Source: an uncultured Methanosarcinales archaeon
Lineage (GTDB): Archaea > Nanobdellota > Nanobdellia > Woesearchaeales > CAYSVS01
Assembly: GCA_964589485.1 (NCBI GenBank)
Contig: CAZPRK010000005.1
Location: forward strand, 62,001-88,854
DNA length: 26,854 nucleotides
Direction of reading: 5' to 3'
Part shown: positions 1-26,854 of the stretch, piece by piece
Layout: every line of letters begins with the position of its first letter
Position numbering within the stretch: position 1 is the first letter of the stretch
Notes under the pieces: model-generated
Databases searched by the model: none
The model's input: the letters and a program-made list of their open reading frames with translations, nothing else
What the model was told of the DNA's origin: nothing
Position numbers and translations under genes: made by a program

Positions 1-233
1 GAGAAGTTCAAGATTATTTATACAAAAATGTTTTACTTATGCCTTTCTCCCCTAGAATGTTAATTAAAAGATTTGGAGAAAGTAAAGTAAGAATTGCACT
101 CAAAACATTAAAAGACAATGGAACTTTAAGATCTTATCCTCCTTTAGTTGAGAAAGCAAATGGTTTTGTAAGTCAAGCAGAACATACATTTTATATTGAT
201 GAAAATTGGAAAGTTCATATAACAACTAAATAG
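1..233 (+). CDS. map: Methionine aminopeptidase type II, C-terminal part (5' end outside window)
   Basis: Frame is open from position 3 (EVQDYLYKNVLLMPFSPRML...). It shows the archaeal MAP2 C-terminal pattern PF..R.L ... YPPLVE...G.VSQAEHT with the metal-ligand Glu. Confidence 0.9.
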   Translation, partial: EVQDYLYKNVLLMPFSPRMLIKRFGESKVRIALKTLKDNGTLRSYPPLVEKANGFVSQAEHTFYIDENWKVHITTK

Positions 234-1476
234 ATTTTTTAATTTCTTTTCCACTTTTCAAATCTTTAATCTTAACTTGTTTAGATTTCATTTCATCTAA
301 TCCAATCACAACAACTTTATTTGCATTAATTTTATCTGCATACTTAAATTGTTTAGAAACATTTCTTGCAATCAGTTCCATTTCAACATTATTATCATTT
401 CTGAAATATTGAGCTACTTTAATTGCATAAGGTAAAGCTTTTTCATCTACAACTGAAATAAAATAATCAATTTGTTTATCATACTTAGGCAACTTATTTT
501 TAGCTTCCAAAAATAATTGTAATACTACATCACCATAAGCAAATCCTACTCCAGATAAAGGTTTTCCACCAAAATCTTCAATAAGATTTTCATATCTTCC
601 TCCACCTGCTATCGCTCTATATTGTTTATTTTTATCACTTATTTCAAATACAGTCGAAGTATAATAATCCAACCCTCTCATAATAGTTGAATCAAATTGA
701 ACAAATTTTTTAACATCGTAATTTTTTAACAAATTCATTAAAGAAACTATTTCTTTTAATCCTTGCATTCCATCTTTATCAAGATCTAATTTTTTAATTT
801 CATTTAATTTTAATTTAAGTGTTTTTTTTAATGCATTAACTACTTTTTTATTTAATTTTAAATCAATTAAAGACTTAGTAAAATTATCTTCACCAATTTT
901 ATCTAATTTATCAATTAACCTAGCCACATCTGGCAATTGTTTTTTAGTTACACCTGAACTTAAAATTAAACTTTGAATTAATTTTCTATTTCCAATACGA
1001 ACACAAAAATCTTTATCAGTTAAACCAAAATTAATCATTATTTGAATTCCAACTACAATCACTTCTGCATCTAAATTCATATTATCAGAACCAATACAAT
1101 CAAGATTAAATTGAAAAAATTCTCTTAACCTTCCAGCTTGAGATCGTTCATATCTCCAAAATCTTCCAATCGAATACCATTTTATTGGCATAGTCAAAGT
1201 ACTTTGTTTTTCTGCAATCATTCTTGCAACCGTAGGAGTTAACTCTGGCCTTACTGCAATTTCTCTATTCCCCTTATCATTAAAAACATACATCTGATCC
1301 GGAATTTCACTTCCTGACTTTAACCTCCATAAATCAGCTGGTTCAAGCATAGGCCCATCTATGTTAGAGTATCCAAATTTTTTAGCTACATTTTCCCACG
1401 TCTGAAAAATATAATCTTGAATATATTTCTCTTCAGGATAAAAATCCCTTGTTCCTTTTAATGGTTGAATTTTCAT
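226..1476 (-). CDS. hisS: Histidine--tRNA ligase
   Basis: KGTRDFYP N-terminus, RPELTPTVAR, motif 2 WRYERSQAGRLREFFQ, RGLDYYT, AGGGRY, GVGFAYG, and a C-terminal anticodon-binding domain (KQFKYADK). Confidence 0.98.
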   Translation of the reverse strand: MKIQPLKGTRDFYPEEKYIQDYIFQTWENVAKKFGYSNIDGPMLEPADLWRLKSGSEIPDQMYVFNDKGNREIAVRPELTPTVARMIAEKQSTLTMPIKWYSIGRFWRYERSQAGRLREFFQFNLDCIGSDNMNLDAEVIVVGIQIMINFGLTDKDFCVRIGNRKLIQSLILSSGVTKKQLPDVARLIDKLDKIGEDNFTKSLIDLKLNKKVVNALKKTLKLKLNEIKKLDLDKDGMQGLKEIVSLMNLLKNYDVKKFVQFDSTIMRGLDYYTSTVFEISDKNKQYRAIAGGGRYENLIEDFGGKPLSGVGFAYGDVVLQLFLEAKNKLPKYDKQIDYFISVVDEKALPYAIKVAQYFRNDNNVEMELIARNVSKQFKYADKINANKVVVIGLDEMKSKQVKIKDLKSGKEIKKSI

Positions 1477-1715
1477 TTCTAATTTACCTTAATTTTCTTG
1501 TTTATATAGTTTTTGATATAAGTACGACTAAAAGAATTTAACAATGAAAGTCAATTTTAGTAACCATTTTTAGGTGTTATGTAAACACACTATTTAAGCT
1601 TTGTTAAGCATATACCCTATATAGAAAAAATATATATACCAATTTTACTATATTCTTCTTGTAATAGAGAGAAGGATAGATGAATGTATCTATAGCGAAA
1701 TAAGGGGGGATAGCT

Positions 1716-1976
1716 ATGGTAAAGTTAGATGAAATAACTAGATTGCAAATAGCAGAAGCAATTGAAAATGTTAAGGCATGTAAACCATTAGAAAAAAAGC
1801 TTTCTGAGGGTGAAAGTCACTTAGAAGAAAACATGCGAGAATTAGTTTTCTCAGGTGCAATAGAATGGCGAGAATTTGTAGAAAATTTAAGTCTGTATGA
1901 CCCAGACTATGATAGAATTTTACATAACAAAACATCAGGTCATAGAAATTTTAGCGTATTGCATGGATGTGGTTAA
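1716..1976 (+). CDS. Hypothetical protein, 86 aa
   Basis: ATG preceded by a G-rich SD-like tract (AAGGGGGGA). Protein-like composition; no recognisable motif. Confidence 0.65.
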   Translation: MVKLDEITRLQIAEAIENVKACKPLEKKLSEGESHLEENMRELVFSGAIEWREFVENLSLYDPDYDRILHNKTSGHRNFSVLHGCG

Positions 1977-2866
1977 ATAAAAGTATCACCAATTAAACAT
2001 CTGGCACTACCGCCACCTTCTTTTTCAATAGTTGGTATGTTTAATTCTAAAATTTCAGAACTTTTTTTTATAACTTCTAATTGCTCACTAGTATAACTTC
2101 TCAAAGCAGTTGAAGAAGCAATAAAATACTTATTTCCATCTTTATTTTTTACTTGTAAAACATTTCCAGCCATGTTATAAAATTGATCCATAGTAATAGG
2201 AATAACTTCTCTTCCAATTTCATTCAAATTATTTTCTAAATTGTTTCTTTCAGTTTTATTTAATAAATCATAACATACAACTGTAAAATCTTCACCAATA
2301 GACATGAGTAAATCAGTATGATAAACAGGTGTTCCATCTAACTGTTGAGTATTAAAAGTAAATGGTTGATATCCAGTTAATTTACCAAATGAAAACACTG
2401 CTTCTAACGAAGTTCGTTCAGATAATGCCGCATAAACTACTTTATTTACTCTATCTAAAACTAAACTACCTGTTCCTTCTAAAAATACATCACGTACTTC
2501 TAATTCACTTAGATCAATAAAATAATTAATAGAATATTTAGAACGCAAAAAATCTACTATATCGCCTCTTCTTTCCTTCCTTCTATTCTCTGCAAACATA
2601 GGGTGTAAAATCAAAGTACCATCCTCATAAGTTGTTATCCAATTAGGAAATAATTCATCAGGCGTATCTTCATTAGTTCCTTCAAATAATAGTACTTCAA
2701 TTCCTTTTTCTTTTATTCTTTGAACACTTTCATCAAATTCTTCACGTACAATTTTAGAAACATCTTCTCCAGAACTAACTTGCCTTCCATTAGTTGCAGC
2801 AGTTTGAGGATTAGAATAAAAATTAACAGGACTAATCATTAATAAAGTATCTGTAATTTGTTTCAT
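1973..2866 (-). CDS. Amidinotransferase/pentein-superfamily hydrolase, CtlX-like (citrulline utilisation hydrolase family)
   Basis: N-terminal LLMISPVNF..NPQTA, TPD..FPN, PMFAENRRKERR, FLEGTGSLVLDR, YAALSERT, YHT (catalytic His) and GGGSARC (catalytic Cys). Confidence 0.88.
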   Translation of the reverse strand: MKQITDTLLMISPVNFYSNPQTAATNGRQVSSGEDVSKIVREEFDESVQRIKEKGIEVLLFEGTNEDTPDELFPNWITTYEDGTLILHPMFAENRRKERRGDIVDFLRSKYSINYFIDLSELEVRDVFLEGTGSLVLDRVNKVVYAALSERTSLEAVFSFGKLTGYQPFTFNTQQLDGTPVYHTDLLMSIGEDFTVVCYDLLNKTERNNLENNLNEIGREVIPITMDQFYNMAGNVLQVKNKDGNKYFIASSTALRSYTSEQLEVIKKSSEILELNIPTIEKEGGGSARCLIGDTFI

Positions 2867-2908
2867 TTAAAAAAGAAATTAGAGTTTATATTTAAATTTT
2901 TATAGACA

Positions 2909-3493
2909 CTAATGCTTATTTCTTCCTCTTTCTTCTACTTTGTCTAACCTATTTATTATTTCTAAAGAATTATCTTTTATATATTCTTTTACAACCAAAT
3001 TAAAAACTTCATCGCTAATTTCATGATGTTTACTTTCCAATGCTCTTTTTAACAAATGTAAATCAACAGCTTTATCTTCAACTTTACTTGAAAAAAAACT
3101 TAATCCAAAATCAATTAACTTCAATTCATCTTCAACTATCATATTACTTGTGGTTAAATCTCCGTGAATAATATCATTTTGATGCATTAAAGAAATTTTT
3201 TGTCCAATTTCTTTCGCCCATTTTAAATGATGTTTATGCAAGACATCACGTAACTTATGTCCTGACAAAAAATCCATTTCAATTTTCATTTCCTTATTAT
3301 GAACTTTAATTAACTTAGGAGCAATTCCTAAAGAATGTAATTTTTCCAACACTTTAGCTTCTCGCTTAGTTCTAGATTTCCTTAAAGAAGTATCTATATC
3401 TATATGCCTATACGGCTTAGAATTTCTAAATTTAATTACCAATTCTTTATCTTTGTATATTATTGCTTCAGCTCCAGATGAAATTTGTTCCAT
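2909..3493 (-). CDS. bud32: KEOPS complex kinase/ATPase Bud32 (stand-alone)
   Basis: SGAEAIIY, K.R.SKPYRH..ID..LRKSRTKREAK, IIHGDLTTSNM, LIDFGL, EDKAVDLHLL, C-terminal VEERGR. Confidence 0.95.
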   Translation of the reverse strand: MEQISSGAEAIIYKDKELVIKFRNSKPYRHIDIDTSLRKSRTKREAKVLEKLHSLGIAPKLIKVHNKEMKIEMDFLSGHKLRDVLHKHHLKWAKEIGQKISLMHQNDIIHGDLTTSNMIVEDELKLIDFGLSFFSSKVEDKAVDLHLLKRALESKHHEISDEVFNLVVKEYIKDNSLEIINRLDKVEERGRNKH

Positions 3494-3525
3494 AAAATAG
3501 AAGAAATAAGTAAAGATATAAAAAG

Positions 3526-4251
3526 TTAAGCTGCTTTTTTATATTTCACTTTTTCTGGAGTTACATGCTTCAACCGTTTAATATATTGAGTATCATGATG
3601 ACCCAATGGCAAGTGAGATAAATCTTGTACTTGTTCATCCAAACTTTTTCCTGCTCCATCATAATCTAATTTAGCAATTTTAAACAATTCTCCAACATTT
3701 TTAGTAAATTCTAATTTTTGATCAGCATCTAAACCAGTCACATAATCATTTAATGTTGAACCTACTAATTGAGATGGTAAATGGTAACCTAAACTTTGAG
3801 CCAAGTCATCAATAACATTCCGAATTCCATCTTCATTATCTTTATTACTCATTAAATCATCGATTACACTTTTATATGTAACACCCGCATATAATCGTAA
3901 ACTATCTCTAAATGCTCTTTTAGAAGTTGTTTTTAATTTTGCTACGTCTTCATGACTCATTCCAGGATTAATATGCGGCGCAATATGATATTCAATAATA
4001 TTATCAAGCATTTCTTCAGCATGCTTTCTGTCTTTTATTTTCACATTAGGTAAAACATGTTCTCCATCTCCACCCTCTAATATTTTTTCACTTTCTTCAA
4101 AATGTTTATATGCCGTATTTTGTACATGCCTTGTTAAATGATGACCTAAATTCCTAAATTTTTTAGATTCATCTTTAGAAAGGTACTTTAATTCATCTAA
4201 TTTCTCATCAATAGCATCAATAATCCTAACTTCTTTTTCTTTCTTGGCCAT
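3526..4251 (-). CDS. Hypothetical soluble protein, 241 aa, His-rich, ends YKKAA
   Basis: Long ORF with SD-like GGTGGG upstream; no recognisable family motif. Confidence 0.8.
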   Translation of the reverse strand: MAKKEKEVRIIDAIDEKLDELKYLSKDESKKFRNLGHHLTRHVQNTAYKHFEESEKILEGGDGEHVLPNVKIKDRKHAEEMLDNIIEYHIAPHINPGMSHEDVAKLKTTSKRAFRDSLRLYAGVTYKSVIDDLMSNKDNEDGIRNVIDDLAQSLGYHLPSQLVGSTLNDYVTGLDADQKLEFTKNVGELFKIAKLDYDGAGKSLDEQVQDLSHLPLGHHDTQYIKRLKHVTPEKVKYKKAA

Positions 4252-4306
4252 TTAACCCACCACATTTTAATATCAACATCTACAATATAAATCTTTCGGG
4301 TTTACT

Positions 4307-5308
4307 TCATAATTCCCATTGTTTTTTAAATTGAGTCATTCTTGGAAGATCTTTTCGTAAATGAGTTAAACCTGTTTTTTGAGCTTCTGCACCACGAAAT
4401 ATATCTTTATTCAAATTTATTACATCATTTTCAATACGAAGTGATTGTTCTGTAGCTTGTCTAATTTCTTCCAAAGGTCTATTATTTTGTTTATAAATTT
4501 CTTTAAATGCCGAATCATTATTTCTAACTTGATCAGAATAAGTTAGTGCTTTCCCATGATCTTCAGAAACATAACCCAAATCACGTAAATTTTTAGCACT
4601 ATTTTGAATATGGGTCATTGTTTTGTCTACCAATGCTTGAACATCATTTATTTTAAGCATTCCATTTTCTTGTATAACAAAGTGTTTTTTAAGTTTAGAG
4701 TCTAATTGTTCTACTTCTTCTGCTTTAAATTCTAATTTTTTAACGTCTTCAACAGTTTTATCATTAAAAATTTGCCTTAACCCTAAAACAGGACCTAAAT
4801 TTTGAAACTGTTTTTGAATATCATTAAATTGAGGTGCATTCTTTTCTTGTAGTTCATAAATTTTTTTACCATAAATTTCAACGTTCTTAAGTTCTACATG
4901 TTTTGACTTAATTAATTTCTCTAATTCTACTTTTCGAGCATTATAAGTTGAAGAACCGGGTGTTGCTTTTTCTAACTCAATTGTTGCAAGACCTATTTTT
5001 TTATCAAATACTGTCAATCTATCTAACGCCCTTTCATGTTTTTTAGTTGCGTCAATCAATTCATCTAAAACCTTAACTTCTTTCTTAATATCCTTCTCAA
5101 TTGCTTCCACTCCTTCTTCTGCTTCATTAACAGCAGCTTCAGATTCCTTATTTTTTGAAGAACTTCCTTTCTTAACTTTAGAAATTAACAAACCTACTAC
5201 AATAGCAATTGAAAGAATCAAAGTAATACCAGCTAATCCATTTGTTTCTCCTTCAGCTGAAACTGTTTTAATTAATATAATAAAAATAAACACACTCTTT
5301 TTTAACAT
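4307..5308 (-). CDS. Hypothetical membrane-anchored coiled-coil protein, 333 aa
   Basis: Signal-peptide-like N-terminus (…KTVSA), one TM helix followed by a Lys-rich stop-transfer (SKVKK), then a long charged helical region. Confidence 0.8.
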   Translation of the reverse strand: MLKKSVFIFIILIKTVSAEGETNGLAGITLILSIAIVVGLLISKVKKGSSSKNKESEAAVNEAEEGVEAIEKDIKKEVKVLDELIDATKKHERALDRLTVFDKKIGLATIELEKATPGSSTYNARKVELEKLIKSKHVELKNVEIYGKKIYELQEKNAPQFNDIQKQFQNLGPVLGLRQIFNDKTVEDVKKLEFKAEEVEQLDSKLKKHFVIQENGMLKINDVQALVDKTMTHIQNSAKNLRDLGYVSEDHGKALTYSDQVRNNDSAFKEIYKQNNRPLEEIRQATEQSLRIENDVINLNKDIFRGAEAQKTGLTHLRKDLPRMTQFKKQWEL

Positions 5309-5432
5309 AACGAATACATATAATTCATACTATAAAAACATTACTTATGACTTTTTTGTCACACTAAAGCATAATCCAAACTATATTTCTTTTTAAATAT
5401 ACTATATATATAAAGAATATGATGATATTCCT

Positions 5433-5439
5433 GAGGTGA
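5433..5439 (+). promoter_or_regulatory. Shine-Dalgarno site GAGGTGA upstream of the TTG start at 5446
   Basis: Matches the archaeal SD consensus, 6 nt before the TTG. The same heptamer precedes the minus-strand genes starting at 9739 (9744-9750) and 21260 (21267-21273). Confidence 0.75.
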
Positions 5440-5445
5440 ATTACA

Positions 5446-7257
5446 TTGAGTAAAAAACAAAAAGTAAGTGAAGAAGAAAAAAAAATGTTAGAAAAGCTTC
5501 CAAAAGAAGCTCAAGAAAAATTAAAACAAATAAAATCCAAATTAGATAAATTTCAAAAAGAATTACTTAAAAAATTCGATAAATATGTTTCAGGAATAGC
5601 TTTAATGCCACCTCAAAAAAAAGAAGGTGAAGAAAAAGCAGATACTGATAAAATAAATGTAGTCATATTAGTTGATGATTCAGATAGTCAAAAGATGTCT
5701 AAACTAGAACTAAAAGAAAAATTACAATCTATAATTGCAACATCCGCAAAAGATATTGATAAAAATATTGTGCCACAAGTTATTATTCTTTCTGAACTTT
5801 GGCAAAGTTGTTATGATGGAAAAACAGAATTATTACAAACAATTGCATTAAGTGCTCCAGTATATGACACAGGAATGTTAGCAGCAATTAAAATATCTGA
5901 AGTTCATAAAACAATGGTATTAAAGAAATTTGAAAAATATATTGTTAGTTATGTTCTATCTGGGTCTTTAATTAGAGGTCAAGCAACTCCTACATCAGAC
6001 ATTGATGTATTTATGGTTATTGATGATACTGATGTTAAAAAAATGACTAGAGCTGAATTAAAAGATAAGTTAAGAGCTATAATTATAGGAATGGGCGTAG
6101 AAGCAGGAGAAATGACCGGAGTTAAAAATAAAATTAACATCCAAGTTTATATCTTAACTGATTTCTGGGATAGCCTAAAAGAAGCAAACCCTATAATTTT
6201 CACATTATTAAGAGATGGAGTTCCATTCTATGATAGAGGCGTTTTTATGCCTTGGAAACAATTATTAAAAATGGGCAAAATAAAACCTAGCCAGGAAGCA
6301 ATTGACATGTTTATGAGTTCAGGTGAACAAATGCTTCAAAGAGTTAAATTAAAAATAAGAGATATTGGTATGGAAGACCTATTTTATGCAATATTAACAC
6401 CTTCTCAATCAGCTTTAATGATGTTTGGTGTTGCACCACCTACACCTAAAGAAACAGCAGACTTAATGAGAGAAATATTTGTAAAAAGAGAAAAATTATT
6501 AGAAGAAAAGTTTGTTAAAACTCTTGAAACTGTAATAAAAATTAGAAAAGATTTAGAACATGGAACAAAAAAAGAAATTACAGGAAAAGAAATTGATTCT
6601 TTGTTAAATGACTCAGAGAAATACTTAAAAAGAATTAAAAGGTTATTTACACAGATTGAAAAAATCAAAGAAGAAGAAGGAGTTTTACATACTTATGAAT
6701 CAGTTGTAAGTATTATTAGAGATGTTCTTAAATTAGAAGGCGTAGAAAAAGTTAACGATAAAGAAATGGTTGAATTGTTTGAAAAAGAAATGATTTTATT
6801 AGGAAAAATTCCTGAGAAATTTTTAAGAATTTTAAACAATATAATCAAAGCTAAAAAAGACTACGACAATAAAAAGCTTAACAAAAAAGACATAACTAAC
6901 GTGAATAAAGATTCAAATGAATTAATTAAATTCTTAGTTGAGTACATACAAAGAAAACGTGGAAGAGAATTAGATAGAGCTAAAATCAAAGTTAAGTATG
7001 GTAAAAAATATGGCGAAGTTATCTTATTAGATAAAGAAGCTTTTTTCATACACGACATAGATAGCGAAGATAAAAAAATCAGTAAAGGAAAAGTTAAAGA
7101 TAATGGTGAAATTGAAATTGTTTCAGAAACTACTTTAGAAGAATTTGAAAAAGCTTTAACTAAAATAGTAATTCCTCCAAAAGTTTTCATACATGAAAAA
7201 ACATTTGAAAGACTCAAAAGTGTTTACGGGAATGATGTAGAGATACTTGTTAATTAG
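5446..7257 (+). CDS. Pol-beta-type minimal nucleotidyltransferase (MNT) and HEPN-like multidomain protein with internal duplications
   Basis: YVLSGSLIRG.A...SDIDVFMVIDD is the hG[GS]-x-DxD NTase motif (aa 173-187). A helical domain carries RKDLEH (Rx4H, aa 367-372). Each domain has a degenerate second copy. Confidence 0.85.
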   Translation: MSKKQKVSEEEKKMLEKLPKEAQEKLKQIKSKLDKFQKELLKKFDKYVSGIALMPPQKKEGEEKADTDKINVVILVDDSDSQKMSKLELKEKLQSIIATSAKDIDKNIVPQVIILSELWQSCYDGKTELLQTIALSAPVYDTGMLAAIKISEVHKTMVLKKFEKYIVSYVLSGSLIRGQATPTSDIDVFMVIDDTDVKKMTRAELKDKLRAIIIGMGVEAGEMTGVKNKINIQVYILTDFWDSLKEANPIIFTLLRDGVPFYDRGVFMPWKQLLKMGKIKPSQEAIDMFMSSGEQMLQRVKLKIRDIGMEDLFYAILTPSQSALMMFGVAPPTPKETADLMREIFVKREKLLEEKFVKTLETVIKIRKDLEHGTKKEITGKEIDSLLNDSEKYLKRIKRLFTQIEKIKEEEGVLHTYESVVSIIRDVLKLEGVEKVNDKEMVELFEKEMILLGKIPEKFLRILNNIIKAKKDYDNKKLNKKDITNVNKDSNELIKFLVEYIQRKRGRELDRAKIKVKYGKKYGEVILLDKEAFFIHDIDSEDKKISKGKVKDNGEIEIVSETTLEEFEKALTKIVIPPKVFIHEKTFERLKSVYGNDVEILVN

Positions 7258-7265
7258 CAACAAGA

Positions 7266-7273
7266 TTTATAAA
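7266..7273 (+). promoter_or_regulatory. Archaeal TATA box for eif1a (probably a leaderless transcript)
   Basis: TTTATAAA ending 24 nt before the ATG, purine-rich flank upstream, no SD. Confidence 0.6.
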
Positions 7274-7297
7274 CAAAGCGATAATTTGTAATATTAA

Positions 7298-7642
7298 ATG
7301 AAACCAAAGAAGAAAAAAACAAGTTCCGAGGAAGACGCACAACAAGATATTAGAAAAATAAGACTTCCTAAACCACCAGAAAGTTTCGGTATTGTTGAAC
7401 AAAGACTTGGCGGAAGTCGAATGACAGTTAGATGTCTTGATGGAAAAGTAAGAATTTGTAGAATTCCTGGAAGATTAAAAAGAAGACTTTGGGTCAGGGA
7501 AGGAGATTTAGTTATTGCAGAGCCATGGGAACTTGGTGGAGATACAAAGGGAGATATTCTTTTTAAATATAGGCCAGCACAAGTTCAATTCTTAAAAAAT
7601 AAAGGCCAATTAAAACAACTAGATGAACTAGACGAGTTTTAA
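7298..7642 (+). CDS. eif1a: Translation initiation factor aIF-1A
   Basis: RLPK...GIVEQRLGGSRM.VRC.DGK.RICRIPGRLKRRLWVREGDLVI..PW...KGDI...Y. Confidence 0.97.
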   Translation: MKPKKKKTSSEEDAQQDIRKIRLPKPPESFGIVEQRLGGSRMTVRCLDGKVRICRIPGRLKRRLWVREGDLVIAEPWELGGDTKGDILFKYRPAQVQFLKNKGQLKQLDELDEF

Positions 7643-7714
7643 CTACTCAAAGATAGAAATATTTATATAATGAATTAAAAACATTTTTTCTTATAATTTA
7701 ATGAGGGGATTTTT

Positions 7715-8269
7715 ATGAATAACAAATTATTTTGGTTTATAGATTTATTAATACTGTTTATATTTTTAAAATTAATTAGCTTAAGTTTTAGTTTAAGTGG
7801 TTCAATGTTTAAGTTACAATTCATTGTACTTGTTGCATTGTTAATTTTAGGTGGATTGACACTTCTTAAAGATAAATATGCATTATGGTTTTTCTTAGTT
7901 AGTTTAATAGATACATTAATTCTATATTCTCATTTTGAAACTAGGTTAAAATTAATCATAATTCCTTTAGGTGCTGGAATAATAGGTTTAGCTCTTAGTT
8001 TAAAACAACCAGAAGAAGAGGAAGACAACGAAGTTACTGAATTTGAATTAGAAGAAACTCCTGAAACTAAAGTATTATTGGAAGAATATGCTCCAGAAGA
8101 AAAAAAATCAGAATTTTCTCCAGGTAAATTTTTAGCTAGTAAATATGGTAAAACTTATCATGCTCCAAAATGTACATGGGCTAAAAAAATAAAGAAAAAA
8201 AGCCAAGTTTGGTTAGAAGACAGTAAAGAAGCTAAAAAGAAAGGTTATACTAAACATAATTGTTTATAA
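7715..8269 (+). CDS. Membrane protein (about 4 TM) with acidic linker and C-terminal Ada-metal-binding-like domain
   Basis: Hydrophobic N-terminal half, Glu-rich linker, then ASK.GKTYH.P.C.WAKKI....VW.....EA...GY..H.C. Confidence 0.75.
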   Translation: MNNKLFWFIDLLILFIFLKLISLSFSLSGSMFKLQFIVLVALLILGGLTLLKDKYALWFFLVSLIDTLILYSHFETRLKLIIIPLGAGIIGLALSLKQPEEEEDNEVTEFELEETPETKVLLEEYAPEEKKSEFSPGKFLASKYGKTYHAPKCTWAKKIKKKSQVWLEDSKEAKKKGYTKHNCL

Positions 8270-8680
8270 TTATTCCCAGAAATATATTATTAACAATCCA
8301 ACTCCAATAACTAGAGCTGTATCCGCTACATTAAATACTGGCCATATTTTAAAATCTAAAAAGTCAATAACATACCCATAATATAACCTATCAAATAAAT
8401 TACCCAATGTTCCTCCTAAAATTAAAGCCACAGCTACATTAACATATGTTAATTCAGGAATTTTATTATAATAATAACCAATTGCACCAATAACGCCAAT
8501 TGAAACTAATACTATTATTAAAAATTGATGTTGAAATAACCCAAAGCCTACACCGTAATTTTTTACTAAATTTAAACTAAAAAAAGAAGTTATATCTACA
8601 TCAGTTGCAAAATATTTTGTAATCCTATCTAAAAAAAAAGTAATAAAAGTAACTAAAAAAAACAAATAATGTTTTACCAT
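8270..8680 (-). CDS. lspA: Lipoprotein signal peptidase (signal peptidase II, peptidase A8)
   Basis: D..TK, N.G..FG, LILGGTLGNLFDRL, GYVIDF and WPVFNVAD; both catalytic Asp residues are present. Confidence 0.95.
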   Translation of the reverse strand: MVKHYLFFLVTFITFFLDRITKYFATDVDITSFFSLNLVKNYGVGFGLFQHQFLIIVLVSIGVIGAIGYYYNKIPELTYVNVAVALILGGTLGNLFDRLYYGYVIDFLDFKIWPVFNVADTALVIGVGLLIIYFWE

Positions 8681-9024
8681 CTTTTATCTTTCTGTTCTAA
8701 AGAATTTAATCTATGATTAATAGCTTCCATTGTACTTCTTAAAGCATCTAACTTTGCAGAAATTATTTCCAAATCTTTTTGAATTGAGTTATCCGCTACA
8801 GGTTGTTGTATTGGTTGCGGTTGTACTCTTGGAGCTTCAAAGGGAGTATTCATAGTATTTTTTTCTTCCTCAAAAGCTTTTGGCATCCTAGGCCTTTGAA
8901 AAGTATCTTCTTGTTTCTCTGCTTCTAAACCAAGAGTATTTTCTTGATCTAATCCTAATTCTTTATCAATATCCAAATCTCCAAAATCATCATTTTTTTT
9001 CCAAAATTTTAATTTATCAAACAT
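8674..9024 (-). CDS. Hypothetical protein: amphipathic N-terminus, disordered linker, C-terminal coiled coil
   Basis: MFDKLKFWKK start; Pro/Gln-rich middle; heptad pattern IQKDLEIISAKLDALRSTMEAINHRLNSLE. Overlaps the lspA start by 7 nt. Confidence 0.85.
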   Translation of the reverse strand: MFDKLKFWKKNDDFGDLDIDKELGLDQENTLGLEAEKQEDTFQRPRMPKAFEEEKNTMNTPFEAPRVQPQPIQQPVADNSIQKDLEIISAKLDALRSTMEAINHRLNSLEQKDKRW

Positions 9025-9028
9025 TTCC

Positions 9029-9739
9029 TTATACCATCTTTTCTAAATAACTAGCAGGTAAGTATTTTAATAATTTAATTGAAATTGTCTCAGGATAAAC
9101 AAAAACTTTTCCTTGAGTAAATTCATTAAATAATACACTTACACCACCTTTCATTTTTTCTTGTAATAAACCTAATGAAACCATAGCTTTAACTTGATCA
9201 CTTGATCCTAAATCTAAAGTTATCAAACTAGGATCTACTCCTAACTTAGTTGCATATATTTTTAATAATAAGTTTCCAGCATCTTTTGCTGCAAGAACAT
9301 CTAATGCTTCATCTTTTGATATTTCAAACTGTCCTAAACTTAAAGAAGTAATATCATCAAAAAAACCATCTTTTAATATAAATAATTTATAACTATCTCC
9401 CAACATTTTATCATATTCAGAATTAGAATATTGTTCACTATAAACATTCAATTGTTCATTAGAAAATACAACTGGAAGATCGTTCATATTAATTTCTTTA
9501 AACTGAATTCCACTTAAAATATTGTCAGAATCTTGCAATAATAATATTTTTTCTTCAATTGGTAAACTTTGAGTTAAATCGGTAATATCTTGATATACAA
9601 AAAAACCTAATACTGCAATAAAGATAGAAAATATAGTTGTAATATATATAAAACCTTTAAACATTTTTCCTAAAAAATGAATAACTACAGTGGATATAAT
9701 AATAAACAATATAATACCAATAAGTGGAGTATAATCCAT
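9029..9739 (-). CDS. Hypothetical membrane protein (2 N-terminal TM plus soluble domain)
   Basis: Two hydrophobic helices; SD GAGGTGA at 9744-9750; first gene of a probable three-gene unit ending in lspA. Confidence 0.85.
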   Translation of the reverse strand: MDYTPLIGIILFIIISTVVIHFLGKMFKGFIYITTIFSIFIAVLGFFVYQDITDLTQSLPIEEKILLLQDSDNILSGIQFKEINMNDLPVVFSNEQLNVYSEQYSNSEYDKMLGDSYKLFILKDGFFDDITSLSLGQFEISKDEALDVLAAKDAGNLLLKIYATKLGVDPSLITLDLGSSDQVKAMVSLGLLQEKMKGGVSVLFNEFTQGKVFVYPETISIKLLKYLPASYLEKMV

Positions 9740-9795
9740 TAAATCACCTCTAATAATATTTAAAATATATAGTATTTAAACTTTTCTTATAAAAG

Positions 9796-11010
9796 TCACT
9801 CTATCCTTAATAAACCCTTAAACCCATCAACAACTCTTTTTTCAAAATCAACTACTTTTTCGCCTTCTTGTTTCATTGTATTTAACAAATTCATCATATC
9901 AGAAGTTAATTGTGATTCTTGTTCTAAATCTAAATTTTTAACTTTAATTTGACCAATATGTTCTTTTATTAATTTAATTTCAACATCCTTTGAATCAATC
10001 GTGTTGACTTTAATTTCTTCAAATTCTTTAGTTTTTAATGCAGAAGTATTTTTCATTACAAAATATGCACCTTTATTTGTAACTGCTTCAAATAATTTAT
10101 TAAAGTCAATATCAAAAACTTTCCCATTTTCTAAAGTTCCATGAACTCTAATAGTTACAATACTATTTTTTAATTCTAATTTATCTATTTCAGATAAAAT
10201 ATTATTTTCAATTTCTCTTGGAGAGTTATGGTTACTCAATACTTCTATTTTAGCATGAGAATAAATTTGCACAGGAATCCAATCCAAATTATCATTTTCT
10301 ACAATGTAAAATCCCCCTCTTCCATATTTTTCCAACTCAGCAAAATTATTAGGAAATAATGCTCCAGGATAAGTAATAAGACCATATCCTGGTTCTTGCT
10401 TATCAAAAATATAATGCACATGCCCGCCAGCATAATAATTAAAATTTTTAGGTAATAGACTTAAAGGATTTGCTTCCATGTTTTCTAATCCCTTCGGTTT
10501 AAATTCTTCCAATGCAGAATGAAACATGAATATTTTATATCCATCTTCTTCCTCTAAATGATGTTTCAGTAAATTTTCATAATACTTTTTCTCTAAACAT
10601 CCTTTCTTTCCTAACATTCCAGTAATTTTAACTCCAGTTTTTTCATCTATTGTAAACCTTAACTTTAACTTGTTATCAATTATTTCTCCTTTAACTACAT
10701 TAATAACCAATTGAGCTTCTTCTAAAACATCTAACATTGTTTTTCCACTTGGAGAAAAATCATGACTTCCAGCTATAATATAAACTGGAATTTTTGCATT
10801 TTTTACTTTTCTTAAATGTATGACTGTAGTTTTTAACCTATCGACACTAGGTAATGATGTATCAAATAAATCTCCAGAAATTAACACAAAATCAACTTTT
10901 TTTTCAATACAAATATCTATAGCTCTTCCGAAAGCTTCCAATCCCAATTCACTTAATTTAGGGTCTCTCCATCCACCAATATGAACATCTGACATGTGTG
11001 CGAATTTCAA
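9796..11010 (-). CDS. mre11: DNA double-strand break repair nuclease Mre11 (SbcD-like metallophosphoesterase)
   Basis: Phosphoesterase motifs [29 protein letters not shown]. The TTG start overlaps the herA TGA. Confidence 0.92.
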
Positions 11011-12524
11011 TTTGAAAACCCACCATAATTTAATTTAACATTTTCTTTTTCTTCAATTTTCGCAAATTTTTCAAATAAAGGAATTCTAATAGGCATTGCA
11101 AATTTAGTAAAATTACTTGTAATTATAGCTTCACCTTTATCTAAGGAAGCTATATTCCTGTTATCTGTACTTAAATCTTGACTTGCAGAATCTATAATTG
11201 CTTGCCTTTCAGGAGCCATTTCAATACCAAGAATAATTTTAGTATTCATGTTAGCTAAAATTTGCCTAGGAATCAATGAAGGCAATTGAGTTATTGCAGT
11301 TAATCCCACTTGAAATTTTCTTCCTTCCCTTGCAATGGTTGCAAAAATGTTACTTCCTCTTTCCAAAATTTCTTTCCCTAATACTCTAGGAGCTTCTTCT
11401 AAAATAATATTAATTACAGGTTTATTATTTAATTCTCCTTTTCCTTTATAATTTTTATATCTTGAAAAAATTTCCCAAGAAACTAAACTACCTATTAAAA
11501 TTTCTACATTTCCTGAAAAAACACTTGTATCAATAATAACAGTATTACTTTGTTCCAATTCATTACAAATATCGGTAATAGTTGTATCTCCTGCAGATGT
11601 TTCAAATATACTATTAGTAAAAATTTCATGTCCATTGGATTCTATACTTAAAATTTGCATTAAAACTCGTTTTATAACTGCAATTGTTCCTTCAAAAAAG
11701 CTATTCTTTTCAAGTAAAGATTTATCCAATACAATAGCTTCAATCCAATTCTTACCGTATTCTTTATAATATTGTTGTAAAGCTTGAATTTGTGGATCTG
11801 AAAAATTAATACATCCATTAAAATGCCAAGGTTTAATATTTTTTATATTAATTTTTAATGTCCTTGTTCCAGAAACAGGATTTGAAGAATAATAAACTAC
11901 TTTATTGCTAGAATGATCTTTCAAACCTAATTTATTTCTTCCATAATATTCATCATGTGGATCTAATACTAAAGTACCACAATAAGTTTTATCTAAAGAA
12001 TCCCAAAGCATTACAGACAACATATTACTTTTTCCTCTTCCAGTAGTTGCTGCAATTAAAACATGATGAGTAAATACATTTTTTCCAGGAAGATAAACAT
12101 CTACATCTAAAACTTTAGAACCACTTCTTAAATTCCCAACAAAAATACTATCATTTGGTTTTTCTAAGAAACTTAAATCACTTGATGTTATTTCTCTTAC
12201 TTCTGAAAAAAAAACAGGTAATTCTTTACAAAGTTTTGCATTAACGTTACTTACATTAATCATCGGTTTTAATAAAGCTAAATTATAATTTCTCAAATTA
12301 GCATCAAAAAAATCACTATTTTCATTTTGTTCAAGTTTTAATCCCGAAACTAATTCTAAATTTTGTTGTGTGATTTGACTCCCATATATTAAATCAAATA
12401 CTTGTAATAATATTTTTCCTTGATCGCTTTGAGAAACTAATAATTCACCTAATTCAATTTTCTCTGAACTTTTTTGCCTAATACAAATTTCTCCAAATTT
12501 CCCACCAATAACTATACCTTTCAT
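11007..12524 (-). CDS. herA: HerA bipolar helicase/translocase (HAS barrel plus FtsK-HerA ATPase)
   Basis: N-terminal beta-barrel (ELGELLV), Walker [18 protein letters not shown], Walker [20 protein letters not shown]. Confidence 0.92.
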
Positions 12525-12548
12525 TGATTAAAAAAATCAAGTGATAAT

Positions 12549-12556
12549 TATTTAAA
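12549..12556 (-). promoter_or_regulatory. Archaeal TATA box for herA-mre11
   Basis: TTTAAATA on the minus strand, 24 nt before the herA ATG. Confidence 0.55.
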
Positions 12557-12628
12557 GATTTGGATTATCAAAAACATAATTACAACACTATACAAATCAT
12601 TATAAATCAAAATAAAAACCAAATAACC

Positions 12629-12952
12629 ATGCCAAAAAAAACATTAACTTTACACATCGAAGGAGAAGTATTAGATAACTTCAAAAATTATTGTAAATTA
12701 AATGCATTAAAAGTAAGCGCTAAAATCGAACTATTGCTAAAGCAAGAAATGGAAAATGCAAAAAACAATCCCACTTTAGTTCAAATGTTTAAAGAAATTA
12801 TAGATCAAAATAAAGTACAAAAGGCAGCTACAAAGCCAGACCAAATTCATATGCAATATGCTCCAAAAACTAACATTTCAGATATTATCCAAGAAGTTAA
12901 AAACAGAAAAACTCCAACTATTGATCAATTAAGATACAGAAGAAGTCTCTAA
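12629..12952 (+). CDS. Ribbon-helix-helix (CopG/Arc-like) DNA-binding protein; start revised from TTG 12560 to ATG 12629
   Basis: MPKKTLTLHIEGEVLDNFKNYCKLNALKVSAKIELLL is a beta-strand plus two helices, as in RHH proteins. TTATAAA at about 12600-12606 lies at typical spacing from ATG 12629. Confidence 0.7.
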   Translation: MPKKTLTLHIEGEVLDNFKNYCKLNALKVSAKIELLLKQEMENAKNNPTLVQMFKEIIDQNKVQKAATKPDQIHMQYAPKTNISDIIQEVKNRKTPTIDQLRYRRSL

Positions 12953-13639
12953 TTTAACAATTTTATCTATTTCTCTTTGCGTAATTGAAGCTCCTCGTAA
13001 TTTCAATGCCCATAAAACAGCTTGTAATAAAAATTTACCTGGTTTTTTTACTTCCTTTTTTTTTGGTAAAAAATCATTTAACCATCCTTTCTCATAAGCA
13101 ACAACAGCCAATTCAATTGACCTTATTAATTTAATATTTTTAGTTTTTTCCTTAAACTTTCTCAATTTAGCTTTATCAAATTTCATAGTCCTATGAAGTC
13201 TTCCAGACATAATTTTTTCAACCATCATAGGTTCTTCCACAACACTTCTCATCATTCTTTCATCTACAACCATTGCTTCGGCTTTTAATTTTATAGCTAA
13301 TGCTACAGCTTCCATTTCAGCATAATGTATCATTTTAAAATTTTCTTTACTACAAGTATAACAAGTGTTTACTAATGCTAAAAGAGAATTAGTTAATTTA
13401 GTTAATTCAGGAGTTTCAGTATGAACCTTTAAAGTCCCTTTTCTAATATAATTCAAAACTTGTAAAGCTTCAAATTTAAATTTTTTTGATTCAATTGGTC
13501 TATCTATTAATTCTTTTCGTACAGATAAAGGAATGTAAAATTCTCCACCAAAATCTTCCTTTAATTTATCTAAAACCCATAACATATTATTTACAGCTAA
13601 ACTTATAATAGGTCCAGAATCAAAAATAATAACTCTCAT
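12929..13639 (-). CDS. PIN-domain protein (DUF3368/COG2405-like)
   Basis: IIFDSGPIISL, YIP.SV..EL, AEMEAVALA, VVDER give the acidic residue set of the PIN fold. Confidence 0.8.
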   Translation of the reverse strand: MRVIIFDSGPIISLAVNNMLWVLDKLKEDFGGEFYIPLSVRKELIDRPIESKKFKFEALQVLNYIRKGTLKVHTETPELTKLTNSLLALVNTCYTCSKENFKMIHYAEMEAVALAIKLKAEAMVVDERMMRSVVEEPMMVEKIMSGRLHRTMKFDKAKLRKFKEKTKNIKLIRSIELAVVAYEKGWLNDFLPKKKEVKKPGKFLLQAVLWALKLRGASITQREIDKIVKLETSSVS

Positions 13640-14196
13640 TTGAATAATTTCCTCGCAAAATTTAACCTTCGTTTTACATCTTCCTTGAAAGGGTTTAAAT
13701 CCATAAATTCAGTCTTACCAACATAACTCATCAATTCCCATTGTGAAATTCCCATAAGTGATGCTGCTTTTGCGATACTAACTCCATTTTCAACTAATTT
13801 ACTTCCCTTTGTAATTCTAGCTTTATTAACAACTTCTTCAACAAAAATTCTTAACCTTGCATCAATCTTATCAATTAGCTTAAATATTGCTTTTATTTCA
13901 GAACTATATCTTTTCCTATCAGATTGTTTCATAAACTCGATTGCATTTTTTAAATATAAAATAATAGAAGAATAATATTTTTTATCAATAATTGTCATTC
14001 TTTCTAAAATTTTAAAAATAGAATAAATTAAAACTGCAATAGACATTGAATCTTCATCTTGATATAAAGCAGTTAATTTTATTGCCCTATTACTTAATTC
14101 TTTCAATTCAAAAATATCTCTATCTACTCTACTTTCTAATACATTAATAGTTAAAGTTAAAATTTCTAATAATTCTTTTTTAAGTGCAAGAATCAT
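13636..14196 (-). CDS. Helical protein with C-terminal HTH (UPF0175/COG2886-like), PIN partner
   Basis: GVSIAKAASLMGISQWELM matches the G.IS..KAA.L.G.S..EF pattern. ATGA overlap with the PIN gene. Confidence 0.72.
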   Translation of the reverse strand: MILALKKELLEILTLTINVLESRVDRDIFELKELSNRAIKLTALYQDEDSMSIAVLIYSIFKILERMTIIDKKYYSSIILYLKNAIEFMKQSDRKRYSSEIKAIFKLIDKIDARLRIFVEEVVNKARITKGSKLVENGVSIAKAASLMGISQWELMSYVGKTEFMDLNPFKEDVKRRLNFARKLFK

Positions 14197-14284
14197 ATCA
14201 GAATATTTAATATTACAATATAAAAGCTTTTCTATATATAAAGGTACAATAAAATATTTAAAGTAAATATTGTATCCTTAAACT

Positions 14285-14599
14285 ATGTCTTCAATATGCG
14301 AAAAATGTAAATGCGAGATTAATATTAATAATGTAAAATATGTATCTCAAGATGAAGATAATTATAGCGTATTATGTTTATCTTGTTACTCTGGAAAAAC
14401 TCCACAACCTCCTAAGTCAACAAATAAAATTAAGTATTTTTGTTCAAGGTGTAGATATAGCTTTTCCAGAAACCCAACTGTAAAAACTAAATGCCCTTAT
14501 TGTGGAAAAGAAGATAAAATTATTAATGATGACCGTGACATTAAAAACATTATATCAGAAGTTTCTGATCCTACTTTCGATGAAGGAAACCTTTTCTAA
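14285..14599 (+). CDS. Small double zinc-ribbon protein
   Basis: Four CxxC pairs: CEKC, CLSC, CSRC, CPYC. Confidence 0.8.
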   Translation: MSSICEKCKCEININNVKYVSQDEDNYSVLCLSCYSGKTPQPPKSTNKIKYFCSRCRYSFSRNPTVKTKCPYCGKEDKIINDDRDIKNIISEVSDPTFDEGNLF

Positions 14600-15332
14600 A
14601 ATAGATTAAAACTATAATTACAGTAAGTATAGAAATATATTGCCATGAAGTTAACATAAAAATTCTAGGATCTTCCCTAAAAAAATCTACAATAAACCTT
14701 AAAATAGAGTAAAATAATACAAAATTAAGTAAAACCATTCCATCTTGTAACTTTTTCTGTTGCTTAATCTTAACTATAAGTAATAATATTAAAAATAATA
14801 TTAAATGCGTCATTGCTGCATACAATTGATAAGGGTGTCTACAACCTTCATACCCAATAAAATTAAAACACCAATTTACATTTGTTACAGTTCCTACTAA
14901 TTCTTGATTAATTAAATTAGCTACTCTTCCTAATATTAAAGTAAAAGAAACAGGAACAACAATTAAATCAGCTAACTTAAAAAAATCTAATTTATATTTT
15001 TTCACAAAATATATCCCACTTACCAATATACCAATCAATGCTCCAAAGAAAGACATTCCTCCATTCCACACTTTAAACAATTCTAAAGGGTTAGTAAAAA
15101 AAATAGATGGTTGATTTATTAAAAAATGCATTAATCTAGCTCCAACTATTAGACCAATCATAGAATTAAAAATAAAAGAATCTAAAGTTTCATCATTTAA
15201 ATTAAGTTCATTCTTTTTTTTATTTAAAATATAATAAACTAATAAAAACCCTAATATATACACTAAACCATAATACCTTATTTCAATTGCACCATACTTA
15301 AAAAGATAAGGAGCAATATTAATTTCATACAT
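14571..15332 (-). CDS. lgt: Prolipoprotein diacylglyceryl transferase
   Basis: IRYYGL.Y..GF, G..VGARL, W.GGMSF.G, signature LGR.AN.IN.EL.G, RHP.QLY, Y...RF.VDFFRE; multiple TM helices. Confidence 0.95.
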   Translation of the reverse strand: MYEINIAPYLFKYGAIEIRYYGLVYILGFLLVYYILNKKKNELNLNDETLDSFIFNSMIGLIVGARLMHFLINQPSIFFTNPLELFKVWNGGMSFFGALIGILVSGIYFVKKYKLDFFKLADLIVVPVSFTLILGRVANLINQELVGTVTNVNWCFNFIGYEGCRHPYQLYAAMTHLILFLILLLIVKIKQQKKLQDGMVLLNFVLFYSILRFIVDFFREDPRIFMLTSWQYISILTVIIVLIYFRKGFLHRK

Positions 15333-15371
15333 AATATAAATAAAATTTACAAACTATATATATATTTTGAA

Positions 15372-18300
15372 TTAATTAAAGAAAAATTTCCTAAAGAAAT
15401 AAACAAACACAAATACTGCAAATAAATTTAAACCTAAAATCCAATAATTTCTATCATTTTTCTCTATTTCTTTTTCAAATTTAACTAATTCATTAGTTTT
15501 TATCTTTTCAGGCGTTTTTATAGAACTTTTAACTTGATCTGCATTAATTTCTTTTTCAGGCAATGTTATTGCTAAATACTCTAACTCCGAAACTTGAACT
15601 TCAAAATAACTATAATATGAATCAGAATTATACATTTTAAAAGTCAGTTTTTCCCATTTATCATTAATTAAATTATATACACCTATTCCATTCTCTAAAA
15701 AAGTTTTTTCAACTCTAAATCTAACCGTAACATCACTATAATCTTTAAATTTAAATTTTAAAAATTTATATATTGGTTCATCTAATGTTCTAAAACTATC
15801 CATAGTATAAACTTTAAGTTCTAAACTAGTTACATTAGATAATGCATTAAATTTCAATTCTCTTAATACAGCCCTAGTATGATTTAATTTTAATTCTAAT
15901 AAATCTCCTTCAGAAACATCAAGCCATATATGGGTAAAATTTAATCCTTTAGCTGCAGATGAAATTTTAGATCCACCGCCACCTCCGCCGCCGCCTCCAC
16001 CTGAACTACTTGATGAAGAACTAGAAGAACTACTTCCAGGAGATTTACTCCCTGAATTTTTTACTCCTGAAACAAATGTTGAAAAATGACTTACATTTGC
16101 TTCATATGTAATAAATTGCCCAACATTACTTACGTTTACAGTTGATAATTCTTCAAAACTATTTGTTGAACCAGTTTGAGTTGAATATAATGAAATGTTA
16201 TCATAACTAATATTTTGAGAATCTAATTTAATTTTTGAAATTTTAAACGTCATTACACTATCCATTGAACTATTTGTTGTATTCGATTCAACTGTAAATG
16301 ATGTAAATGTTTTTATTGTATAAAGGGAAGTAAAAGTTTCAGGAACTGTAGGAAGAACAGCTAAATCTAATGAAATTGAAGCAGGTAAAGATCTAAAACT
16401 TGAAACAGTATTGGCTACAAAACTACTCAAGTTTGCTCCGCCAGATGAAGTTGCAGCAAATAATTGACTAAAACTTGATTCCACAATAGCAAAAGAAAAA
16501 TTCTTAATATTTCTATTTCCATGTACATCCCAAATAGATAAATATAAAGATTGATTTTGAATTGAAGTATCGTAATATTTACTTAAATCAAATCCTGACA
16601 ATTGTTTACTTGAATTCATTATATTTACTATACTCCCATTAGTTGTAATTATAGTTAAATTTGTCCAATCATTCATTGTAATGTCAAAATCAGATAATAT
16701 TTCAGATGTTAAGACACTTCCATTTACAATTTCACTTGAAGTAATAGTTGGAGGTGTAGTATCGTTAACTAAAAAATCATAATTAAATTCTACATAATTT
16801 GAATGTACATCTTTTAATCCTAATACAACTCCATTAGTTCCATTGTTTAGAATATTATGAAACAAGGACCCATTAACTGGAACATTTGTACAATTAGTAA
16901 TTACAATTCCATTTGTTTTATTCTTAACACAATAATCATTAATTGAAACATTAAAAATAAATTCACCTGAATTTACAGAAATATTTAACATTGAAAGGTT
17001 GTCATTTACAGAAATATTTAGTTTAACATTTTCACCTGACTCTAAACTAACACTTCCATTTATAGGAGATAAGAAAGTAATATTTCCAATAACATTATCT
17101 ATCGAAAAAGATAAAGCCTCCAAGGTAGGAGTAAAAACTCTAGTAATATTATCTAAAGGAACATTACCTGTAAAGTTAGACCAATAACAAGATAAATTTT
17201 GATCAAGATATGTTTTTTTAGTTTCATTTGTACAAATATTTTCAATTAAAAAACAATTATTTAATGAATAATTATTAGTACAATAATGAAAATAAGTTTT
17301 AGAAGAATCAAATGTACTTATATTAACATTAAAAGTCGCATAATAATACTCATCTGAAATAAAATCATTAAAAGATTTTACAACAACTTCTTTTTGAGGT
17401 GTAACTCCTAATGCAATAATTGAAGAATTAAATGTAAAGTCATGAGTTAATATTTTAAAATTTAAACTATTATTCCACTTTGCATTAGTCCCAGTAAAAT
17501 TTAAACTTACTGGAATGTTAGATAAGCTATAATTCACATCCAGATTTAAATTTAAAGTTTGATTAAAATATACTTTATCAACTCCAATTAAACTTCCATT
17601 TTGATATTTAATTGAAATATTACTTGTATTAGTATAAATAGTTTTCATTTTATTACTTTCAAACGTAGAATTAATTTTAGAATTAGTAATAAAATTATAT
17701 ATTTGAGTTTCAAAAATTTTGTTAGTAATATCGATTGCTCCAAATTTAATAGTATGTCTTCCAACATCTAACTGAGTAGTAAAAGAATTAGTTCCATTAC
17801 TATTAGATAAATTATATATTGCTCCATAATCTATGCTAAGATTAGTATAATTCAAATTAGATTCTACAACTGTCCAATTAAAAATATAAGTTCCATTTTC
17901 ATTATTAAATTGAATTCCTTCAGTTAAAGTTAAAGTATTTACATTAATATTACTAATGTTAGGAAATACTTCACTAATTAATAAAGTTTTATTTGAAGAA
18001 TTTACATTCCCAGAATAATCATAAGTAGTAATGTTCAAGTTATATGTTCCATTAGTTCCAATAATAGAGGTATGTAAAGTCCACGTTCCATCAAAGATAT
18101 TTCCATTAGATAAACTAAAATTTGTTGAATTAAATGTTAAATTTGAACTTAAACTCATATTTTTAATTCCAATAATATCAGTAACATTTACAGTAATAAT
18201 TAAAGAACTATTACTTTCAATGATTTCATTATTTAAACTAACACTTTCAATTATTGGTTTTTTGGTATCTATAACAACAATTCGACTAGTTGTAGTATTT

Positions 18301-20519
18301 TCATAATCATCAGCATCTCTACAAGTTACATTCCAGCTATGATGCCCATCTAATAATCCATTTACACTTAAATTTGTATAACTCAAAGTAGAAGCAGTTA
18401 CAGATAAATTTTCGTTTGTTATATTCAACGTGTTGTTTAAGTATAAAGTACAATTAACCCAAGTATAAGTTTTTTCATATATTGAAAAATTAAAATTAAT
18501 AGAATTATTACTTGAATTATACAAATTAACAGGATCAACTAAATCAAGTGCAGGAGTTTCTAAATCCGCTACCACATTTATATTAAATTTAGAAGTAATA
18601 TTTAACACATCTTTATGATGATATTTTGAATAAAAAGTCCAAGTAGTATCAGAATCAATGGTTGCATTTATTGTCCAACTTTGATTACAAGTTTCTCCTG
18701 CCTTCATGTTAGATAAACAACTTAAATTTTCAGGAAAAACTGGATTTTGAGTTAATGAATAAAATGGTAAAGCTCCTATAGTCATCGGAACATCTCCTTT
18801 ATCTGAAACAGATTGAAATGCATCTATTCTTTTTCTAACAACTCCGCTTGTACTTTCAGAAATTGTTTGTCCAGTTACTTTAAATTTATCTTCAATTTGA
18901 AACGGAGTTACATTTCTAGAAAAACGTAACCTATTGTATTGATATATTAATGCTGCCGCTCCTGCAACATGCGGAGTTGCCATTGAAGTTCCAGTTAAAC
19001 TAACAAACCCTCCCCCATCATTTGCACTTGTAATAGATTGACCTGGAGCATAAAAATCTAAAGGAGGAGCTATATTTGATGATGTATATAATCCATCAGT
19101 TTTAGTTGTTCCCCCAATTGCAGTTGCATTTTGTATACATGCAGGACTTGCAATTCCAGTTCTAGACCCTGCATTTCCTGATGCTACTGTAACCATTATA
19201 TTTTGACCTACAGCTAAATCTATTATTCCAGCATTAGCATCATCATTACAATAATCAGTATAAAGTGTATCTGATCCTAAGCTCATAGTAATTACAGAAA
19301 TATTATACTTTGTTGCGTTATCAACACACCATTCAAGTGCAGACAATATAGCTGCATCACTACACAATCCTGCAGAATTACAAACTTTCATTGCAATTAA
19401 TTTTGAATCTGGAGCAACTCCCTTATATGTTGAATCGTTACTTGCAACAATTCCTGCAACATGAGTTCCATGCCCATGATCATCATATGGATCATCATCA
19501 TTATTAACATAATCATACCCACCAATTACTTTAACACCCCAACTATTTCCCAGAGCAGAATGATTATAATCTATTCCTGTGTCTATTACACAAACAGTTT
19601 CACCACTCCCTGTAATATTAACTCCACCATATTTTAAATTCCATGCATTAGTTGCATTAATTTTAGGAACACTTCCATCTAAAAAAATTCTTTTTATTCC
19701 ATTAGATAAAATAGCTTCAACGTTAGGGTTTTCTTTTAACTTTTCATAACCTTCCTTTGTTAAATTTGCTGAAATTGCACTTGCAAGTTTATATTTCTTT
19801 TTAACTACAATTTCTGGTTCAGAAAACAATCCATTTTTTGTTTCTAATGTAGATAATACTTCATCTTGAACATTTTTTACTTTTTCTTTAACATCTTCTA
19901 AACCTAAATCTTCAACATCAGTTTTTAAAATAATAATTACGTCTTCAACTTCTTTATCTTCAAATATTTCTTCTACTTTTTCTGGGTCTAAAGTAGCTCT
20001 AACATTATTACATTCTCCTAATACACAAGTAAACCCGGTAGAAATATTTTGTAGATTATGTTTTACCATCGTAATATCAGAATTTGGAGATATTAAATAA
20101 GGAACAATTCTTCCCCAAGGAACAAACCAAGTTACATTTGTTTGAGTTAAAGTAGAATTACCGAAACAATTAGTACTTAATGTCCAATTTCCTGAATCAT
20201 TTATTTCTAAATCAACATGATCATATTCAAAAGTATCTGATGAATTTGTACTAAAACTAATATTAAGGTAAAAAAATTGATTATTTTCTAAATTATACAA
20301 ACTAAAAGTAACATTATCAATAGAGCTATTAAATGTACAATTTCCTCTTACTTTTGCTATACTCTTAGCGTAAGTAATGTTACTACAATCAACCCAAGAA
20401 GTTCCATTATTACATTGAATCTGACTAATTGAAGGCGTAGATCCAAATACATTATTAGAAAATATAAGAACTAAAACAATAAATAATAAAAACTTGAATT
20501 GATTATTCATTTTATACAA
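15372..20519 (-). CDS. Large secreted, membrane-anchored S8 subtilase surface glycoprotein (1715 aa)
   Basis: Signal peptide; I9-like prodomain; triad D313 (VIDTG), H350 (HGTHVAG), S512 (GTSMATPHVAG); oxyanion N449; Ig-like beta-rich repeats; PGF-pre-PGF-like domains; Ser/Gly linker; C-terminal TM; very many N-X-S/T sequons. Confidence 0.93.
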   Translation of the reverse strand: MYKMNNQFKFLLFIVLVLIFSNNVFGSTPSISQIQCNNGTSWVDCSNITYAKSIAKVRGNCTFNSSIDNVTFSLYNLENNQFFYLNISFSTNSSDTFEYDHVDLEINDSGNWTLSTNCFGNSTLTQTNVTWFVPWGRIVPYLISPNSDITMVKHNLQNISTGFTCVLGECNNVRATLDPEKVEEIFEDKEVEDVIIILKTDVEDLGLEDVKEKVKNVQDEVLSTLETKNGLFSEPEIVVKKKYKLASAISANLTKEGYEKLKENPNVEAILSNGIKRIFLDGSVPKINATNAWNLKYGGVNITGSGETVCVIDTGIDYNHSALGNSWGVKVIGGYDYVNNDDDPYDDHGHGTHVAGIVASNDSTYKGVAPDSKLIAMKVCNSAGLCSDAAILSALEWCVDNATKYNISVITMSLGSDTLYTDYCNDDANAGIIDLAVGQNIMVTVASGNAGSRTGIASPACIQNATAIGGTTKTDGLYTSSNIAPPLDFYAPGQSITSANDGGGFVSLTGTSMATPHVAGAAALIYQYNRLRFSRNVTPFQIEDKFKVTGQTISESTSGVVRKRIDAFQSVSDKGDVPMTIGALPFYSLTQNPVFPENLSCLSNMKAGETCNQSWTINATIDSDTTWTFYSKYHHKDVLNITSKFNINVVADLETPALDLVDPVNLYNSSNNSINFNFSIYEKTYTWVNCTLYLNNTLNITNENLSVTASTLSYTNLSVNGLLDGHHSWNVTCRDADDYENTTTSRIVVIDTKKPIIESVSLNNEIIESNSSLIITVNVTDIIGIKNMSLSSNLTFNSTNFSLSNGNIFDGTWTLHTSIIGTNGTYNLNITTYDYSGNVNSSNKTLLISEVFPNISNINVNTLTLTEGIQFNNENGTYIFNWTVVESNLNYTNLSIDYGAIYNLSNSNGTNSFTTQLDVGRHTIKFGAIDITNKIFETQIYNFITNSKINSTFESNKMKTIYTNTSNISIKYQNGSLIGVDKVYFNQTLNLNLDVNYSLSNIPVSLNFTGTNAKWNNSLNFKILTHDFTFNSSIIALGVTPQKEVVVKSFNDFISDEYYYATFNVNISTFDSSKTYFHYCTNNYSLNNCFLIENICTNETKKTYLDQNLSCYWSNFTGNVPLDNITRVFTPTLEALSFSIDNVIGNITFLSPINGSVSLESGENVKLNISVNDNLSMLNISVNSGEFIFNVSINDYCVKNKTNGIVITNCTNVPVNGSLFHNILNNGTNGVVLGLKDVHSNYVEFNYDFLVNDTTPPTITSSEIVNGSVLTSEILSDFDITMNDWTNLTIITTNGSIVNIMNSSKQLSGFDLSKYYDTSIQNQSLYLSIWDVHGNRNIKNFSFAIVESSFSQLFAATSSGGANLSSFVANTVSSFRSLPASISLDLAVLPTVPETFTSLYTIKTFTSFTVESNTTNSSMDSVMTFKISKIKLDSQNISYDNISLYSTQTGSTNSFEELSTVNVSNVGQFITYEANVSHFSTFVSGVKNSGSKSPGSSSSSSSSSSSGGGGGGGGGGSKISSAAKGLNFTHIWLDVSEGDLLELKLNHTRAVLRELKFNALSNVTSLELKVYTMDSFRTLDEPIYKFLKFKFKDYSDVTVRFRVEKTFLENGIGVYNLINDKWEKLTFKMYNSDSYYSYFEVQVSELEYLAITLPEKEINADQVKSSIKTPEKIKTNELVKFEKEIEKNDRNYWILGLNLFAVFVFVYFFRKFFFN
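15970..16055 (-). repeat. Low-complexity poly-Ser/poly-Gly linker coding tract
   Basis: Locally GC-rich ccaccgccacctccgccgccgcctccacc encodes G10, preceded in the protein by a Ser run. Confidence 0.85.
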
Positions 20520-20593
20520 ACAATAACACCCCTATATAGTATATTAAATTTGAATAACCATATTTATATACTTTACTATTAATTATATATAAG

Positions 20594-20935
20594 ATGAATA
20601 TAAGGTTAAATAATAAAATTATTGTTAATAAGAATAAAATAATTAAATCTTTTCTTGGTAAATTTATTGGTTTAATGTTTAGCAAACAAAATAAAAACCG
20701 TGCAATAACATTTGTTTTTAATAAAAAAACTAAAGTTTCTTTACATATGTTTTTTGTTTTTTATCCAATAGATGTAATTTGGTTAAACTCAAAAAAAGAA
20801 ATAATTTTTATGAAAGAAAATTTTATTCCATTTACTTTAATTTTTCCAAAATGTAAAGCTAACTATGTTATAGAATTACCTGTAAATACAATCAAAAATA
20901 ATAAAATAAAAAAAGGAAATATCCTTACTTTCTAA
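20594..20935 (+). CDS. DUF192 family protein
   Basis: GLMF, HMFFVFYPIDVIWL and A.YVIELP motifs. Confidence 0.88.
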   Translation: MNIRLNNKIIVNKNKIIKSFLGKFIGLMFSKQNKNRAITFVFNKKTKVSLHMFFVFYPIDVIWLNSKKEIIFMKENFIPFTLIFPKCKANYVIELPVNTIKNNKIKKGNILTF

Positions 20936-21260
20936 GTGAATTTAATCCCAAAACAACTAATCCGCCTAAAACCAAATATTGTAAATACGGAATTAATGAT
21001 GTTAATAAATTAAGTCCTGCATTTAAAGATTGAAGATAATTTAACCAAACTACTTCCGATGAAATTAGTTCTTCGACTACACCAATAGTAACAAAAATTA
21101 TAACATAAATGTTAAGAACTCCCATTAACCCATCTGTTCCTTTTTCACTTTTCAAAACTGAAGATAGAAAATCTCTTAAAAACGGAAACAAAAAAGTAAT
21201 CGCAACATATCCTCCTAATAACAAAAACACAACATTCAATAAATTTAACGCAATAGCCAT
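20925..21260 (-). CDS. Small hypothetical membrane protein (about 3 TM)
   Basis: Three hydrophobic segments; SD GAGGTGA at 21267-21273. Confidence 0.8.
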   Translation of the reverse strand: MAIALNLLNVVFLLLGGYVAITFLFPFLRDFLSSVLKSEKGTDGLMGVLNIYVIIFVTIGVVEELISSEVVWLNYLQSLNAGLNLLTSLIPYLQYLVLGGLVVLGLNSLRK

Positions 21261-21328
21261 AAATATTCACCTCTTTAAGAAGAGAGTGTCTATTAACTTT
21301 ATAAGTTTTTGTTACTTTTAAAAAATGG

Positions 21329-22249
21329 TTACTCTAAAATAAGAATTAATTTACTTAAGCTCTTATGTATAAAAATGTCAAATTTATTAACAATTTTAAA
21401 ACCGTTTAAATATTTTTTATAATCAACAAAGTTAGGCATAACTATAACTCCACGTACAAAATCATTCTTTTTTAAATTATTAAAAAAGTCAATATAGAGT
21501 TTATCTAAATCCGTACTTAATTTACTACTTTTACCATATGGCAAATCACATACAACATTATTTAATTTTACTTTAGTTGCATCTTTATTGTGCACTTCCC
21601 CTTTAATTTTAAAATGTTCAAAATTTAATCTTGCCTTTTTTAATGCAATTTCGTTGATATCATACCCTTTAATATCCAAGCCCATTAACCCTGCTTCTAT
21701 CAATAAGCCACCAGTTCCACAAAAAGGATCTAAAACTTTATTAGAATTTAACAAATTAACTAAACATCTTGCTAACTTAGGATGTAAACTATTCCCTGTT
21801 TTTCCAGGGCGCAAATGACTCCTTCGTGAAAGAAAATTTTCATTATTTTCATGTAAAAATAATGTAAAATATACTTTATTTTCAATTTCATAAAAATAAA
21901 ATTTATTATTTGCATTTTTCAAATCTACATCTTTCAATTTATTCCAAATTATATCTGCAAATTCTTTTTCTCTAACATTCAAACCATGACAAGCTTTCAC
22001 AGAAAAACTCCCATCAAATACACTAAAGTCAAAATTATTCAAATCATTATTAACATTATCAATTGTAGATGTAAAAAGAATTTTCATTACCTGTTTAGTA
22101 TAAGCTAATTTTGAAGATAACTTAAAGTCTATATCTTTTGCAATAATAAATTTATTACTAAATTTAGTTTCATTAGGTTTCAAAACCGTTATTACTTCAC
22201 TCCTAGCTAAATCTAAAAAATCTTGGCTTAATAACAACAAATAATCCAT
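21329..22249 (-). CDS. trm11: tRNA (guanine10-N2) methyltransferase Trm11/TrmG10-like (THUMP plus Rossmann MTase)
   Basis: R.HLRP...SLHPKLARCLVNL, SAM motif VLDPFCGTGGLLIEAG, DLPYG (DPPY-like), C-terminal IHKSL. Confidence 0.87.
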   Translation of the reverse strand: MDYLLLLSQDFLDLARSEVITVLKPNETKFSNKFIIAKDIDFKLSSKLAYTKQVMKILFTSTIDNVNNDLNNFDFSVFDGSFSVKACHGLNVREKEFADIIWNKLKDVDLKNANNKFYFYEIENKVYFTLFLHENNENFLSRRSHLRPGKTGNSLHPKLARCLVNLLNSNKVLDPFCGTGGLLIEAGLMGLDIKGYDINEIALKKARLNFEHFKIKGEVHNKDATKVKLNNVVCDLPYGKSSKLSTDLDKLYIDFFNNLKKNDFVRGVIVMPNFVDYKKYLNGFKIVNKFDIFIHKSLSKLILILE

Positions 22250-22271
22250 AATATCTCTTTAAATATAATTA

Positions 22272-22301
22272 GTTATAAAGCTTATCAAAAACTATTTAAA
22301 T
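22272..22301. promoter_or_regulatory. Back-to-back TATA boxes for the divergent trm11 and wHTH genes
   Basis: Minus-strand TTTATAA at about 22273-22279 and plus-strand TATTTAAAT at 22293-22301, each about 20-23 nt from its ATG. Confidence 0.55.
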
Positions 22302-22321
22302 CCCCATGATATTTTAACTAT

Positions 22322-22630
22322 ATGGCAAAAAAAGGACGTCCACCTAAATCAGAAATTAGACAAAATATAGTAGATATTCTTTCTGTTATTAATGAAGAAA
22401 CAGGGTATGAAATTTACAAAAAATATGTTTTAATTTTTCCTAAAGTTACCATGAGAAGTATATATTATCACTTAAAAAAAGGCCTTCAAACTGAAGAATT
22501 TGTAATTGCTAAAGTAGTAGATGTTCAAGGAGATTATTCATGGGGACCAAGCGCAAAAAAAACTTATTATGGTTTAGGACAATTAGCAAGGCCAAAAAAT
22601 CAAGATAGAGTTAAAGAAATTCTCAACTAA
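22322..22630 (+). CDS. Winged-helix (PadR/ArsR-like) DNA-binding protein with AT-hook-like N-terminus
   Basis: KKGRPPK, then I..IL......GYEI.K........MRSIYYHLKK and a wing ending KTYY.L. Confidence 0.75.
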   Translation: MAKKGRPPKSEIRQNIVDILSVINEETGYEIYKKYVLIFPKVTMRSIYYHLKKGLQTEEFVIAKVVDVQGDYSWGPSAKKTYYGLGQLARPKNQDRVKEILN

Positions 22631-23298
22631 AGTTTGTCTATTATTTTTCTTAATAAACCCATAATAAGAAAAGATTCTCTTTCGGATAATAAACTTTTAC
22701 CAATAATTTTTTTCCATAACTTAAATTGAATATCTTTCTTTGCATCTGTTTGAAAATCTAATAATGAAAATAAATTTTCAAATAAATTCATTATTAATTC
22801 TTTTTTTTCTCTTGTTATAGGTTTAATTTTATTTTTTCTTTTATACAATTCATAAAGCAATATTGTAACACTATGACTTATGTTTAAAGTTGGGTATTTT
22901 ATTGATGATGGTATATGTACAATAAAGTCACAAAGATCTAATTCTTTATTTGTTAAACCAGAACTTTCTCTTCCAATCATAATTCCAATATTAGATTCTT
23001 GACCCAATTTATCTGCAAATTCAGATGAAAGAACTGGACTTCGCATAATATTATAATCACTTCCTATTTTAGCACTAGTTCCAATTAAATAATCAAATTT
23101 TAACTCGTTTAAAGTCATTTGTGTTACATTCTCTAAAACACTTAAACCTTGTTTACTACGCTTTAAAGCTTCAACATCTTTAACATCACATTTAGGATTA
23201 ATTACTATTAAATTTTCAACATCAAAATTTTTCATAACTCTCGCTACTGCACCCAAATTTCCAGGATTTTCTGGCTCAACTAAAATAATTGAAATCAT
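22627..23298 (-). CDS. trmJ: SPOUT tRNA methyltransferase, TrmJ/LasT-like
   Basis: IILVEPENPGNLGAVARVMKNF, IGTSA, GRESSGLTN.EL..CD..V.IP....YPTLN.SH.V...LYEL. Confidence 0.9.
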   Translation of the reverse strand: MISIILVEPENPGNLGAVARVMKNFDVENLIVINPKCDVKDVEALKRSKQGLSVLENVTQMTLNELKFDYLIGTSAKIGSDYNIMRSPVLSSEFADKLGQESNIGIMIGRESSGLTNKELDLCDFIVHIPSSIKYPTLNISHSVTILLYELYKRKNKIKPITREKKELIMNLFENLFSLLDFQTDAKKDIQFKLWKKIIGKSLLSERESFLIMGLLRKIIDKL

Positions 23299-23332
23299 AA
23301 ACTTAAAAGAAAAAAGAGTTATTTAAAACTAA

Positions 23333-24475
23333 CTAAAATATACTTCTAAAAATAGGAATAACTATACTCGAAAATAAAACTAATAATGTTATAACGCTTA
23401 CTTTTTGCCAAATCAAATCAGCTCTATTTTTTTCAAAAAATTGATACAAACCAACTTGTAACATCCTGCCCCCATCAACTGGACCTAAAGGAAGTAAATT
23501 AGCAAGCCCTATACCCATGGTTAACATAAATAAAATTTTAAGAAAATCTATTAAATAAAATAAACCCCAATTTAAATTACTTACGCCATCTTTTAAACCA
23601 ATTTTTTGATTTAAATTTATTCCAACATATGATAATGACTTATTATCTGGGTTAAATGTTAAATTAACTAAATAATTCTTTTTATCGGTAGATAAAATAA
23701 TCATTTTACCTGGTTCCCTTAAACTTAATTCTTTACTAAAATTAACTAAATCATAAACTATTTTTCCATCAACTCTAGTTAATATATCTCCTTCCTTTAT
23801 TCCAGATAATTCAGCAGGAAACCCTTCCTTAACTCCCATTATTTCAATTCCTTGTGGTTCAACAATACTTGATGCAAAAGGGAATAATACAAATAACATT
23901 AAGGCTAATATTAAAAAACCTAAACAAATATTTGAAAATGGACCAGCAGCAAAAATAGATAATTGTTGTATTTTTGGGGCCTTCTTTAGTACTGTTTCAT
24001 CTGGTTCAACAAAAGCTCCAATGATTGGACCGAAAAATACAATTCCAGAAGATTTTACTCTAATATTATATAATTTAGAAATAACTCCATGAGCAAATTC
24101 ATGAATAGAAGCAACAATAAATATTGAAATTAAACCACTCCAAAAAGGAATAAATATCGAACTCCCTGGAATTTTAACTCCAGGTAAAACTATTGAAATA
24201 CTGGCAGGTGCTTCAGGAACTAAAAATAAATCAAACAACCCTTTAATTAATACAAAACTAATTACTAACAAACCGATATATCCTATAACAACACCAATAT
24301 AAGCCCACCATTTCCAGAAAGAAGGAGCAATTTGAGAAATTTTTTTCATCCAATTAATTCCAATTTTAGTCCTATACAAAGCAATAAATTTTGCATGAAT
24401 TTCAAATTTTTTTCTGTTATAATAAATTAGAAATATTATTAATACATAAAAGAAAAGAACAAATAAATAGTTCAT
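23333..24475 (-). CDS. Site-2 intramembrane metalloprotease (M50) with PDZ domain
   Basis: HEFAH, GAFVEPD, AAGPFSN, PDZ (FPAELSGIKEGDIL..VDG), NLLPLGPVDGG. Confidence 0.95.
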   Translation of the reverse strand: MNYLFVLFFYVLIIFLIYYNRKKFEIHAKFIALYRTKIGINWMKKISQIAPSFWKWWAYIGVVIGYIGLLVISFVLIKGLFDLFLVPEAPASISIVLPGVKIPGSSIFIPFWSGLISIFIVASIHEFAHGVISKLYNIRVKSSGIVFFGPIIGAFVEPDETVLKKAPKIQQLSIFAAGPFSNICLGFLILALMLFVLFPFASSIVEPQGIEIMGVKEGFPAELSGIKEGDILTRVDGKIVYDLVNFSKELSLREPGKMIILSTDKKNYLVNLTFNPDNKSLSYVGINLNQKIGLKDGVSNLNWGLFYLIDFLKILFMLTMGIGLANLLPLGPVDGGRMLQVGLYQFFEKNRADLIWQKVSVITLLVLFSSIVIPIFRSIF

Positions 24476-24633
24476 TTTTTACGAACAGTTCTTAAAGCTC
24501 TATCGTTGCATTTTCTGCATTTAATTTTTCCCAATATTACTTTCATGTTAGGAGCTCTTATTTTACTTTTACAAGTCCTACATACAAAGATGTTATCAAA
24601 CAATCTTGCTTTTGCTTCTGCGAATTTTGCCAT
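24472..24633 (-). CDS. rpl40e: 50S ribosomal protein L40e (not in ORF track), 53 aa
   Basis: Manual translation MAKFAEAKARLFDNIFVCRTCKSKIRAPNMKVILGKIKCRKCNDRALRTVRKK*. Archaeal L40e N-terminus (MA.F.EA..RL), two CxxC pairs, LR...K tail. Starts 2 nt after the eif5a stop and has an ATGA overlap with the S2P gene. Confidence 0.85.
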   Translation of the reverse strand: MAKFAEAKARLFDNIFVCRTCKSKIRAPNMKVILGKIKCRKCNDRALRTVRKK

Positions 24634-24635
24634 TT

Positions 24636-25034
24636 TTATTCATTTTTTACTTGCTTCATTACTTTGTCGTCAAGTATTTCCCAATATAATACACTACACC
24701 CTTCAACAACTTGTCCAGTTAAATCTTCAGGTATTTTTAAGTCAAATGTTTCGTAAGTTTCTGAATCCATTACATTTGCACTATCTCCAGATAAACTTAG
24801 TACTTGAGCTGTTTTTTTTCCAATAATTGGAACATCTATATTATCATGACCAGGCGCAACAATTACTCTTTTTTTATCATCTATTAATCCTGCTCCAGTT
24901 AATCTAACCTTTGCGTGTCCATGCTTTCCAGGTCTACTTGTTTGAGTATCACTCACTCTACAAGCAACTCCATCAATAACAACAAAATTTCCTTTTTGTA
25001 ATGTTCCTATACTCTTTGGTTGAGTTTCTCCCAT
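24636..25034 (-). CDS. eif5a: Translation factor aIF-5A
   Basis: SRPGKHGHAK hypusination loop, VPII.K..AQV, MD.ETYETF; SD AGGTGA at 25041-25046. Confidence 0.97.
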   Translation of the reverse strand: MGETQPKSIGTLQKGNFVVIDGVACRVSDTQTSRPGKHGHAKVRLTGAGLIDDKKRVIVAPGHDNIDVPIIGKKTAQVLSLSGDSANVMDSETYETFDLKIPEDLTGQVVEGCSVLYWEILDDKVMKQVKNE

Positions 25035-25104
25035 TCGATATCACCTATTAAAAAAATAAAAAACAAGGTTATTTATAAAGGTTTTTATTCGAAGTGCTTC
25101 AGCC

Positions 25105-26556
25105 TCAGTTGGAAGTAGGTGCATCTGGCACTTCACGTACATATTTTTCTTTTTTTCGTACCCCTGTACCCCAACTAAATTCACCATTCAAATAATCTAA
25201 ATAAACTAATTCATCAATTTCAAGATTAGTTGGAACAAGAAATTCAGTTGAAGTATACTTATTACCAAGTTCATCTTCAAACTCAACATAAATAGTATAA
25301 CCTAAAGGTACGGCAGTTCTTAAATAATGAGCTTTTTTAAAACGACCATTTCCTCTTCCCCCAGACCATTCTGAATTATCATTTAACTTACGATATATGC
25401 TAAATCTTAATTCATCATCTGTTGTAATAGAAATATCCCTACGAGGATACATTTCAAAAGTTATTCCTTCAGTTACAGAATAATCAGTAACCTCTTCACT
25501 TCCAAAAGGTGCAGTTAGCTGATACTTTAACTCTCCATTATCTTCATCGATCAGAAACATATTACTATATCCATACCCTTTTTCATAAAAAACAAAAGAA
25601 GTACTTGTTAGTAATTCATTAGAACTTCCACTTACAAAAGGCGTATGATAATCAAATTCAAAATAACCATTTTCAGCAGTAATTATTTCTTTAGGGTCAG
25701 GATGATTTGTTCCTCCAACTAATCGTGCCCCAGATATAGGTTCTTCTGTATTTGAATCTATTAAAGTTCCACTAATAGTTCCTTCTTTAGTAAAAGTTCC
25801 AGTATAAAAAAGAGGAAACTTTCTATCATATTCATATACAAAGTTCATGTAGTATTTTGAACCAAAATCAGGGTTTGTAATTCTAGAAGTAACTAACACA
25901 TTGTTAAATAATTTCATATATATCAGATTATCGCCTGAGTGCTTTTCAAAGTAATTTCCTTCTTTATTAAAATCATTTGCTTCAGCATAAGATTCTAAGT
26001 TCCTTCTTAACATATCAACATCACTGTCAGAATAAAATTCAACTTTAGAATATATCTTATTTGTCTTAGTATAATAATCTGCATCTTGTGAAGTACAACC
26101 TGTATCCAAATAACAATAAGTATCTGTCCTTATACTACCATATCCCTTTAAGTTTACACCTTTTGTATCATAATTCACAATTAAATTCAAAGTACTTGGA
26201 TAATTTTCTAAATAACTACTTGCAAAATTTAGTAGATTCACTTCTTCATTTGTTTGAAGAGACACTACTACTTGTTTATTTTTATCCACCCACACAATAC
26301 CGGACTCATAATAATTTTTATGAGTATAAATAAAAGTATTTTCAGATATAGAAACTATTGAAATTTGTGGTGAATCTTCATTTAAAATCCTATTAACTTT
26401 TTGCTCAACTAAACCATCAAAAGTAAATACGTTTACCCGTACACTTTCACCATTAGAATTAGTATACCTTGCTGAATGATCCAATTTACACCATTCACCA
26501 CAAACTTCTTTTCCACTTTCAATATATTTAAAATCACCAATATCTTCTTCTATCAA
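25105..26556 (-). CDS. Distal part of a large hypothetical surface protein, including a carboxypeptidase-regulatory-like beta-sandwich
   Basis: GTISGTLIDSNTEEPISGA.....T.ENGYF motif. No signal peptide or SD at the TTG. In frame with the upstream ORF across a single TGA. Confidence 0.7.
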   Translation of the reverse strand: MIEEDIGDFKYIESGKEVCGEWCKLDHSARYTNSNGESVRVNVFTFDGLVEQKVNRILNEDSPQISIVSISENTFIYTHKNYYESGIVWVDKNKQVVVSLQTNEEVNLLNFASSYLENYPSTLNLIVNYDTKGVNLKGYGSIRTDTYCYLDTGCTSQDADYYTKTNKIYSKVEFYSDSDVDMLRRNLESYAEANDFNKEGNYFEKHSGDNLIYMKLFNNVLVTSRITNPDFGSKYYMNFVYEYDRKFPLFYTGTFTKEGTISGTLIDSNTEEPISGARLVGGTNHPDPKEIITAENGYFEFDYHTPFVSGSSNELLTSTSFVFYEKGYGYSNMFLIDEDNGELKYQLTAPFGSEEVTDYSVTEGITFEMYPRRDISITTDDELRFSIYRKLNDNSEWSGGRGNGRFKKAHYLRTAVPLGYTIYVEFEDELGNKYTSTEFLVPTNLEIDELVYLDYLNGEFSWGTGVRKKEKYVREVPDAPTSN

Positions 26557-26586
26557 ATAATCATTTTTAATATCTAAATTATCCAG

Positions 26587-26854
26587 TCAAACAGGAGAAT
26601 CAGGTAAAAACTGATCATGTTCTACTTTAATTTTTTGCAACATCCATTTATTATCATTACAATCCCATTCTCTGTTTATTTTCTTACAAGCATATGCTGC
26701 GATATAGTATTCATCTTCAGGCAAATTTTTACCTTTTAATCTAAAAGTTTCACTAGCTTTTCCATTAATCCAATTATAACCTTTCATAGCTATACGCCCA
26801 TCTAATTCAATCTCCTGCCATTTATTATCCAAATAAACATAAGCTAGCTTCCAA
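26587..26854 (-). CDS. Proximal part of the same reading frame (5' end outside window), Trp/Cys-containing extracellular-type domain
   Basis: Frame is open to the window edge (WKLAYVYLDNKWQEIEL...YACKK...WDC...KW) and ends in TGA at 26587-26589. Confidence 0.65.
   Translation of the reverse strand, partial: WKLAYVYLDNKWQEIELDGRIAMKGYNWINGKASETFRLKGKNLPEDEYYIAAYACKKINREWDCNDNKWMLQKIKVEHDQFLPDSPV

What the first reader, a model, noticed from the sequence alone, without database searches (positions are those of the whole stretch)
8270..15332. Both core enzymes of the bacterial lipoprotein pathway (Lgt and LspA) embedded in an archaeal chromosome
Seen: intact lspA (8270-8680) and lgt (14571-15332) lie about 6 kb apart, flanked by eif1a, herA/mre11 and an archaeal surface protein. 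lgt has a TATA-like box about 22 nt upstream, and both genes abut or overlap neighbours, which argues against a chimeric assembly. Established: Lgt transfers diacylglyceryl from phosphatidylglycerol to a lipobox Cys and LspA then cleaves the signal peptide; model archaea lack recognisable homologues of both, and many DPANN lack their own lipid synthesis. Inference: this lineage lipidates proteins by the bacterial route, using either archaeal ether lipids (a new donor specificity) or lipids taken from a host, possibly a bacterial one. No lipobox-bearing substrate is evident in this window.
Basis: partly seen in the sequence, partly recalled or inferred. Interest (0 to 1): 0.78.

Follow-up and report, generated by a model that had tools for sequence, protein, structure and literature searches.

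The report
Bacterial-type lipoprotein pathway in DPANN archaea
A tiny marine archaeon, like most of its large lineage, carries intact copies of the two bacterial enzymes that lipid-anchor surface proteins, apparently in place of the enzyme other archaea use, although recent specialist papers say archaea lack them.

Summary
lspA (8270-8680, -) and lgt (14571-15332, -) are intact and single-copy. Both pass Pfam and NCBIfam equivalog cut-offs and lie among archaeal genes on a 99.9%-complete, 1.16-Mb genome. They are old residents, not an island or a chimera. Each family is found in 264 of 301 genomes of the phylum. lspA keeps the same archaeal upstream gene in 24 of 34 relatives. Contigs from four other runs tile the region without differences. 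The genome holds about 27 textbook lipobox proteins (MKK...L[LI]VG|C), none in the window.

New here: the archaeal lipidation enzyme AliA (Pfam DUF63) and Lgt/LspA exclude each other. In 41 evenly drawn genomes of the class, 6 have Lgt+LspA, 28 have DUF63, 7 have neither and 0 have both.

The 32 archaeal Lgts can be one clade (AU p 0.87), nearest to diderm-type bacterial Lgts.

The donor lipid is unresolved. The genome lacks GGGPS, CarS, G1P dehydrogenase, PlsY and CdsA.

This window's Lgt has F at E. coli H103 (30 of 32 relatives have H).

This scan reported the same enzymes at least eight times in other Woesearchaeota genomes. One note is marked "in print"; ten literature searches found no such paper.

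The parts
8270..8680 (-). lspA, lipoprotein signal peptidase (signal peptidase II, MEROPS A8), 136 aa
   Evidence: PF01252 108 bits. TIGR00077 84.9 against cut-off 73.95. phmmer to solved LspA 6ryo E 7.8e-13, 9emz 7e-12, 5dir 1.1e-11. Both catalytic Asp (window D106, D120) are invariant in 35 of 35 archaeal homologues.
14571..15332 (-). lgt, prolipoprotein diacylglyceryl transferase, 253 aa, 7 predicted TM helices
   Evidence: PF01790 195.4 bits. TIGR00544 168.9 against 118.9. phmmer to 5azb E 1.2e-31. AlphaFold2 model pLDDT 90.6; the only Foldseek PDB match at E<=0.001 is 5azb (E 1.3e-13, TMq 0.82). Equivalents of Y26, R143, N146, E151, G154, Y235, R239 and R246 are kept; H103 is F and E243 is D.
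8674..9024 (-). ORF-A, 116-aa soluble coiled-coil-like protein. Its stop overlaps the lspA start by 7 nt. It is a conserved upstream partner of lspA.
   Evidence: A homologue lies directly upstream of lspA on the same strand in 24 of 34 relatives' loci. No Pfam or NCBIfam family above cut-off. The nearest ESM Atlas clusters are archaeal 'hypothetical protein', commonest taxon Woesearchaeota.
9029..9739 (-). ORF-B, 236-aa protein with two N-terminal hydrophobic segments, upstream of ORF-A; probably in the same transcription unit
   Evidence: A homologue lies upstream of ORF-A/lspA in 9 of 34 loci. No family match.
15355..15364 (-). TATATATATA run in the 39-nt gap between the subtilase gene and lgt; a possible TATA box for a near-leaderless lgt transcript
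   Evidence: Read directly from the sequence. Not distinguishable from chance in DNA this A+T-rich.

Best explanation
The two genes encode a working bacterial-type lipoprotein maturation pathway in a Woesearchaeota-type (DPANN) archaeon.

Proposed mechanism. Sec-exported precursors carry a signal peptide that ends in the lipobox L-[L/I]-V-G-C. Lgt links a diradylglyceryl group from a phosphatidylglycerol-like membrane lipid to the Cys thiol. LspA then cuts the signal peptide in front of the lipidated Cys. This leaves about 27 surface proteins tethered to the membrane, among them MsrA, MsrB, a cyclophilin, a redoxin, a copper-binding protein, a PEBP and a PLD-like protein.

Proposed history. 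The pair was acquired once from bacteria; the Lgt is nearest to diderm-type Lgts. This happened before the radiation of the Woesearchaeales/Pacearchaeales-type orders. The pair has since been inherited vertically and has replaced the ancestral archaeal lipidation enzyme AliA (DUF63).

Shown: gene identity, intact catalytic residues, fold, substrates with the motif, clade-wide conservation, and mutual exclusion with DUF63.

Inferred: enzyme activity, the single-transfer and displacement scenario, and the nature of the lipid. The organism cannot make that lipid by any recognised route, so it probably takes it from another cell.
For: IDENTITY. Both proteins pass curated cut-offs.
- Lgt: the AF2 model (pLDDT 90.6) matches only E. 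coli Lgt 5azb. Equivalents of Y26, G98, G99, G104, G142, R143, N146, E151, G154 and R239 are invariant in 32 of 32 archaeal Lgts.
- LspA: the two catalytic Asp and K27, N54, G56, G108, N112, R116, F139 and N140 equivalents are invariant in 35 of 35.

SUBSTRATES.
- With a G+LPP-type pattern, Cys at +1 gives 27 hits, more than any other residue, although Cys is only 1.24% of residues. For comparison S gives 15, N 10, T 10 and D 5.
- The consensus is G at -1 in 24 of 30, L at -3 in 19 of 30 and V at -2 in 17 of 30.
- 28 of about 110 signal-like proteins carry it, spread over 12 contigs.
- 9 of the 20 largest have extracytoplasmic-type Pfam families over cut-off.

RESIDENCY.
- PF01790 is found in 264 of 301 genomes of the phylum and PF01252 in 264 of 301.
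- LspA is found in 30 of 31 families of the order.
- ORF-A-lspA synteny holds in 24 of 34 loci.
- Contigs from four non-source runs cover all 30 bins with no differences. They bridge lgt to the subtilase gene (14589-15637) and lspA to ORF-A and ORF-B (8313-9536).

DISPLACEMENT.
- DUF63 is the AliA/AliB family: the paper's own alignments label the members DUF63. Among controls it rings only in M. jannaschii, H. volcanii and M. acetivorans.
- In the phylum sample, 9 of 301 genomes have DUF63, and all 9 lack Lgt and LspA.
- In the evenly drawn class sample of 41, 6 have Lgt+LspA, 28 have DUF63, 7 have neither and 0 have both.
- Independently, Supplementary Data of Hong et al. 2025 score arCOG02177 as 0 in 7 of 7 Woesearchaeota and 24 of 25 Pacearchaeota. 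The same data predict, for example, 12 lipoproteins among 42 secreted proteins. The text says some archaea with many lipoproteins lack AliA/AliB.

ORIGIN.
- The 32 archaeal Lgts sit with 24 diderm bacteria and 4 CPR in a clade with SH-aLRT 98, apart from 25 Bacillota and most CPR.
- Holding the 32 as one clade is not rejected: AU p 0.873, and the constrained tree is 30 lnL units better.
Against: - No activity, lipid analysis or expression data exist.
- This window's Lgt is a long branch (0.83-0.98). It has F where E. coli has H103, which is essential in E. coli, and D for E243. 30 of 32 archaeal relatives keep H. The mBio 2026 passages I read say H103 is naturally Y, W or F in some bacteria, so this is a caution, not a refutation.
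- The pathway needs a phosphatidylglycerol-like donor. I found no PgsA-level match: pgsA scores 16.6 bits against cut-off 109 for one of the two CDP-alcohol transferases scored with NCBIfam and is not listed for the other, and the third was not scored. I also found no CdsA or CarS.
- Mutual exclusion with DUF63 may reflect as few as one gain and one loss on the tree, so it is not many independent events.
- DUF63 detection is weak in the smallest genomes (30 and 48 bits in G059 and G247). The 7 'neither' genomes may therefore be misses.
- Bacterial sampling for the tree is limited and biased (a pattern-based scan rich in Proteobacteria, plus two phyla). The donor lineage is not identified, and no LspA tree was built.
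- The counts 264 of 301, the trees and the 32-row residue counts include two unpublished genomes (G242, G243).
Confidence: 0.8

Rival explanations
1. Assembly or binning artefact: bacterial lgt and lspA were joined to archaeal DNA by mis-assembly or contamination.
For: The genome is a metagenome assembly of 23 contigs. Both families are otherwise bacterial: 10 of 10 bacterial and 0 of 4 archaeal controls have them.
Against: - G+C is 0.22-0.32 in all 26 one-kb windows, with no step at either gene.
- Contamination is estimated at 0.74%.
- The genes overlap archaeal neighbours.
- Contigs of four other runs from two studies carry the same junctions with 0 differences.
- Both families are present in 264 of 301 genomes of the phylum, and the archaeal neighbour ORF-A is conserved.
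- The archaeal Lgts are only 24-46% identical to the sampled bacterial ones.
Confidence: 0.01
2. In this genome the Lgt is catalytically impaired (H103F, E243D, fast-evolving). Lipidation is then weak, absent or done by an unknown enzyme, and LspA and the lipoboxes persist for another reason.
For: Among 32 archaeal Lgts the window's protein is the only one with F at H103 and the only one with D at E243. It has one of the longest end branches. The passages read say H103A does not restore growth in E. coli and that H103Q/N lose function.
Against: - It is the only lgt in a 99.9%-complete genome. That genome still keeps lspA and about 27 canonical lipoboxes.
- All other essential positions are kept.
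- It still passes the NCBIfam equivalog cut-off and folds confidently like 5azb.
- F, Y or W at position 103 occurs in functional bacterial lineages. One of the 66 bacterial rows here also has F.
Confidence: 0.07
3. The homologues have drifted to another job. Lgt would be a general glyceryl- or prenyl-transferase and LspA a different intramembrane aspartyl protease, and the lipobox proteins would be processed by an undiscovered archaeal system.
For: No biochemical data exist. AliA-independent lipidation routes are suspected in archaea. A second, divergent Lgt type (Y26W, N146C, E151G) exists in some relatives.
Against: - The two enzymes and the lipobox signal co-occur, and the phyletic patterns of Lgt and LspA coincide. 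The same 6 of 41 genomes have both. In the phylum each is found in 264 of 301, and most genomes that lack one still hold the other.
- Active-site residues of both are invariant.
- The lipobox matches the bacterial consensus.
Confidence: 0.07

Closest known systems
E. coli Lgt (PDB 5AZB/5AZC; Pfam PF01790; TIGR00544)
   Same: - Seven-helix body with an N-terminal beta-hairpin arm, and a structural match at TMq 0.82.
- The signature G-R-x-x-N-x-x-N-x-E-x-x-G is present.
- Y26, R143, N146, G154, Y235, R239 and R246 equivalents are kept.
- The archaeal clade mostly has His at position 103. The mBio 2026 passages give His as the Proteobacteria state, with Y in Firmicutes and W in Actinobacteria.
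   Different: - The host is an archaeon.
- It is 253 aa against 291 aa, mainly through a shorter periplasmic head (alignment gaps).
- It is 28% identical over the structural alignment.
- The window's copy has F at 103 and D at 243.
- The lipid donor is unknown, because the host has no recognisable route to phosphatidylglycerol or archaetidylglycerol.
Bacterial LspA (signal peptidase II; PDB 5DIR P. aeruginosa, 6RYO S. aureus; PF01252; TIGR00077)
   Same: The catalytic Asp pair and 10 of 12 further family-conserved positions are identical. The residue numbering is recalled from the P. aeruginosa structure paper, which I did not read here.
   Different: It is only 136 aa, against 169 to 188 aa for the three solved chains matched, with shorter extracytoplasmic loops. 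A109 is T and V122 is I. It sits in an operon with two archaeal genes of unknown function.
AliA/AliB of Haloferax volcanii (arCOG02177/02178, Pfam DUF63, PF01889; Hong et al. 2025, PMC12462473)
   Same: It has the same cellular task, lipidation of lipobox Cys of Sec or Tat substrates in archaea. The substrates have the same motif.
   Different: - It is not homologous at a detectable level. The paper reports HHpred probability 29% to PF01790.
- There is no DUF63 match in this genome or in any Lgt-bearing genome searched.
- AliA attaches archaeol (passages read).
- No archaeal signal peptidase II partner of AliA is known, whereas here LspA is present.
Two-enzyme Lgt-LspA pathway of monoderm bacteria
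   Same: There is a single membrane, and Lgt plus LspA are present. The substrates are typical extracytoplasmic 'housekeeping' lipoproteins: a PPIase, MsrA/B and a thiol-redox protein.
   Different: I did not search for N-terminal modification enzymes (Lnt, Lit, LnsAB). The Lgt sequence groups with diderm-type Lgts, not Bacillota-type.

Membership tests
Lgt (prolipoprotein diacylglyceryl transferase, PF01790 / TIGR00544) | Full-length match to the family models above the curated cut-offs | tested here: met
   PF01790 195.4 against 24.9 bits, profile 1-237 of 240. TIGR00544 equivalog 168.9 against 118.9.
Lgt (prolipoprotein diacylglyceryl transferase, PF01790 / TIGR00544) | Lgt fold: seven TM helices with arm and head elements around a central cavity | tested here: met
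   AF2 model pLDDT 90.6, pTM 0.86, with 7 long helices plus an N-terminal hairpin. The only Foldseek PDB match at E<=0.001 is 5azb (E 1.3e-13, TMq 0.82).
Lgt (prolipoprotein diacylglyceryl transferase, PF01790 / TIGR00544) | Residues required in E. coli: Y26, R143, N146, G154, R239 (list from the mBio 2026 passages) | tested here: met
   Window Y21, R136, N139, G147 and R212. Each is invariant in 32 of 32 archaeal and 66 of 66 bacterial rows.
Lgt (prolipoprotein diacylglyceryl transferase, PF01790 / TIGR00544) | His at E. coli position 103 (essential in E. coli; proposed catalytic base) | tested here: not met
   The window has F96. 30 of 32 archaeal relatives have H. The same paper states that H103 is replaced by Y, W or F in some bacteria and is not absolutely conserved, so this feature does not define the family.
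Lgt (prolipoprotein diacylglyceryl transferase, PF01790 / TIGR00544) | Lipobox-bearing substrates in the same proteome | tested here: met
   27 hits with Cys at +1 against 2-20 for the other residues. 28 of about 110 signal-like proteins carry the lipobox.
Lgt (prolipoprotein diacylglyceryl transferase, PF01790 / TIGR00544) | Transfers diacylglyceryl from phosphatidylglycerol to Cys | not testable with these tools
   This needs an enzyme assay. The genome shows no recognised route to the donor.
LspA (signal peptidase II, MEROPS A8, PF01252 / TIGR00077) | Full-length match above the curated cut-offs | tested here: met
   PF01252 108 against 25 bits. TIGR00077 equivalog 84.9 against 73.95.
LspA (signal peptidase II, MEROPS A8, PF01252 / TIGR00077) | Catalytic aspartate dyad (P. 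aeruginosa D124/D143; numbering recalled) | tested here: met
   Window D106 (YVIDF) and D120 (FNVAD) align to the VVDF and FNLAD/FNIAD Asp of 5dir and 6ryo. Both are invariant in 35 of 35 archaeal homologues.
LspA (signal peptidase II, MEROPS A8, PF01252 / TIGR00077) | Four-TM topology | tested here: inconclusive
   My crude hydropathy count gave only 2 segments at a strict threshold. No structure model was made for LspA.
LspA (signal peptidase II, MEROPS A8, PF01252 / TIGR00077) | Cleaves only lipidated precursors; inhibited by globomycin | not testable with these tools
   Needs an experiment.
AliA/AliB (DUF63, PF01889, arCOG02177/02178) | Presence of a DUF63 protein in the genome | tested here: not met
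   G000 has 0 matches. Controls ring in M. jannaschii, H. volcanii and M. acetivorans, so the search works.

The most novel reading that the evidence does not exclude
If the pathway works, one of two unusual states must hold. (a) A canonical Lgt uses an archaeal sn-G1P isoprenoid ether lipid (archaetidylglycerol), which would be a new donor specificity and stereochemistry. (b) These archaea carry bacterial-type sn-G3P phosphatidylglycerol, taken from bacterial partners, in their membrane.

The boldest version is (b). Under it the Woesearchaeales/Pacearchaeales-type clade swapped AliA for Lgt+LspA because its membrane lipids became bacterial in type, so the lipoprotein machinery tracks the 'lipid divide'.

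Hints for (b):
- This genome has bacterial GpsA (NF000942 318.6 against 257) and a PlsC-type acyltransferase, but no G1P dehydrogenase family, GGGPS or CarS.
- GGGPS is found in 0 of 6 Lgt-type genomes against 8 of 35 others.

Against (b):
- GpsA is in only 1 of 6 Lgt-type genomes, against 6 of 35 others.
- The GGGPS contrast is too small to carry weight.
Probability: 0.3. Interest if true: 0.85.

Novelty: new member of a known kind. Interest (0 to 1): 0.64.

Why it matters
Two recent specialist papers state the opposite. Hong et al. 2025 (Nat Commun) say no archaeal Lgt or Lsp homologue has been identified. They note that some archaea with many predicted lipoproteins lack AliA/AliB, so another pathway must exist. 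An mBio 2026 paper concludes that Lgt is 'absent from archaea', from RefSeq genomes.

The data here name that missing pathway for one of the most species-rich archaeal clades. They also show that it is the bacterial pathway, in clean exclusion with AliA.

This gives a concrete, testable case of non-orthologous displacement of an envelope system across domains. It also provides the first candidate signal peptidase II in archaea. Finally, it gives a handle on an open question about DPANN cells that cannot make lipids: what their membranes are made of, since Lgt has to use one of those lipids.

Tried and rejected
- Literature. Ten full-text searches and passages read in eight papers found no report of Lgt or LspA in DPANN. 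The eight are PMC12462473, PMC13631571, PMC13705601, PMC13251419, the Nanobdellota preprint 10.64898/2026.05.13.725050, PMC8204110, PMC13721041 and PMC10936187. An earlier scan note (e1-930344) is marked 'it is in print' but names no paper, so I could neither confirm nor refute that. bioRxiv supplements are closed and subscription journals are not searched.
- Supplements of Hong et al. hold no 'diacylglyceryl' or 'LspA' entry.
- Expression: no RNA holder listed.
- The GpsA/G3P-lipid link to Lgt was tested across the class and not supported.
- The GGGPS contrast of 0 of 6 against 8 of 35 is too small to use.
- The sigma-70 promoter scan gave 65 sites against 58.1 +/- 8.2 in shuffles. It is uninformative and not the archaeal promoter type.
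- The listing of cluster members returned no source names for the two proteins.
- Five 'joints' in the contig laying have sides of at most 30 letters. The tool's own note says such joints often come from other organisms, so I disregarded them.
- The first AU-test run did not finish and was completed.
- No family was found for ORF-A, ORF-B or ORF 7715-8269.
- I considered a lipobox scan of an AliA-type genome and a 'neither' genome. I dropped it because weak DUF63 detection in the smallest genomes would make either outcome ambiguous.
- No LspA phylogeny was built, because only 6 bacterial LspA loci were fetched.

Full report
OBSERVATION

The window is G000:C5:62001-88854, at the end of an 88.9-kb contig. 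The genome is 1,158,583 bp in 23 contigs and is scored 99.91% complete and 0.74% contaminated.

Both match their families over the full length.
- LspA: PF01252 108 bits; TIGR00077 84.9 against cut-off 73.95.
- Lgt: PF01790 195.4 bits; TIGR00544 168.9 against cut-off 118.9.

Each gene is single-copy in the genome.

The neighbours are archaeal: eIF-1A, an Mre11-like phosphoesterase, HerA, aIF5A and HisRS. A 1715-aa S8 subtilase with an ordinary (non-lipobox) signal peptide lies beside lgt.

lspA overlaps the upstream ORF 8674-9024 by 7 nt and abuts the convergent ORF 7715-8269. lgt overlaps the convergent ORF 14285-14599 by 29 nt. A TATATATATA run ends 23 nt before the lgt ATG. In DNA of 22-32% G+C that is weak evidence.

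ARE THE ENZYMES INTACT?

Lgt aligns to E. coli Lgt (5azb, E 1.2e-31).

I took 32 archaeal Lgts: the window, 30 loci from the phylum and one named Woesearchaeota MAG. The equivalents of Y26, G98, G99, G104, G142, R143, N146, E151, G154 and R239 are invariant in all 32. The mBio 2026 passages I read list Y26, H103, R143, N146, G154 and R239 as required in E. coli.

The window's protein is an outlier at two positions. It has F where E. coli has H103 (30 of 32 archaeal rows have H) and D where E. coli has E243 (30 of 32 have E). It is also a long branch. The same paper says H103 is replaced by Y, W or F in some bacteria. I therefore treat this as a caution.

An AlphaFold2 model built from 26 archaeal sequences has pLDDT 90.6 and seven long helices. 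Its only significant PDB match is 5azb (E 1.3e-13, TMq 0.82).

LspA aligns to 6ryo, 9emz and 5dir. Both catalytic Asp (window D106, D120) and eight further conserved positions are invariant in 35 of 35 archaeal homologues. The P. aeruginosa numbering is recalled, not read here.

NOT A CHIMERA, NOT AN ISLAND

Composition is uniform.

Logan contigs of four runs that are not flagged as possible sources (two studies, marine or seawater metagenomes) cover all 30 bins of 7000-16000 with no listed differences. Single contigs bridge eIF-1A to the lspA 3' end (7333-8324), lspA to ORF-A and ORF-B (8313-9536), and lgt to the subtilase gene (14589-15637). No single contig spans the whole stretch.

In the phylum sample, PF01790 is over cut-off in 264 of 301 genomes and PF01252 in 264 of 301. 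In a sample with one genome per family of the order, LspA is found in 30 of 31.

Both families ring in all 10 bacterial controls and in none of the 4 archaeal controls.

A homologue of ORF-A sits directly upstream of lspA on the same strand in 24 of 34 relatives' loci. ORF-B is there in 9 of 34 and eIF-1A is nearby in 7 of 34.

The phylum tallies include two unpublished genomes (G242, G243). Without them each count is 262 of 299.

SUBSTRATES

I called 1228 ORFs in the genome and scanned N-termini with a G+LPP-type lipoprotein pattern, placing each of the 20 residues in turn at +1.
- Cys gives 27 hits, the most of any residue, although Cys is 1.24% of residues.
- S gives 15, N 10, T 10 and D 5. 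The hydrophobic residues (up to 20) are inflated by TM helices.

The 30 hits by either of two patterns show G at -1 in 24, L at -3 in 19 and V at -2 in 17. Cys lies at residues 13-21 and none has a twin-arginine. Two or three are false positives: a Rossmann N-terminus, an RNase HII-like protein, and one doubtful case.

28 of about 110 crude signal-like proteins carry the motif. This is close to the 29% (12 of 42) that Hong et al. list for a Woesearchaeota genome.

Of the 20 largest, 9 have families over cut-off: MsrA, MsrB, cyclophilin, redoxin, copper-binding, PEBP, PLD-like, PKD and DUF3179. None lies in the window.

RELATION TO THE ARCHAEAL SYSTEM

Hong et al. 2025 identified AliA/AliB (arCOG02177/02178) as the archaeal lipidation enzymes. 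They state that no archaeal Lgt or Lsp homologue had been found, and that several archaea with many lipoproteins lack AliA/AliB.

Their supplementary alignments label the members 'DUF63'. Their phyletic table scores AliA as 0 in 7 of 7 Woesearchaeota and 24 of 25 Pacearchaeota. It scores AliA as 1 in N. equitans, Aenigmarchaeota, Nanohaloarchaea and most Micrarchaeota.

I searched PF01889 (DUF63).
- Controls ring only in M. jannaschii, H. volcanii and M. acetivorans.
- In the phylum sample 9 of 301 genomes have it, and none of the 9 appears among the Lgt or LspA positives.
- In an evenly drawn sample of the class (41 genomes including this one), the same 6 genomes have Lgt and LspA, 28 have DUF63, 7 have neither and none has both.

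This fits a displacement of AliA by the bacterial pair. Because relatives share history, it may rest on very few events. DUF63 detection is also weak in the smallest genomes (30 and 48 bits).

ORIGIN

Pairwise identity among archaeal Lgts has a median of 48% (32-95%). Identity to the sampled bacteria has a median of 37%.

The tree has 103 rows: 32 archaeal, 3 of a second divergent archaeal type, 18 CPR, 25 Bacillota and 25 other bacteria. I kept 27 of the 66 bacterial rows of the first tree (26 of them among the 25 other bacteria and 1 CPR row, plus 1 Bacillota row) and dropped two short matches. The 32 archaeal rows fall with 24 diderm bacteria and 4 CPR in a clade of SH-aLRT 98, apart from Bacillota, most CPR and an actinobacterium.

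An AU test does not reject the 32 as one clade: p 0.873, and the constrained tree is 30 lnL units better.

The bacterial sample is biased and the tree is unrooted. I therefore claim only that one old origin is compatible with the data and that the type is diderm-like.

DONOR LIPID

The genome has no match to the following families:
- GGGPS (PcrB)
- CarS
- the G1P-dehydrogenase family PF13685
- PlsY
- CdsA

It does have the following:
- a UbiA prenyltransferase next to a polyprenyl synthase
- three CDP-alcohol phosphatidyltransferases that lie in glycosyltransferase-rich neighbourhoods; the two that were scored reach no NCBIfam cut-off
- one PlsC-type acyltransferase directly after a lipobox gene
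- a bacterial-type GpsA (NF000942 318.6 against 257)

Across the class sample, GGGPS is in 0 of 6 Lgt-type genomes and 8 of 35 others. GpsA is in 1 of 6 and 6 of 35. No lipid gene tracks Lgt.

The donor is therefore probably scavenged, and its chemistry is open.

STANDING

Lgt and LspA are canonical families, and NCBI's own models would name these proteins. The novelty lies in the host domain, the clade-wide fixation and the exclusion with AliA.

The scan had already noted the enzymes in at least eight other Woesearchaeota windows.

My ten searches did not find such a paper.

Noticed in passing
window 8674-9739 (-): Two genes of unknown function (ORF-A 116 aa, coiled-coil-like; ORF-B 236 aa, two TM segments) form a conserved unit with lspA. 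ORF-A is adjacent in 24 of 34 relatives. They may be archaeal accessory factors of lipoprotein processing.
   Followed up: partly
G000:C5:24390-25334 (-), same contig, outside the window: A bacterial-type NAD(P)H glycerol-3-phosphate dehydrogenase GpsA sits beside DnaJ/DnaK-like genes, while no G1P-dehydrogenase family match exists in the genome. GpsA is sporadic in the class (7 of 41) and does not follow Lgt.
   Followed up: partly
G000:C1:9619-11147 (+): A lipobox protein (160 aa, no family) is followed 33 nt later by the genome's only PlsC/PlsB-type acyltransferase (PF01553, 53-55 bits). Among the controls that family rang only in bacteria.
   Followed up: no
G000:C18:1698-2627 (-): A lipobox-anchored PLD-like protein (PLDc_2, 122 bits). 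It could be a surface phospholipase or nuclease, relevant to scavenging.
   Followed up: no
L116, L120, L129 (Woesearchaeota / Nanoarchaeia MAGs); G027, G196: A second, divergent archaeal Lgt type (Y26W, H103I/V, N146C, E151G) groups away from the main archaeal clade. Some genomes have several Lgt matches (G027 has 4, G196 has 6).
   Followed up: partly
G265:C114:1871-2278 (L150); G012:C10:35718-36104: In some relatives LspA lies in much longer open frames (363 and 257 aa), which suggests fusions. An earlier scan note describes an LspA-hydrolase fusion.
   Followed up: no
window 1973-2866 (-): A strong match (263 bits) to Pfam DDAH_eukar, the 'eukaryotic' dimethylarginine dimethylaminohydrolase family, in this archaeon.
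   Followed up: no
window 12560-14196: Between herA and lgt lie a small DUF6364-like ORF (12560-12952 +) and two family-less ORFs (12929-13639 and 13636-14196, -). This may be a small mobile or toxin-antitoxin-like insert in the otherwise conserved region.
   Followed up: no
G018, G141 (f71); G031, G084 (f75); G307, G315 (f104); G302: Seven genomes of the class have no Lgt, no LspA and no DUF63 match. Either their AliA is too divergent to detect or they lack lipobox lipidation altogether.
   Followed up: no
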